A stretch of 64,000 bases of DNA from Chitinophagaceae bacterium (lineage in GTDB: Bacteria; Bacteroidota; Bacteroidia; Chitinophagales; UBA10324). A program made the position numbers and the translations under genes. Each line of letters begins with the position of its first letter. Within the stretch, counting starts at the first letter, position 1. The stretch covers positions 41,146 to 105,145 of the forward strand of contig CANJII010000007.1 of NCBI GenBank assembly GCA_947474435.1, read 5' to 3'. Positions 1 through 64,000 of the stretch are shown here, one piece after another. The notes under the pieces are model-generated. The model was not told where the DNA came from. It ran no database searches and worked only from the letters and a program-made list of their open reading frames with translations.

Positions 1-330
1 AATGGCGATATTTTTTTTCATTGATAATTGATTGGCAATTTGCTGGTTCAATAGTTCACCATCAGGAGTCATATAAATGATCTCGTCAAAATTTCTTAAT
101 GAGTTCAAATGTTTCAGGCAATTATCTATTGGTTCAACCATCATTACCATTCCTGCTCCACCACCATATTGATAATCATCTGTTGATTTGTGTTTATCAG
201 TTGAGTAATCACGAATGTTGTGAATTTCCAATTCCACCAATTGTTTTTGCTGAGCCCTCTTCAATATTGAATGATCAAAAGGTCCCTTTAACAATTCAGG
301 AAGAACAGTAAGAATATCTAAGTGTAGCAT
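1..330 (-). CDS. trmD: tRNA (guanine-N1)-methyltransferase TrmD, 5' part (runs off the window edge)
   Basis: Not in the ORF track. Manual translation from ATG at 330: MLHLDILTVLPELLKGPFDHSILKRAQQKQLVELEIHNIRDYSTDKHKSTDDYQYGGGAGMVMMVEPI, the TrmD N-terminus with the DD-x-x-YGGG-x-GM motif. Confidence 0.95.
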   Translation of the reverse strand, partial: MLHLDILTVLPELLKGPFDHSILKRAQQKQLVELEIHNIRDYSTDKHKSTDDYQYGGGAGMVMMVEPIDNCLKHLNSLRNFDEIIYMTPDGELLNQQIANQLSMKKNIAI

Positions 331-368
331 TGCGGTAAATATAAATTCTAATACTAAACAAGGTGAAA

Positions 369-2138
369 TTATAAAAGCCCCATTCGGATCAGGCGTTCAT
401 TCAAAACATAAATTTGTTTTTGATTTATTTCTTTAACGAGTGTATAATTTGATTTAATAAAATTATTTAACAACGGAAAATTTTCATGACTTAAACCCTC
501 CTGATTTTTAAATCCTTTAAAAATTGGTTTAGATGTATCTAAAAATATTATAGGCTTGTTATAACTTAAGTTAGTGATATATTTTTCAAGATTTGTATTG
601 TCATTTTGTAAAGCATTTCTTGCCTCATTAAATGAATTGGCTCCACAGGTTCCTTGGGTTAATCCGGTCTCAACATAAAATTTATTGTTCCAGCCCCAAA
701 CAGCTAATTTTTCATTAGGCATAGCATATTTTGAAATTTCCTTTGCTACATCACTCAATTCGTAATTGCCCGAATTACTAATAAAATCAATCCCTCTATT
801 ACCATAATAAAGCGAAACCAATAATGGCGTAAGTGCAAAAAGAAGTAAAGTGAAAAATGTGATTTTTTTAGCTGAACTAATTTCTTTTATAAATTGAAAA
901 GCGATTCCAGCAATAATACCTGTAAAAATTACCAATGGAATAATTATCAAAGTATTGTAATGGTAAAAATAAGAACCCGGTAAACACACTGATAAATAAC
1001 TGACCAACACGATAAACAGGAAAAAAGAAATTCTTCTTTTATCTACTGATAATATTTTATTTCTGTTTAATAATAAAACCATAAAACACATACATAAGAA
1101 AATTAAAATGGTGCCGATTAGTGACAACAGTTCAGGTGTTTTAATTATTAAAATTGCAGGAATTAATAATTTAGAAAAGCCAGTGATGTGATAGTCTAAA
1201 CCGGTATTAGTGTAAGATAGGTTTTGAATGATGTAATCGGTTGTGAAGTCTGTAAAAGTCTTGTTTTTCAAAATATAAAACAGAAGAATTACAGATGGAA
1301 GCAGACCAACTGATATAAATTGAATTGATGAAAATAATTTTTGTTTTAAGCTGCTGTTTTTTGAAATGCAAATTTCAATGAGTACACAAATAACAAGTGA
1401 AAAAGCAATAGGTACAGCCTGTAATTTGGCATACGGAAAACAGCCGAGGATAAATGCAAGTAAAATGAATTTTAAAAATGTTTTATTTAATTGCCACGAA
1501 ATAAAGAGATAACAACTGATAGCAATAAACAACATTGGAATTAATTCGCTTTCATAGGCAATAAAATCTTTTGAATTAGAAAATGAATAAAATAAAATCA
1601 ATGGAAGTGATAAGAGTGATGCATATTCCTTATTAATTAATTTTTTTAAAGTGAGGTAAACAAAAATTAATGAAGGAACGATACAAAAAAGTAATCCAAA
1701 AAATCTTATAGAAGCATAGTTTAGACCGTCACCCGCGTAATACATTATTGAAAGTGGAATATATAAAATCGGGCCTCCGGTAAATCCGCTAAGGTCTTTC
1801 CATAAAACAGCGCCATTTAACCAAGTTGCTGCATTAACAATCCATTGACTTTCATCGGAATTTTGTTCTTTCAGAATTAAATTCGGAAGTCGTAAAATAA
1901 TTATCCCGGAAATGGAAATAATCAGAAAGAAAAAAGGACTGCATAAAATTTTTTTAAATCGATAGGTAGAAAATAATTTATCAGAGAAATTACTATATAC
2001 GATCAAGCATAAAACCATAACGAAAATAATACTAGTGATTTGCCAGTTAACCAAAATCAAATCAGGATTGGTATTAATTAAATCACTAATCGTGATTGCG
2101 ATTTTACCCGGATAGTTAATGTATGGAGTTGTATCCAA
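369..2138 (-). CDS. Polytopic membrane protein, probable GT-C (ArnT/PMT-like) glycosyltransferase
   Basis: 589 aa with many hydrophobic helices, an acidic DE pair after the early TM segments (NSDESQW) and a YFYHY motif; TTG start; very AT-rich. Confidence 0.55.
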   Translation of the reverse strand: MDTTPYINYPGKIAITISDLINTNPDLILVNWQITSIIFVMVLCLIVYSNFSDKLFSTYRFKKILCSPFFFLIISISGIIILRLPNLILKEQNSDESQWIVNAATWLNGAVLWKDLSGFTGGPILYIPLSIMYYAGDGLNYASIRFFGLLFCIVPSLIFVYLTLKKLINKEYASLLSLPLILFYSFSNSKDFIAYESELIPMLFIAISCYLFISWQLNKTFLKFILLAFILGCFPYAKLQAVPIAFSLVICVLIEICISKNSSLKQKLFSSIQFISVGLLPSVILLFYILKNKTFTDFTTDYIIQNLSYTNTGLDYHITGFSKLLIPAILIIKTPELLSLIGTILIFLCMCFMVLLLNRNKILSVDKRRISFFLFIVLVSYLSVCLPGSYFYHYNTLIIIPLVIFTGIIAGIAFQFIKEISSAKKITFFTLLLFALTPLLVSLYYGNRGIDFISNSGNYELSDVAKEISKYAMPNEKLAVWGWNNKFYVETGLTQGTCGANSFNEARNALQNDNTNLEKYITNLSYNKPIIFLDTSKPIFKGFKNQEGLSHENFPLLNNFIKSNYTLVKEINQKQIYVLNERLIRMGLL

Positions 2139-2188
2139 ATTGCTTTAATTAATTTTATTGAGAGGAAATAAAGAAGTTCTTTAAAAAA

Positions 2189-3568
2189 TTATTTGTCGAA
2201 TAAAATTATTTCTACTCTTCGGTTAATTGCTCTTCCATGTTCTTCTGAATTATCAGCAATTGGGTCTTCAAAATTGTAACCTGCAATTTTTAACCGTTGC
2301 CATGCTACTCCCTTTATTATCAGATAATCCATTACAGCATTGGCTCTGCTTTCCGATAATTTTTGGTTGTATTTTTTGGAACCTACATTGTCAGTATAAC
2401 CGGTTAGCTCGCATCTGAGGTCAAGATGTTTTTTCAGGTAGTTAGCAAGTTCGTTTAAATTATTTTTTGAAGAATCGGGAATAACAGCTGAAGCCGAAGC
2501 AAAATTGATATTGGTAACTGCAAACCTATCCTGCTCCACATCATCGAGCGAATCTTGTATTGATTGCTGATCGGGGATAATTTTACCGGTAAGTATTGAT
2601 TGAAAATCTAATTTTTCACTCAGATCAGGATAGTCTTTAAACTTTGGCTGGCCCGGATCTTTTAAACTGATTAATGAACCGGCTTCGAGCATTACACCAC
2701 TATCGTAAGCTAAATCACCTACATCGCCAATGGCAATTTTCATGTGGTATTTTTTATAGGGTACAACATAACATGATGCAGTCATTACACCTGTTAATCC
2801 ATCATATTGTAAGTTGTTTAAAATGTCTTTGTTTAATTTTTTCTTTTTCGCTTTGTTGATTTTAAAATCTGAGACTTTATTTTTTTTAACCGGTTTTCTT
2901 TTCTTCTGTACCGGAATGGATTTTTTTAATTCAGGTCGCTTGAAATAATCATTGTCGATATAATACTGGTTACTTAGTTTATCATTCAAAGTATTAATGC
3001 TGACCGGTATGTTTACTCCGGGAATAGTGGCAATATTCAGCCGGCGCACTTTATCACCATTCACAATAAAAGCAAACACATCGTTGTATTTTGATCCTAC
3101 ATATTCAGGATATTCTTCTGAACCGAAAACATAATTGAACATTATTTTATTATTCATCGGAATAAAATCAAATTCAATAACAACGGCATCGCCCGATGTT
3201 CCGTGACTGATTCTGTTTAAGTCTTTATCGCCCTTGGGTTTTCTTCTTGCCTTCGGATCGCTGAAGTATCCTGTTTTGTATGGAATTGTGTTAGCACTAA
3301 ACGCATCGAATACGCTTCCTGATGAAAGTATAATTCCACTATCTATTCCGATTGTTGTTTCAGCCTGGTTAAAAGAACCATAGCCTAAATGTGGAGCAGT
3401 CACTTTTACATTGCCAACAATAATGCCTTGGGTACCAACTAATTTATTTATGAGTTGCTCAGCTGTGTTTGAAGTGTCGACAAGAATTTGGGCGTTGGTA
3501 TTAAATGAAAATAACAAACACAAAAATGAAAGTGAAATAATTTTCATAAAAGAACATTGGCTGTTCAT
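2189..3568 (-). CDS. Secreted protein with choice-of-anchor L-like domain and C-terminal OmpA peptidoglycan-binding domain
   Basis: Signal peptide; FGSEEYPEYVGSKYNDVFAF and IAIGDVGD motifs; OmpA motifs GYTDNVG, NQKLSESRA and NRRVEI. The true start may be ATG at 3547. Confidence 0.8.
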   Translation of the reverse strand: MNSQCSFMKIISLSFLCLLFSFNTNAQILVDTSNTAEQLINKLVGTQGIIVGNVKVTAPHLGYGSFNQAETTIGIDSGIILSSGSVFDAFSANTIPYKTGYFSDPKARRKPKGDKDLNRISHGTSGDAVVIEFDFIPMNNKIMFNYVFGSEEYPEYVGSKYNDVFAFIVNGDKVRRLNIATIPGVNIPVSINTLNDKLSNQYYIDNDYFKRPELKKSIPVQKKRKPVKKNKVSDFKINKAKKKKLNKDILNNLQYDGLTGVMTASCYVVPYKKYHMKIAIGDVGDLAYDSGVMLEAGSLISLKDPGQPKFKDYPDLSEKLDFQSILTGKIIPDQQSIQDSLDDVEQDRFAVTNINFASASAVIPDSSKNNLNELANYLKKHLDLRCELTGYTDNVGSKKYNQKLSESRANAVMDYLIIKGVAWQRLKIAGYNFEDPIADNSEEHGRAINRRVEIILFDK

Positions 3569-3573
3569 GCGCG

Positions 3574-3581
3574 CAAAAATA
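3574..3581 (-). promoter_or_regulatory. Bacteroidota sigma70 -7 element (TATTTTTG)
   Basis: Matches TAnnTTTG on the minus strand just upstream of the OmpA-domain gene. Confidence 0.5.
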
Positions 3582-3690
3582 GAATTCAGAAACTAAGTTA
3601 ACGGATTAATGATTAATTTTTCTTGATCTGTTATTTAATATTTAGTAGTAATAACAAATAGGTTTTTGTTTTTTATAAAGGATTAAAAAA

Positions 3691-4614
3691 TCAGTCCTTT
3701 ACTTTTTCAAAAACAATTCGGTAATGTTCAAAAATTTCGCGTTCGAAAACCAAGAGATTGGCTTGAATTTTAAATCGTTTCATCCATTCTCTGAAAGATC
3801 TGCTTAATAAATAAGTAGGAATAAATGAAATAAAGAGCAGGTATTTATTAAAACTGAATTTTGTAAAAGCCTTTGTCCATCGTTTAATGGTTTCTATATA
3901 ATCTAACCTTCCACTATCAACTGATATTACTTTAAAATGCTCAAGGGCCGGATTTATAATTCCTTCCTTACCATAAGGCAGCCACGAACCCGGAAATACG
4001 CGACAAATAATATCCATCAATTCTTCATTGGTAAATTCCTTTTTATTTAAGTCAGTTTTGTCAAATGGAATATCTTCAAATTTTACCATGTTCGGACCAA
4101 ACACCATGGTCTGACAGTAAAACCTGCCACCAACCGGAAGCAAATCTGATATTTGTTTAAAGTAGGTCTTGTATATTTCTTGCTGTTTACCTGCTTTATA
4201 TTGTTCTACTGAACACAAATGTTCGGGGCTTCCCATGGCAGTTACCACATCAAATTTCCCGAAAGTATCAGGCCTTATTTGTTTCGAATCCATGTGATAG
4301 ACATTCAGTCCGTTTTTCTGACAGGCATCAGCTTGTCCTTGTGCTAATACAACACCATATGTAATTGCACCAAGTTTGTTCAGAAAATCTATAAACGCTC
4401 CCCAGCCGCAACCAATATCTAACACCTTTGTTCCTTTTATTATTTTACAGCCATCAACAATGAACTGATGTTTTTTTGCTTGAGCCTGCTCTGAAGTCAT
4501 TGAAAAATCACCATCGAACCGAGCACAGCTGTAAGCACCTTTTTCGCCCACGCTCATTCTGAATATTTTATCCATTGAGGTATAATGAGCATCTAATTCC
4601 TTTTGATTAGCCAT
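3691..4614 (-). CDS. Cyclopropane-fatty-acyl-phospholipid synthase family SAM methyltransferase
   Basis: AHY, YSCA and VLDIGCGWG motifs; VFPGS and DY..T...W motifs typical of the CFA/CMAS family. Confidence 0.85.
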   Translation of the reverse strand: MANQKELDAHYTSMDKIFRMSVGEKGAYSCARFDGDFSMTSEQAQAKKHQFIVDGCKIIKGTKVLDIGCGWGAFIDFLNKLGAITYGVVLAQGQADACQKNGLNVYHMDSKQIRPDTFGKFDVVTAMGSPEHLCSVEQYKAGKQQEIYKTYFKQISDLLPVGGRFYCQTMVFGPNMVKFEDIPFDKTDLNKKEFTNEELMDIICRVFPGSWLPYGKEGIINPALEHFKVISVDSGRLDYIETIKRWTKAFTKFSFNKYLLFISFIPTYLLSRSFREWMKRFKIQANLLVFEREIFEHYRIVFEKVKD

Positions 4615-4723
4615 GGCTTTTAAGTGTTTTTATAAGTAATGGTTTACGAACTGCAATTACCTGATTGTTCAATTAATTTTTATTCGTGCATTTTATTTGA
4701 AAAAATAAAAATTGAAATTTTTT

Positions 4724-4831
4724 TTAATGATGCTTTATCATGACCAATACACCACCGGCTATAAAAAGCAGCAGCATAACAATCCATATTATAGTTTCAT
4801 GATTTTTTGGTTTTGGCGAAGCATGATTCAT
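4724..4831 (-). CDS. Putative small single-pass membrane protein (35 aa), below the ORF-track cutoff
   Basis: Manual translation MNHASPKPKNHETIIWIVMLLLFIAGGVLVMIKHH*; one clean TM helix; a TGAT-N4-ATCA box lies about 50 bp upstream. Confidence 0.5.
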   Translation of the reverse strand: MNHASPKPKNHETIIWIVMLLLFIAGGVLVMIKHH

Positions 4832-4880
4832 TGCAAAAATTTATTGCAACGAAGAAACCTCAACCGAATTTAAAGAGTAA

Positions 4881-4892
4881 TGATTTTAATCA
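4881..4892. promoter_or_regulatory. FNR-type box TGATTTTAATCA
   Basis: Perfect TGAT-N4-ATCA palindrome between the small ORF/cfa-like gene and rhlE. Confidence 0.5.
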
Positions 4893-4908
4893 TTCATTTT
4901 TAATAGCC

Positions 4909-4916
4909 TACTTTTG
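4909..4916 (+). promoter_or_regulatory. Bacteroidota sigma70 -7 element (TACTTTTG) for rhlE
   Basis: Matches TAnnTTTG about 120 bp upstream of the helicase start. Confidence 0.5.
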
Positions 4917-5035
4917 GCGGCACAACACAATAGATTGAAATCTTATTAAGAGCCGTCTCTATATTATATTCAATCAAATACGGTTTACAATCATTTTAAT
5001 AATCACAAAACAATTTAATTATCAAGAACAACACA

Positions 5036-6418
5036 ATGTCATTCGAGAACTTACATTTAATTGAGCCGATTCTGAAGGCTTTAAAAACAACAGGATACAC
5101 TACACCAACCCCCATTCAGGAACAAGCGATTCCGATTATATTAAAACATAAAGATTTGCTGGGTTGCGCACAAACAGGAACAGGAAAAACCGCCGCATTC
5201 GGCATTCCGATTTTACAATTGCTGAACAGCGGTATGCACAACGATAAAGGGCACCGCAACATTAAGGCGCTGGTGCTTACTCCAACACGGGAACTTGCGA
5301 TTCAGATTCAGGAAAGTTTTTCGACTTACGGAAAATTTGTTGACAGCCGGAACTTAGTAATATTCGGTGGAGTATCGCAACACTCGCAGGTGATTGCGCT
5401 GCGAAACGGTATTGATGTTTTAATTGCCACACCAGGGCGCTTGCTTGATTTAATGCAGCAACGGCATGTGAACCTGCAGCACATTGAATTTTTTGTGCTG
5501 GATGAAGCTGACCGTATGCTTGATATGGGATTTTTGCAGGATGTAAAAAGAGTGATTGCTAAGTTGCCTCACAAGCGGCAGACTTTGTTTTTCTCTGCTA
5601 CCATGCCACCTGAAATTCAGAAGTTGGCTGATACTATTTTAGTGAATCCTGAAAAAGTGGAAGTTACTCCGCAGTCAACCACCGTGGAAGCAATTTCGCA
5701 GGGAGTTTATTATGTGGAGCGCGAGCAGAAAAAAAATCTGCTGATTCATATTCTGCAAAATGAAACCATAAAATCGGCATTGGTATTTACACGCACGAAG
5801 CATGGCGCTGATAAAGTGGTGAAGGAATTGGTGAAGGTGCACATTCATGCTGAAGCCATTCATGGAAATAAATCGCAGAACAACCGGCAGCGTGCGTTAA
5901 CGAATTTTAAAACAGGAAAAATAAAAGTGCTTGTTGCTACTGATATAGCAGCACGCGGAATTGATGTGGATGAACTTTCGCATGTTATAAATTTTGATAT
6001 GCCGAATGTGGCTGAAACTTATGTTCATCGCATTGGCAGAACAGGTAGAGCTGGATTGAGTGGAGTTGCTTTATCGTTTTGCGATTCGGAAGAATTAGGT
6101 GAATTGAAAGACATAAACAAACTGATAGGTAAACCGATTCCGGTTATTACAGATCATCCGTATGCAATATCGTTTGATGATATGCCTTTGAATTTTGTTC
6201 GGAAGCCATCGCCGCAAAGAAGAAATTCTAATTCAGGATTTCGTTCGGGTTCGGGAAGAGGAAGGAGTAATTCTTCAGGTGGTCGCAGTAGTGGCAGCGG
6301 AACACGCAGCGGTGAAAGAAGTGGAAGCGGTCACAGTCACACAAGTGGTGAGGGTAGGAGCGGAAGCAGCACCAGCAGTGGAAGCAAACACAGCAGCAGC
6401 GGAAGAAAGCGGTGGTAG
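5036..6418 (+). CDS. rhlE: DEAD-box RNA helicase (RhlE-like) with Gly/Ser/Arg-rich C-terminal tail
   Basis: Q motif, [31 protein letters not shown] and HRIGRTGR motifs. Confidence 0.9.
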
Positions 6419-6468
6419 ATTAATAAACAGTAAGCAATTTGCAAAGGGCAATAAGGAATAATAAATTA

Positions 6469-6504
6469 GAAAGCCATCTGGTGAAAACGAGATGGCTTTT
6501 TTTT
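6469..6504 (+). terminator. Rho-independent terminator between convergent rhlE and msrA
   Basis: AAAGCCATCT...AGATGGCTTT stem followed by a T run. Confidence 0.85.
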
Positions 6505-6540
6505 AGAAATTTTTTTTGAAATCTGCAAACTGATTACAGA

Positions 6541-7215
6541 TTACTGTTTCAATTTCCCTTCAAATACTTTTCTGAATTTCTCTACTTTCGGAGCAATAAC
6601 TATCTGGCAATATGGAGCGCTGCCGTTCTGATTATAATAATCCTGATGATAATCTTCGGCTTTATAAAATTTTGTAAATGCAGATATTTCAGTTACAACC
6701 GGATCAGTGAAAGCTCCTGAAGCATTTAATTCTATTTTGTATTTTCCGGCTAATGATTTTTGATAATCGTTGTGATAAAAAATGACTGAACGATACTGGG
6801 TTCCTTCATCGCCGCCTTGCCGGTTTAATGTTGTTGGGTCGTGTGCTAACCAAAATGCATGAAGCAACTCATCATAACTTACAATAGCTGGATTGTAGGC
6901 AATCTGCACCACTTCGGCATGCCCTGTTAATCCACTGCATACTTCTTTATATGTTGGATTGGCGACCTGGCCTCCAGCGTAACCTGATGTAACAGATTGC
7001 ACTCCGTTCAGTTGTAAAAAAATTGCTTCGCTGCACCAGAAGCAACCCATTCCGAAAGTTGCTGTGTCCAATGTTTCATTCGGATTTTTTTGATCCGATT
7101 CTGATTTTATTTTTTCGTTCATAGCATTTGTTTTCGTTTCGGTTTGTTGAGCACACGAAAATTGTGTGATACTTAAAAAGGTGAAAAGAATTTTGCTGAA
7201 ATATTTTTTATTCAT
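6541..7215 (-). CDS. msrA: Peptide methionine sulfoxide reductase MsrA with N-terminal export/lipoprotein signal
   Basis: GCFWC, GHAE, QYRS, AEDYHQDY and YC motifs. Confidence 0.95.
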   Translation of the reverse strand: MNKKYFSKILFTFLSITQFSCAQQTETKTNAMNEKIKSESDQKNPNETLDTATFGMGCFWCSEAIFLQLNGVQSVTSGYAGGQVANPTYKEVCSGLTGHAEVVQIAYNPAIVSYDELLHAFWLAHDPTTLNRQGGDEGTQYRSVIFYHNDYQKSLAGKYKIELNASGAFTDPVVTEISAFTKFYKAEDYHQDYYNQNGSAPYCQIVIAPKVEKFRKVFEGKLKQ

Positions 7216-7365
7216 TGAAATTATTTTTTTAATAGGTATTATTCATCAAACAATTTGCATTTCAATGGAATTCATGATTGTTTCACAATTCATGAATCTT
7301 CGATTTCATGTCTGTTTTATTTATTGAGAACAAATAAATTTCAAAACGGTTCAGCCGTTGGGTTT

Positions 7366-8124
7366 CTATTTCCGAATTCTTTTTTCAGAAAGTGCAGCGC
7401 AAATAATTCCTGTAGCAACTGCTGCATTCAACGATTCAGCATTTCCGAATTTCGGAATTGAAATGGAATGGGTACACAATTGTTTTGCCTCATCTGAAAC
7501 ACCTTTGCCTTCACTACCAATTACAATGATGGCGTTTTCGGAATATTCATTTTTATAAATTGTTGTTTCACTTTCCATCACAGTTAAAATTTTTGGCAGC
7601 GAACTTTCAGATAATACTTCGACAATATTTTTTTCGAAAACTTTTACTCTCACAATAGAACCCATGCTCGCTTGCACCACTTTCGGGTTATAGGCATCCA
7701 CACAATTTTCAGAACAAAAAATGTTTTCAATTCCAAACCAATCGGCAATTCGAATAATGGTTCCCATATTTCCAGGGTCCTGAATTCCATCCAGTACTAA
7801 ATGCAAACTTGTTGTGAGTTGGCTGATATTAATTTTATATTCCGGAATGTGAACGAGCGCTAAAACTGTTGGTGGGTTTTGCAGTTCCGAAACTTTTTTC
7901 ATTTCATGTTCTTCCACAACCACTAAATGTTCCTCAGCAATTTTGCCCATAATCATTCCTTTATCTTTCAGTTTATCAGTGAAAAGAATTTTATCAACTG
8001 TAAGTGAGGAGTTTAAAATTTCACTCACTACTTTTTCACCTTCAGCAACAAAACACTGATGTTCTTCGCGGAATTTTTTGACTCTAAGTGAATTAATGTA
8101 CTTTTCAAGCGGTTTAGAAAACAT
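7366..8124 (-). CDS. TrmH/SpoU family RNA methyltransferase
   Basis: DGIQDPGNMGTIIR, IGSEGKG and ESLNAAVA SPOUT motifs. Confidence 0.92.
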   Translation of the reverse strand: MFSKPLEKYINSLRVKKFREEHQCFVAEGEKVVSEILNSSLTVDKILFTDKLKDKGMIMGKIAEEHLVVVEEHEMKKVSELQNPPTVLALVHIPEYKINISQLTTSLHLVLDGIQDPGNMGTIIRIADWFGIENIFCSENCVDAYNPKVVQASMGSIVRVKVFEKNIVEVLSESSLPKILTVMESETTIYKNEYSENAIIVIGSEGKGVSDEAKQLCTHSISIPKFGNAESLNAAVATGIICAALSEKRIRK

Positions 8125-8126
8125 TC

Positions 8127-10454
8127 ATGCGGATTTACAGGGCAAGTATAAGTATCATTTTTCTGGCAATTTTTTCTGTTGCGTTTACTTCGTGTATTTC
8201 AACCCGTAAAATTCCAACCGGAAAATATTTATTGAACAGCAATAAAATTGTTTTAAAAGATAAAGTTGACTGGAAAAAAATTAAGAAGAACATTGAAAAC
8301 AACAATTCACTTTCTTCTTCCTTGTTATTATTTGCCAAACAAAAGCCAAATAAAACCACACTCGGATTATTTAAACTTAACCTGTGGATTTATAATATTT
8401 TTCAAACAAAAAAATTAAAGGGAAGAAGTTATTGGATTCAAACACACATTGGTGAAGCACCTGTTGTTTTTGATTCCATGCTTTTATTTTTTTCGGCAAA
8501 CCTGATGGAAGAATACATGCATACGAAAGGTTATCTGGATGCAGAAGTTTCAAGCCGATATAAAATAAGGGGCAGAAAAGTTTCGGCTTACTATGATGTT
8601 CATGCTGATTCATTGTATACAATTGATACACTTGAATATGTAAACGGAACTCATGTGGTTACATCGCTGATGATTGAATCGTCGAAAAACACTGTTTTAA
8701 AAATCGGGTCGCCGCTTGATTTTGAAAAAATGGAAGAAGAAAGAAAGCGCATACAAAAAGATTTGCAGAATTGGGGGATGTATCGCTTCAGTACCAATGA
8801 AATTTATTTTACGGTGGATACTCCGATAATTAATCATGCAGTGCATTTAAGTGTTCACATTGATGAGAATGACAGTTCAGGAATTCAACGGATTTACAAA
8901 ATCCGGAATGTGTATATTAATCAATCTTACAATCCTTTAATCAATGACACCCTCTCATCAATTGATACCATTGAATATAAAAATCTTGATTTTGTTTCTG
9001 AAAAAAATGTGCTGAATCCGAAAAGATTATATCGGGTGGTTTTTGTTACGCCGGAAGAAAATTATTCGATAAAGAAAAATGATTTCACCATTCGCCGGAT
9101 TTCAGATTTAGGAGCTTTTAAATTTATCAGTGTTCAATACCAGCAGGTTGCTGCAGATTCACTTGATTGCATCATTCGATTGACACCCTATAAAGTCAGT
9201 ACCATTTCACCTGAAATTAAAGCTGCCAACATTGAAAATAATTTAGGAAATTCAATTTCATTAACCTACTTAAACCGGAATCTTAGTAAGGATGCCACCC
9301 GATTATCTTTTAACGCAATTGGCGGAGTTGAATTTCCGGTTGCAAAAATTGATAGTTTATTATTCAATGCAAGCAGTAGTTTAAGTTTCTCGGTTCCACG
9401 AATTTTATTTCCTGTATTGTATAAAAAAGTTTCGAGGTACTCAGAGCAACACACCAATATTTCATTCACCACAAGCGCTTTATTTCAAACCGGAATTTAT
9501 TCGCTCTATAATCAGAACTTCAGCTTTGGTTATGATTTTCGTGAACCGGTAAGCGAATTAAAAAGGCATCAACCCGGCATCTCACTTACTTATACCCGAC
9601 CGATTATTCAGAGTGATTCTTTCAGAGCTCGATTGAATTCAGATTTTTTATTGAAACAAACTTTTTCTGATCAGTTAATTACGGGATGTAATTACACTTT
9701 CACTTATTCAAATCAGGTTACTGAAAAACTTAAAAACTTTTTTGTAATGAGAACCGGCTTTGAATTAGCTGGAGGAATTCTATGGATATTAAACGATGGA
9801 ACTAATCTTGTGAAATTCAGTCATGATAGTTTAACCGGCCAGTCGTTGATCTTAAATATTCCATACAGTAATTTTTTGCGGCTTGAATATGATTTTAAAT
9901 ACTATTGGTTATTCAGTAAACAGCGAAATTTTGTAGCTCACTTTTTTACAGGAATTGGTTTGCCGTTTGCCAATTCATCGGTGCTTCCATACATCAGGCA
10001 GTTTTCAGTTGGCGGACCAAATGATATTCGTGCGTGGCGCATTCGTTCGTTGGGTCCGGGTTCGTCTGCTTCCAGCCAGTCAAATGGATTTTATAATCAG
10101 ACCGGCGATATTAAACTGGAAGGAAATCTGGAATATCGTTTTCACATCATTGGAGTTTTGAAGGGAGCCTTTTTTACTGATGCCGGAAATATATGGATGC
10201 TGAAAAAAAATCCGGAGAACGAAGGAGCAAATTTTGATGCCGCCCGTTTTTATACGGAGATTGCAATAGGAGCCGGAGCAGGTTTAAGATTGGATTTCAG
10301 TTATTTTATTTTTCGGGGTGATATTGCAATGCCACTGCGCAATCCCACGCTGCCTGAAACCGAACGATGGGTTTTTAATAAAATAGATTTTGCCAATTCG
10401 CTTTGGAGAAAAAATAACTTGATACTAAATATTGCAATCGGATATCCTTTTTAA
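8127..10454 (+). CDS. Omp85/BamA-family outer-membrane lipoprotein (TamL-like)
   Basis: Lipobox FTSC; POTRA-like N-terminal region; GGPNDIRAW, DAGNIW and GLRLDF motifs; C-terminal IGYPF beta-signal. Confidence 0.88.
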   Translation: MRIYRASISIIFLAIFSVAFTSCISTRKIPTGKYLLNSNKIVLKDKVDWKKIKKNIENNNSLSSSLLLFAKQKPNKTTLGLFKLNLWIYNIFQTKKLKGRSYWIQTHIGEAPVVFDSMLLFFSANLMEEYMHTKGYLDAEVSSRYKIRGRKVSAYYDVHADSLYTIDTLEYVNGTHVVTSLMIESSKNTVLKIGSPLDFEKMEEERKRIQKDLQNWGMYRFSTNEIYFTVDTPIINHAVHLSVHIDENDSSGIQRIYKIRNVYINQSYNPLINDTLSSIDTIEYKNLDFVSEKNVLNPKRLYRVVFVTPEENYSIKKNDFTIRRISDLGAFKFISVQYQQVAADSLDCIIRLTPYKVSTISPEIKAANIENNLGNSISLTYLNRNLSKDATRLSFNAIGGVEFPVAKIDSLLFNASSSLSFSVPRILFPVLYKKVSRYSEQHTNISFTTSALFQTGIYSLYNQNFSFGYDFREPVSELKRHQPGISLTYTRPIIQSDSFRARLNSDFLLKQTFSDQLITGCNYTFTYSNQVTEKLKNFFVMRTGFELAGGILWILNDGTNLVKFSHDSLTGQSLILNIPYSNFLRLEYDFKYYWLFSKQRNFVAHFFTGIGLPFANSSVLPYIRQFSVGGPNDIRAWRIRSLGPGSSASSQSNGFYNQTGDIKLEGNLEYRFHIIGVLKGAFFTDAGNIWMLKKNPENEGANFDAARFYTEIAIGAGAGLRLDFSYFIFRGDIAMPLRNPTLPETERWVFNKIDFANSLWRKNNLILNIAIGYPF

Positions 10455-10457
10455 AAT

Positions 10458-10553
10458 AGCTATTTGCTTTTAGCTATTTACTGAATCAGCAATGGAAAAT
10501 GAATAGAATTGAAAATCGCTAACACCTAAAAGCTAACAGTTAAACGCTAACTA
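10458..10553. repeat. Degenerate inverted heptamer-repeat element
   Basis: Left arm of TAGCT(A/T)T-like units and right arm of GCTAA(C/A)-like units at about 7-bp period. Confidence 0.45.
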
Positions 10554-10555
10554 AA

Positions 10556-11137
10556 ATGCTCGGACTAAAATTACCAACCGACCCGCGATGGGTAAATCTT
10601 GCTGAAAAAAGTTTGGAAGAAGTACTAACCGACCATGCGTACTGCGAACAAAAAGCATCGAGCACCTGCATCAGTTTAATTCAATCGTATCCGGAGCGTG
10701 TTGAGTTGGTGGATGAACTCGCTCCAATTGTTACAGAAGAGTGGGGTCACTTCCGTCAGGTGTTAGCCGAATTGAAAAAAAGAAATCTGAAATTGGGCAG
10801 GCAGCGAAAAGATGAATATGTAAATCAGCTTTTTCTGAATGAACGAAAAAATATAGCACCCGAAGAACGAATGCTCGACAAACTTTTAATCAGCGCCTTG
10901 ATAGAAGCGCGAAGCTGCGAGCGGTTTAAATTATTAAGCGAAGGATTAGAAGATGAGTCAATGCGCACCTTTTATCGTGGCTTCATGGAATCGGAAGCAG
11001 GGCACTACCGGTTATTTATTTCACTGGCAAAAAAATACTTTCCGGAAGAAAAAGTAAAAACGCGATGGAATGAATTTTTAGAAATTGAAAAAAATATTAT
11101 TGAGGGATTGGAAGTGAGAGGAGATCGAATGCATTAG
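10556..11137 (+). CDS. miaE: tRNA-(ms2io6A37) hydroxylase MiaE
   Basis: DHAYCEQKA, EEWGHF, LIEARSCERF and SEAGHY diiron motifs. Confidence 0.93.
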   Translation: MLGLKLPTDPRWVNLAEKSLEEVLTDHAYCEQKASSTCISLIQSYPERVELVDELAPIVTEEWGHFRQVLAELKKRNLKLGRQRKDEYVNQLFLNERKNIAPEERMLDKLLISALIEARSCERFKLLSEGLEDESMRTFYRGFMESEAGHYRLFISLAKKYFPEEKVKTRWNEFLEIEKNIIEGLEVRGDRMH

Positions 11138-11258
11138 GGGTAGTTTGAAGATATTGTTTTACTTTTTCTTCCAGATTAGATATTTTTTTTCTCAGGTACT
11201 ATAATCAATCTTTCTGCAGTTTTTTGTCCTTTAAAATTAAAAAACGATAAATGCAAGT

Positions 11259-11741
11259 ATGAGAAAAATCTTCTTATTGTCAATCTGTGTTCTTTTTTCT
11301 TCAATGATTTATGCACAAACACAGCTGAATAATTTTGATCAAATGATGTCTGCTTTCAAAACTGGCAAAAGTGTGAAAGCAGTAATTTATTATGGGAAAT
11401 GCAAGTTATTTTCAGAAGGCATAGAGCAAACAGATACCATAAATGCAATAGGAGGAATGGAACTTAGTACATATGAATATTTTGATTCAAGCGTATTCAA
11501 AGGAAAGGTTCCATCATTTGTTACAAGTTCCCAAACTATATTAATAAGTCATCCTACTTATGGATATGTATATAATTATGTGAAAATTAAAATCCGCATT
11601 GATAATACTGTAGAAATAACTGCAAGGTATTTAAAGCCAAAAATGTTTTCTTCAAAATTTAAAATAGTTATGGATGAAACATTCAAAGGAAGAATAAATG
11701 ACGGATCGAATGATGGAGGCGTTATGTTTTTTGCGGAATAA
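11259..11741 (+). CDS. Secreted protein, VirK-like family
   Basis: Signal peptide; G-KSVKAVIYYGKC pattern and beta-rich body resemble VirK proteins. Confidence 0.55.
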   Translation: MRKIFLLSICVLFSSMIYAQTQLNNFDQMMSAFKTGKSVKAVIYYGKCKLFSEGIEQTDTINAIGGMELSTYEYFDSSVFKGKVPSFVTSSQTILISHPTYGYVYNYVKIKIRIDNTVEITARYLKPKMFSSKFKIVMDETFKGRINDGSNDGGVMFFAE

Positions 11742-11781
11742 TGAGTTAATTATTTTGCTGATTTTTAGAATGCAAACCAAA

Positions 11782-12144
11782 TTAATGTTTTATAAAATAG
11801 TTTATTTTACTCCTTATATCCTTTAGAATTTCTGCATTTGCATACGGATATTGATAACCTGGTTCTGTAGTAACTACCCCGGGAAAATGTTCCTTCAAAT
11901 AATTTCTAATTCTGATTCTTTGTTCTTCAGAATATCTACCGCCTATTAAAATCAAATCTACTTTTTTTAATGTGGTCAATCTTTGCAATCCTTCTTCTTC
12001 ACTAAAACTACCTATTGCTGTAACAGTTTTAAGGTTATTCTTTATCAATAAAACTACTTCATTCATTCTTTCCGGATTTCCTCCAAACAAAACGATTACA
12101 GGTGCGGTTTCTTCTAGAAAAATGTATTCTCTGATTAGCGTCAT
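11782..12144 (-). CDS. Hypothetical protein (receiver-like alpha/beta fold possible)
   Basis: 120 aa with a VDLILIGG motif; overlaps the pirin stop by 4 bp. Confidence 0.6.
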   Translation of the reverse strand: MTLIREYIFLEETAPVIVLFGGNPERMNEVVLLIKNNLKTVTAIGSFSEEEGLQRLTTLKKVDLILIGGRYSEEQRIRIRNYLKEHFPGVVTTEPGYQYPYANAEILKDIRSKINYFIKH

Positions 12145-12851
12145 AAAGTTTTTATTCCTCTGTGCATTGGAACTTCTACAAAAATTAATTCGGCATCTGC
12201 AAGTGACTTGATTGAAAAATTTTCAGTTTCATAAATTCCTATTGCATCTCCTGCTTCAAGTTTCACATTGGCAATTTCAATAGAACCTGTTGCGCAATGA
12301 ACATAAACTCCATTGTCCTTTAAATTCATTTTATAGCTAATTGAATTTCCTTCCTCCAGTTTTGAAACGCTAAAGAATGCATCCTGATTTATTAAAGCTG
12401 TTTCATTTCTGCCATCAGGTGAAAGTGTAAGTAGAACTTTGTTGAGTTTGTCTTTCGCTTGATAACTAAATTTTCCATGTTGTGGTTGTACACTTTCCTT
12501 TTTAGGATAAACCCAAATTTGAAAACTGTGAAATGATTCCGTCTTTGAAGCATTGAATTCACTGTGCATAATGCCTGTTCCGGCACTCATGGTCTGTACA
12601 CAATTTTCATTAATAATACCTTCGCTGCCGGTATTATCTTTATGAGCTTGTGAACCTGAAATAACGATGGTACTTATCTCCATATTTTGATGCGGATGCA
12701 TTCCAAAACCTTGTCCGGGTTCAACTACATCATCAGCAAAACCGCATAACTCTCCAAAGTTGGTTTGATAAGGGACAAAAGCGTATGCACTTTTTTTCCA
12801 GGTATCATGCTTGTGAATTCTGCCGGTATTATTTCTTAAAACAAATTTCAT
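12141..12851 (-). CDS. Pirin family protein (YhhW-like)
   Basis: GFGMHPHQNMEI, HKDNTG, MSAGTGIMHSEFN and FQIW cupin motifs. Confidence 0.92.
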   Translation of the reverse strand: MKFVLRNNTGRIHKHDTWKKSAYAFVPYQTNFGELCGFADDVVEPGQGFGMHPHQNMEISTIVISGSQAHKDNTGSEGIINENCVQTMSAGTGIMHSEFNASKTESFHSFQIWVYPKKESVQPQHGKFSYQAKDKLNKVLLTLSPDGRNETALINQDAFFSVSKLEEGNSISYKMNLKDNGVYVHCATGSIEIANVKLEAGDAIGIYETENFSIKSLADAELIFVEVPMHRGIKTL

Positions 12852-12882
12852 TTATAGAATTATAAAGACGCAATATTTGAAA

Positions 12883-13296
12883 TCAGGCATTACTTTTTTT
12901 ACTTCTGTTAATGAAATACAATAGTACAAGTGGTACTACAAAGTGCATTGGGGCAAGAGATAAGGAGTAATGCATCGTTGCATTCGGAATTGCTGTAAAT
13001 GGTGCTGCAGAAGAAAACAACATTAGAATAATTGTAACAATGCTGAATATTCTAAATCCATTTTTTGTGTATTTCTCTAATAGGAAAAATACAAGTGAAG
13101 CAATAAATGTGGGAACAATGCTTGCCATAATAACAGGAACTATTGTCAATGGCTGATTTGGTTGAATAAAAATATCATCAGTTATCCAGCCCATTGATTT
13201 AAAAATAAAGAACAGAATGGAATTGATAATTACTGAAACTGCAGCTGCCGAAAGACCAGCTATCATTACTTGTTTGAAGTTTAGCTTGTTTGTCAT
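12883..13296 (-). CDS. Four-TM membrane protein (DUF6069-like)
   Basis: Four hydrophobic helices ending in a LAPMH motif; co-oriented with MarR and pirin. Confidence 0.6.
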   Translation of the reverse strand: MTNKLNFKQVMIAGLSAAAVSVIINSILFFIFKSMGWITDDIFIQPNQPLTIVPVIMASIVPTFIASLVFFLLEKYTKNGFRIFSIVTIILMLFSSAAPFTAIPNATMHYSLSLAPMHFVVPLVLLYFINRSKKSNA

Positions 13297-13350
13297 TTTT
13301 TGATTTGATTGTAAAGTGTGATTTAATTTATGATTAATGTTGATTGTTTA

Positions 13351-13370
13351 ATGATTGATTACGCAACTAT
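13351..13370. promoter_or_regulatory. Candidate MarR operator
   Basis: ATGATTGATTACGCAACTAT, 14/20 identical to a site at 13825-13844 upstream of the MarR gene. Confidence 0.4.
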
Positions 13371-13384
13371 TGGAACAAAAAATT

Positions 13385-13819
13385 TTAACTTAAGTTCTCA
13401 ATAGTCTTATTCAGCACTTTCATACAAACTTCCAGGTCGCTTTTGCTGATGCCTTTTAGCGCATCATCTATGGCTGCCTGACCGCATGCCATTGCATCTT
13501 TTTCAATAGCTTTTCCTTTTTTGGTAAGTTGAATTTTAAATATTCTCCGGTCGCTTTCATGGTCCGTTCTTTCTACAATGCCTTCTCTTTCTAAAATGTC
13601 AATGATGCGCGTAACATTTGCCCTGTCGCGAAGCGAACCTGCCGCTAATTCTTGCTGTGAACAACCGTTATGTTGCCACAAATGTGTAAGTACCCTAAAC
13701 TGGTCAGGAGTAATGGGAAGGTTCTTCTCCTTCATATGCTTTGCAAGTTGCCGAAAAACATAGGTATAAGCGACTCCTAAAATTCGCCCATAAGATTTGT
13801 CAACTTGTACTTCGTTCAT
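13385..13819 (-). CDS. MarR family transcriptional regulator
   Basis: DRANVTRIIDILEREG wHTH and DRR...LTKKG wing; ATG at 13819 preferred over TTG at 13825. Confidence 0.92.
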   Translation of the reverse strand: MNEVQVDKSYGRILGVAYTYVFRQLAKHMKEKNLPITPDQFRVLTHLWQHNGCSQQELAAGSLRDRANVTRIIDILEREGIVERTDHESDRRIFKIQLTKKGKAIEKDAMACGQAAIDDALKGISKSDLEVCMKVLNKTIENLS

Positions 13820-13824
13820 TTGCA

Positions 13825-13848
13825 ATTGTTAAATACGCAACAAATGTA
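13825..13848 (-). promoter_or_regulatory. Candidate MarR operator overlapping a -7 promoter element (TACATTTG)
   Basis: TTGTT-N8-AACAA inverted repeat overlapping a TAnnTTTG match at 13841-13848. Confidence 0.45.
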
Positions 13849-13997
13849 AATCAATTTTTAATTTTGCAAAATTCTTTTTTCTTTAAGAAAGAGCTTTGTG
13901 GTATTTGAAATAAATGCTGATAAATAAAACTTTGTTCCTTAATGAAAAATAGAATGAACTTATCATTCGTCTTGATGATTAAATGAGATAATTAACC

Positions 13998-14594
13998 ATG
14001 AAAAAAATGAACATCGTTTACGGCGTTGCAGGAATGATAGTCATGTTGCTGATTTTTTCTCAATTGTTTGCTATGAAAGAAACCAATAAAATTGAAATGT
14101 ATCCTTATACAGTTGTTAAGGACTATGGCACTTTTGAAATACGCAAGTATGAACCAGCTAATTTTACAAGTGTTACACTTTCAGGAAAGACTTATAGTGA
14201 AACTGCCAATCGCGGATTTAGAACCTTGGCCGGATATATTTTCGGAGGTAATGCAACGAATGAAAAAATACCCATGACTTCGCCTGTTACCATGAATATG
14301 GGCGACTCAGTAACCATGCGGTTTTTGTTACCTGCGGATAAAAAAATTGATTCATTGCCTAAGCCAAATGCTTCAAATATTCAATTTACGACCGAGCCTT
14401 CAAAAACAATGGCGGCAATTCGGTTCGGAGGTTGGGCTAGCGATAAAAAAATATCAACAAATACGCAAAAGCTAACTGAACTTTTAAAACAGAATGGAAT
14501 CACCTCCATCGGAAAATTTTCCTATTTTGGTTACAATCCTCCTTTTATGATTTTCAATAGGAGAAACGAAGTGGTTGTGGAGGTAATTTATTGA
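13998..14594 (+). CDS. SOUL heme-binding family protein
   Basis: FEIRKY, GFRTLAGYIFGGN, IPMTSPV and YNPP...RRNEV motifs. Confidence 0.92.
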   Translation: MKKMNIVYGVAGMIVMLLIFSQLFAMKETNKIEMYPYTVVKDYGTFEIRKYEPANFTSVTLSGKTYSETANRGFRTLAGYIFGGNATNEKIPMTSPVTMNMGDSVTMRFLLPADKKIDSLPKPNASNIQFTTEPSKTMAAIRFGGWASDKKISTNTQKLTELLKQNGITSIGKFSYFGYNPPFMIFNRRNEVVVEVIY

Positions 14595-14610
14595 AACTGC
14601 AACCTATCCA

Positions 14611-16002
14611 TTAACTAACCAGCATTGCTGTCTCAATGTGCAATCCTGTTTCTTTAATTTTATTAAAGCCACCACTTACATTAATTATTCTGCTGAATCC
14701 ATGTTTCTTAAGAATGGAAGCTGCAATCATTGAGCGGTATCCTCCGGCACAATGAACCAGAAATTCTGCTTCATCATTCAACTCGCTTAATCTGTTTTCC
14801 AAATCGCGCAACGGAATGTTGTTGGCTTCATGCAAATGACCGGAGTTAAATTCAGCAACACGGCGAACATCTAAAACAACTCCGCGCCCTTCCTTGTATT
14901 GATGCGCAAATTCTTCAGCGCTAATTGATTCAATTTTTTCAATTGGCTCGCCGGCATATTCCCAACTTTTAATTCCACCAGTTAAAAATCCTGCTACATT
15001 TTCCATTCCCACTCTTGCCAAACGAAGTATTGCTTCCTTCTCACGATCTTCATCAGAAACAATTATTATCCGCTGATTGATGTCAATTAAAGTTCCGGCC
15101 CACACCGCAAACGAATCGTCCATGCCGATGTTGATTGAATTTTTTATAAATCCTTTTTCAAAATCATCAGCCTTTCTCGCATCAATTATCAATGCGCCAT
15201 TTGCAATTTCGTTTTTCACTTCATCAACTTTCAATGCGTGTCCATTTCGTTTCATTACATCATCAATGTTTTCATAACCACTTCGGTTGATGATTGCATT
15301 CTTCACAAAATATTTTGGTGCAGGAATCTGGTCTGCTAATATCACTTTCATAAACTCTTCGCGGCTCATTGGTTGTAACGCATAATTGGTCAGCTTTTCT
15401 TTTCCAATTGTGCTCTCGGTTTCTTTTCCAATGCTCTTGCCGCACATTGAACCTGGACCATGACCGGGATAAACAATCACATGATCAGGCAATGGCTTAA
15501 TTTTATTATTGAGTGTATCGTATAAAGTATTGGATTGTTCTTCTTTCGAAATTATCACTCCATCTAACAAATCAGGACGACCAACATCACCAACAAAAAG
15601 TGCATCACCTGTAAAAATGCTGTTCTCGTTTCCATTAACATCAAGCACTAAGTAACTTGTACTTTCAGGTGTATGGCCGGGAGTGTGAATTGCTTGTATA
15701 GAAATTTTTCCTAAAGGAAAAACTTCTCCATCAGCAGCATTATAGATTTCGAATTTCGCCTGTGCACCGGGGCCGAAAATTATTTTAGCTCCGGTTTTTT
15801 TCGCTAAATCAATATGACCACTTACAAAGTCAGCATGAAAATGCGTTTCGAAAATGTACTTGATTTTTGCACCTCGCTCTTCAGCAAGTTGAATGTATGG
15901 TTCGGTTTCACGAATGGGGTCAACCACTGCGGCTTCACCATTTGATTCAATGTAGTATGCAGCCTTAGCAAGGCAATTGGTATAAAGTTGTTTGATGAAC
16001 AT
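14611..16002 (-). CDS. MBL-fold persulfide dioxygenase-like protein fused to two rhodanese domains
   Basis: THFHADFVSG, TPGHT, GD.LF...VGRPDL and PGHG motifs; C-terminal HCAGGYRS; ATG at 16002 preferred. Confidence 0.9.
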   Translation of the reverse strand: MFIKQLYTNCLAKAAYYIESNGEAAVVDPIRETEPYIQLAEERGAKIKYIFETHFHADFVSGHIDLAKKTGAKIIFGPGAQAKFEIYNAADGEVFPLGKISIQAIHTPGHTPESTSYLVLDVNGNENSIFTGDALFVGDVGRPDLLDGVIISKEEQSNTLYDTLNNKIKPLPDHVIVYPGHGPGSMCGKSIGKETESTIGKEKLTNYALQPMSREEFMKVILADQIPAPKYFVKNAIINRSGYENIDDVMKRNGHALKVDEVKNEIANGALIIDARKADDFEKGFIKNSINIGMDDSFAVWAGTLIDINQRIIIVSDEDREKEAILRLARVGMENVAGFLTGGIKSWEYAGEPIEKIESISAEEFAHQYKEGRGVVLDVRRVAEFNSGHLHEANNIPLRDLENRLSELNDEAEFLVHCAGGYRSMIAASILKKHGFSRIINVSGGFNKIKETGLHIETAMLVS

Positions 16003-16083
16003 GGGAACTATTTTTTTTTGAATAAAAATTACTGTGGAAGAATCAGCAGACACAAATATTTTAATCAATCAGCTCTAATCATG

Positions 16084-16095
16084 TGATAAAAATCA
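16084..16095. promoter_or_regulatory. FNR-type box TGATAAAAATCA
   Basis: Perfect TGAT-N4-ATCA about 80 bp upstream of the MBL-rhodanese start; overlaps the upstream gene's stop codon. Confidence 0.4.
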
Positions 16096-16407
16096 TTTCG
16101 AAAATTTCCTGAGATTCATCCAGCTTCCGCCATTGTGTACTTCTTTAAACCCTTCTGATTTTAAAATACTTTTTGCCGAACCACTTCTCATTCCGGAAGC
16201 GCAACAAGTAATTACCGGTTTGTCTTTTTTCAGTTTCGATAAATTGCTTTGCAAATTATTCAACGGAATGTTCAATGAACCTTTCACATGGCCACCTGCA
16301 TATTCCGCTTTAGTGCGAACATCTAAAATCACTGCTCCTTCATTCATCAGTTTTTCGAAATCTGCTTTGGGGCCGAAGCCCAATAAGTTTTTTATTGTTG
16401 CGATCAT
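16093..16407 (-). CDS. Rhodanese-like domain protein
   Basis: DVRT..EY..GH, NIPL and CCASGMRS motifs. Confidence 0.92.
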   Translation of the reverse strand: MIATIKNLLGFGPKADFEKLMNEGAVILDVRTKAEYAGGHVKGSLNIPLNNLQSNLSKLKKDKPVITCCASGMRSGSAKSILKSEGFKEVHNGGSWMNLRKFSK

Positions 16408-16697
16408 GCTCGGTTGTTATTTGTTTGATTTAAAAATTCATATTCCACATCCATCCACGAACCACCGTTGTGAATTTCAGTAAATCCGTTTTGAAGTAAG
16501 TAACGATGCGCTTGTCCGCTTCTGTTTCCGGAAGCACAACATAAAATTATTTTTCCGGGAATGTTTTTCAGTTCATCCATTCTGTCAGCAAGTTCATCTA
16601 GTGGAATGTTGATGGAACCATTCACATGTCCCATTGAAAATTCACCGGGCGTTCGCACATCCACAACAAACAAATTATTAATTGACTTTACATCCAT
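16404..16697 (-). CDS. Rhodanese-like domain protein
   Basis: DVRTPGEF..GH and CCASGNRS motifs; paralog of the adjacent gene. Confidence 0.92.
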   Translation of the reverse strand: MDVKSINNLFVVDVRTPGEFSMGHVNGSINIPLDELADRMDELKNIPGKIILCCASGNRSGQAHRYLLQNGFTEIHNGGSWMDVEYEFLNQTNNNRA

Positions 16698-16725
16698 TTT
16701 TTTATTCAGATTTTTAATTGAGAAA

Positions 16726-16947
16726 TTACGAAGATTGCTTTTGATCAGTTTTCTTTTTTGTATTTAAACCGAATGGTAAGTACAACGGGCAAAAACTTAT
16801 AAAACTTGTAAGTATAAAAATTCCTGCAAGAATTAAAAGAATGATTGCGGTGGTTCCTGTAATTTGATTAGTGGCATAAAGAATTGCAATTGTGACTGCA
16901 ACCAGTAATCTGAAGATGCGGTCAACTGTTCCCATGTTTGTTTTCAT
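16726..16947 (-). CDS. DUF2892 (YgaP-like) membrane protein
   Basis: MKTNMGTVDR...R and FCPLY..FG motifs; ATG at 16947. Confidence 0.9.
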   Translation of the reverse strand: MKTNMGTVDRIFRLLVAVTIAILYATNQITGTTAIILLILAGIFILTSFISFCPLYLPFGLNTKKKTDQKQSS

Positions 16948-17009
16948 GATGATTGATTTTTTTGTAATGCAAATTACAATCAGTGAAAAAGAACAGTTGG
17001 CAACCAATG

Positions 17010-17636
17010 TTACACAAGCAAAATTTTATTCCGGAAAAGTTTAACTGTTCCGTTTGTTTCCATCTGTTTCAATAACCGTGAAACAACTACGCGCGCAGTT
17101 CCCAATTCTTCTGCTAATTGCTGGTGTGTAATATTTATTTCGTTTGAACCGTTTATCTTTTTTTTCTCTTCTAAATAATTTAAAATGCGCTCATCCATTT
17201 TTTTAAATGCAATGGCATTCACTACTTCTAACAACTCTTCAAATCGCTTGTGATACAAGCGGAAAATGTAATCGAGCATTTCCGATGATTCACTTAATAA
17301 GGTGTTTAGTTTTTCAATCGGAAGCAAAATCACTTCCACATCTTCATCAGCCACCGCACGCACTTTGCTTGTTTCGTGATGCATGCCACCAAGGAACGAC
17401 ATGATGCAGCTTTCGCCGGCTTTGATGTAGTACAATAATATTTCATGGCCATCTTCATCGGTTCGCATCACACGCATGCTGCCTGTTTTTACAAACGGAA
17501 TGGAGCGGATGTTTGCATTTGCTTCAAGTATAACATCGCCTTCATTGAAGGTTTTTAGTGTTCCGAATTTCTCCAGGTTTTCTTTAAAGACTGATGAGAA
17601 TTGAAAGTTGGGAAGCGTGGTGGTTATGGTGCTCAA
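17010..17636 (-). CDS. Crp/Fnr family transcriptional regulator
   Basis: cNMP-binding barrel (GHEILLY, GESC) and HTH ITHQQLAEELGTARVVVSRLLK. Confidence 0.92.
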   Translation of the reverse strand: MSTITTTLPNFQFSSVFKENLEKFGTLKTFNEGDVILEANANIRSIPFVKTGSMRVMRTDEDGHEILLYYIKAGESCIMSFLGGMHHETSKVRAVADEDVEVILLPIEKLNTLLSESSEMLDYIFRLYHKRFEELLEVVNAIAFKKMDERILNYLEEKKKINGSNEINITHQQLAEELGTARVVVSRLLKQMETNGTVKLFRNKILLV

Positions 17637-17731
17637 TTTATTTTTGATTGTTTTTTATGAAATGGAGATCTGAATTGTTTGTTCATTACAATTAATAGTG
17701 GCAAAGTGAATCTATTAAATTGATTTACCAT

Positions 17732-17743
17732 TGACAAAAATCA
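17732..17743. promoter_or_regulatory. FNR-type box TGACAAAAATCA
   Basis: One mismatch to TGAT-N4-ATCA, about 45 bp upstream of the CcoI-like ATPase. Confidence 0.5.
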
Positions 17744-17787
17744 TATGTTAATTGATAATCTGTTTTCATTTTTGAAAAAATATTTTC

Positions 17788-20187
17788 ATGCTCTCCGTTC
17801 AAAAGGTTCAGGTAAAAAACTGCTATCACTGTGGCGATGAATGTTATGGTGAACCCATTCGTTTTAACGAAAAAGATTTTTGTTGCGAAGGCTGCAAATT
17901 GGTTTTTGAATTGTTGGATGAAAACAATTTGTGCTCTTACTATTCGCTCAACGAGAAATCAGGAAATAAAATTAAAGCGCCATCGCGCGGACGGTTTTTT
18001 TTTTTAGAAGATGAAACAGTAACGAAACATTTATATCGTTTCAGAGATAACGATACTACGGTTGTTCAGTTTTCTATTCCGAGAATTCATTGCAGTTCAT
18101 GTATTTATTTATTGGAACGATTGCATTCACTTAACAACGGAGTGATGAAAAGCGAAGTGAATTTTCTGAAAAAGGAAGTCACTATAAATTTCAAGCATCG
18201 TGTAACTTCATTGCGTGAAGTGGTGGAGTTGATGGTTCGGTTGGGTTACGAACCTGAGTTGAATATGAATGCATTGGAAGGAAAAGCAAATATCAAATTA
18301 TCCCGCAAACTCATTTACCAGATTGGATTAACCGGATTTGCTTTTGGAAATATCATGTTGCTTTCCTTTCCTGAATACCTTGCAGGTGAAAATGGTTTGT
18401 CTGCTTCATGGAAAAATATTTTCGGTTACCTGAATTTGGCATTGGCAATACCTGTTGCTGTTTATGGAGCGCAGGATTATTTCGTGAATGCATTTAAAGG
18501 ATTGCGTGAAAAATATTTCAATATTGATTTGCCAATTGCATTGGGAATTTTAGCCATGATGGTTCGGAGCAGTTATGAAATCCTTTCTCACACAGGTGCC
18601 GGCTATTTTGATTCAATGAGTGGATTGATTTTCTTTTTATTGTTGGGAAGATATTTTCAGAATAAAACTTATGAAACACTTTCGTTTGAGCGCGATTACA
18701 AATCGTACTTCCCGCTTGCTGTTCAATTGAAAAGTAAGGAAGGAGAAATTTCTATTGCTGTCAGCAAGCTAAAACCAACTGATAAAATTATTATTCACAG
18801 CGAAGAAGTTATTCCTGCTGATGCAATTTTACTGAGCCCGCATGCTTCTATTGATTTCAGTTTTGTCACAGGAGAATCAGCACCCGTTTTGAAAATGAAA
18901 GGTGATACTATATATGCTGGTGGGCGACAAAAGGGTTCGGCTATTGAATTGGAAGTTTCGCAAACTGTATCGCAGAGTTATCTCACTCGCTTGTGGAATA
19001 ATGATGCATTCACCAAAAAGAAAAATGAAACTATTTCGAGATTGGCTGATACCATTTCTAAATATTTCACCATCGTAATTATTTTAATTGCAGTTACCGC
19101 ATTTCTTTACTGGTATCCGAAAAATATAAAAACTGCCATGCAAGCATTGACCGCGGTTTTAATTATCGCATGTCCATGTGCCTTAGCCATTACAGTTCCG
19201 TTTACAATGGGACATGTAGTTCGATTCCTTGGTCGCATTGGTTTCTATGTAAAGAACACAGCGGTAATTGAAACATTGGCAAATTGTGATACAATCGTAT
19301 TTGATAAAACCGGAACACTTTCGTTGCAGGATGAATCGGATTTGAATTTTGTAGGTGATGTATTAACATCGAATCAAAAATCAATGATTGCATCGCTCGC
19401 GTACCAATCATCGCATCCGCTCAGCAGAACCATGTATGAAAGTTTGAAAAATTTCGGACTGAAAAAAGTTCGTGATTTTGTTGAAACTCCCGGAAAAGGA
19501 ATTGAAGGATTGATTGAAGGAAAAAAAATTAAACTAGGTTCTGCAACTTTTGTGGCAGCAGAAAACAGAAATCTCATTAACAATCAAACGGTTTTTATTC
19601 AGATAGAAAATGAAGTGTTGGGGTATTTATCTTTTAAGCAAGCCTACCGAAAAGGATTGAGTGGATTGATGAAAAATTTACGAAACAGATTTTCTCTATT
19701 TCTTTTATCAGGTGATAACGATGGAGATAAAAAATTTCTTTCTGAATTTTATCAAGCTGATGAAATGTATTTTAATCAATCACCATCTGAAAAACTGCAA
19801 TTCATAAAACAACTGAAAGACCAAGGAAAAAAAGTAGTAATGGCCGGTGATGGATTAAACGATGCGGGTGCTTTGCAGCAAGCAGATGCCGGAATATCTA
19901 TCACCGATAAAATCACACAATTCACTCCGGCATCAGATGTAATAATGGATGGAAAAATTGTTGATCGCTTGCCGGAAGTTTTGAAATTCACCCGTTCAGG
20001 TTTAAATATTATCAAGGGAATATTTATTGTTTCACTTGCATATAACATCATCGGAATTTCATTTGCTGTGCAAGGCACTTTATCGCCATTAGTTGCTGCG
20101 ATACTGATGCCGTTGTCTGCTTTTACTGTTATTATTCTTTCTTACATTTTTGTTTACATCATTGCAAGAAAACAAAAATTTATTTGA
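17788..20187 (+). CDS. Heavy-metal P1B-type ATPase, CcoI/FixI-like
   Basis: N-terminal CYHC/CC.GC metal domain, HMA CSSC, TGES, CPC, DKTGT and GDGLNDA motifs. Confidence 0.9.
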   Translation: MLSVQKVQVKNCYHCGDECYGEPIRFNEKDFCCEGCKLVFELLDENNLCSYYSLNEKSGNKIKAPSRGRFFFLEDETVTKHLYRFRDNDTTVVQFSIPRIHCSSCIYLLERLHSLNNGVMKSEVNFLKKEVTINFKHRVTSLREVVELMVRLGYEPELNMNALEGKANIKLSRKLIYQIGLTGFAFGNIMLLSFPEYLAGENGLSASWKNIFGYLNLALAIPVAVYGAQDYFVNAFKGLREKYFNIDLPIALGILAMMVRSSYEILSHTGAGYFDSMSGLIFFLLLGRYFQNKTYETLSFERDYKSYFPLAVQLKSKEGEISIAVSKLKPTDKIIIHSEEVIPADAILLSPHASIDFSFVTGESAPVLKMKGDTIYAGGRQKGSAIELEVSQTVSQSYLTRLWNNDAFTKKKNETISRLADTISKYFTIVIILIAVTAFLYWYPKNIKTAMQALTAVLIIACPCALAITVPFTMGHVVRFLGRIGFYVKNTAVIETLANCDTIVFDKTGTLSLQDESDLNFVGDVLTSNQKSMIASLAYQSSHPLSRTMYESLKNFGLKKVRDFVETPGKGIEGLIEGKKIKLGSATFVAAENRNLINNQTVFIQIENEVLGYLSFKQAYRKGLSGLMKNLRNRFSLFLLSGDNDGDKKFLSEFYQADEMYFNQSPSEKLQFIKQLKDQGKKVVMAGDGLNDAGALQQADAGISITDKITQFTPASDVIMDGKIVDRLPEVLKFTRSGLNIIKGIFIVSLAYNIIGISFAVQGTLSPLVAAILMPLSAFTVIILSYIFVYIIARKQKFI

Positions 20188-20240
20188 TTGAATGATAGAG
20201 TGCGTGACCACATGCACAGAGGCAGACGAAATAGTTTTAA

Positions 20241-20867
20241 TCAGTGTCCCTGATTATTTACAGCCACCACATTAAACTTTAATGTGAATTCATCTGAAAT
20301 CATTTTATCGCCGATATTCGGAAAAAAAGTTTTTGAACCATACTTAATATCAAACTTCGTGCGGTCAACAATTGCAGCACCGGCACAGGTTATTTCTTTT
20401 CCGTTCATTTTAAAAATTGCATCAAATGAAATTTCATTCGTTTTATCCTTAATGGTGAGATTGCCTTTTACTGAATGTGTAGGGCCATCTTTTACCACAT
20501 CTTTTATTGCAGTTAAAGAAATTATTTCAAATTTTGATTTTGGAAATTTTGCTATGCTGAAAAAATCTTCTGACTTTAAAACTGTTTCGAGTTTTGTTTT
20601 TTTCTTTGCCGGTTTCAGGTCTTTATCTTCAATTGAAGCCATATCAAATTCAAAAGCGCCGGTAATATTTCCATGGTTATTTTTTAGTTCTCCACTTGTA
20701 AATCGCAGCGTGCCATTGTGTTTTCCGATCGCACTTTCAGCAAACCATTCGAGTGAACTTTGTGCAGCGTCGACTGTATAAATATCAGTATGAAAATTGT
20801 TGGTGGTAAAAGACACTAACAATATTGAAACAAAAAAGATAACAGTGCATGAAATTGTTTTTAGCAT
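20241..20867 (-). CDS. YceI family lipid/polyisoprenoid-binding protein
   Basis: Signal peptide; S.LEW, HNG, DFF...KFP, GNLTIK and DRTKFDI motifs. Confidence 0.9.
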   Translation of the reverse strand: MLKTISCTVIFFVSILLVSFTTNNFHTDIYTVDAAQSSLEWFAESAIGKHNGTLRFTSGELKNNHGNITGAFEFDMASIEDKDLKPAKKKTKLETVLKSEDFFSIAKFPKSKFEIISLTAIKDVVKDGPTHSVKGNLTIKDKTNEISFDAIFKMNGKEITCAGAAIVDRTKFDIKYGSKTFFPNIGDKMISDEFTLKFNVVAVNNQGH

Positions 20868-20946
20868 ATAATTTGGTTTTTATTTCTTGAAGAATTTTCT
20901 GATTAAGTGTTTCTTGTTTTTAAAGCAGATTTATTATTGAATGGAA

Positions 20947-21249
20947 TTAGATTCTTATTACTTCAACTTTAAAAAGTTTTTTGTCAGCCACAAAAGTTCC
21001 GAACGGTAAAAAAGAAGCAAGAAGTGCCCAGAAAGTTTTTAAACTGCTCCATTGTTCATCAGCTTTCAGAATCATGACCCATGTGCAATAGGCGATAAAC
21101 AATAAACCATGAATCATTCCTATATATAAATTGGGTTCAGGTAATGCAAATACATATTTCAAAGGCATACCAATTCCAATCAATACTAAAAAGCTTATTC
21201 CTTCAAGATAGGCGAGCAGGCGCAGTTGGTTGATTTTTGTTTTAAGCAT
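20947..21249 (-). CDS. DUF3817 membrane protein
   Basis: EGISFL...MPLKY, G.IHG.LF and AS.LPFGTF motifs. Confidence 0.85.
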   Translation of the reverse strand: MLKTKINQLRLLAYLEGISFLVLIGIGMPLKYVFALPEPNLYIGMIHGLLFIAYCTWVMILKADEQWSSLKTFWALLASFLPFGTFVADKKLFKVEVIRI

Positions 21250-21300
21250 AATTTATTATTAGGGAATTTATTAAAAAGCAAGGAAAAAAATTAAACCGGT

Positions 21301-22098
21301 TTAAGTCAGTTTCAACCATTTAGCCTGGAGATTTTTAATTGCATTCATTCCGGTTTTCCCCAATGATAGCGTAAATTCATTCACATACAAATTAATGTGC
21401 TGTTTCATAACAGTTTCATTCATTTCCTGAGAATATTGTTTTACAAATTTCATGGTTTCTTCCTGGTGCTGCCATGCATATTCAATACTTCGTTTTATAA
21501 TTCTGCTAATAGAAGAATGAAATTCGGAACCTTCAGAAGTATTTGTAAATATTCCACCGAGCGGAATAGGAGAGTGGGTTTCAGTTTCCCATCGCTCACC
21601 TAAATCGCAAATCTTTTTTAATCCTTTCGCCTGATAAGTAAAACGATTTTCGTGAATAATAACTCCGGCTGTAACTTCATCATTCAACAATGCATTTTCA
21701 ATTGCTGAAAAAACCAGAGTAGTTTTATTGCTGATGAACGGATAAAATATTTTCAATAATAAATGTGCTGTAGTGTACTTACCCGGAATGGCGACCCGTG
21801 CAGTTATTAAATCTTCATCAATCATTTCCTTTTTCGAAATCAAAATCGGACCGCAACCATTACCCAAAGCAGCACCTGAATCGAGCAACGAATATTTATC
21901 CTGCAAATACAACCATGCATGAAATGAAAGTTTGGTAACCGGTAATTCATTGTTAAAAGCTTTTTCATTCAGCGATTCAACATCAGCAAACACAGGTTCA
22001 AACTGTATTCCTTCGCAAGCAATTTTATTGTGCAGCATTGCATAAAAAATAAAAGTATCGTTCGGGCAGGGGCTTAATCCGAGTTTGATTTTACTCAT
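21301..22098 (-). CDS. mqnD: 1,4-dihydroxy-6-naphthoate synthase MqnD (futalosine menaquinone pathway)
   Basis: SPCPNDTF, DVE.LN, G.GCGP, PG..TTA, IIHE.RFTY, PLG and HI.LYVN motifs. Confidence 0.95.
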   Translation of the reverse strand: MSKIKLGLSPCPNDTFIFYAMLHNKIACEGIQFEPVFADVESLNEKAFNNELPVTKLSFHAWLYLQDKYSLLDSGAALGNGCGPILISKKEMIDEDLITARVAIPGKYTTAHLLLKIFYPFISNKTTLVFSAIENALLNDEVTAGVIIHENRFTYQAKGLKKICDLGERWETETHSPIPLGGIFTNTSEGSEFHSSISRIIKRSIEYAWQHQEETMKFVKQYSQEMNETVMKQHINLYVNEFTLSLGKTGMNAIKNLQAKWLKLT

Positions 22099-22760
22099 TG
22101 CGCTTCAATAAAATTTATTAACCAGGCATTCAGATTATTTATAGCGAGCGGAATATCCCACTTGCTTTTATCTCTTGGTTCAATATAGTTAGAGATGCTA
22201 CGGATTTCTATCCAGGGGATTTTATACTGTGCACAGCAATAGGCAAATGCTGCACCTTCCATACTTTCAACTGAAGCGTGAAAACTCTTTTTCACTTTTG
22301 CAATGCTTCTGTCGTTACCGTGAACTGTATTTACTGTTATACCAGACACATCGCTTAATTCATTTTCAAAAATATATTCGCTAATTAATTTTCCATTCAT
22401 AAACGGAAACTCATCTTGCTTAATAAACCCCAATTCAATAAATGAAATAAATTTTTCACCATCTTCTGCACCGATATCTCCAAACCTTTCATCCATAACA
22501 TTTACAACTTCACCAATATTTATTTCAGAAAAAAACGAACCTGCAATTCCAGCATTAATTGCTAAATCGAAATTAATATTTTCAGTAAAAAATTTAGTGA
22601 GATGAAAAGTTGTTGCTACCATTCCAACTCCGGTAATTAAAAAAGTGATTGAATGATTTGAAATTTTTATAGTAGAAATATTTTCATCAAGTGAAATTTT
22701 ATATTTTTCAATTAATGGTTTCAGTTCGTCATGTGTTGCAGCAACTATCAAAATATTCAT
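22095..22760 (-). CDS. mqnB: Futalosine hydrolase MqnB
   Basis: TGVG, N.GIAG, TVNTVHG, ESMEGAA and RSISN motifs; 4-bp overlap with mqnD. Confidence 0.92.
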   Translation of the reverse strand: MNILIVAATHDELKPLIEKYKISLDENISTIKISNHSITFLITGVGMVATTFHLTKFFTENINFDLAINAGIAGSFFSEINIGEVVNVMDERFGDIGAEDGEKFISFIELGFIKQDEFPFMNGKLISEYIFENELSDVSGITVNTVHGNDRSIAKVKKSFHASVESMEGAAFAYCCAQYKIPWIEIRSISNYIEPRDKSKWDIPLAINNLNAWLINFIEAQ

Positions 22761-22874
22761 TCGTCAAATCTAAAGTCTTTCAAAATAATTTATTTAATAA
22801 AATTAAAATGAATAGAATGAGTGATAAGATTTTACCACTGAATCTTATCGTTTAAATTTCAGGTTTTTAAATAC

Positions 22875-25800
22875 TCACATCTTCAATATTTTCTTAGAAT
22901 TAAATTTACCGGATTTAAAATCAGAAATCAACAAAGTATAAAGACCGTTCTGATAACCTGATAAATTAAAATGGAGTTCGTTTTCTCCAGTAGATAAAAG
23001 AAAGACATGCCGAGAAATAATTTTTCCATCATTTCTGAGAATAGTTACAGAGATATTATTTTCTTCGGTTGCCATTAACTTTATAAAAGTAAAATCGTGT
23101 GCAGGATCAGGATATGGCTCACTTATTAAAAACATTTTTGGTTCAAAAACTACCTTTCGTACCTGTGAAAAGACCGCTTTACCAAATGCATCCACTTCTT
23201 TGATTCTATAATAGCGGATTCCAATTTTATTTTCTTCGGCATCAATAAAATTGTATTGGTGTGAGTTAACTGATGTACCCGAACTTTTTATTTTTCCAAT
23301 TTCACGAAATGTATCAATCTTTTCATCCATCACTTCTAATAAAAAATAATCACTATTAATTTCTGATGCGGTAATCCATTGAAGTAAAGCATCAGTCTGG
23401 TTATATAATTCGGCAATGAATGAAACCAATTGAACGGATAGTACGGATGGCTCTTCGGCAAATGCACCCATATCTATTGGTGTGAAACTGTTACGGGTTA
23501 ATCCATTATAATCAAAAGTGGTAATGTTTGCAATAATTCCTCCGGCTTTGTTTGCAAGTGATGCTTGCGGTATGCGTAAATCAATTATTATAGCAGAAAC
23601 ACCTTCTCCAGAATTAACAAACAATGGATTTGAAGTAATACTGTTAGCATCTTTTCTGGTTGTGCTTGTCCTAGTTGCCAGTGGGTTCTGATTGGCTGTT
23701 CCGTTGTAACCAATAATTCCATTTGTCCCGGTTACATATAAATCGTTGTAGTTGCTATTCGTATTAGTAAGATTGGCAAAGCGCATGGCATAATTAAAGC
23801 CGGCTGCATTGTTGTTCGACCGTGCATTGAAAAAAATATTATTGCTTATTTCTCTTGTGGAATTGGCGGTGGCTGTTGAAATAAATGCTGCAGATAAGGA
23901 GGATGAATTAGTAGAGCCGTTACAACCACCAATGTAAACAGAATTGAAATTATAATTATCAGTTCCGGCAACTTCATTAAATCCATTGATGGTGTAACCT
24001 GTATTGATTCCGGCACCTGACGCATCTAATCCAAGATCAATTACATTATTTGTGAAATGAGTAGTGCCGAGGTTGCTTCCGGTATTGCCAATAAAAATTC
24101 CATTGATGCTTGCTGCCGTTGACGAGGGAGAAAGTACTAATGAATGAACAAAATTTCCATCGAAGTAATTTGTGCCTCCGGTTCCGTTTACCGGACGATA
24201 AAAAATACCTGTTACACTTACAGCAGCCGATGCATGATTGTTGAGTAAACTGTAAACATGATTACCTCTTATATATTGATCAAAAGAGGTTGCGGTAAAA
24301 GATATTCCAACAACTGAAGCGGATGAAGCAATTGAAGTAGAAGCTGATGTATTTGTTAAATTTCTAACCGTGTTGCCCGTAATTGTACTTGATGTAACCA
24401 TGTAGGAAACATCAATTCCAATTACCTGACCTGCACCTGTACCGGAATAATTGTTATTGAGATTGGCAACTGTATTTCCTGAAATTAAAAGTTGGTTGGA
24501 GGAATTAGTGATTGTGATACCTGTAACAGTTTGCAAGCTGAGAGCAGCCGAAATAGAAAAAGAAAAAGCATTAATGCTATTTGAAGTTATTAAACTTCCG
24601 ATCGTATTATCTGATATAGTTCTGATGTTTCCGGCGCCCGCTTGTGAAATAGTGATGCCTGTGAAACTGTGATTGATGGTTGCAGATCCAATAACTGTTA
24701 CTGCACCTATTGTGTTATTCGAAATCGTTATCACTCCGCTGCTTCCTGTATGTGCTATGCCGAAACTTCCGGCCCCGCTTGTTAATGATGTAACCGAAAT
24801 TGATCCGGTGCCCGTTCCGCTTCCAATTGTATTGGTTAATACAGTTGCTCCGCCATTGATGATTCTTATGCCACAAAATATTCCCGGAGCCGAGGCAGTG
24901 CTGTTATTGTTGCAAATCCAGCTCATGTTTGCAATTGTATTGTTTTCGATGGTGTTGAGTGATGTAGTTAAACCATCGACATTTATTCCAATAAAAGTTG
25001 AATTCACACTTCCGTTTTGTGTCCATGCACTGCCGGTTGCAATAATTTTTCCATATGATTGAATCGCGATACTGTAAATTTCTTCATTGAAGCCGTCAAT
25101 CTCTGTCATTACATATCCGGTTGAATTGAATGAAAGATCGGTGTTCCATCATTGTTATATCGAACCAAAGCAAAATCAATATCAGAATTATCATTGTATG
25201 CATATCCACCGGCTACAATTTTTCCATCAGATTGTATCAAAACAGAAAACGATTCTGAATCACCGGAGCCGATCTGAGAAGTTAGTTTTCCATTTGTTCC
25301 AAAGCTTTTATCAGGTGTTCCGTTTGCATTGTAACGGGCAATTGCCATCTCATGATAAATGGAAACGACTGCTGACCCAACAACAATTATTTTTCCATCT
25401 TATTGAATCGCAATTGTATCTACCCGATCATCGTGAAAATTAAAATCAGTAATTACCACTCCATTTGTGCCGAACGAATTATCAATTGATCCATCAGTAT
25501 TTAACCTTAGAAGAAAAAAATCATTGCCTGCACCGGAATTATAGCAAACACCTGCTGCAACAATTTTTCCATCGCTTTGAATAGCCACTGCATTGGCATT
25601 GCAATAATCACCGATAAGTTGTGCGTAAATTCCAGTGCCATTGAAACTGTTATCCAGAGTACCATCTGTTTTGTGGGCAATTCCAACATGGTCATAATCG
25701 CCGGCACTGTCATTCATATAACCTGCAACCACAATTCAACCGTTTGATAGTATGGCAATGGCATATGTTTCATCTTCATGCCCTGCATTATCAGTAGTAT

Positions 25801-25909
25801 TAATTCCAATAGCATTATATGAACTGTCAAGATCGCCCAGTTGCTAAGCAAGTAGTTTTCCATTGTGAATTGTGACAGTCAGAATTATTATTCCAATTAA
25901 TTTATTCAT
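22875..25909 (-). pseudogene. Disrupted T9SS cargo gene: signal peptide, delta-60-type propeller repeats, beta-helix region, type A CTD
   Basis: ATG at 25909; in-frame TAG at 25844-25846, TGA at 25736-25738 and TAA at 25400-25402; 1-bp frameshift near 25140. The ORFs 25400..25732, 25109..25348 and 22875..25109 are fragments with AIQSDGKIVA.G and DG.LD.SF repeats; the C-terminus has W.TASE.N and PYPDP T9SS motifs. Confidence 0.88.
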
Positions 25910-25961
25910 GAATACCCGACTTTGTTTTCAAAAAAGCGATGTTGAATCAAGATAATTTCAT

Positions 25962-25995
25962 TGATTAGAATCATCTGGCATACTAATTTTTATCA
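25962..25995. promoter_or_regulatory. Tandem FNR-type boxes (TGATTAGAATCA and TAATTTTTATCA), 22 bp apart
   Basis: About 50 bp upstream of the pseudogene ATG at 25909. Confidence 0.55.
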
Positions 25996-26053
25996 GACTA
26001 GATTATAAATGGATTTCATCATCTGTTTTTTATAAGGTGAATAATTTTTTTAG

Positions 26054-26089
26054 TTGATAAAAATCAATGATGTGATTGATGATAGTCAA
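26054..26089. promoter_or_regulatory. Tandem FNR boxes (TTGATAAAAATCAA and TTGATGATAGTCAA), 22 bp apart
   Basis: Perfect and one-mismatch matches to TTGAT-N4-ATCAA, about 70 bp upstream of the Hsp20 gene. Confidence 0.7.
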
Positions 26090-26159
26090 TGCAATGAAAG
26101 CTTGTCGGGTATAGGTTTGCATTGTTAAAATTTTTTTAAACAATTAAAAACTAAAAATC

Positions 26160-26618
26160 ATGTCACTCTTAGTTAGAACAAACGGAAACATGTTTCCGAA
26201 TTTAGTGGACGATTTGTTAAACGACACTTTCGTTACTCCTGATTTATTTGATTTCAATGTGAACAATGCCTTTAGAGGTTTAGCAAAAAAAATGCCTTCA
26301 GTAAACATCACTGAAACTGACCGTGAATTTAAAATTGAACTAGCTGCTCCCGGATTGGAGAAGAATGATTTTAAAGTGGAAGTAGATAAAAATTTATTAA
26401 CCATCAGCTCTGAAAAGGAAGAAGAAAAAAAAGAAGAAGATAAAAACTTCTACCGCAGAGAATTTTCTTACAATTCATTCAGTCGTTCATTCACACTTCC
26501 GGAAAATGTACTTTGCGATAAAATTGATGCGAAGTACGAAAATGGAATTCTGAATATATCCATTCAAAAAAAAGAAGTGGCATTTTCAAAACCAGCTAAA
26601 GAAATTAAAGTTTCTTAA
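26160..26618 (+). CDS. Hsp20/alpha-crystallin small heat-shock protein
   Basis: PSVNI.E, LAAPG, RREF.Y.SF.RSF.LP and A.YENGIL motifs. Confidence 0.95.
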   Translation: MSLLVRTNGNMFPNLVDDLLNDTFVTPDLFDFNVNNAFRGLAKKMPSVNITETDREFKIELAAPGLEKNDFKVEVDKNLLTISSEKEEEKKEEDKNFYRREFSYNSFSRSFTLPENVLCDKIDAKYENGILNISIQKKEVAFSKPAKEIKVS

Positions 26619-26635
26619 AAGGTTTTGATTCATTA

Positions 26636-26672
26636 AGAGCCCTCCGGATAGTGAGTCATGGAGGGCTTTTTT
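26636..26672 (+). terminator. Rho-independent terminator after the Hsp20 gene
   Basis: GAGCCCTCC...GGAGGGCTT stem followed by a T run. Confidence 0.85.
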
Positions 26673-27024
26673 ATTCTGTTGTCTTGTCCTGAGAAAAGTT
26701 GACTCAAAAAAGGTCAACACTGATGCATACTAAAAACGATTTAATAATTGATTCTGCTGATTATTGCGCCATGTATTACTTGACTTCTTATTGGGGAATA
26801 TTAAGTAGTGATTTGACTTTAGTGGTTGGTGTTATAAAAAGTAAGAAGTTGGACGAAATTGATAATTATTATTGAATCTCCGCAAAACGGAAATGAAAAT
26901 CGCTAATGGATTGATTCGGTTTATTGTTTGGTTTCAGTGATTGACCAATTCGAAATTGACTTAGTGGTAGAAACAAATACAAATTGAATATTTAAAGTGC
27001 TCACACAGAAAGTTCCGGTTTTGC

Positions 27025-27341
27025 TCACATTGTAAATTCATTCAGATTTGGTGGGATATAAGCTTGCATTGCGGCAATGGTTAAAGAATAATCAATCACC
27101 GTTCCATTAATATTATAAGATGAGTCGGTTCCTGTTTTGGAAACCATAAGCACATCGGATGAAGTAGCACCTGAAGATACAACGAGGGTATTGAAAAAGT
27201 CGTTTGAAAGTGTTCCAACATAAGTGTGATAAATAAAGACCTGTTATCCTTTTTTATGAACGATGAAAATGCGATAAGTATAACGGTAATGACATCCGTG
27301 CTCAGCACTGTAAAGAAAAATTTCTACAACTTGGTTTTCAT
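27025..27341 (-). pseudogene. Probable decayed small lipoprotein gene
   Basis: ATG at 27341 gives MKTKL*KFFFTVLSTDVITVILIAFSSFIKKDNR (TAG at 27324-27326; resembles an SSCKKD lipoprotein start). A shifted frame continues YVGTLSNDFFNTLVVSSGATSSDVLMVSKTGTDSSYNINGTV. Confidence 0.4.
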
Positions 27342-27402
27342 TGCGTTTTTTTAATTGATTTAAATGATATTAAGAACCTATTTGTATCTGAAAACAGAAG
27401 CA

Positions 27403-27414
27403 TGATAACAATCA
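27403..27414. promoter_or_regulatory. FNR-type box TGATAACAATCA
   Basis: Perfect TGAT-N4-ATCA about 60 bp upstream of the ATG at 27341. Confidence 0.5.
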
Positions 27415-27510
27415 ATCAAATGATTGATTGTTTTCTTTTCCTTTTTTAATCACTGATGAAATAGATGACAATATTTTTTTACTTAATTCCGCATTGCGGA
27501 ATAGCAAGAA

Positions 27511-28575
27511 CTATAAAGTGATTTTTTCCAGTTTATTCTGATCCAGAATTTTTATGGTATTTCTTATTATTTCAATGGCACCTTCATCTTTAAATTCCGA
27601 AAGTGTTCTTACTAATGTTTCTTTTGCAGTGCCAACAAGATTGGCTAAATCTTCCCTGGAGAATGAGGAAATAGAAGCGTTGTCCACTAAGTTTGTATGA
27701 TATTTAATTTGTAATTCTAATAATGCTTTCGCCACTCTTTGCCGAACACTATCATAAGCGAGTGTAAGTAGCCGGGATTCTTTTTCATGAAGGTTATGAC
27801 AAATAATATTCATGAATTTTCTTCCTGCTTCTGCATTTCCGAATATCAATTGGAAAAAATCTTTTTTTGGAATCAAACTGACTTCACAATCTTCTAGTGC
27901 TTCAGCCGTATCGTAATGATCGGTATTTTCAAGTAATGACATGTATCCCAGAAAATCTCCTGCTCCATGAACACCGGAAATAAATTTTTTTCCGTCTTCA
28001 TTTGTATTATAAGTTTTTACTTTTCCTTTTTGAATAAAAAACAATTCATGCGAATGACTGTTTTCCGAAAACAATTTTTCTTTCCTGAAATATTTTTTCA
28101 GTTCAAAGTTGCTTGCCATTTCTTTCAATTCATTCAGTTCATTTGAATCAAAAAAGGTTTTACTGAAATCAACCGGAGAACTGTCTGAAGCATTTTTCCT
28201 AGCATGTTCATTTTTCTTTAACCGCAGCTCAACTGAATTTAACAAATCACTTTTATCAAATGGTTTGGCGATATAATCATCGGCACCAAGGTTCATTCCC
28301 TTGCGAAAACTCCTTTGTTCAACTTTTGCTGTCAGAAAAATAAATGGAATACCTGCAGTGTTTGAATTATTACTGAGCAATCGCAACACACTGAATCCAT
28401 CGAGTACCGGCATTGCAACATCACAAATAATTAAATCCGGAATGATGGATTGGGCTTTTTCCAATCCAAGTTTGCCGTTCGAAGTAGTTTCTACCTCGTA
28501 ACCTGAAATCTCAAGCATTCCAGCAATGTTATCACGCACAGATTTATTGCCTTCAATTACCAGAATTTTTTTCAA
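27511..28575 (-). CDS. Response regulator: receiver domain fused to Crp/Fnr cNMP-binding and HTH domains
   Basis: REC (DLIICDVAMP, FLTAK, GADDYIAKPF); cNMP barrel; HTH SREDLANLVGTAKETLVRTLSEF; TTG start. Confidence 0.9.
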   Translation of the reverse strand: MKKILVIEGNKSVRDNIAGMLEISGYEVETTSNGKLGLEKAQSIIPDLIICDVAMPVLDGFSVLRLLSNNSNTAGIPFIFLTAKVEQRSFRKGMNLGADDYIAKPFDKSDLLNSVELRLKKNEHARKNASDSSPVDFSKTFFDSNELNELKEMASNFELKKYFRKEKLFSENSHSHELFFIQKGKVKTYNTNEDGKKFISGVHGAGDFLGYMSLLENTDHYDTAEALEDCEVSLIPKKDFFQLIFGNAEAGRKFMNIICHNLHEKESRLLTLAYDSVRQRVAKALLELQIKYHTNLVDNASISSFSREDLANLVGTAKETLVRTLSEFKDEGAIEIIRNTIKILDQNKLEKITL

Positions 28576-28702
28576 GATTATAGTTTGTTTAAAGATAAGC
28601 TCTTTGCAATTGGCAACTTTTTTTCTGTTTAGTTCTGATCGCAGTAAAAGAACTTCTGATTTATCTTGAATCGAATATGAATAGATTGTGTAATTTCTTT
28701 TA

Positions 28703-28782
28703 TGATATTAATCACTTGTATTTTTAATTTAACTGGAATGGAATTTTATAATAAAGATTACCTAGTTCGTTGATGAATATCA
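28703..28782. promoter_or_regulatory. Two FNR-type boxes (TGATATTAATCA at 28703-28714; TGATGAATATCA at 28771-28782) in the divergent promoter region
   Basis: Two perfect TGAT-N4-ATCA palindromes; a weaker symmetric TAATAAAGATTA lies 22 bp before the second. Confidence 0.6.
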
Positions 28783-28834
28783 TATTAATGAGAATATCGG
28801 AGGCAGAACTTTGTATTAATAAAAAACAGAATTA

Positions 28835-30442
28835 ATGAAAAAGAAATTAATGTTGGTGCTTTCCTTATTGGTTTTTGCAGTTTTCAGAAGCACTGCGCAA
28901 AATGATAATGCCATACTCGAAAAAATATTGACTGAAGATTCAACAGCAGTAAACGCATTGGTTTTGTATCCTGATTCAACAAGGAGATCAATTCTTGAAG
29001 CATCTCAATTCCCTGAAGTGTTACTTAAAATGCAATCCATGCAGGAAAATTCGCAGAAAGAATTCAATACAATACTTTCTCCTTATACTCAAGAGGTGCA
29101 ACAGGTTTTTTATAATCTCACTCGTTATCCCGGCTTAATAAATCAATTAGTAGCAGGAGGAAAAAAAAGCAAATCGCAACTGCAAAATATTGCTGATAAT
29201 TATCCTGATGAAATCAAAGACGATGCTGTGGTGTATGGTAAAAAATATTTTGATGTGTTGAATTCAATTGATCAATTTTCAAAGAAAAATAATTCTGAAT
29301 TTGAAAATGTGATTTCAACTTATTCAAATGAATCCAATCATGTATTCAGAGATTTAGTTGAATTACCTGAAGTGCTTAATATATTGACTGATAATATTAA
29401 AATGACGGTTATGATTGGTGATTTGTATCGAAGAAATCCGACATGGGTGCTTCATAAAACTGATTCATTGAATATGGAAGCTGCTCGACAACACGCTGAG
29501 GAGTTAGCTGATTGGAAAAAGAAAATGGATGAAGATCCGGATGCGAAAAAGCAATTGGAAGAATCGGCAAAAAAATATGCTGATGAAAACGGTTATCGTA
29601 CTGATGTGTATTCGAGCCCGCGTACTGATGTGTTCATTGATCATTACTTAGTTTATCCATATCCATACTGGTTCGGTTATCCGGGATGGTATCCACATTA
29701 TTATTGGTATCCATATCCTTACTGGTATGATTGGGGATTTTATTATGGCCCTTACGGACAAATAATTATCTTCAATTATCCTTCTTATTATTTTACTTAT
29801 TGGTTCTTTTATCATCCTATGAATTTTTATCACTATCCATATTTGTGCAATCACTTTGTTAATCATTATTATGGCCATCATCATTCCTACATGAATGGAA
29901 ACGCGCCTGTTAGAAACTGGGTGAATCAAAATGAAAAATATTTTTCCAAAGATTTTGCAACTAATGATTTAAGCCGTATAAATCAAATTAAAGAATTTGG
30001 TCAGTTGCAAAAAGATGTTTCAGATTACAATGTTAGCCGGCCTGCTAATCAGCAATTAACCACTCAGCAATATATTCAGACTTATAAAGAAAAATATCCT
30101 GATTTGAATGTGAAGCCAACCGTACAACCAATGGAAAGTAAGGATCAATGGTTTCAGCAACCACCTGCCAAGCAGCCACCAATAAAAGTTCCTTCACCAA
30201 CTCAAAAGGATAAACAGCCAATTCAGATTCCGCAAAATCAACCAACCCCATTTCCTCAGCCAAAATTTGATCAGAATAAAAATGCTCAGGATTTTCATAA
30301 GCAAACATGGGAGCAAAACAGGCCTCCGGTGTTTACTCCCAAAGTGAATCCACAACCAATTCCTAAGCAACAGCCAAAGTCAACTCCTCAACCAAAAACA
30401 GATCCACCTAAAACTCAAAAGCAAGTAACCAAACCAAAATAA
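28835..30442 (+). CDS. Secreted protein with helical N-terminus (DUF3300-like), Tyr/Trp/Pro-rich segment and Pro/Gln-rich tail
   Basis: Signal peptide; ALVLYPD...ILEASQFP; YPYPYWFGYPGWYP repeats; PQPK-rich C-terminus. Confidence 0.65.
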   Translation: MKKKLMLVLSLLVFAVFRSTAQNDNAILEKILTEDSTAVNALVLYPDSTRRSILEASQFPEVLLKMQSMQENSQKEFNTILSPYTQEVQQVFYNLTRYPGLINQLVAGGKKSKSQLQNIADNYPDEIKDDAVVYGKKYFDVLNSIDQFSKKNNSEFENVISTYSNESNHVFRDLVELPEVLNILTDNIKMTVMIGDLYRRNPTWVLHKTDSLNMEAARQHAEELADWKKKMDEDPDAKKQLEESAKKYADENGYRTDVYSSPRTDVFIDHYLVYPYPYWFGYPGWYPHYYWYPYPYWYDWGFYYGPYGQIIIFNYPSYYFTYWFFYHPMNFYHYPYLCNHFVNHYYGHHHSYMNGNAPVRNWVNQNEKYFSKDFATNDLSRINQIKEFGQLQKDVSDYNVSRPANQQLTTQQYIQTYKEKYPDLNVKPTVQPMESKDQWFQQPPAKQPPIKVPSPTQKDKQPIQIPQNQPTPFPQPKFDQNKNAQDFHKQTWEQNRPPVFTPKVNPQPIPKQQPKSTPQPKTDPPKTQKQVTKPK

Positions 30443-30510
30443 TTTTAAGCAGTATATATTTCAAGCATTTTTTTATCAGTATTAAATTTGCTTTTGCTAA
30501 ATAGTTATTT

Positions 30511-31368
30511 ATGAATGAACGAAAAATTATAGTGACAAAAGCATCAGGTAATAAAGCAGTTTATTCTGCCGAACAACTTCGAAAATCATTACATAAATCC
30601 GGAGCTGAAGATGATACAATTAATTTCATTTTGCACAGTATAGAACCACAGCTTTATGATGAGATTCCAACAAAAAAAATATATCGTATTGCTTATGCAA
30701 TGCTTAAAAAAACTTCGAAGCAGCAAGCTTCAAAATATAAACTGAAGGCAGCGATATTTGAATTAGGGCCTTCCGGTTATCCGTTCGAACTGTTTATTGC
30801 TGAAATTTTAAAACACAAAGGATACAAGGTTCAAACAGGAAAAATTATATATGGAAAATGTGTGAAACATGAAGTTGATGTGATTGCTGAAAAAGAAGAC
30901 AAGCATTTTATTATTGAATGTAAGTTTCACCAAAGCGCAGGAATTATTTGTGATGTGAAAGTTCCGTTATACATACATGCAAGATTTAACGATATTGAAA
31001 ATCAAGAACACCATCAAACTGCTGACTCTGAAAAAAAATATCATCAAGGATGGGTGGTTACAAATACCCGATTTTCAAGTGATGCAGTTAAATACGGTGT
31101 GTGCGCAGGTTTGCATCTTTTGGGTTGGGATTATCCGCATAAAGCAAGTTTGAAAGATCAGATTGATGAAGCCGGTTTGTATCCGATAACTTGCTTGCAC
31201 ACACTAACACGAATTGAAAAGCAGCAAATACTTGATAAGCAAATTGTGTTATGCAAAGATTTAATTAATCAGGAAAGTGTGCTGTTAAAAATTGGAATCA
31301 ATCAACAACAGAGAAGTGTAATTATAAATGAAGCAAAAAAATTGTGTGATGGAAATATTCCGAATTAA
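30511..31368 (+). CDS. ATP-cone domain fused to Mrr-like PD-(D/E)XK nuclease domain
   Basis: VTKASG...S.E.LR.SL..SG ATP-cone; GP.GYPFE, HEVDV, IECK and VTN.RFS..A motifs. Confidence 0.85.
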   Translation: MNERKIIVTKASGNKAVYSAEQLRKSLHKSGAEDDTINFILHSIEPQLYDEIPTKKIYRIAYAMLKKTSKQQASKYKLKAAIFELGPSGYPFELFIAEILKHKGYKVQTGKIIYGKCVKHEVDVIAEKEDKHFIIECKFHQSAGIICDVKVPLYIHARFNDIENQEHHQTADSEKKYHQGWVVTNTRFSSDAVKYGVCAGLHLLGWDYPHKASLKDQIDEAGLYPITCLHTLTRIEKQQILDKQIVLCKDLINQESVLLKIGINQQQRSVIINEAKKLCDGNIPN

Positions 31369-31440
31369 TATTTTTATAAAATAACAGGCTAAGGATACTA
31401 TTCGAAAATTCGACTTTGATTATGCAATTGAAATATTGAT

Positions 31441-31475
31441 TTGATATTGCTCAATACCTGAACTGATAGTAATCA
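31441..31475. promoter_or_regulatory. Tandem FNR-type boxes (TTGATATTGCTCAA and TGATAGTAATCA), 22 bp apart
   Basis: About 70 bp upstream of ppsA. Confidence 0.65.
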
Positions 31476-31546
31476 TGATACACAGGTTTAAAATTAGTTA
31501 ACTTCACATGTATAAGGAATTGTAAAATTAATTCTTAAAAAAATTT

Positions 31547-33982
31547 ATGGAATCAATAAATCTACCAGCGCTTTCATTATTGAAAAACTTTAATGAAGTG
31601 GGAATAACTGATGTTTCTAGGGTGGGGGGGAAGAATGCCTCACTTGGAGAAATGATTCAGCATCTTGCTCCGAAGGGAATAAAAATTCCTGAAGGATTTG
31701 TAATTACCGCATGTGCATTTTGGGAATTTATTGATGCAAATAATCTTCGTGAAAAGTTAGTGGCAATTCTTTCTCAGCTGAACAGAAATGATTTTTCAAA
31801 CCTGCGCGAAACAGGAAGTCAGGCGAGAGATTTATTGTTGAATGCAAAAATTCCTGACGATTTGAAAGAATCAATTAAAGATGAGTATGAAAATCTTTGC
31901 AGGCATACTGTTAAAAATATTTCGGTAGCAGTTAGGAGCAGTGCCACGGCTGAAGATCTTCCAACTGCAAGTTTTGCAGGACAGCATAATTCATATCTAA
32001 ATATTTCAGGAATAGAAAATTTATTGATTGCTGTACAACAATGTTTTGCATCGTTGTTTAACGACCGTGCAATTAAGTATCGCGAAGACAAAGGATTCGA
32101 CCACATGGCTATCGCGCTTTCAGTTGGCGTGCAACGAATGGTTCGTTCAGATTTGGCTTGTGCAGGCGTTGCTTTCACCAATGAACCGGAATCTGGTTTT
32201 CAAAATTTGATTCTTATAACCGGAAGCTGGGGGCTTGGCGAAAATGTGGTTCAGGGCGCTGTGAATCCCGATGAGTTTTATGTATTCAAACCATCGTTAA
32301 AAAATAATTTCTATCCAATCATTCAAAAAAAACTCGGAAGCAAATCGAATACGATGATTTATTCAGACGAGAAATCTTCTACTGAAAGTTTTATCATGAA
32401 CATTGATACGCCTGATGAAAAAAAGCAACGATGGATTTTGAATGATGCTGAAGTAAAACAAATTGCTGATTGGTGTTTGCTGATTGAAGAACACTATGGT
32501 CAAGTGATGGATATTGAATGGGCGAAAGATGGAATCACTAATGAATTGTTTGTTCTGCAAGCTCGACCTGAAACTATTCATACAGGAAAACAAAATGTTT
32601 TTAAAGAATATTCTTTGAAAGAAAAAGGAAAAAAAATTGTTGAAGGTGCAGGAATTGGAAGTCGCATTACATCAGGTGTGGCACGAATTCTCTTATCACC
32701 AACTGAGTCAGACAAGTTACAACCCGGAGATATTTTAGTTACAACAATTACAAATCCTGATTGGGATCCGATTATGAAAAAAGCTTCAGCCATTGTTACT
32801 GATAAAGGCGGAAGAACAAGTCACGCAGCAATTGTTGCACGCGAGTTAGGAGCAGTTGCAGTTGTTGGTTCAATGGATGGGACGAAAAAAATAAAAGACG
32901 GTGAAATAATTACTGTGTCAACAATCGGAGGGAAGGATGGAATTGTGTACGAAGGAAAATTGAAATGGGAAGAACAAACTGTTGATATCAGCAATATCAA
33001 ATTGCCTGAAACACAAGTGATGATGATATTGGGTGACCCTGAAAAAGCATTTCATCTTTCGTTTTATCCGAACAACGGAATTGGTTTGATGCGATTGGAA
33101 TTTATCATCAACAGCACGATACAAATTCATCCGATGGCATTGGTGAAATTCAATTCGCTGAAAGATGAAAATGCAAAAAGGAAAATTGAAGAGTTAACTC
33201 ATCATTTTCCTGATAAAGAAAAATACTTCATTGATAATCTGGCGCAAGCTGTTGCAACAATCGCTGCAGCATTTTATCCGAAAGATGTGATTGTGCGAAT
33301 GAGTGATTTTAAAACCAACGAGTATGCAAATTTGATTGGGGGAAACGAATTTGAGCCGCACGAAGAAAATCCGATGCTAGGTTTCCGTGGTGCATCAAGA
33401 TACTACAGTGACTATTACAGAGAAGGATTTCGGCTGGAATGTGAAGCGATGAAAAAAGTTCGCAACGAAATGGGATTAACAAATGTGAAACTGATGATTC
33501 CGTTTTGCAGAACAGTTGAAGAAGGAAAGAAGGTGATTGCCCAAATGGAGCAGTTCGGATTGAAGCGCAGAGAAAATGGTTTGGAGATTTATGTAATGGC
33601 AGAAATTCCGAGCAATGTGATTTGTGCTGATGAGTTTGCAAAAATATTTGATGGCTTCTCCATTGGATCCAATGATTTAACTCAACTCACACTCGGTATT
33701 GACCGAGATTCTGCATTGGTGAGTAATTTATTTGATGAAAAAAATGAAGCGCCGAAAACAATGATTGCAATGATGATTAACCGTGCAAAAAATGCTAAAT
33801 CAAAAATCGGTTTGTGCGGACAGGCACCAAGTGATTTCCCTGAATTTGCACAGTTTTTAGTGGAGCACGGAATTGATAGCATTTCATTTAATCCCGATGC
33901 ACTCATAAAAGGAATTGAAAACATTCACAAGGCAGAAAAAAAAATTAAACAACATCATATCACTGGATTTCAATATCAATAA
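31547..33982 (+). CDS. ppsA: Phosphoenolpyruvate synthase (pyruvate, water dikinase)
   Basis: VGGKNASLGEM, AVRSSATAED, GGRTSHAAIVARE phospho-His motif, SIGSNDLTQ and CGQAPSD motifs. Confidence 0.97.
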   Translation: MESINLPALSLLKNFNEVGITDVSRVGGKNASLGEMIQHLAPKGIKIPEGFVITACAFWEFIDANNLREKLVAILSQLNRNDFSNLRETGSQARDLLLNAKIPDDLKESIKDEYENLCRHTVKNISVAVRSSATAEDLPTASFAGQHNSYLNISGIENLLIAVQQCFASLFNDRAIKYREDKGFDHMAIALSVGVQRMVRSDLACAGVAFTNEPESGFQNLILITGSWGLGENVVQGAVNPDEFYVFKPSLKNNFYPIIQKKLGSKSNTMIYSDEKSSTESFIMNIDTPDEKKQRWILNDAEVKQIADWCLLIEEHYGQVMDIEWAKDGITNELFVLQARPETIHTGKQNVFKEYSLKEKGKKIVEGAGIGSRITSGVARILLSPTESDKLQPGDILVTTITNPDWDPIMKKASAIVTDKGGRTSHAAIVARELGAVAVVGSMDGTKKIKDGEIITVSTIGGKDGIVYEGKLKWEEQTVDISNIKLPETQVMMILGDPEKAFHLSFYPNNGIGLMRLEFIINSTIQIHPMALVKFNSLKDENAKRKIEELTHHFPDKEKYFIDNLAQAVATIAAAFYPKDVIVRMSDFKTNEYANLIGGNEFEPHEENPMLGFRGASRYYSDYYREGFRLECEAMKKVRNEMGLTNVKLMIPFCRTVEEGKKVIAQMEQFGLKRRENGLEIYVMAEIPSNVICADEFAKIFDGFSIGSNDLTQLTLGIDRDSALVSNLFDEKNEAPKTMIAMMINRAKNAKSKIGLCGQAPSDFPEFAQFLVEHGIDSISFNPDALIKGIENIHKAEKKIKQHHITGFQYQ

Positions 33983-34001
33983 TTATTTTAAAACAAACAC
34001 A

Positions 34002-34760
34002 ATGAAAACTTTAGAAAATAAAACAGCAATTATTACAGGTGCAGGTTCGGGAATGGGAAAAGCAATGGCAATACTTTTTGCCTGCGAAGGAGCAAATGTT
34101 ATTGTATCAGATTTGAAAACAGAAAGAGTTGATGCAGTAGTAAAGGAAATTATTTCAGCCGGAGGAAAAGCTACCGGTGTAGCAGTCAATGTATCGAAAG
34201 AAGAAGAGGTAAAAAAAATGATTGATACTGCAATGAATACTTACGATGGATTAGACATACTCGTGAACAATGCAGGTGTGATGGATGATTTCATACCGGT
34301 TGCTGATGTAAGTAATGAATTATGGAACAAAGTAATTGGCGTAAATCTGAATGGACCTTTTTACACTTGTCGCCTCGCCGTTCCTTTGATGCTGAAAAGG
34401 GGAAAAGGTGTTATCATAAATATTTCATCAATCGGTGGATTGAATGGCGCGCGCGCAGGAGCTGCTTATACGGCTTCAAAACATGCACTCATCGGTCTTA
34501 CAAAAAATATCGGTTACATGTATGGAACAAAGGGAATCAGATGCAATGCCATTGCACCCGGAGGTGTAACAACAAATATTATGGAAGGTGCAAACCCGAA
34601 TGCTTTTGGTTACGAAAGAATGAGTGGAGGATTCGCTACAAACATCCGCATGGCTGAACCAAATGAGATTGCTGAACTCGCTCTTTATCTCGCTTCAGAT
34701 AAATCAAGTTTTGTGAATGGAACTGTAATTGTTGCTGACGGTGGTTGGACAGCATATTAA
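34002..34760 (+). CDS. Classical short-chain dehydrogenase/reductase (SDR)
   Basis: TGAGSGMG, NNAG, YTASK and DGG motifs; ATG at 34002 preferred over the overlapping upstream start. Confidence 0.92.
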   Translation: MKTLENKTAIITGAGSGMGKAMAILFACEGANVIVSDLKTERVDAVVKEIISAGGKATGVAVNVSKEEEVKKMIDTAMNTYDGLDILVNNAGVMDDFIPVADVSNELWNKVIGVNLNGPFYTCRLAVPLMLKRGKGVIINISSIGGLNGARAGAAYTASKHALIGLTKNIGYMYGTKGIRCNAIAPGGVTTNIMEGANPNAFGYERMSGGFATNIRMAEPNEIAELALYLASDKSSFVNGTVIVADGGWTAY

Positions 34761-34773
34761 AAAATATTATATT

Positions 34774-35424
34774 CTATATTCGAAAAAAAGAATTTCTATC
34801 TGCAATTTTCCATAATCTATAGCAGCTTAAAGCAAACAATGGGGCAGCCAAAATATCAATCGAATAATGTACATGCTGTTTCAATAAAAAAGCAGCCACC
34901 AGAAAAGTACTGAGCATAAAAATTATTTTCAACCATCGCCTTTCTTCAAAAAGAAAAATCAAAAACAAGATGGAAACATGCCCGGAGAAGAAAAGATCTT
35001 TGTCAATGTAATTTCCAGCGTATGCAAACCGACCGATAAACGGATCGACAAGATCAATGTATCCTGATGGTGCATTTAAAGGAACAAGCCAGATACTTAT
35101 TATTCGAAGAAAGGTGAGAAGAAGATAACACTGCAAAACCCGGAGAAGCATAACCGGAAATTTGTAAAATGAAAAAACTGCAACAACAATAGTTGAATAA
35201 ATAAGCACAAAGATGGCCGTTGAAAAATTTTGCGGAGTCAGGATATTTAATAACTCATCATTAATCACAATGCCATTTCTGCTTTGTATAAATAAAAAAA
35301 ATTGTGGTATGAAAATAAGTACCGCACATAAACCAATTGTGGTTATAAGTAATTGAAGTCTGAAAGACCGGATACGCAATGCCTTTTGCCAACTAAGATT
35401 ACTTTCTTTGAATTGACTGATCAT
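34774..35424 (-). CDS. Sphingomyelin-synthase-like (PAP2_C) membrane phosphotransferase
   Basis: About 6 TM helices; DLFFSGH and HYSIDI motifs match the SMS/IPC-synthase catalytic His and His-x3-Asp motifs; ATG at 35424. Confidence 0.75.
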   Translation of the reverse strand: MISQFKESNLSWQKALRIRSFRLQLLITTIGLCAVLIFIPQFFLFIQSRNGIVINDELLNILTPQNFSTAIFVLIYSTIVVAVFSFYKFPVMLLRVLQCYLLLTFLRIISIWLVPLNAPSGYIDLVDPFIGRFAYAGNYIDKDLFFSGHVSILFLIFLFEERRWLKIIFMLSTFLVAAFLLKQHVHYSIDILAAPLFALSCYRLWKIADRNSFFRI

Positions 35425-35431
35425 GTTTTTT

Positions 35432-36190
35432 TCAGAATAGTTTTTCCACTTGCTTCTTCTGACTAATTGCATAATCGTATCCTGTTTTAAAAATATTTTC
35501 TGCATCATCCATATCCAGTATTCCGAATTTCGAAAGGAGGGGAGGTTCAATAAATAAATGACACATCGTTTTTTTCTGTTTCATACTTTCTGAAACTGCA
35601 ATGTGAAAACTTCGGTCAATCACATTGGCAATACTCAGCTTCTTACATTCAGCATTCAGTGGATTTACATGTGAAGCAATAATAATATCACAGTTATTGA
35701 GCAAAGGTTCTACTGGTAAATTATTGGTAAGCCCTCCCTCCAATATTGTCATGTTTCTATATTCAACAGGTTCGTAAAAAGCAGGCATTGCAGAACTTCC
35801 AAGCAGCACCGGCACCAATTCTCCTTCAGAAAAATAAACCGGTTTGCAATTAATAAAATCTGTTGCGCAAACAGTCAAAGGCAATTTAAGTTTTTCGAAA
35901 GTCAGGTTTTTAAAATGGAATTCTAAATCTGTTTGCAAAGCAGTTGGTTTAAAAATTCCACCCTGAGTTAATCTCAAATCTGTTATGCGATACATTTTAG
36001 TAGAAGCGGCAATTTTGAAAATTTCATTGGCTTGGTAACCAGCGGCATAATAGGCCCCCACAATGCTTCCAACACTCACGCCCGAAATTATTCCGGGCTT
36101 AATACCAAATTCTTCCAGTGCTTTTATAATTCCGATGTGAGCAATTCCTCTTGCTGCGCCTCCAGATAATGCTAATCCGATTTTGGGCAT
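35432..36190 (-). CDS. Patatin-like phospholipase
   Basis: SGGAARG glycine loop, GVSVG nucleophile elbow, and EGG in place of DGG; ATG at 36190. Confidence 0.9.
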   Translation of the reverse strand: MPKIGLALSGGAARGIAHIGIIKALEEFGIKPGIISGVSVGSIVGAYYAAGYQANEIFKIAASTKMYRITDLRLTQGGIFKPTALQTDLEFHFKNLTFEKLKLPLTVCATDFINCKPVYFSEGELVPVLLGSSAMPAFYEPVEYRNMTILEGGLTNNLPVEPLLNNCDIIIASHVNPLNAECKKLSIANVIDRSFHIAVSESMKQKKTMCHLFIEPPLLSKFGILDMDDAENIFKTGYDYAISQKKQVEKLF

Positions 36191-36200
36191 TGTTGGTTTG

Positions 36201-37325
36201 TTAAATATTCTTCTTGTAAATTCTGTATCGCTTGTAAATTTTTCCTCCAAATTTTTCTGCCACACTTCGCATTGGTTTGTTGGTTTCCAAAATCAAGTGA
36301 CTATCAATAAAAGATAAATTTCTTTTCCGTGCTGAATTCAAAAGTGTTATGGCAAGTATGGCAGTAAGTCCACAGCCTTTCCATGGGTCTTTAACAGCAC
36401 CAAGAAATAAATCCAATTGTTTTGACTTTTTACCGGAAGAAAGAATATGTATAAAACCAAACGGAAAAAGTTTGCCTCCAGCTTTTTTAATTCCTGCACT
36501 GATGTCGGGCGACGAAACAATAAATGCAATTGGATTATTGTATTCGTCAGTAACCACTTTACTGAATTCCGGATCGAGCATTGGCAGGTATTTTTTTGCC
36601 AGGTCAAACATTTCATTCTCGCTCATTTCAATAAATCCATACAATGATTTATAAGTTTCATTCATCAGGCCCATAACCGGAATAATAAATTTTTTTAATT
36701 CACTTCGCTTGCTGAACTCCATAACTTTAATTTTCGGGTTTTTAATTACCCGCTCATAAATACTTTGATATAACGGAGGGATTTCCGATGGTACCTTAAT
36801 ATTGTAAACCACACAGTCAATTTCTTTTTCAAAACCATTTTGTTCAACCAGTTTTGGCAGGTATTCCATGTTGGTTGCTGTGGCAATTACAGGTAAATAC
36901 TGAAAACCTTCAATCTGCAATCCCTGTGGATCTTTATCTGAAAAACCAAACGGGCCAATCAGTTTGTTCATTCCCTTTTCTTTAGCCCATTGTTCAACAG
37001 CATATAATAAAGCTGTAGAAACTTCTATCTCATCAGAACACTCAAGATTAAAAAACCTTGCAGTGGTTTCATTATTGACTGAATTATATCCACGGTGTAT
37101 GATCCCCATTATTCTTCCAGAAATTATTCCATTATTATAAGCAAGAAATAAAACAGTATCAGACTGCGATAACTGGTGATTGTATTTTGGGGTATAAAAT
37201 TTCCATTCATCAGCATAAATGGGTGGAAGCCAGTTACTGTTTAGCGCATGAATTTTTTTCGGAAGGAAAATAAATTCCTTCAAATCAATTTTGTCAGAAA
37301 CAGTTTTTATTTCAACCGGCATCAT
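36201..37325 (-). CDS. Tandem-GNAT acyltransferase of the YghO / bacterial ceramide synthase-like family
   Basis: FI.LP......NW.PP, FLA...G...GRI, LL..VE.WAKE.GM..LIGPFGF.D.D..G..IEGF and ILETN.PM motifs. Confidence 0.7.
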   Translation of the reverse strand: MMPVEIKTVSDKIDLKEFIFLPKKIHALNSNWLPPIYADEWKFYTPKYNHQLSQSDTVLFLAYNNGIISGRIMGIIHRGYNSVNNETTARFFNLECSDEIEVSTALLYAVEQWAKEKGMNKLIGPFGFSDKDPQGLQIEGFQYLPVIATATNMEYLPKLVEQNGFEKEIDCVVYNIKVPSEIPPLYQSIYERVIKNPKIKVMEFSKRSELKKFIIPVMGLMNETYKSLYGFIEMSENEMFDLAKKYLPMLDPEFSKVVTDEYNNPIAFIVSSPDISAGIKKAGGKLFPFGFIHILSSGKKSKQLDLFLGAVKDPWKGCGLTAILAITLLNSARKRNLSFIDSHLILETNKPMRSVAEKFGGKIYKRYRIYKKNI

Positions 37326-37438
37326 ATAATGTTTCGGGTTAAAAATAGCAGGATGCTTCAGTTAAATTTATTATTGATTTGTAAAAGTGAGTTTTCCATT
37401 ATTTTGAAAGAAGAAATACTGCTGTAGATAAACTGAGG

Positions 37439-37512
<74 letters not shown>

Positions 37513-37616
37513 ATTTTAAAATTCAGAAGGCGCGCAAATATATTCAGCAGTTTAAATTTTATCTCATTCAAAATAATTTCTGTTTCATTTACTTTGCCGC
37601 ACAAAAAAATATTGAC

Positions 37617-38987
37617 ATGGAAAACACACAACAATTTATAAACGCAAATAAGCAACGGTTCCTTGACGAGCTTTTTGATTTGCTTCGAATACCATCGGTG
37701 AGTGCTGACCCGAAATTTAAAGGTGATGTTTTAAAAGCCGCTGAGTTTCTTGCTGAGAAGTTAAAAGTTGCAGGAATGAATAATGTGGAGTTGATGGCAA
37801 CCGATGGCAATCCGATTGTGTATGGTGAAAAAATTATTGATGCATCAAAACCAACTGTACTTGTGTATGGTCATTACGATGTACAACCTGCCGACCCATA
37901 TGAGCTATGGACTTCACCACCATTTGAGCCAGAAATTCGTGACGAAAAAATTTGGGCGCGTGGTGCATGCGATGATAAAGGACAAACCTACATGCATGTA
38001 AAAGCAATTGAAGCTATGATTGCAAATAATGAATTGCTTTGTAATGTAAAAGTGATAATAGAGGGGGAAGAAGAAGTTGGTAGTGTGAATCTGAATCCAT
38101 TTCTGGAAAAGTATAAAGACAAACTGAAAGCAGATGTTGTATTGATTAGTGATACATCAATGATTGCGAATGATTGTCCGAGTATTACAGTTGGATTGCG
38201 TGGATTGAGTTACATGGAAGTGGAAGTGGTGAGTTCCAATCGCGATTTGCATAGTGGAGTTTATGGCGGTGCTGTTGCGAATCCCATTAATGTTTTGTGT
38301 GAAATGATTGCATCGTTGAAAGATGAGAACAAGCACATAACCATTCCCGGTTTTTACAATGATGTTCGTGAACTTTCTGCTGACGAAAGAAAAGGGTTGA
38401 ACTCAAGTCCGTTTAATCTGGAAGAATATAAAAAGGAATTGAAACTTACAGAAGTGGAAGGAGAGAAGGGTTACACCACTTTAGAAAGAACATCTATCAG
38501 ACCAACTGTGGATGTAAATGGAATTTGGGGCGGATACATTGGAGAAGGAGCGAAGACCGTTCTTCCTGCAAAAGCAAACGCAAAAATCTCGATGCGCTTG
38601 GTTCCGAATCAGAACTCCGAAAAAATTTCCAACCTGTTTGCTGAACATTTTAAAAAGATTGCACCAAAATCTGTTACTGTTAAAGTAACTGCACATCACG
38701 GTGGCGAACCTGTAATTACTCCAACTGATACAGTTGCTTATCGCGCAGCATCCAAGGCAATGGAAAAAACTTTCGGCATTGTTCCACTTCCCGGTTACGA
38801 AGGTGGGAGTATTCCAATTGTTGCATCATTCGAATCCATTCTTGGATTGAAAACAATTTTATTTGGTTTCGGATTAGATACCGATGCCTTGCATTCTCCC
38901 AATGAAAATTATGGACTGTTTAATTTTTATAAAGGAATTGAAACCATTCCATACTTCTATCAGAACTATGCGGAGATGAGTAAGTGA
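37617..38987 (+). CDS. M20 family dipeptidase
   Basis: YGHYDVQP, RGACDDKGQ, EGEEEVGS, DLHSG and HSPNE motifs. Confidence 0.93.
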   Translation: MENTQQFINANKQRFLDELFDLLRIPSVSADPKFKGDVLKAAEFLAEKLKVAGMNNVELMATDGNPIVYGEKIIDASKPTVLVYGHYDVQPADPYELWTSPPFEPEIRDEKIWARGACDDKGQTYMHVKAIEAMIANNELLCNVKVIIEGEEEVGSVNLNPFLEKYKDKLKADVVLISDTSMIANDCPSITVGLRGLSYMEVEVVSSNRDLHSGVYGGAVANPINVLCEMIASLKDENKHITIPGFYNDVRELSADERKGLNSSPFNLEEYKKELKLTEVEGEKGYTTLERTSIRPTVDVNGIWGGYIGEGAKTVLPAKANAKISMRLVPNQNSEKISNLFAEHFKKIAPKSVTVKVTAHHGGEPVITPTDTVAYRAASKAMEKTFGIVPLPGYEGGSIPIVASFESILGLKTILFGFGLDTDALHSPNENYGLFNFYKGIETIPYFYQNYAEMSK

Positions 38988-39012
38988 AAAAATTTAATTG
39001 AGAAATTTATAA

Positions 39013-39046
39013 GAAAGAGCTCGACGAAAGTTGCGCTCTTTTTTTT
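39013..39046 (+). terminator. Rho-independent terminator after the dipeptidase gene
   Basis: AAAGAGC...GCTCTTT stem around a GAAA loop, followed by a T run. Confidence 0.8.
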
Positions 39047-39052
39047 GTCTCA

Positions 39053-39079
39053 GCAGGGTTTCTTTAATCAAAACCCTGC
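39053..39079. repeat. REP-like hairpin GCAGGGTTT-N9-AAACCCTGC
   Basis: Perfect 9-bp inverted repeat, followed by a degenerate second copy at about 39089-39113. Confidence 0.45.
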
Positions 39080-39136
39080 GTTTGCATGGCAGGTTCTGTT
39101 AGTATAAACCAGCTGTTTCAGAAAATTATTCATCAG

Positions 39137-39694
39137 TTATTTTTTTTCAATCCGACCTTCAATAATAAATTCATCGCTGCCAAACCATCGTGACTCTTCG
39201 TGGTTAGTGATGCTGTAATATTTTAACGGAGAATAAATTAAACTCTCACTCAGGTTGGCGATAAAGTTTTTTGAAAACAATTCTGCTTTTATCAATACAA
39301 TAATTTTATTCTCATCAAATTGGATTTCTAAAACCCTTGTTCTTAATTCCTCCTCCTTTGCTACATATCTGATGGTGGTTGATTTGGAACTGTCCGTTGA
39401 ATTTACAATTGTATCAACAATGTACTTTTCACTGAAAGTTGGATTGTGAATGTCAGCTGAAATGAAACTGTCGAACTCTCTTTTCCAGTCAACGGTTACA
39501 AAACGGTTTTCTTCGCGCTCACCATTCACACTCGCAACTTTTAAAACAGAAGCACCGCTTGCATGCAGTTTTTCAATATCAGCATTCATAAAAGTGCTCA
39601 GGTCAAAATAAGAATTTTGATTCGCAGCTTTTTTATTTTCGGAACACGAATTGAAAAAAGTTATAATCAATAATGCACACAGTAGTTTTTTCAT
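39137..39694 (-). CDS. Hypothetical lipoprotein
   Basis: Lipobox FFNSC; DW.RE...F..ADI motif; 4-bp overlap with the gpmI stop. Confidence 0.75.
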   Translation of the reverse strand: MKKLLCALLIITFFNSCSENKKAANQNSYFDLSTFMNADIEKLHASGASVLKVASVNGEREENRFVTVDWKREFDSFISADIHNPTFSEKYIVDTIVNSTDSSKSTTIRYVAKEEELRTRVLEIQFDENKIIVLIKAELFSKNFIANLSESLIYSPLKYYSITNHEESRWFGSDEFIIEGRIEKK

Positions 39695-41214
39695 TGGATA
39701 ATTAATATTTCTCCTGTCATTTCTTTTGGTTGTGCAAGTCCCATTATTTTTAAAATAGTAGGAGCGAGGTCCGAAAGTTTTCCGGGTTTTAGTGTTGGTT
39801 TAAAATTTCTGTCAATCAGAAAAAACGGAACCGGATTTTTTGTGTGTGCCGTGTTTGGTGTTCCATCTTCATTAATCATATAATCAGCATTGCCATGATC
39901 TGCAGTTAAGAAAATTGTATAATCATTATCCAACGCCGTTTCAACCACTTCGCTTACACATAGGTCCACAGTTTCAACTGCTTTCATAACAGCGGTAAAA
40001 ACTCCTGTGTGGCCAACCATATCTGCATTGGCAAAATTCAAACAAATAAAATCGGCGCTCTTATTTTTCAGTTCCGAAACAATAGCATCTTTAACTCCGA
40101 AGGCACTCATCTCCGGTTGCAAATCATAAGTCGCCACTTTCGGCGATGGAATCATAATTCGCTTTTCGCCATCAAAAGGTCTTTCTCTTCCACCTGAAAA
40201 GAAAAAAGATACATGCGGATATTTTTCAGTCTCTGCAATCCGAATTTGTTTCAAACCATTATTTGCAATCACTTCACCCAAAGTCAAACTCATATCTTCA
40301 TTTGTAAAAATGTTATGGATGTTTTTAAATGAATGATCGTAAATGGTCATTGTGGTGAAATGCAATTTCAGCGGCTTCATTTCCTGCTCCGGAAATTCCT
40401 GTTGCGTGAGAGTTTTGGTGATTTCACGGCAGCGGTCAGTTCTGAAATTGAAACAGATAACAGCATCATCTTCTTTAATTGTTGACAATGGTTTTCCATT
40501 TTCATCAACACTGATAATTGGTTTTATAAATTCATCAGTCACTCCTTTGTTATATGATTCAGTTATTGAGTGTAAAATATTTTTACTTGGTTCTCCTTTC
40601 CCATTCACCAATAAATCATAAGCGAGTTTCACCCGTTCCCAACGATTATCTCTGTCCATTGCATAGTAGCGACCAATCACACTCACAACTGTGCCGACTG
40701 ATTTTTTTGTGTGCGCAATCAGTTCTTCTATAAAACGAAAACCACTTTTCGGGTCAGTATCGCGACCATCAGTGAACACATGAATGAAAACATTTTTCAC
40801 ACCATTCTCTTTTGCAATATCAAGCAACGCTTTCAGATGTTCAATGGAAGAATGCACACCGCCATTGGAAACCAATCCCATCAGGTGCAGATTGCAATCG
40901 TTTGCTTTCGCATAATTTAAAGTGTTGAGTAATTCAGGATTTGTATGTAAAGTTTTTTCACGAATCGCTTTATTGATGCGAACCAGTTCCTGATACACCA
41001 CTCTTCCTGCACCAATATTTAAATGACCGACTTCAGAATTTCCCATTTGACCTTCGGGCAAACCCACTGCTTCGCCATCGGTTCTTAATTCAGTATTTGG
41101 AAACCGGCTGTACAAACTTTTTACATAAGTGGCTTTCGATTGTTGAATGGCATCAACCGCAGGAACCTGTCCATGTCCCCAACCATCCATAATAATCAGT
41201 ATCGCTTTTTTCAT
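39691..41214 (-). CDS. gpmI: 2,3-bisphosphoglycerate-independent phosphoglycerate mutase
   Basis: IMDGWG, GQMGNSEVGH, AETEKYPHV, DMVGHTG and TADHGN motifs; ATG at 41214. Confidence 0.97.
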   Translation of the reverse strand: MKKAILIIMDGWGHGQVPAVDAIQQSKATYVKSLYSRFPNTELRTDGEAVGLPEGQMGNSEVGHLNIGAGRVVYQELVRINKAIREKTLHTNPELLNTLNYAKANDCNLHLMGLVSNGGVHSSIEHLKALLDIAKENGVKNVFIHVFTDGRDTDPKSGFRFIEELIAHTKKSVGTVVSVIGRYYAMDRDNRWERVKLAYDLLVNGKGEPSKNILHSITESYNKGVTDEFIKPIISVDENGKPLSTIKEDDAVICFNFRTDRCREITKTLTQQEFPEQEMKPLKLHFTTMTIYDHSFKNIHNIFTNEDMSLTLGEVIANNGLKQIRIAETEKYPHVSFFFSGGRERPFDGEKRIMIPSPKVATYDLQPEMSAFGVKDAIVSELKNKSADFICLNFANADMVGHTGVFTAVMKAVETVDLCVSEVVETALDNDYTIFLTADHGNADYMINEDGTPNTAHTKNPVPFFLIDRNFKPTLKPGKLSDLAPTILKIMGLAQPKEMTGEILIIQ

Positions 41215-41382
41215 CGCGCGCAAAACTATGCTGAAAATTCAAAGCTGAATACTGATGTTGGAAAGAAGATTGAAAATCAGTTACTGTATTTATCATTTGC
41301 AACTTATTTTTGAAGCATTGAATAGTTGGCAAAGAATTTGGCTTTAAGGATTCCGGAAAATCAAAACGCTCTCTCCAAACAA

Positions 41383-41778
41383 ATGAAAAAAATAATCTCA
41401 ATCGCATTTACACTTACAATTTTGGTATCATCGCCAAAGTTGCTTAGTTCAGCAGATGTGTTGGATACAATAGCATCAGCCATCAGAAGTGGCAATGCAG
41501 AAACTCTTTCGCAATATTTTGACGCAAGTGTGGATGTAACCATCCTCGATAAGGAATCTGTTTATAGCAAGGCGCAGGCGCAAATGGTGGTTCGTGATTT
41601 TTTAATGAAGTATCCGGTTTCTTCTTTTACTTTAATTCATCGCGGAACTTCACCTGAAGGTTCGCAATATGGAATTGGAACCATGACAAGCTCGGGTGGT
41701 TCGTTCCGGGTTTATTTTTTAGTGCGTAATAAAACAGGAGTGAGTCTGATTAAAGAACTCCGTTTCGAAAAACAATAA
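41383..41778 (+). CDS. DUF4783 family secreted protein
   Basis: I..AIRSGNA..L..YF and YSKAQA..V.RDF motifs; ATG at 41383. Confidence 0.85.
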   Translation: MKKIISIAFTLTILVSSPKLLSSADVLDTIASAIRSGNAETLSQYFDASVDVTILDKESVYSKAQAQMVVRDFLMKYPVSSFTLIHRGTSPEGSQYGIGTMTSSGGSFRVYFLVRNKTGVSLIKELRFEKQ

Positions 41779-42615
41779 GTGGACTGGAAGGAATTTATTA
41801 CCGCCGCTTTTGAAGAAGATATTCGCGAGGGCGACCACACTTCTCTTTCAACAATTCCCGAAGGACAAAATGGAAAAGCAATTCTGTGGGCAAAAGCTGA
41901 CGGCATTGTTGCGGGCGTTGAGTTAGCACAAATGATTTTCTGGTACTTCGATGCAACACTGGATGTAACAGTTTTTATTAATGATGGTGCTGCAATAAAA
42001 TCAGGAGATAAAATTTTAGAAGTGCAGGGCGCAGAAAGAAATATTCTTTCATGCGAGCGGTTGGTGTTGAATTGCATGCAGCGAATGAGCGGCATTGCAA
42101 CACTCACCAAAAAATATGTGGATGCAGTTGCAGGGACCAACGCAAAAATTTTAGATACAAGAAAAACAACACCGCTTTTTCGCGCAGCGGAAAAGTGGGC
42201 GGTGAAAATTGGTGGTGGCGAAAATCATCGCTTTGGTTTGTACGATATGATTCTGATAAAAGACAATCATGTTGATTATGCAGGAGGAATTAAACCAGCC
42301 ATTGAAAAAGCAAATTTTTATTTGAAAGAAAACAATTTGAATATTCCGATTGAAATTGAAACCAGAAATCTTGATGAAGTGAAACAGGTTTTAGTAACCG
42401 GAAATGTCAATCGCATTATGCTCGATAATTTCACCCCCGAATTAATTCGTGAAGCATTGAAATTGATTGACAAAAAAATGGAGACAGAAGTTTCAGGCGG
42501 AATTACTTTAGAAACCATTCGCGCTTATGCCGAAACCGGAGTTGATTTTATTTCTGTTGGAGCGCTCACACACAGTTACACCAGTCTGGATTTGAGTTTG
42601 AAGGCGGTGAAGTAA
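41779..42615 (+). CDS. nadC: Nicotinate-nucleotide diphosphorylase (carboxylating)
   Basis: ED...GD.T, ER..LN..QRMSGIAT, DTRKT, HR.GL.D..LIKDNH, MLDNF and SGGI motifs; GTG start. Confidence 0.97.
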   Translation: MDWKEFITAAFEEDIREGDHTSLSTIPEGQNGKAILWAKADGIVAGVELAQMIFWYFDATLDVTVFINDGAAIKSGDKILEVQGAERNILSCERLVLNCMQRMSGIATLTKKYVDAVAGTNAKILDTRKTTPLFRAAEKWAVKIGGGENHRFGLYDMILIKDNHVDYAGGIKPAIEKANFYLKENNLNIPIEIETRNLDEVKQVLVTGNVNRIMLDNFTPELIREALKLIDKKMETEVSGGITLETIRAYAETGVDFISVGALTHSYTSLDLSLKAVK

Positions 42616-42624
42616 ATTCACCCC

Positions 42625-44550
42625 TTGCTATTCATGATTGTGTTCAACGAAATTCAACATATTATTATTCTGCTGAAGCGACTTGCCATTTTGTTGCTGC
42701 TGTTTTCGATATGCAGGGTATTGTTTTATTTTTTTAATGATGATTTGTTTCCGCCCATTTCATTTTCTGAAGGATGCTGGATTTTTATATACGGAATCCG
42801 GTATGATGTTTCGGCGATTGTAGTGCTGAACAGTTTGTTCATTGTGTTACACCTGTTGCCGAATAAATACTGGGAAACAAAATTTTATCAAACTATTCTG
42901 AAAATACTTTTCTACTCGGTAAATATTGTTGCACTGATTTTTGAAGCATCAGATTTTGCGTACTTCAAATATTCATTCAAGCGAATCACCAGCGACATTG
43001 TATTTATGGAACACGATGCACCAACACTGATGCCCGCCTTCATCAGCGATTTCTGGTACTTGCTGTTAATGATTGCTGCCATGTTTTTGTTCGCGGAATT
43101 TCTTTATCGGAAAACTTTTAGTTGGAATAAATTGAATTTCAATTTTCGAAAATTCAGTCGAATGAAATTGATTTCAACTTTAACGATTGTTTCTTTTTTG
43201 TTTATTGCTGCGAGAGGAAATATCTCGAAGCAATACTTAACACCAAACAGCGGTGACTCACATTTTCCGGTTTCGTTGAATGCGCTGGCGCAGAATACTT
43301 CTTTCACTTTGTTGTATTCGCTGGAGCATAAAAAGCTGGAAGAAAAAAAATACCTGACAGATGAAAAAGCAAAACAGTATTGCAACATCATACAATCCTT
43401 CAATGGAAAACCTGCAAGCATTTATAATCCTGAAAAGAAAAAATTAAATGTGGTGGTTATTATTCTCGAAAGTTTTTCGCGGGAGTACAGTGGATTCTTA
43501 AATGGCAATGATGGATACATGCCGTTTCTTGATTCGCTGATGCAGCAGGGAATGGTATTCACCAATGGTTGGGCGAATGGAAAAAAATCCATTGAAGGAA
43601 TCCCGGCAATTCTTTCCTCTGTTCCGGGTTTGGTGAACGAGCCGCTTTTGAATTATGGAAGTTATCCCGATTTGAAAATGAACAGCATCGCCTCTTATTT
43701 AAAAGAAGATGGTTACAGTACTGCATTTTTTCATGGCGGTTCAAACGGGACAATGAATTTTGATAAATATATTTTGAATTCAGGCTTCGATAAATATTTC
43801 GGGAAAAATGAATATCCGAATCAGGCGGATGACGATAAAGTGTGGGGAATTTTTGATGAACCATTTTTTCAATATTTCAGCAATAAGTTAAATGAAATGC
43901 CTCAGCCATTTTTGGGAGCAATCTTTTCCTTGACTTCACATCATCCATTCACAATTCCATCGAAGTACAATGGAAAATTCAAACAAGGCAATGAGCCAAT
44001 TGAAGAAGTGATTCAATACACCGATTTGTCGTTGCGCGAATTTTTTAAAACTGCTTCGCAGCAATCGTGGTACAACAGCACGCTCTTTGTCATTACTGCC
44101 GACCACACCGGACCAACATCGGATGAGTTTTATAAAACACGAGTAGGCATGTATCGCATCCCGATTATTTTATTTCAACCCGAAAATAATTTACTGATGG
44201 GACGAAACGATGAAGTGGTTCAGCAAACTGATATTCTCCCAACAGTTTTGAATTTTGTCGGATACGATAAATCATTTGTTTCTTATGGTCACGATATGTT
44301 CTCAAATGAAACGGAAAGAGCAACTGTTAATTCACTCGGAAATATCTTTCAGATTATGAACGACCGTTACAGTTTGCTTTATGACGGAGAAAAGGCGGTT
44401 GAACTCTACGATTACATTCGTGACCCGCTGCTGAAAAATAATTTAGTGAACGAACAAAAACAGATAACTGAAAAACTGACCAATCAAATCCAAGCATACA
44501 TTCAGGTTTTTAATTCCAGTATTATTTACAACACTTTATCGAAGCGATGA
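42625..44550 (+). CDS. LTA synthase/MdoB-like membrane sulfatase-fold phosphotransferase
   Basis: N-terminal TM block; NVVVIILESF, SHHP and TADH metal-binding motifs. Confidence 0.88.
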   Translation: MLFMIVFNEIQHIIILLKRLAILLLLFSICRVLFYFFNDDLFPPISFSEGCWIFIYGIRYDVSAIVVLNSLFIVLHLLPNKYWETKFYQTILKILFYSVNIVALIFEASDFAYFKYSFKRITSDIVFMEHDAPTLMPAFISDFWYLLLMIAAMFLFAEFLYRKTFSWNKLNFNFRKFSRMKLISTLTIVSFLFIAARGNISKQYLTPNSGDSHFPVSLNALAQNTSFTLLYSLEHKKLEEKKYLTDEKAKQYCNIIQSFNGKPASIYNPEKKKLNVVVIILESFSREYSGFLNGNDGYMPFLDSLMQQGMVFTNGWANGKKSIEGIPAILSSVPGLVNEPLLNYGSYPDLKMNSIASYLKEDGYSTAFFHGGSNGTMNFDKYILNSGFDKYFGKNEYPNQADDDKVWGIFDEPFFQYFSNKLNEMPQPFLGAIFSLTSHHPFTIPSKYNGKFKQGNEPIEEVIQYTDLSLREFFKTASQQSWYNSTLFVITADHTGPTSDEFYKTRVGMYRIPIILFQPENNLLMGRNDEVVQQTDILPTVLNFVGYDKSFVSYGHDMFSNETERATVNSLGNIFQIMNDRYSLLYDGEKAVELYDYIRDPLLKNNLVNEQKQITEKLTNQIQAYIQVFNSSIIYNTLSKR

Positions 44551-45449
44551 AAAAATATTCATTCATCATTAACCCGATTTCAGGAGTGAGCCGGAAGAAA
44601 AATATTCCTGCATTGATTGAATCATTATTTAAAAATACTGAAATTGAATATAAAATACTGCTGACCGAACGAGCCGGTCATGCAATTGAGTTAGCAAGAA
44701 GTGAAGCAGAAAAAAATACAGATGTTGTAGTTGCTGTTGGAGGCGATGGAACGCTAAATGAAACAGCTCACGGATTAGGGGGATCAAAAACTGCAATTGG
44801 AATTATTCCACTCGGTTCGGGAAATGGTTTGGCGAGACACTTAAAAATATCGCTGAATCCTGCTAAAGCTTTAAAACAATTACTCAAAGGAAAAACAATC
44901 AGCATGGATGCCGGAATGCTGAACGAACATTTATTTCTCAGCAATGCCGGAGTAGGTTTCACCGGAGAAGTGATTCATTCGTTTCATGGAAACAGGATTC
45001 GCGGTTTTTATGCTTATGCCTGGTATGTGTTTCGTGATTTTCTACGGCACAAACCAGAGACTATGCGAATCGAATCAGAAGGAAAAATGCTGAACGGGAA
45101 ATTTGCTTTCGTCAATGTATTTAATGCTTCTCAGTTTGGATATAATGTAACACTCACGCCCGAAGCAAGTGTGCAGGATGGTTGTTTGGTATCACTTTGC
45201 CTTCCTTATAAAAATCGTTTTCAATTCGGAACTGCGCTGGCGCTGACTGCACTTTCAAGAGGAAGAATGAGTCACAGTTTTTTTCAAAACATAAAATCAA
45301 CTGAAGCAACCGTTCACTTCAATGGAAAATTACTCGCACACATTGATGGTGACCCGATAACTATTAATAGTGTTGCGCAATTCAAAATTTTGCCGGGATA
45401 CCTGAATGTTGTTGTGCCGAATATGAATAACCTTGAATTTTCATCCTGA
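44547..45449 (+). CDS. Diacylglycerol kinase catalytic-domain (YegS/DgkB-like) lipid kinase
   Basis: INPISG, GGDGTLNE, IIPLGSGNGLA and IDGD motifs; 4-bp overlap with the upstream gene. Confidence 0.9.
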   Translation: MKKYSFIINPISGVSRKKNIPALIESLFKNTEIEYKILLTERAGHAIELARSEAEKNTDVVVAVGGDGTLNETAHGLGGSKTAIGIIPLGSGNGLARHLKISLNPAKALKQLLKGKTISMDAGMLNEHLFLSNAGVGFTGEVIHSFHGNRIRGFYAYAWYVFRDFLRHKPETMRIESEGKMLNGKFAFVNVFNASQFGYNVTLTPEASVQDGCLVSLCLPYKNRFQFGTALALTALSRGRMSHSFFQNIKSTEATVHFNGKLLAHIDGDPITINSVAQFKILPGYLNVVVPNMNNLEFSS

Positions 45450-45463
45450 ATTAATTTATTTGT

Positions 45464-46501
45464 ATGAAAGGAAGGGGTGCCAGACTCAATACTGATAATC
45501 CGTATAACAAGCAGTTGTATGCTACCGAACACATTGAAGCATTAGATGAAGAATTTTTATCAGATGAGAAAACTGAATACCTGTTTGAGTTCCCGAAAAA
45601 AATTGTAAACCCCGTTGAAAGTCCTGATATACCAATAGAATATTCTTTGAATCCATATCAGGGGTGTGAGCATGGTTGCATTTATTGTTATGCACGCAAC
45701 ACACATCAGTACTGGGGTTACAGTGCAGGATTGGATTTTGAACGGAAGATTTTAGTAAAGCCCAATGCACCTAAATTGTTGGAAGAAACAATTAATAAAA
45801 AATCGTGGGTAGTGAAACCCATTTCACTCAGCGGTAATACAGATTGCTATCAACCGGCTGAAAAGAAATTTAAAATCACCAGAGGAATACTTGAAGTGTT
45901 GAACCGTTATCGGCATCCGGTCGGGTTCATAACAAAAAATCAATTGATACTGCGCGATTTGGATTTACTGAAAGAATTAGCTGCTGATAATCTGGTAAAT
46001 GTATTCGTTAGCATTACCAGTTTGGATGAACAGCTCCGGAGAAAACTGGAACCACGCACTGCATCGGCAATCAGAAGATTGAATGTTTTGGAAACACTTT
46101 CGAAAAATAATATTCCGTGCGGTGTTATGCTTGCTCCAATAATTCCGGGCATTAACAGTCATGAGATTCCGGAGATAATGAAAGCAGCAGCCAATGCGGG
46201 CGCAACAAATGCTGGTTACCAGATTGTAAGATTAAATGGTGCCATCGGCGAAATTTTTACCAATTGGATTCACGAACATTATCCTGACCGTGCTGATAAA
46301 GTATTGAATCAGATTTCAGATATGCATGAAGGAAAATTAAATGATTCACGATTCGGAAATCGAATGAAGGGCGATGGAAAAATAGCAGAGAGCATTAAAC
46401 AATTATTTACTGCTTCTAAGAAAAAATACATGCCCGTGAAAAATCCGTTTGAATTTAATCTCACCGCATTCAGGAAGCCCGGACAGATGAGTTTATTCTG
46501 A
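45464..46501 (+). CDS. PA0069/Rv2578c family radical SAM protein
   Basis: NPYQGCEHGCIYCYAR, TDCYQP.E and LEPR motifs. Confidence 0.92.
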   Translation: MKGRGARLNTDNPYNKQLYATEHIEALDEEFLSDEKTEYLFEFPKKIVNPVESPDIPIEYSLNPYQGCEHGCIYCYARNTHQYWGYSAGLDFERKILVKPNAPKLLEETINKKSWVVKPISLSGNTDCYQPAEKKFKITRGILEVLNRYRHPVGFITKNQLILRDLDLLKELAADNLVNVFVSITSLDEQLRRKLEPRTASAIRRLNVLETLSKNNIPCGVMLAPIIPGINSHEIPEIMKAAANAGATNAGYQIVRLNGAIGEIFTNWIHEHYPDRADKVLNQISDMHEGKLNDSRFGNRMKGDGKIAESIKQLFTASKKKYMPVKNPFEFNLTAFRKPGQMSLF

Positions 46502-46547
46502 TTGAAATAATTTTCAATCAGCTGCGTTATTCAATAAACTCACAACC

Positions 46548-47123
46548 ATGCTCGCAATCATCAGCTTCTTTGCATCGTTTTTAAGTGTTGTTGAACCTTC
46601 AACATATTACCAGGTTGATTATAAAAGTTTTTATCAACTTCAAGAGGTCAATCAAAAAATTAACTGGACCAACTTGAATGTTTCGTTGCTTGAAGCTGCA
46701 ATTTTTCAATGCACAAACGAACAACGGGTAAAATATAAATTGCCAGTTTATAAATATGCAACTGACTTGAATAAGGCTGCTACCTATCATTCCAACTCCA
46801 TGGCGAAATATAATTTCTTCAGTCATGTAAATGAATATGACAAAAACATGAAAGCATTTTATCAGCGCATGAAATTTTTTGGTGGAAGTTTTAATGGCTG
46901 TGGCGAAAACATTGCCTATTCTGAATTTGATAACAGTTATAGTTATCTGGAGGTAGCACATGATATTGTTGAACTCTGGATGAATTCTGAAGGTCACAGG
47001 GTGCATGTGCTGAGTACTGTTTATAAGGAACTAGGGTGTGGCATTTCCATTAAAAAAGTAAATACATTTCAGCGTGTATATGCCACACAGGATTTTGGAG
47101 GAAAACGAAATACTATTCGCTGA
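46548..47123 (+). CDS. CAP (SCP) domain secreted protein
   Basis: TN..R, AA..HS..M, GENIA, WMNSEGHR and TQDF motifs. Confidence 0.9.
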   Translation: MLAIISFFASFLSVVEPSTYYQVDYKSFYQLQEVNQKINWTNLNVSLLEAAIFQCTNEQRVKYKLPVYKYATDLNKAATYHSNSMAKYNFFSHVNEYDKNMKAFYQRMKFFGGSFNGCGENIAYSEFDNSYSYLEVAHDIVELWMNSEGHRVHVLSTVYKELGCGISIKKVNTFQRVYATQDFGGKRNTIR

Positions 47124-47190
47124 TGAATCAGAAAGAGGAAATGAGCAAAAGCATTTAACAATAAATATTTCATAACCTTCCATATTTCCG

Positions 47191-47223
47191 TTTGCACAAT
47201 CATTCACTTTCTTTTTATGTTTG
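47191..47223 (+). promoter_or_regulatory. Bacteroidota sigma70 promoter (-33 TTTG, -7 TATGTTTG)
   Basis: TTTG at 47191-47194 and TATGTTTG at 47216-47223, 21 bp apart, upstream of the DUF2723 gene. Confidence 0.6.
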
Positions 47224-47246
47224 TTCGCTTTTTCAAATAAGCTTTT

Positions 47247-50200
47247 ATGACTCTTTACAATAAGATTAACAATGCCGTTGGCTGGATCGTATTTCTGCTT
47301 TCATTTTTAGTTTATTTTTTAACCTGCGAACCTACCGGCAGTTTTTGGGACTGCGGTGAGTTTATTGGTTGCGCATTAAAGTTACAGGTGGCGCACTCAC
47401 CCGGAGCTCCATTCTTTTTAATACTTGCCCGATTGTTTACGATGTTCGCAAGCGGCCCTGATCATGTTGCGTTATGCGTAAATATTATGAACAACATGTT
47501 CGGAGGTTTCACTTCATTGTTTTTATTCTGGACTATTACTGCAATGGCAAGAAAAATGACTACAGCCAAAGAAAGTGATATGAGCACCGATCAGATTATA
47601 GCTGTGATAGGCGCAGGTGTAGTAGGAGCAATGGCCTGCACATTCACCGATTCAAACTGGTTCTCTGCTGTAGAAGGTGAGGTTTATGCGGGGTCTGCTT
47701 TTTTTACATCGTTGGTAACCTGGGCAATTTTTAAATGGGATCATGTAGCGGATGAAAAATATGCTGATCGATGGATTGTGTTTATCGGATACATGATGGG
47801 GCTTTCAATTGGTGTTCACTTACTTAATTTATTAACCATTCCGGCATTGGTGTTTGTTGTGTATTTCCGTAAAGCCAATCAGGTGACCACATGGGGAATT
47901 TTTAAAACATTTTTAATCTCGTGTGGCATTCTTGCATTCATTCAGTTTGGTATTATACCGAGCATTCCGAATATCGGGGCAAGTTTTGATATTTTCTTTG
48001 TTAACTCTCTTGGGCTTCCCTTCAATACCGGAATCATTGTTTGGTTTATAATTATTGCTGCCATTTTGTTTTTCGGTTACAGGTATTCTGTTCAAAAAGC
48101 AATGCCTTGGTTGCACACTTCAATCATGACCGTGATTGTAATCATTATTGGATATTCATCTTACACAATGGTGTTGATTCGTGCCAATGCAAATCCAACC
48201 ATTAACATGAGCAACCCTTCCAATTTTGTAAATCTGGTTTCTTATTTAAATCGGGAACAATATGGCGACCGTCCGCTTTTATACGGTCAACATTTTGCTG
48301 CCCGTCCAAACGACATTGATTGGGACAATGGTGAAATGAAATATTTCAAGGGCGAAAAAAAATACGAAGAGTTAGGCCGCAAGCCAATTGTGAAATATGC
48401 TTCAGAAGATAAAATGTTGTTCCCGAGAGTTTTTGATAACGATGATCCGGGGCATGTTCAGTTTTATCGCGAATGGTTAAATCTCGGTAAAGATGAAAAG
48501 CCAACTTTTGCTCACAACATTGGTTTCTTTTTTTCTTACCAGGTTAATTACATGTACTGGCGATATTTTCTCTGGAATTTTGCTGGTCGACAGAATGATA
48601 TTCAAGGTTTAACAAACGATAAACAACACGGCAACTGGTTAACCGGAATTAATTTTATTGACAGTGCAGTACTGGGTCCACAGGAAAATCTGCCTGATTA
48701 CTTAGCCAACAACAAGGCGAGAAATAAATTTTTTCTAATACCATTACTAATCGGGTTAATCGGAATGATTTTCCATTTCAAAAAAGATCAGCACGATGCC
48801 GGCGTAGTGATGTTGTTATTTTTCTTTACCGGTTTAGCTATTGTGCTTTACCTCAATCAAACACCGCTGCAACCACGCGAGCGTGACTATGCGTATGCAG
48901 GTTCCTTTTATGCCTATTGTTTCTGGATCGGAATAGGAGTGATGGCCTTGTATGATTGGCTGAAGAAAAAAGTAAATCCTCAAATGGCGGCTTTAGGCGG
49001 AATCATTATTTGTGCCACTGCTCCTGCATTAATGGGTGCTCAGGGCTGGGACGATCACAACAGAAGTAACAGATATACAGCACGCGATTTCGGAAGAAAT
49101 TATTTAGAGAGTTGTCCGAAAAACGCAATTCTCTTTACACAAGGCGATAACGATACTTATCCATTGTGGTATGCGCAGGAAGTAGAAGGCATTCGCCCCG
49201 ATGTTCGCATTGTGAACCTGAGTTTATTAGGTGTTGACTGGTACATTGAAAATTTAAGAAGGAAAGTAAACGACAGTGATCCGATTCCGTTAACCGTTCC
49301 ATCAGAAGCGGTGCGTGGTTCCAATCATGATATTACACGATTCAGTCAAAACCCTTCTATCAATCAAACTGAATATTTCAATGCAAAAGATGTGATTCAG
49401 TTCATGGTGAGTACTGATCCGAAAAAGAAAACCATGATTTATAATGAGCTGGATAATTATATCCCGACAAAAAATCTTTACATACCAATTGATAAAAATT
49501 ACATTCTTGCAAATGGAATTGTGGAAGCAAAAGATTCAGCACGAATTCCTGAACGGTTAATGTGGAAGCTGAATAAATCATCGTTAATGAAACCTGATTT
49601 AATGGTGCTTGATATTATTCAATCAACCAACTGGACACGGCCTGTTTGTTTCGCCATTTCTTCAAGCAGCGATAATTACCTTGGACTGGCTGATTACATG
49701 CAGCAGTACGGATTAATCTATCGCCTTGTACCTGTTAAAAAAACCGGAAGCGATGGTTTGCCAGGCGAAGTACGCACTGATATTATGTACGACAATGTGA
49801 TGCACAAATTTCAATGGGGCGGAGTAGATAAATACGATGTGTATCTAGATGAAAACATTTTAAGAATGGTGAGCAACCTGCGCAGCAATTTTGCACGATT
49901 ATCAACTCAGTTGGTTGCTGAAGGTGATACCGCAAAGGCAATTGAAGTATTGGACTACTGTCAGAAAGTATTGCCTGAAAAGAATGTTCCGTACTCTTTG
50001 CTCATGCTGCCTATTGCTCAGGCTTACTGCAAAGCAGGTTCGCCCGACAAAGGAAAATTGATAGGCGAAAAATTATTTCAGGTTTATTTTAAAAACCTCC
50101 GTTATTTTAAATCGTGTGGAACTTCTAACATGGCCTACTACCAGCGCGATATTAACGAGGCAGTTTATGTGATTGCACAATTGCAGCAAATGGCAGAGAA

Positions 50201-50294
50201 TTTTAAAATGGATGAATTCAAAAAACAAATTGATCCGGTGTTTGAAGAATATAAATATTTTTATAAAAACGAAAACGATAACGGCGACGAATAA
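47247..50294 (+). CDS. DUF2723 (TMEM260-like) GT-C membrane glycosyltransferase
   Basis: SFWDCGEF, H.PGAP, WFSAVEGEVY, REQYG, RERDY and GDNDTYPLWY motifs. Confidence 0.88.
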   Translation: MTLYNKINNAVGWIVFLLSFLVYFLTCEPTGSFWDCGEFIGCALKLQVAHSPGAPFFLILARLFTMFASGPDHVALCVNIMNNMFGGFTSLFLFWTITAMARKMTTAKESDMSTDQIIAVIGAGVVGAMACTFTDSNWFSAVEGEVYAGSAFFTSLVTWAIFKWDHVADEKYADRWIVFIGYMMGLSIGVHLLNLLTIPALVFVVYFRKANQVTTWGIFKTFLISCGILAFIQFGIIPSIPNIGASFDIFFVNSLGLPFNTGIIVWFIIIAAILFFGYRYSVQKAMPWLHTSIMTVIVIIIGYSSYTMVLIRANANPTINMSNPSNFVNLVSYLNREQYGDRPLLYGQHFAARPNDIDWDNGEMKYFKGEKKYEELGRKPIVKYASEDKMLFPRVFDNDDPGHVQFYREWLNLGKDEKPTFAHNIGFFFSYQVNYMYWRYFLWNFAGRQNDIQGLTNDKQHGNWLTGINFIDSAVLGPQENLPDYLANNKARNKFFLIPLLIGLIGMIFHFKKDQHDAGVVMLLFFFTGLAIVLYLNQTPLQPRERDYAYAGSFYAYCFWIGIGVMALYDWLKKKVNPQMAALGGIIICATAPALMGAQGWDDHNRSNRYTARDFGRNYLESCPKNAILFTQGDNDTYPLWYAQEVEGIRPDVRIVNLSLLGVDWYIENLRRKVNDSDPIPLTVPSEAVRGSNHDITRFSQNPSINQTEYFNAKDVIQFMVSTDPKKKTMIYNELDNYIPTKNLYIPIDKNYILANGIVEAKDSARIPERLMWKLNKSSLMKPDLMVLDIIQSTNWTRPVCFAISSSSDNYLGLADYMQQYGLIYRLVPVKKTGSDGLPGEVRTDIMYDNVMHKFQWGGVDKYDVYLDENILRMVSNLRSNFARLSTQLVAEGDTAKAIEVLDYCQKVLPEKNVPYSLLMLPIAQAYCKAGSPDKGKLIGEKLFQVYFKNLRYFKSCGTSNMAYYQRDINEAVYVIAQLQQMAENFKMDEFKKQIDPVFEEYKYFYKNENDNGDE

Positions 50295-50298
50295 AAGC

Positions 50299-50365
50299 CA
50301 GTTGACAGTAATCAGTATGCAGTAATTAAAGCTGCCTACTGCGTACTGTTTACTGCCTACTAACT
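50299..50365. repeat. Inverted heptamer-repeat element (CAGTnnn)4 / (ACTGnnn)4-5
   Basis: CAGTTGA CAGTAAT CAGTATG CAGTAAT followed by GCTGCCT ACTGCGT ACTGTTT ACTGCCT ACTAACT. Confidence 0.7.
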
Positions 50366-50405
50366 ACTCTATAAACAGTTTTTTACTTTCGCCCTCATTC
50401 AATCA

Positions 50406-51638
50406 ATGAGGGCGAAAGTTTTTTACACAACATCCATATTGTTTTTTCTTTTTATAACTACAGGTTTGTTTTCGTGCAGACCATTGCAGGATTTAGGGCG
50501 CGTGAATTATGCGGATGTGTACAAACCGGTTCAGTCTTTTTTGGTTTTGCATTCATCCATCCTTCATTACAATAACGATTCATCTGTTCTGGTATTGGAA
50601 ATTCCAAATAATCAAAACGGGTTTCTGTATGACACTGTACATTTTTCAATTAAGTTTTTATTGTTCGAAACGATGAGCAGCCTTTCAGCATTTGATAGTT
50701 TGAAAACTCAAATCAATTGCTCAACGAAAACTGGATATTATCACCTGGAAATTCCATTTCATTTTAAAATGAAAAGCACTTCGTTCATGTACTTGTATGT
50801 AAACGAAAATTCATCGCTCAAACATTTCGAAACTTTTTTCAGAATTGAAAAACAAGATTCTTCACCGGGATTTATTTATCCGGTTCGTGAAAACACGAAT
50901 GAAAAATATATTCTTCCGTATGCAAACCGGAATCAGACTTTTAGAATAAATAATTCATTCGGCACCGATACTTTTCGGGTGTGGTACTACAATTATCAGT
51001 TTCAATTGGCCACCCCCACTTTTTTTAATTCTGTTTTAACAAAATTTCCGGAGCGTGTTGATACTGTTTTTGTTTTCACATCAACTGAAACTTTTCATTT
51101 ACCAAAAAACGGATTGTATGTTTTTCATTCTTCCACTAATGCTGATTTAAGTTTCAGTTTGCTATGTGTGGATGAATCGTTCCCATTCATTACAGCTCCG
51201 GCACAAATGGCAAAGCCGCTTCGTTACATTTCAAAGAATGAGGAGTATGATTATTTTTTTCAAAAGAATATTAAGGAACGGGTTGATTCATTCTGGATTG
51301 ATAAAAGCGGAAGTACAGATCATGCAAAGGATATGATTCGCCGTTACTACAATCGTGTGCAATTTGCCAATGAGTTTTTTACTTCGTACCAGGAGGGCTG
51401 GCAAACTGATAAGGGTTTAATCTATATCATTTTCGGTCCGCCCGATGAAGTATATTTTGATGCGGATGCAGAGTGGTGGGGCTATCGCTCACGCGGAAAC
51501 CGGAATGCAGTGCGTTATAAATTTATTGAATCAGAAAATCCGTTCGGTGTAAAATCTTATTCCTTAATTCGCAACTCAAATTATTTCGATAGCTGGAACC
51601 GGCAGGGTTATGCATGGCGGCATGGATTAGCTGACTGA
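50406..51638 (+). CDS. GWxTD domain lipoprotein
   Basis: Lipobox LFSC; YYNRVQFANEFF....GWQTDKG.IYI.FGPP motif. Confidence 0.88.
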   Translation: MRAKVFYTTSILFFLFITTGLFSCRPLQDLGRVNYADVYKPVQSFLVLHSSILHYNNDSSVLVLEIPNNQNGFLYDTVHFSIKFLLFETMSSLSAFDSLKTQINCSTKTGYYHLEIPFHFKMKSTSFMYLYVNENSSLKHFETFFRIEKQDSSPGFIYPVRENTNEKYILPYANRNQTFRINNSFGTDTFRVWYYNYQFQLATPTFFNSVLTKFPERVDTVFVFTSTETFHLPKNGLYVFHSSTNADLSFSLLCVDESFPFITAPAQMAKPLRYISKNEEYDYFFQKNIKERVDSFWIDKSGSTDHAKDMIRRYYNRVQFANEFFTSYQEGWQTDKGLIYIIFGPPDEVYFDADAEWWGYRSRGNRNAVRYKFIESENPFGVKSYSLIRNSNYFDSWNRQGYAWRHGLAD

Positions 51639-51905
51639 TATTTTTTTTTGTTGTAATTCTAATAATGAGTATAAAATAGTTACCTGACCCGGTTCATGGC
51701 ACCACACTGTTCGGAAGAAATGCAGATACCTATTTCAGCTTCTGTGTTTGTGCTTATCGCGACACATTGTTGGTTCATTTAGATACGATAGAATTTATGC
51801 ACCAGAAAGCGGAATGGGTATTTGACGGTGCAATTCTATATTTACAAACACAATGAGTTTAATTTCATCACATAAATGTGACAAGTTTAGTGTACCACTG
51901 AAATT

Positions 51906-51929
51906 TCGGTTAGTGAGGACACGAACCGA
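51906..51929. repeat. REP-like hairpin TCGGTTAGTG-AGGA-CACGAACCGA
   Basis: 10-bp stem with limited mispairing and a 4-nt loop, upstream of a T9SS cargo gene. Confidence 0.5.
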
Positions 51930-51974
51930 GGCAGGAAAGACAGGAATTGAGGCAGGAAAAATAATTATCACACC

Positions 51975-53294
51975 ATGAAGCAGATACTTTTCACTATTCA
52001 GTATTTACTATTCACTTTTATTTGTTCGGCTCAAACATACGAATGGCAACCTTTGCCGGAAGGAATTTATGGAACGCCATTAGGAACAACACGGGTTGAA
52101 AGTATGGTAGCATTAACTGATACAAATCTGATGTATGTGGCAGGAAACTTTGATTCTGCAGGTTCATTACCGTGTAGCGGTTTTGCAATTTGGAATGGTC
52201 TGAATTTTTCAATATTTAATGGAGGTCCTTGGATTACAATGTCAACTTATCAAAATCAAATAGCAGCAGCAGGTGGTACACCTGCTAAATTGATTTACTT
52301 AATAGATAATTTAATTTTCACACTTATTGGTCAGGCAAATTCCGATATCCACAGCCTGATAGAATACAAAGGCGATTTATATGCCGGGGGAGATTTTACA
52401 AATATGGATGGAGTGCCATGCAATGGCATAGCCCGTTGGGATGGCACAAGCTGGCACCCGTGTGGAACAGGGGTAACCGTTTCAGGGGGCGCATCTGTGG
52501 ATGCGCTTGGAGTTTATAACGGCAAGTTATATGTAGGCGGTTACTTTGAATTTGCAGGAGGTATACCTGCATGGAATTTAGCAGCATGGGATTCAACTAA
52601 TTGGCAAAGCATCGGAATTGGTACATCGCAAACAGGTAATTATTATGCCGGATCTGTTATGGAAATGGGTACATTTAATAATAAATTATTTATCGCAGGT
52701 TTGTTTAATGAAGTCAATGGTTTATACACCTCACCACTTGCATATACTGATGGTGTCAATTGGTTTCCAACTAATAATTCTGGTCTTGGTTTTATTTATG
52801 ACATTAAAGAATTTGAAAATAAACTGTTTATGGCCACTACTCCTTATCAAGTTTATACTTCAAATGATGGTGTTAATTTTACTCTGGTTGGGTCATTGTT
52901 TAATGGTAATATTAAAAGCTTAGAAGTGTTTAATGACACACTTTATGCTGCCGGAGGTTTTGAAATGTGCGGTGGTACACCATGTTATAGAATAGCAAGA
53001 TTGGTGCAATTGCCAGATGATACAACGGGAGTGAGTCAGTTAGCAGTTGGCAGTATGCAGTTGGTAGTTTACCCTAATCCGGTGGAGAGGCAATTAACAG
53101 TAGTGCTTCGACAAGCTCATCATGACAGCTACGCAATTTCAATTACAGATTTGTTAGGGCGGCAGTTAATTGTTACCAAACCAGCAAACACAAAAACAGA
53201 AATAGATGTAACCGCATTAAGCGCAGGAGTTTATTTATTAATGGTTGAGGGTAAGAATGGTATTGTTGGTGTAAGTAAATTTATTAAACAATGA
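51975..53294 (+). CDS. T9SS type A cargo protein with beta-propeller repeats
   Basis: Signal peptide; repeated LY.GG.F......IA.WDG..W units; C-terminal YPNP...DL.GR...GVYL...K CTD. Confidence 0.85.
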   Translation: MKQILFTIQYLLFTFICSAQTYEWQPLPEGIYGTPLGTTRVESMVALTDTNLMYVAGNFDSAGSLPCSGFAIWNGLNFSIFNGGPWITMSTYQNQIAAAGGTPAKLIYLIDNLIFTLIGQANSDIHSLIEYKGDLYAGGDFTNMDGVPCNGIARWDGTSWHPCGTGVTVSGGASVDALGVYNGKLYVGGYFEFAGGIPAWNLAAWDSTNWQSIGIGTSQTGNYYAGSVMEMGTFNNKLFIAGLFNEVNGLYTSPLAYTDGVNWFPTNNSGLGFIYDIKEFENKLFMATTPYQVYTSNDGVNFTLVGSLFNGNIKSLEVFNDTLYAAGGFEMCGGTPCYRIARLVQLPDDTTGVSQLAVGSMQLVVYPNPVERQLTVVLRQAHHDSYAISITDLLGRQLIVTKPANTKTEIDVTALSAGVYLLMVEGKNGIVGVSKFIKQ

Positions 53295-53429
53295 AAGGAG
53301 TGATGTAACATTCAACTCCTCATTAACCTGAAAACAAATTGCAATATGTTATTCCATTCATTGGTAGCCGAAATGAACAGGAAAACACAACGGCATAGTT
53401 TGACCGACAAAAAAAATAGCAGGAATTAA

Positions 53430-55877
53430 TTATTCCACTATAACTAATAAAGTGTTTTCAGTTGACAGTTTGGTTTTGACCTGAACAAAATAAATTCCGG
53501 TATTTAAAGTCGGGTAAATAGTTTTTTCAGGATGCAGGTATTCACGCAATTTTTTTCCACTCAAATCATAAATGGTCAATAGATCAATTGCTATTGAATT
53601 GGAAATGTGAATCGCCTCTGACGAAGAGGCGGGATTCGGAAACAGAAAAATATTTTCATTACCTGAATTTATTTCACCTGTTCCGGTTTGATTCAAATCA
53701 TATAAAAAGGCACCGGTGTTTTGCGAAATACAGGCAACAACATACGCATTTGTAAAACTAATCATACTGATGTTTCCATATAAACCGGTGAGTGGAAGCT
53801 CAGTAAAATTCAAACCATTGTCGTTGGAAGTAAAAACTTTTTGTCCTGCATTATTGGTTGCATCCGCACATTGAACTGCCGCAATAATTCCCGCAGTTGA
53901 AACATCAAAATAAGAAATGCAATCAATTGAAGTGGCAATGTTGGTCCATGTATCGCCATGGTCAGTTGAAAAAAACAAATCGTTGTTGTAATAACTCACA
54001 TACAATTTCCCGGCAATGGTTGGGTCTGGTTTTGCATCGGTAAACCACCAACCGGTTCCACCTGCGTTTGTGGCTTCAATCCATGTGGCATCCTGTGCTT
54101 TTCTGCGATACAGGTGATTATTATGTACTATAAAAAAATAACCACTGCCATCGGTAAACAATTTTGTTCGCCGTTCCCAAATGGGAAAAAGATAAGTGTC
54201 TGTAATTCCCTGCGACCAGTTTTGCCAGGTAATTCCTCCATCAGTACTGATATGAATTTGAGATTGATTGTTTCTGACATCCGCACCAACCACAATGGTA
54301 TCAGATGAAAAATCTGAAACGGCAATTTGGGTTACATTCAGAATATCATTTGAATCGCGATCAAAATAATTGTAGGCAAGTTGCTGCCATGAAATTCCAC
54401 CATCAATGGTTTTAAAAAATTTTCCATCTGCATCATAATTCTGCGAACCGCCGAGGTATCCAATGGATGAATTGTTTTTATAAAAAGCAATGGCTGAAGT
54501 TTGCGTGCAATTAATATCAAGCAGTGATTGATACGAACATGATGCACCTCCATCATCAGAAACAAACAAGGCAGGATCGGTGCTTGCTAAAAATAATTTT
54601 CCTGTTCCTTTATTCACCACCATTTTTCGTCCATCGAGATTTTGAATTCCGTGATTAGAATAATTCCATTTCCAGTTTGAACTGCTATTGGCGATATCAG
54701 AATGGCAAAGAACTGTATCTGCATTATAAGATTTCCAAAGTCCGTGTTGATCATTCATAATTACTAATTTCTGATTCAAGGGAGAAAAATTTAAACCGGA
54801 AGTATAGTAGCCAAACTCAGGTTCATAATTACAAGACACATCGTTGAACGAAAGCAATTGTTTGTTCGGATTGTGTTTGAATTCGGCACTGCGCCACAAA
54901 GCACCATAATCCTTAGTTTCTAAAATGCTGAAATAATTTCCGCTGTGAGCGCCAACAAACCAATGACCTCCTTCGGTTGGATGAGCTGTGATAAAATAAT
55001 CGGTGTAATGATAGAGCGGTGCAATGTTTACTGACCAAGTGGCTCCACCATCAGTACTGATATTCAAATGACCATTTATGGTAATTATGAGTTGCGGATT
55101 AATGGCATCAACTGCAAACTCTTTCACATCCTGATTAAATAGTTTAGTGAGCACTCCTGATACAAAATTGTATTTATATAAACCACTGCCTCCGCTGTTG
55201 ATACTGCTGATAACAACATTCCGTGCAGAAAATAAAAGTTCATTGCTGTTGTCAGGATTTAAAATCAATTGTGTAAACCAAAATGTTTTTAATGAATCGT
55301 GAACCGAAGCCCATGTTTGTCCGTCGTTATTGGATACATACAATCCGCTTGAAGGATAGTAAGCTGTGTTTGTATTGAAATTAAATTGCGGTTGACCGAC
55401 CAGAAAAATCTGCTGAGAATTATTTGGGTTGAACAAAATGATGTGACCGGCATTGCTGTAAGATGAAGTGGCAGAAACTGAAACGGGGCAGTTCATTTTA
55501 ATCCAAGTAGCACCTGCATCAGTTGAGTGAAATAAAAAACCTTTGGCAGTATCAGTCCAGGGAGCGGAGCCACAAACCGCAAAAATTTCATTGTGGTTTT
55601 GCGGATTGATTGCAATATCGCGACAGTAATAATGATAGACTGAAATAAATGTTTCAGGAGTAAATAAATTTATCCAGGTATTGCCTGCATCGCTGCTTTT
55701 AAACAAACCGGAAGAGGAGGCTGCGGCATAAATAATAGTTGAATCAACAGGATCAAAAACAACCTGATTAATTAATCCGCCACCCTGAGCCGGAAATGCT
55801 TTCCAGCTTTGTGCAATAATATTAGATGAATAAACGAAGTTGAGTAAAATAAAAAAAGTAAAAAATTTCTTAATCAT
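53430..55877 (-). CDS. T9SS type A cargo protein with BNR/Asp-box (sortilin/GH74-like) propellers
   Basis: Signal peptide; many S.D.G.TW Asp-boxes; FPNP...YDLSGK...GIYF CTD. Confidence 0.85.
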   Translation of the reverse strand: MIKKFFTFFILLNFVYSSNIIAQSWKAFPAQGGGLINQVVFDPVDSTIIYAAASSSGLFKSSDAGNTWINLFTPETFISVYHYYCRDIAINPQNHNEIFAVCGSAPWTDTAKGFLFHSTDAGATWIKMNCPVSVSATSSYSNAGHIILFNPNNSQQIFLVGQPQFNFNTNTAYYPSSGLYVSNNDGQTWASVHDSLKTFWFTQLILNPDNSNELLFSARNVVISSINSGGSGLYKYNFVSGVLTKLFNQDVKEFAVDAINPQLIITINGHLNISTDGGATWSVNIAPLYHYTDYFITAHPTEGGHWFVGAHSGNYFSILETKDYGALWRSAEFKHNPNKQLLSFNDVSCNYEPEFGYYTSGLNFSPLNQKLVIMNDQHGLWKSYNADTVLCHSDIANSSSNWKWNYSNHGIQNLDGRKMVVNKGTGKLFLASTDPALFVSDDGGASCSYQSLLDINCTQTSAIAFYKNNSSIGYLGGSQNYDADGKFFKTIDGGISWQQLAYNYFDRDSNDILNVTQIAVSDFSSDTIVVGADVRNNQSQIHISTDGGITWQNWSQGITDTYLFPIWERRTKLFTDGSGYFFIVHNNHLYRRKAQDATWIEATNAGGTGWWFTDAKPDPTIAGKLYVSYYNNDLFFSTDHGDTWTNIATSIDCISYFDVSTAGIIAAVQCADATNNAGQKVFTSNDNGLNFTELPLTGLYGNISMISFTNAYVVACISQNTGAFLYDLNQTGTGEINSGNENIFLFPNPASSSEAIHISNSIAIDLLTIYDLSGKKLREYLHPEKTIYPTLNTGIYFVQVKTKLSTENTLLVIVE

Positions 55878-55952
55878 GTTTGGAAAAGTAATACTGATTA
55901 TTCATTTGAAAATTGAAATTTTACTAAAGCAAAAACAGCAATGTTTAATTAT

Positions 55953-56981
55953 TTAAAATTTCCAATTCAGATCTTTAAATTTTTTTTTCTTTTGAATAAA
56001 ATAGTTCCAGACTATGCTTCCATTATAAAATCCGGGAAGCTTTAAATAATTAACATTGTTTTTCACCATTTGTTTTTTCTTCCAGGTTTTTATTTTGAAA
56101 AGAAAATGAAAATGCGCTTTTGCAATGGCTTTAAAATCTTTTGTGTTGCCGCTGAACAGAGCACGATACGCAGCAATGTGATCAATTAATATCCGTAAAA
56201 AAATAATCCTTCTTCTTATATGCGAAGGAAGATTTTTATACAACATCATTAAACTATTCCGGAAGTTGAGATATGTTTTTTTCGGATTGCCTTGCGGTAA
56301 ACTGCCTCCGCCAAGATGAAATACTTTTGAACCGGGTACATACCATACTTCCATTCCCATATTTTTTATTCGCCAGCACAAATCAATTTCTTCCATGTGG
56401 GCAAAAAATTCAGCATCTAAACCTCCTGCATTTGTGTACGCATCTCTTTTCACCATTAAACAAGCGCCACTTGCCCAAGCTATTTCAATGGCATTATTGT
56501 ATTGGTCTTTATCTTCTTCAATGGTATCAAAAATTCGTCCTCGGCAAAACGGATAACCATACTTATCAATAAATCCACCTGCGGCTCCTGCATATTCAAA
56601 ATGAGTTTGCCGGTTGAGTGACATGATTTTTGGCTGGCAAGCAGCAAGACCTTGATGTTGATCTGCAAAAGATAACAATGAAGTCAGCCATCCAGCACTT
56701 ACTTCAACATCCTGATTTAATAATACAATCCACTTTGCATTTGTCTGGGCAATGGCTTGATTATATCCTTCTGAAAATCCGTAATTGTGATTTAAGGGCA
56801 ACCATTCCGCAGTGGGAAATTTTTTTACTACTTCCTCTGAATCATCCGTGCTTCCATTATCAGCAATAATTATCCGTGCTTCAGAAATTGGTGTATGTTC
56901 AATAACAGATGGAAGAAATGTTTCCAGAAAAGTTCGGCCATTCCAGCATAAAATAATTACAGCAACCTGGGGTGAATTCAT
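55953..56981 (-). CDS. Glycosyltransferase family 2 (WbbL-like)
   Basis: DNGSTD, N.GF..GYN, LLNQD, SGACL and EEIDLCWR motifs. Confidence 0.92.
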   Translation of the reverse strand: MNSPQVAVIILCWNGRTFLETFLPSVIEHTPISEARIIIADNGSTDDSEEVVKKFPTAEWLPLNHNYGFSEGYNQAIAQTNAKWIVLLNQDVEVSAGWLTSLLSFADQHQGLAACQPKIMSLNRQTHFEYAGAAGGFIDKYGYPFCRGRIFDTIEEDKDQYNNAIEIAWASGACLMVKRDAYTNAGGLDAEFFAHMEEIDLCWRIKNMGMEVWYVPGSKVFHLGGGSLPQGNPKKTYLNFRNSLMMLYKNLPSHIRRRIIFLRILIDHIAAYRALFSGNTKDFKAIAKAHFHFLFKIKTWKKKQMVKNNVNYLKLPGFYNGSIVWNYFIQKKKKFKDLNWKF

Positions 56982-57024
56982 TCGGTATTTTATCTGCGGA
57001 TAAATATATAATTGAAGTTGATTG

Positions 57025-58482
57025 CTACTTCATAAAATCATCGGCGTGTGAACCAAACGAATCAGGATAATCTGTTTTATCAGTATTGTTTATTCCTTTT
57101 TTATTCTTAAACGCATCGTTCAATTTGTATCGCCAGCGCGGATTATTTATTTCACCGATCGCATCGGAGTGAATCAGTTTGTAATTATTGCTGACCAAAT
57201 CTGTATTATAAAAAACAAAGTGTTTATCAGTTTGATTAGGAGCAATAAAATAGTAATGCCAGATTTCATAAGGATAGGTACCGGGCTCCTGTGAACTTTT
57301 ATTCATTTGATCGGGCGCACCGTATTTTATATAAATTATTCCACGGTCAGTTTCAAATCCGTGTCGGGTTTGTGTTTTAAAAGACTCTTCTGCTTTATAG
57401 ATCTGAACTTTATAATTTTCCCATGCTGCCAATGGATCAGGTGCATTTCTGGCCACCCAGAATTTATAAATGAAGGCGCGCATTGCTGTATCGTTTTTTG
57501 ATTTCCTGAAATAATCAATATAGTTATGTTCTTCATTCGAGGCAATGGGAGATAAGCTTTGCAAATAAAAATTTAATGAATCAGCCGGCAAAGTTGCAGC
57601 GAAGGCATTTTCGACCTGCACACTATCTAACTGATTCGGATTAAAAACAATGGCGGTATTTGTCCGGATGAAATAAAGATTTTGTTCGGCCACATGTTCA
57701 TTCATTTTATTTCGCAATTCAATTGTCAGGAAGTAAGAACCTGTAGGCAGGTTTGAAATATCAAAAGAAGAAAACAGGATTTTTATTTGTTCAGGTGTTT
57801 GTTTTGAATTGAAAATAAAATGTTCGAGTGGTTTACCTGATAAACTCTCACGGATATAGACCGATGAAAGAAATTTATCTTCATGAAAATAGTTGTCAGT
57901 ATTATAAACCTCAGCATAGAAAGTCAGTTTTGGCAATGCAGTAGGATAATACTGAATCGTGTATGGTTGAATTTCGTACCCTCGTTTTGAATAAATTGAT
58001 TTCTCTTGTGTCTCGCTGTAAGTTGCTACCAATTCAATATCAGAAAACGAAAGGCTGTCGGTTTTAAAATTAATATTGATTCCTTCGGTCATAAATCCGG
58101 TTAAACTTTTATTGTTATAATCTTCCAGATAAATTTCAATTGAAAATTCGCCATTGGGTAAACTCACCCTTTTTAAATCAGTAAGGTTGAAATTTTTGCT
58201 TGTCGTATCAATAAGCGGTTCAGAAAATAAAAGATACTTGAGGTGTTTGAATACGCTGCTGTCTATCATGTACAACAAAGTTACCTGCACACTTGCTTCC
58301 CATTTATTATCAGGCCGCTGAATGAATTTCAGGTTTTCAGCACCAACAGTAAATTGTGTTTCAACATATGCGCTGTCACTGGATGAAAGAAAAACACAAT
58401 TGCGCATTGTAGCATCTATGTTTGACGCATAACTTTTTAAAGTCAGTAACAGGAGGGAAGAAAGGAGGAGTTTTTTTATCAC
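57025..58482 (-). CDS. GWxTD domain protein (GFETD variant)
   Basis: Signal peptide; FW...P, GFETDRG.IY.KYG.P and PYEIWHY motifs; GTG start. Confidence 0.85.
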   Translation of the reverse strand: MIKKLLLSSLLLLTLKSYASNIDATMRNCVFLSSSDSAYVETQFTVGAENLKFIQRPDNKWEASVQVTLLYMIDSSVFKHLKYLLFSEPLIDTTSKNFNLTDLKRVSLPNGEFSIEIYLEDYNNKSLTGFMTEGININFKTDSLSFSDIELVATYSETQEKSIYSKRGYEIQPYTIQYYPTALPKLTFYAEVYNTDNYFHEDKFLSSVYIRESLSGKPLEHFIFNSKQTPEQIKILFSSFDISNLPTGSYFLTIELRNKMNEHVAEQNLYFIRTNTAIVFNPNQLDSVQVENAFAATLPADSLNFYLQSLSPIASNEEHNYIDYFRKSKNDTAMRAFIYKFWVARNAPDPLAAWENYKVQIYKAEESFKTQTRHGFETDRGIIYIKYGAPDQMNKSSQEPGTYPYEIWHYYFIAPNQTDKHFVFYNTDLVSNNYKLIHSDAIGEINNPRWRYKLNDAFKNKKGINNTDKTDYPDSFGSHADDFMK

Positions 58483-58542
58483 GGAATAAATTTACGAATT
58501 TGCTTCACGAACAAAAAAAAGAAAAATCAATCTGACAGTTTT

Positions 58543-59130
58543 ATGATAAAAGAAAATGAATTTGCCTTGCCAATTAAATATCTGCCTCGTGTCAGTTGGT
58601 TTGCAAATGCAATTGAAAAAAGAGAATTGATTTTATGTTCAGCGGAAATTTACCGGAAGGAAAATCATCCGAACCGATGCAGCATTGTTTCAGCAAACGG
58701 TTTAATAAATCTGAGTGTACCACTTGCCGGTGGAAGAAATCAGAAAGTAATGATGAGCGAATTAAAAATTGCAGGTAATGACTGGAAGCGAAATCATTTG
58801 CAAGCCATAAAATCAGCTTACGGGAAAGCACCTTATTTTCTATACTATTTTGATGCACTTGAAAATTGTATAAAAAATTCCGAGGATAATTATTTAAATT
58901 TTTGTATTGAGTTGATCAAATGGCTGATACATGAATTGATTCGTCCGCTATCAATAAATGTTACTTCCGCAGAAATTCCAGTGCTGAACAGTCCATCTTT
59001 AAATTGCAAAAAATATTATCAGGTGTTTGAAAACAAATTCGGATTTCAAAATGATGTATGTGCAATAGACTTATTGTTTTGTATGGGGCCCGATGCAAAT
59101 CAGTACCTGATTGATAATTTCAAAAAATAA
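58543..59130 (+). CDS. WbqC family protein
   Basis: YLP, NRC.I...NG...LSVP, W...H..AI.SAYGKAPYF, Y.QVF and IDLLFC.GP motifs. Confidence 0.9.
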   Translation: MIKENEFALPIKYLPRVSWFANAIEKRELILCSAEIYRKENHPNRCSIVSANGLINLSVPLAGGRNQKVMMSELKIAGNDWKRNHLQAIKSAYGKAPYFLYYFDALENCIKNSEDNYLNFCIELIKWLIHELIRPLSINVTSAEIPVLNSPSLNCKKYYQVFENKFGFQNDVCAIDLLFCMGPDANQYLIDNFKK

Positions 59131-59219
59131 AATACAGATTCAGTTTGTAAATGAAAAACAGATTTGATTTTTTTGAATCTTGATTTTGAAATCAACTAAT
59201 CATAAGTAAATCTGAATCC

Positions 59220-59738
59220 CTAAACCCAACCCGGATTAAGAGCTGAAATACCGAATACTTTGAACAGTATTGCCATAATTATTATAGCTAATAAAATTCC
59301 ACCCAACAGAAAAGTAGCGAAGCGATAGGCTCTGGCTAAGTATTGTAGCCGAATGTTTTTATGAATATTAACCAGGCAGTTTTCAATGCGCAAAAAACTC
59401 GATTGATTTTTAACTACATAATCGTAAGCGCCATATTTAATTGTATCAACAGCAACTTCAATTTTATCCTGACCTGATAAAAACAAAACAAACACATCGG
59501 GTTTCAGTTCTTTTATTTTTTTCAGAATATCAATTCCATTGGCGGCATCGGTCTTTACTGAGTTGAGATTATAATCCAGAATAATGTAATCAGGATTCAG
59601 ATCAATGTTGCGGATGCAATCTTCTCCGGTAGAGAAAGTTAAAATCTCGAGGTTGAATTTGGAACTGAGATGCATCTTCAACATTTCATTGTTGTTGTGA
59701 TCATCGTCAACCAGAAATATTTTTTTAAGTGCTGCCAT
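59220..59738 (-). CDS. Single-domain response regulator with C-terminal transmembrane helix
   Basis: LVDDD, ILDYNL, LSGQ and GAYDYVVK REC motifs, then FATFLLGGILLAIIIMAILFKVFGI. Confidence 0.85.
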   Translation of the reverse strand: MAALKKIFLVDDDHNNNEMLKMHLSSKFNLEILTFSTGEDCIRNIDLNPDYIILDYNLNSVKTDAANGIDILKKIKELKPDVFVLFLSGQDKIEVAVDTIKYGAYDYVVKNQSSFLRIENCLVNIHKNIRLQYLARAYRFATFLLGGILLAIIIMAILFKVFGISALNPGWV

Positions 59739-59775
59739 GAGCGGGATATTTTTTGTTCGGGGTTAAATATAATGA

Positions 59776-60126
59776 TTAAGGAAGTTTATCAGTTTCTTCT
59801 TTTAATTCAATCATTGCTTTTTCCATTATTGCTTTCAGCGAAATAAATAAATCAGGAATAGCTGAGCCATCCGTATTCTTCGCATCTTCTATTTGAATGA
59901 TTAAAGGTTCAGCCGTTTTTATTCCCATGTAAGAACATTGCGGTTTTAACTGGTGCGCTATGGAGCCCACGCGCTCCCAGTTTTTTTCGTCAATGAAACC
60001 CTGGATTTTTATAATTGCATCCTGCGCAGTATGAAAAAAAACATGAATTAATTTTTTCATCATCTCTGCATTGCCTGATGAAAATTGTTTTAAGAAAGTT
60101 AAGTCACTCACTTTTGTATCTTCCAT
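59776..60126 (-). CDS. Stand-alone Hpt phosphotransfer protein
   Basis: Helical protein with an AHQLKP...YMG motif. Confidence 0.88.
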   Translation of the reverse strand: MEDTKVSDLTFLKQFSSGNAEMMKKLIHVFFHTAQDAIIKIQGFIDEKNWERVGSIAHQLKPQCSYMGIKTAEPLIIQIEDAKNTDGSAIPDLFISLKAIMEKAMIELKEETDKLP

Positions 60127-60132
60127 TTCCGT

Positions 60133-61725
60133 TTATCTTTTTTTGTTCAGCAGCTTGCTGATTTTTAGTAATAAATCATTTGGTTCAAATGGTTTGGTAA
60201 TGAAATCATCCATACCAACATCCATGCATTTTTTTGTTTCCTCCCTCAACGCATTCGCTGTCATTGCCATAATTGGAATGTTTTTTCTGGAGCCTTCCAA
60301 CTCGGTTCTGATTTTTACGGTTGTTTGATACCCGTCTAACTCAGGCATTTGAATATCCATTAACACCACATCATAATCATTGGTTAAAAGTTTTTCAAAA
60401 CCAATTAAACCATTGTCGACAATTTCTAATTTCAATCCTTCAATGGCTGATTTTAAAATCTGATCGGCTGCTATCTGGTTGAAGAGATTATCTTCACACA
60501 ATAATATGCTGATGTTTTTTATAACCGGCACTTCTTCATTTCCGCGGTTATTGCTTTCTAATTTTGAAACATCACCAATAGGAAACGGGGCAATAAAATA
60601 AAAAGTTGTTCCCTCGCCATACTTGCTTTTCACCGAAAGCTGACCACCCATTAACTCAACCAACGATTTTGAAATGGTAAGCCCCAAACCTGTTCCCCCG
60701 AATTTGCGGTAAGTTTCTTTTGATGCCTGCGAAAAACTTTCAAATACTTTTTCCAGTTGTTCGGGAGTCATTCCGATACCGGTATCGCTCACGCTGAATT
60801 CAATATTCGCAATATCATTTTCGTGTGAAATCACTTTTGCTTCAACCGTTACACTTCCGCTTTCAGTAAATTTTATGGAGTTGCCCGCAAGGTTCATAAG
60901 CACCTGTCCTAAGCGAACCGGGTCGCCGATTATTGCTTCTGGTAAATCGGCAGCAGTTTTTACAATGAAATTCAATTTGGTTTCATCCACTTTAAACCGA
61001 AGCAGTTCATACATATTCTGAATGGTATCAGCAGGAGAGAAGTCGATTTTTTCCAACTCCAGTTTTCCTGCTTCTATTTTACTCATGTCGAGAATGTCAT
61101 TGATAATGACAATGAGATTATCAGTTGACTTTCGTATGATTTCGAGGTTTCGTTGCTGATTGGCTTCCAGATTTTCTTTAAGCAACATAAGAGTCATTCC
61201 TTTAATGGCATTAAGGGGAGTGCGTATTTCATGACTCATGTTTGATAAAAACTGTTGCTTGAATTTTTCAGATTGCTCAGCGCGTTCTTTATCAAGTCGT
61301 GCATTTATCAGATTTTCTTTGGCTGTAATGCCTTCAATAATTTTATTGTATTCAAGTATGCTTTTGGTTAGAATGGTTTCAAAATCTGAAAAGTCAATTG
61401 GCTTGGTCAGGAAATCAAAAGCACCACGATTCATGGCAGTGCGAATGTTATCCATATCGCCATAAGCAGAAACTACTATGGTTTTAAAAGCGGGATCGAG
61501 TTCATTTATTTTTGAAAGCAAAGCGAGCCCATCCATCTCGGGCATATTAATATCAGTAAACACCAACGAAAATTCTCCTTCCGAATTTATTTTGTCCAGC
61601 GCCTGTAATCCATTGTGTGCAAACTCAAACTGATATTCTCCGGACGCAATTTTGCGACGGAATTTCTGTCGGATGAGTTCTTCTAAATCGGGCTCATCAT
61701 CAACTATAAGAATTTTTGAGAGCAT
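60133..61725 (-). CDS. Cytoplasmic hybrid histidine kinase (REC-HisKA-HATPase-REC)
   Basis: N-terminal REC (TDINMP); SHEIRTPL H-box; N, G1 (DTGIG), F and G2 (GGTGLGL) boxes; C-terminal REC (MDIQMP); no TM helix. Confidence 0.93.
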   Translation of the reverse strand: MLSKILIVDDEPDLEELIRQKFRRKIASGEYQFEFAHNGLQALDKINSEGEFSLVFTDINMPEMDGLALLSKINELDPAFKTIVVSAYGDMDNIRTAMNRGAFDFLTKPIDFSDFETILTKSILEYNKIIEGITAKENLINARLDKERAEQSEKFKQQFLSNMSHEIRTPLNAIKGMTLMLLKENLEANQQRNLEIIRKSTDNLIVIINDILDMSKIEAGKLELEKIDFSPADTIQNMYELLRFKVDETKLNFIVKTAADLPEAIIGDPVRLGQVLMNLAGNSIKFTESGSVTVEAKVISHENDIANIEFSVSDTGIGMTPEQLEKVFESFSQASKETYRKFGGTGLGLTISKSLVELMGGQLSVKSKYGEGTTFYFIAPFPIGDVSKLESNNRGNEEVPVIKNISILLCEDNLFNQIAADQILKSAIEGLKLEIVDNGLIGFEKLLTNDYDVVLMDIQMPELDGYQTTVKIRTELEGSRKNIPIMAMTANALREETKKCMDVGMDDFITKPFEPNDLLLKISKLLNKKR

Positions 61726-61794
61726 TTTTTTTTCGTGTTTCAGAGAATAAATTTTTTTTCAGTTTCACAATTGACCATTCAAATTTCACATTTA

Positions 61795-63651
61795 TCACAA
61801 CCCATCTTTCCAATGCAATAATTCATCAACACTTTGCCGGGCCACAAAATGATAATTAGGCCGGGCTTGTTTGTAAATTTTCATGGCTAATTCCTTTCCT
61901 GCAGCTGACTTCATCATCTCTTTGTAAAGCGGCATTAAAAATTTACGACGCCCTACTTCAATCAGAAATTTTTCAATGTAAATATAAGCAGGAGAATAAT
62001 GGAGCGTTAAACTTTGTAAAAACCATGCATCGGCAATTTCAGCATTTCCGGTGGCCGAGAATTTAAAAGTTGTATCCAGTTCAGCCATTCTCGCAATTGA
62101 AGTTGTGGCAGGAATTTTATCGATAAAATTCAACCACTGCTGCGTGAACCAATTTGCTGTTCGCAAACTTTTTGGCGCCGTGCCATCCATCCATTTTTGA
62201 AATTCAATATCTACATCGTTAAATTTTACACTCACAATTACCGGGCAGTTTGTAGGTAATCCGGGATTATAAATCCATGCCTTTAAATTTATTTTTTCTT
62301 CGGCTCCCGGAAACTTACTGAATAAATCACTTTCAATATATGCAATAAATTGTTCGGTATTCATTGTTTGAAAAGCGTGTGAATCAAAATATTTACGAAG
62401 GAAATTATCAAGCGCTTCGCGACCAATTGTTTTTTCAATTAATAACAACAATGCATATCCTTTTTCATACGCAATGCTGTTCATTCCATCATCCGGATCC
62501 TTACCTTCCAGTTTTAATTTCAGGCAAGTGGCATCAGGTGTTTTTTCAAACTCTTTTAATGTTTCTTTTAAATCTTCCATGCCGAGATAGGCCTCCATAT
62601 CAGCGAAATCTTTTCCGTACAATGCTTCGGTAATTCTTCTTTCAAAATAAACAGTGAAACCTTCGTTGAGCCAGAAATCATTCCAGTTGGCATTGGTTAC
62701 TAAGTTACCACTCCAGCTATGAGCAAGTTCATGAGATACCAACGACACCAATGAGCGATCACCGGCAAGAATGGTTGGTGTTGCAAAAGTTAATCGAGGA
62801 TTTTCCATGCCACCAAACGGAAAACTCGGAGGTAAAACCAACACATCATATTTTCCCCAGCGATATGGACCATATAATTTCTCCGCTGCTTCCAGCATCT
62901 TTTGCATATCTGCAAATTCGTATGCCGATTTTTCGAGCATGGATGGTTCAGCATAAACTCCGGTTCTGTTGCCGATTGATTGAAATTTTATATCGCCAAC
63001 TGAGAGTGCCATCAGGTACGATGGAATTGGATTTGGCATTCTGAAATGATACTTTCCTGAGTTGTTTTTTACTGTTGGGTTTTCGGCACTCATGAGTGCA
63101 AGCATTTCAACCGGAACGGTCACATCTGCTTCGTAAGTAAATCGAATACCAGGGCTATCCTGACACGGAAACAATGTGCGCCCTAAAATGGCCTGGCACT
63201 GAGTGAAAAGAAATGGTAATTTTTTTCCGGCTGTTTGTGATTGGTCTAACCACTGGCACGCAGCAGATTCGGGCGATGTTGCATAATAAATGGTAACAAT
63301 GGAAGTGTTACTTTTTATCGGTATGATTAATTCATGACCAAGAATTTCATCCTCTTTTCCCCACGAGAATTTCCAGGGATTTTCAATTTCATCAATCGTC
63401 ACTTTTTGTATATCCAGGTTTTTTGTGTCGAAGTGAATGGCATCGGCACTTGCACTTTTTTTAATGGTCCATTGCGCTTTTCCTGAAATAATTTTTTTTC
63501 CGAAGTCAACATTTATATCGAGATATAATTTTTGAACCACAGCTTCATCAGGCTTTGCTGTGCTGTGCGGGTCATTGGCTAAAACAGGAATGGATGAAAT
63601 GGTTGTCATGATGAGCAGGTAAAGAAATTTTAATTTTTTGTGAAAAAACAT
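61795..63651 (-). CDS. M1 family aminopeptidase (leukotriene A4 hydrolase-like)
   Basis: GGMEN, HELAH...NEG and YEKG motifs; start uncertain (ATG 63651 or TTG 63678). Confidence 0.92.
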   Translation of the reverse strand: MFFHKKLKFLYLLIMTTISSIPVLANDPHSTAKPDEAVVQKLYLDINVDFGKKIISGKAQWTIKKSASADAIHFDTKNLDIQKVTIDEIENPWKFSWGKEDEILGHELIIPIKSNTSIVTIYYATSPESAACQWLDQSQTAGKKLPFLFTQCQAILGRTLFPCQDSPGIRFTYEADVTVPVEMLALMSAENPTVKNNSGKYHFRMPNPIPSYLMALSVGDIKFQSIGNRTGVYAEPSMLEKSAYEFADMQKMLEAAEKLYGPYRWGKYDVLVLPPSFPFGGMENPRLTFATPTILAGDRSLVSLVSHELAHSWSGNLVTNANWNDFWLNEGFTVYFERRITEALYGKDFADMEAYLGMEDLKETLKEFEKTPDATCLKLKLEGKDPDDGMNSIAYEKGYALLLLIEKTIGREALDNFLRKYFDSHAFQTMNTEQFIAYIESDLFSKFPGAEEKINLKAWIYNPGLPTNCPVIVSVKFNDVDIEFQKWMDGTAPKSLRTANWFTQQWLNFIDKIPATTSIARMAELDTTFKFSATGNAEIADAWFLQSLTLHYSPAYIYIEKFLIEVGRRKFLMPLYKEMMKSAAGKELAMKIYKQARPNYHFVARQSVDELLHWKDGL

Positions 63652-63712
63652 TTCTACTTTTTTTAAAAAGGGGTTCAAAAATAACAGTTGCCATGATACA
63701 TACCTTAATGAA

Positions 63713-64000
63713 TTATTTTACATGGCCTTCTGCTGATGATTTCAGTTTTTTCCTTTTTCGGTTTTCATTAATCATTTTATAAATAACGGGACTCGTAATT
63801 CCTATTACCATTGCAAGAATGATGTAACCTAAATTATTTTGTACAAACGGAATGGTGCCCAAAAAATACCCTGCACCGGCAATTGGCAAAACCCAGATAA
63901 TGGCACCGAATGAACTGTAAAAGAAAAACCGGCGGAATGGTAGTTCAATTACACCTGCAACAATGGGCGCAAAAGTTCTGATGATGGGCAAAAACCGACC
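63713..64000 (-). CDS. DedA family membrane protein, 3' part (starts beyond the window)
   Basis: GRFLPIIRTFAPIVAG motif followed by TM helices. Confidence 0.9.
   Translation of the reverse strand, partial: GRFLPIIRTFAPIVAGVIELPFRRFFFYSSFGAIIWVLPIAGAGYFLGTIPFVQNNLGYIILAMVIGITSPVIYKMINENRKRKKLKSSAEGHVK

Follow-up and report, generated by a model that had tools for sequence, protein, structure and literature searches.

The window, as we call the whole stretch of 64,000 nucleotides that was analysed, contains three consecutive genes for a YghO-type GNAT, a patatin-like lipase and a sphingomyelin-synthase (SMS)-like protein, and raises the question of which lipid these enzymes act on. An earlier note had read them as a candidate operon that could N-acylate a sphingoid base and then add a phospho-headgroup to the ceramide. 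All three genes are co-oriented on the minus strand and, according to both the ORF list and direct reading of the sequence, separated by gaps of 10 and 7 bp; these gaps depend on the gene starts, which are those supported by homologues (gene 3 could also start further upstream, at 35472 or 35550, and its 232-aa version would overlap gene 2). The trio is probably co-transcribed. The interpretation of the earlier note is partly supported; the reading that we tentatively favour is that of a horizontally acquired lipid-modifying cassette beside a tRNA-Ala gene, and not of de novo phosphosphingolipid synthesis.

The three encoded proteins

Gene 3 (34774..35424, minus strand) encodes a six-helix, SMS-like PAP2_C membrane protein of 216 aa that belongs to the sphingomyelin-synthase family; the corresponding activity is putative, being predicted from sequence and structural model. 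The protein scores 34.5 bits against Pfam PAP2_C (cut-off 27; 37.6 bits in the genome-wide scan), and its family profile matches human SMSr (8ijq/8ijr; E 3e-10) in the N-terminal as well as the catalytic part. The motifs DLFFSGH and HYSIDI, to which the earlier note had drawn attention, are both present: all 21 aligned homologues share D143, S147, G148, H149, H186, Y187 and D190, and the SGH and HxxxD residues align with SGH and HYSID of SMSr. Likewise invariant in the homologue alignment are D56 and R107, located in a stretch that aligns with “LPD” and “LLR” of SMSr (profile domain 1, 18 bits) and that we take to correspond to the D1 “PLPD” and D2 Arg motifs of Huitema et al. The AF2 model (pLDDT 90.3) consists of six long helices and has its best PDB fold match in 8ijq_A (TM 0.65, E 7.7e-4), with Aur1 and IPC synthase structures at ranks 3-4 (TM 0.50-0.51). 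The proposed assignment to the SMS-type PAP2 enzymes was therefore borne out by Pfam, SMSr profile match and fold: gene 3 resembles SMS1, SMS2 and SMSr (Pfam PAP2_C; PDB 8ijq) in its PAP2_C score, catalytic residues and six-helix fold. It differs from the eukaryotic enzymes in being bacterial and only 216 aa long, in the missing SAM domain and long loops, in the low identity to SMSr (15% in the structural alignment with 8ijq) and in its setting, a genome without a ceramide pathway.

Gene 1 (36201..37325, minus strand) encodes an N-acyltransferase of 374 aa that is built as a tandem GNAT and belongs to subclade IIa of the YghO / Spt-linked GNAT family (Spt, serine palmitoyltransferase). The bCerS enzymes are GNAT proteins related to YghO. 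The match of gene 1 to Pfam Acetyltransf_1 is weak and confined to the C-terminal part (21.9 bits, cut-off 20.7); its AF2 model (pLDDT 90.8) shows the tandem-GNAT fold, with 5kf1, 7q3a and 2wpw as top PDB matches (TM 0.57-0.64), and its sequence aligns at full length with Escherichia coli YghO (residues 6-374, 27% identity, E 2e-46) and at 37% identity (E 4e-83) with the Spt-linked GNAT of locus L014. The family occurs in Spt-GNAT-epimerase-type reductase operons (in Bacteroidota, one MAG labelled Anaeromyxobacter and one labelled Alphaproteobacteria), in agreement with the frequent clustering of Spt, bCerS and CerR described in the excerpted text of PMC11334938. An Spt-type gene lies within 2.5 kb in 10 of the 74 rows of the GNAT family tree, but in 0 of the 21 rows of the gene 1 subclade. 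The claim that gene 1 is of the bCerS/YghO family accordingly holds for its being a full-length YghO-family tandem GNAT and fails at the Spt linkage; a separate subclade without this linkage and a genome without Spt set it apart from bCerS. The comparison was made with YghO, the Caulobacter bCerS sequence (CC_1154 / CCNA_01212) lying outside it, and a route to a Caulobacter-type bCerS via Spt synteny found no NF047603 match at E≤1e-100 when 61 genomes from the class to which G041 belongs were scanned. The neighbours of the closest gene 1 relatives (47-60% identity, 10 loci) are diverse and include neither patatin nor PAP2_C genes, and no conserved neighbour was found among 20 loci of close relatives.

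The patatin-like lipase of 252 aa encoded by gene 2 (35432..36190, minus strand) scores 113 bits against Pfam Patatin (E 2.5e-32) and is RssA-like, although below the RssA equivalog cut-off (90 versus 272 bits). All 19 aligned sequences share G37, the nucleophile Ser39 and G41 as well as SGG at positions 9-11; with RssA-type patatin phospholipases, gene 2 has in common the Patatin domain, the nucleophilic serine in GxSxG and the oxyanion motif rich in glycine. Apart from the sub-cut-off score, gene 2 deviates from this type at the catalytic Asp: DG[GA] is found in 17 of the 19 sequences, whereas gene 2 and its 74% homologue P0163 read EGG. As Glu151 replaces the usual Asp, the activity of gene 2 is uncertain.

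Long-chain-base synthesis and the lipid acted upon

That the window encodes no serine palmitoyltransferase, as the earlier note had stated, was confirmed and applies to the rest of the genome as well: at a completeness of 99.9%, none of the 7 alpha-oxoamine-synthase or aminotransferase candidates genome-wide reaches any Spt cut-off, the best of them being a true Kbl, with 353 bits against NF047600, and a cysteate fatty acyltransferase (CFAT), with 309 bits. In consequence of the missing Spt, the trio most likely does not yield a phosphosphingolipid built de novo from serine, and the island probably acts on another lipid. The alpha-oxoamine synthases of the genome are Kbl, CFAT and a BioF-like protein; the CFAT, which over its full length resembles solved CFATs (598 bits to 28eh (COCFAT), 571 to 7u7h) more than Spt (248 bits to 3a2b), is the sole long-chain-base synthase, which points to sulfonolipids. 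It is encoded on another contig, and the island is not beside it. We know of no phospho-derivative of sulfonolipids. As described in the excerpted sources, the sulfonolipid (capnine) pathway comprises cysteate synthase, CFAT (SulA/CapB) and 3-ketocapnine reductase (PMC13692747, PMC11211663, PMC9304779), and CFATs strongly prefer cysteate, mutants having gained no serine activity (PMC13692747); an N-acyltransferase is not named among the verified pathway enzymes in these parts of the literature found. The N-acylation of capnine parallels the bCerS step, and in 5 genomes, all from a single family, a member of the gene 1 GNAT family is the immediate neighbour of CFAT; this CFAT-adjoining GNAT family is thus a candidate for the step.

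If the trio is a lipid-modifying cassette, gene 1 would be a bCerS-like, acyl-CoA- or acyl-ACP-dependent enzyme that adds a second acyl chain to a long-chain amino-lipid base, the only base likely to be made de novo in this genome being a capnine-type one built on cysteate. Gene 3 would act like sphingomyelin synthase: His186 would attack the phosphodiester of a glycerophospholipid (possibly PE), diacylglycerol would leave, and the phospho-headgroup would be passed to a lipid hydroxyl or, in a phospholipase-C-like manner, to water. Gene 2 may deacylate the substrate or a by-product, or may provide acyl chains. The functional coupling of genes 1 and 3, the identity of donor and acceptor and the co-transcription are what we infer here, whereas the family memberships, the conservation of the catalytic residues, the island and the missing Spt are observed. 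Genome G214 argues for the cassette: its clade-IIa GNAT is the only family member at E≤1e-20, and CFAT and PAP2_C are present without Spt. The acceptor argues against it, since N-acyl-capnine carries a sulfonate, and not a hydroxyl, at C1 (PMC9304779, as excerpted) and would be a poor substrate for an SMS-type transfer.

The same genome context suits a second explanation, somewhat less probable and on balance unlikely, namely an uncoupled phospholipid turnover in which a phospholipase-C-like gene 3 would release diacylglycerol, the patatin would remove acyl chains, and gene 1, as an extra capnine N-acyltransferase, would raise the phosphorus-free sulfonolipid, so that the membrane would shift away from phospholipids. 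It is favoured by the capnine-type instead of serine-type base, by the adjacency of the GNAT family to CFAT and by at least 11 PAP2_C-positive genomes (the window genome included) that possess CFAT-level and Kbl-level synthases without Spt or Spt-like enzymes. SMSr, to go by the title of a 2021 paper by Murakami and Sakane, reportedly hydrolyses glycerophospholipids to diacylglycerol without ceramide, which would also count for such a turnover. It is opposed by the core GNAT paralogue C72 already present in the genome, by the surroundings of the island, in which neither a regulator nor a signal of phosphate starvation was identified, and by the operon-level linkage of GNAT and PAP2_C genes in three GNAT clades (see below), which would be unexpected if the two acted independently.

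The tRNA-flanked island and the neighbourhoods of its genes

The three genes are the sole content of a species-specific island of 2.7 kb (34768..37436), bounded on the right by a tRNA-Ala(GGC) gene (37437..37512, minus strand; ARAGORN). In none of 6 same-genus genomes was the trio found, and nucleotide similarity to these restarts exactly at the tRNA-Ala (query 6939). The closest of them (G004) is 83-90% identical in the flanks, but the interval from the SDR gene to the tRNA contains, in place of the trio, 3.4 kb with MlaE/MlaF/MlaD-like genes and a 141-aa ORF; the site is thus variable within the genus. A search for att-like direct repeats at the island ends gave only short, chance-level repeats. 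A scan of the region for promoters of the sigma-70 type found 16 promoter-like sites (12.5 expected), and the terminator scan found a single terminator-like site, which lies within the SDR gene. Lake/freshwater metagenome DNA runs of three studies contain almost all of the stretch, which indicates that the arrangement is stable in nature.

The PAP2_C family, of which a genome has one to three copies, occurs in no fewer than 560 species genomes and in 42 of the 251 sampled genomes of the phylum (about one in six). A GNAT gene adjoins PAP2_C at 4 of 80 loci (the window being counted in addition; 76 are without a nearby GNAT), a patatin gene at a single one, where it is convergent, and any alpha-oxoamine synthase lies within 6 kb at only 1 of the 80. 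Three GNAT clades contribute to the few GNAT-PAP2_C pairs: clade IIa in the window, clade IIb in L013 and L015, where the two genes overlap or abut, and clade I in L014 and L092. In L014, a Bacteroidetes MAG, the order Spt-GNAT-reductase-PAP2_C is consecutive (Spt 687 bits, cut-off 640); L092 reads GNAT-reductase-PAP2_C, on a contig that breaks off upstream of these genes. In the PAP2_C tree, gene 3 is not grouped with the GNAT-linked copies; as the base of this tree is without resolution, gene 3 is neither tied to nor separated from them.

These neighbourhoods also bear on a third explanation, to which we assign a low probability, that the three genes are unrelated in function and reached a variable site next to a tRNA, be it jointly or one by one. 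The variability of the site within the genus, the solitary occurrence of most members of each family and the absence of the full trio from all 80 genome and 19 metagenome loci searched agree with it. The very tight same-strand spacing, the fact that all three genes encode lipid enzymes, and the independent recurrence of the GNAT-PAP2_C adjacency disagree; moreover, equal contig sizes suggest that one contig (6729 bp) may carry close homologues of both gene 1 and gene 3, and another (7964 bp) those of both gene 2 and gene 3.

The de novo phosphosphingolipid operon proposed in the earlier note is the least probable reading and largely refuted by the missing Spt: although gene 3 has every SMS-type motif, the L014 row shows the required gene order and the L092 row a part of it, and canonical Spt occurs in 5 (G043, G167, G356, G357, G358) of 19 PAP2_C-positive genomes checked, the window genome being one of the 19 but not of the 5, it is contradicted by the cysteate preference of CFATs, by the gene 1 subclade without Spt neighbours and by the presence of PAP2_C in just 1 of the 11 Spt-positive genomes of the phylum sample. 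These 11 of 251 genomes were defined by a strict Spt threshold (E≤1e-170) that undercounts, since all five genomes checked from three further families encode Spt-like enzymes of 455-479 bits; for this reason, no conclusion is drawn from the occurrence of the gene 1 family in 223 of 251 genomes compared with Spt in 11. A conserved neighbourhood in relatives was not found either, the three genes not being co-located there, so that three findings that the earlier note had named as contrary were obtained or nearly so: the missing Spt, the lack of co-location, and a gene 1 subclade without Spt linkage.

The reading as an acquired cassette thus draws on the tight spacing, the SMS catalytic set, the YghO-type GNAT, the recurrent adjacency, the island status, CFAT, G214 and the metagenome runs; it is weakened by the rarity of GNAT, alpha-oxoamine-synthase and patatin genes beside PAP2_C, by the diverse neighbours of gene 1 relatives, by Glu151 and by the PAP2_C tree.

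Implications for bacterial phospho-headgroup transfer

In the excerpted literature found, the sole enzyme described as placing a phospho-headgroup on a bacterial ceramide is BT_1522 of Bacteroides thetaiotaomicron, an AUR1-like PI-dihydroceramide (IPC) synthase (PMC9246714, PMC8791184). This bacterial relative of yeast AUR1 acts on dihydroceramide, and among characterised bacterial enzymes it comes closest to the chemistry proposed here; it differs from the SMS-like gene 3 in being AUR1-like and in its location in an inositol-lipid operon of an Spt-positive genome. B. thetaiotaomicron, included as a control, gave zero PAP2_C match, and a BLAST search of this species with the Drosophila CPE synthase revealed no ethanolamine-phosphoceramide synthase according to the excerpted PMC8791184.

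The distribution of the SMS-like family over 42 of 251 genomes, together with its place as fourth gene of the L014 operon, makes it a testable phosphoceramide-synthase candidate of environmental bacteria; for the L014 operon, phosphoceramide is clearly the predicted product. It is conceivable, if rather doubtful, that in Spt-less, CFAT-bearing Bacteroidota the GNAT-(patatin)-SMS-like cassette serves to produce an amide lipid with phosphorus that has not been described so far, by transfer of a headgroup from a glycerophospholipid onto the hydroxyl of an N-acylated non-serine long-chain base or of an imported sphingoid, and that, more widely, environmental bacteria rely on the PAP2_C family as their SMS-type phosphoceramide synthase, for instance Pedobacter and Mucilaginibacter, among which there are culturable carriers with Spt. 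The puzzle posed by the present locus is the pairing of GNAT and PAP2_C in a genome limited to sulfonolipid-type bases: either the SMS-like family transfers the headgroup to some other acceptor, or its activity is that of a lipase.

Gene layout and enzyme assignments

Three open frames on the minus strand span window positions 34774-37325: gene 1 (36201-37325, 374 aa), gene 2 (35432-36190, 252 aa) and gene 3 (34774-35424, 216 aa), with starts chosen by agreement with the N-termini in homologue alignments. The close, co-oriented spacing described in the earlier note was borne out by reading the sequence (intergenic gaps of 10 and 7 bp); since the longer gene-caller version of gene 3 (P0001, 232 aa) would overlap gene 2 and the shorter one leaves a small gap, the trio is tightly packed under either start. 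Pfam scored gene 1 weakly as a GNAT, the match covering its C-terminal part (21.9 bits), and returned Patatin for gene 2 (113 bits) and PAP2_C for gene 3 (34.5 bits; cut-off 27); no NCBIfam name above cut-off was obtained for any of the three.

Gene 3 is a sphingomyelin-synthase (SMS)-type member of the PAP2 superfamily, as follows from its profile and fold matches: A profile built from 21 family members matched the human sphingomyelin-synthase-related protein (SMSr; 8ijq, 8ijr) in two stretches (E 3e-10), the second-best match being the lipid A phosphatase LpxE (E 0.044), and the AlphaFold model (six long helices, pLDDT 90.3) had SMSr as top fold match (TM 0.65), followed by LpxE and two inositol-phosphorylceramide synthases. 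The DLFFSGH and HYSIDI motifs noticed previously are indeed present, their key residues being invariant in 21/21 homologues; in the catalytic C-terminus, DLFFSGH aligns with DYMFSGH and HYSID with HYSID of SMSr, and in the N-terminal helices the family's invariant Asp56 and Arg107 fall on SMSr LPD and LLR. By analogy with the SMS family, the enzyme should cleave a glycerophospholipid phosphodiester via a phospho-histidine, after which either a lipid alcohol or water would accept the headgroup. The nearest characterised bacterial enzyme is BT_1522, a PI-dihydroceramide synthase according to excerpts of PMC9246714 and PMC8791184, which is AUR1-like, whereas gene 3 is SMS-like; a control scan of B. 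thetaiotaomicron gave no PAP2_C match.

The AlphaFold model of gene 1 (pLDDT 90.8) is a tandem GNAT resembling MshD, MAB_4324 and a clostridial glucosamine N-acetyltransferase (TM 0.57-0.64), and a full-length alignment of the protein with E. coli YghO gives 27% identity (E 2e-46). Its family comprises 3652 proteins at E<=0.001 and, at E<=1e-20, is represented in 223 of the 251 genomes sampled from the phylum. In many genomes a member is flanked on one side by the gene for serine palmitoyltransferase (Spt) and on the other by that for an NAD-dependent epimerase-type reductase (for example at loci L014, L102, L165-L169 and L171, and at L160 from a MAG labelled Anaeromyxobacter). [quoted passage not shown] At L163 (G041:C1:636675-637790), from a MAG labelled Alphaproteobacteria, the member adjoins a Spt-like gene; there and at G153:C12:18165-19286 the GNAT matches form part of larger open frames (853 and 839 aa) that probably encode Spt-GNAT fusion proteins. 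A quick maximum-likelihood tree of 74 rows, leaving out ORFs <300 aa and the duplicate or near-duplicate loci L142, L144, L158, L159 and L161, placed gene 1 in clade IIa (21 rows, SH-aLRT 99), where no row has Spt within 2.5 kb; such proximity was seen in 6 of the 23 rows of clade I and 4 of the 30 of clade IIb, the latter including the same-genus 'core' copies. Neighbouring genes differ among gene 1's nearest relatives (47-60% identity).

Gene 2 retains the nucleophilic serine as well as the glycine-rich loop; at the catalytic Asp of DG[GA] it carries Glu151 (codon at window 35738-35740), a position occupied by Asp in 17 of 19 aligned homologues, the sole other Glu copy being a 74% homologue. 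Judged by its sequence, it is a putative lipase whose Ser-Glu pair may or may not work.

Alpha-oxoamine synthases and the predicted amide lipid

Spt was not found among the scored aminotransferase-fold genes of this 99.9%-complete assembly. Three of these genes encode alpha-oxoamine synthases. One is a genuine Kbl, which scores 677 bits against the TIGR01822 cut-off of 493; another is BioF-like; the third is encoded outside the window (L006:1366-2607 = contig C24:33423-34664) between clpB and a 504-aa gene. At 309 bits this third enzyme falls short of the Bacteroidota Spt model's cut-off of 640; it scored 598 bits to the Capnocytophaga cysteate fatty acyltransferase (CFAT) structure 28eh, 571 to Alistipes SulA 7u7h and 248 to Spt 3a2b, and is by sequence a CFAT, with orthologues in 94/251 sampled genomes of the phylum. 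According to excerpts of PMC13692747, CFATs have a strong preference for cysteate relative to serine, and engineering them did not yield variants active on serine. Given this preference, the presence of CFAT and the absence of Spt, the organism is predicted to make capnine-type sulfonolipids, not ceramide. SMS enzymes phosphorylate a hydroxyl of ceramide; N-acyl-capnine carries a sulfonate at that position.

Five genomes of one family encode a 372-373-aa member of gene 1's tandem-GNAT family convergent to CFAT (L188:2431-3549, L189:3400-4521, L190:3245-4363, L191:3949-5067, L193:3142-4260), abutting it in four and separated by one small ORF in L191, with a Phenol_MetA_deg outer-membrane channel gene ahead of the GNAT. 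This protein is a candidate capnine N-acyltransferase, an activity absent from the verified enzymes described in the excerpts of sulfonolipid literature examined.

Genomic setting of the trio

The trio is an island: a gene 3 homologue was found in 0/6 other genomes of the genus and 2/24 of the family, and same-genus GNAT homologues (~32% identical to gene 1) fall in another subclade of the tree. The genome's own second GNAT paralogue adjoins mreBCD and is cut by a contig end. In the closest same-genus genome (G004), the flanks match both sides of the island at 83-90% nucleotide identity, and MlaE/F/D-like genes plus a small ORF lie between the SDR gene and tRNA-Ala(GGC), so different lipid-related cargoes have been exchanged at this variable site bordered by tRNA-Ala. 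These MlaE-, MlaF- and MlaD-like lipid-transport genes (L138:980-3558) were named by eye from translations. No integrase was found, nor convincing att repeats at the island ends. Nearly the whole stretch is present in DNA runs of lake/freshwater metagenomes from three studies, some of which may be the assembly's source. About 45 nt just downstream of a peptidase gene (window ~39039-39083) recur at 85-95% identity on many same-genus contigs, probably as a small dispersed repeat. The window also encodes, at 28835-30442, a protein of 535 aa that begins with a signal-peptide-like stretch and has a core extremely rich in Tyr/Pro/Trp (YPYPYW-type runs) and a Pro/Gln/Lys-rich tail.

Recurrence of the GNAT-PAP2_C pair and readings of the trio

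At least 560 species genomes encode a PAP2_C member, and 42 of the 251 genomes sampled from the phylum do so. Among the best 80 loci, PAP2_C adjoins a GNAT of gene 1's family in four (L013, L014, L015, L092) and a patatin in one (L015, convergent), and has any alpha-oxoamine synthase within 6 kb in one (L014). In 22 of the 80 (L046:6760-7575 and 21 others), genes for a PhyH-type Fe/2-oxoglutarate dioxygenase and a short-chain dehydrogenase lie downstream of PAP2_C in the same orientation; upstream of it there is an esterase gene in 11 loci and a NagB/PIG-L fusion gene in 12.

Since the four loci and the window span three different GNAT clades, and the family has only 1-3 copies per genome, the adjacency is hard to ascribe to chance; this recurrence is the main argument that GNAT and PAP2_C act on one lipid. 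Our leading, still tentative reading is an acquired lipid-modifying cassette, in which the bCerS-like N-acyltransferase (gene 1) and the SMS-like headgroup transferase (gene 3) would act on the same amide lipid, the gene 2 lipase playing a supporting role. An uncoupled role in phospholipid turnover appears less likely, and that the three genes are unrelated neighbours is doubtful in view of the recurrent pairing. The de novo phosphosphingolipid pathway of the earlier note, of which the SMS-type gene 3 and the very probable bCerS family of gene 1 stand, is improbable in this organism because Spt is missing, and fits L014 well. At that locus (2629-7361, Bacteroidetes MAG), Spt (687 bits), GNAT, epimerase-type reductase and PAP2_C lie on one strand, with a CDP-diacylglycerol-serine O-phosphatidyltransferase (phosphatidylserine synthase) convergent to them, making it the clearest candidate for an operon that encodes a bacterial SMS-type phosphoceramide synthase. 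Among 19 PAP2_C-positive genomes, this one included, five have canonical Spt, one a Spt-like protein of 465 bits and 13 neither, counts that are descriptive only, some genomes having been picked by name and kin not being independent.

The chemistry and both enzyme families are already known, and no description of a bacterial PAP2_C/SMS-like ceramide phosphotransferase was found in the literature searched. What is new relative to that literature is the pairing of GNAT and PAP2_C in bacteria, above all in a predicted sulfonolipid producer that lacks Spt.
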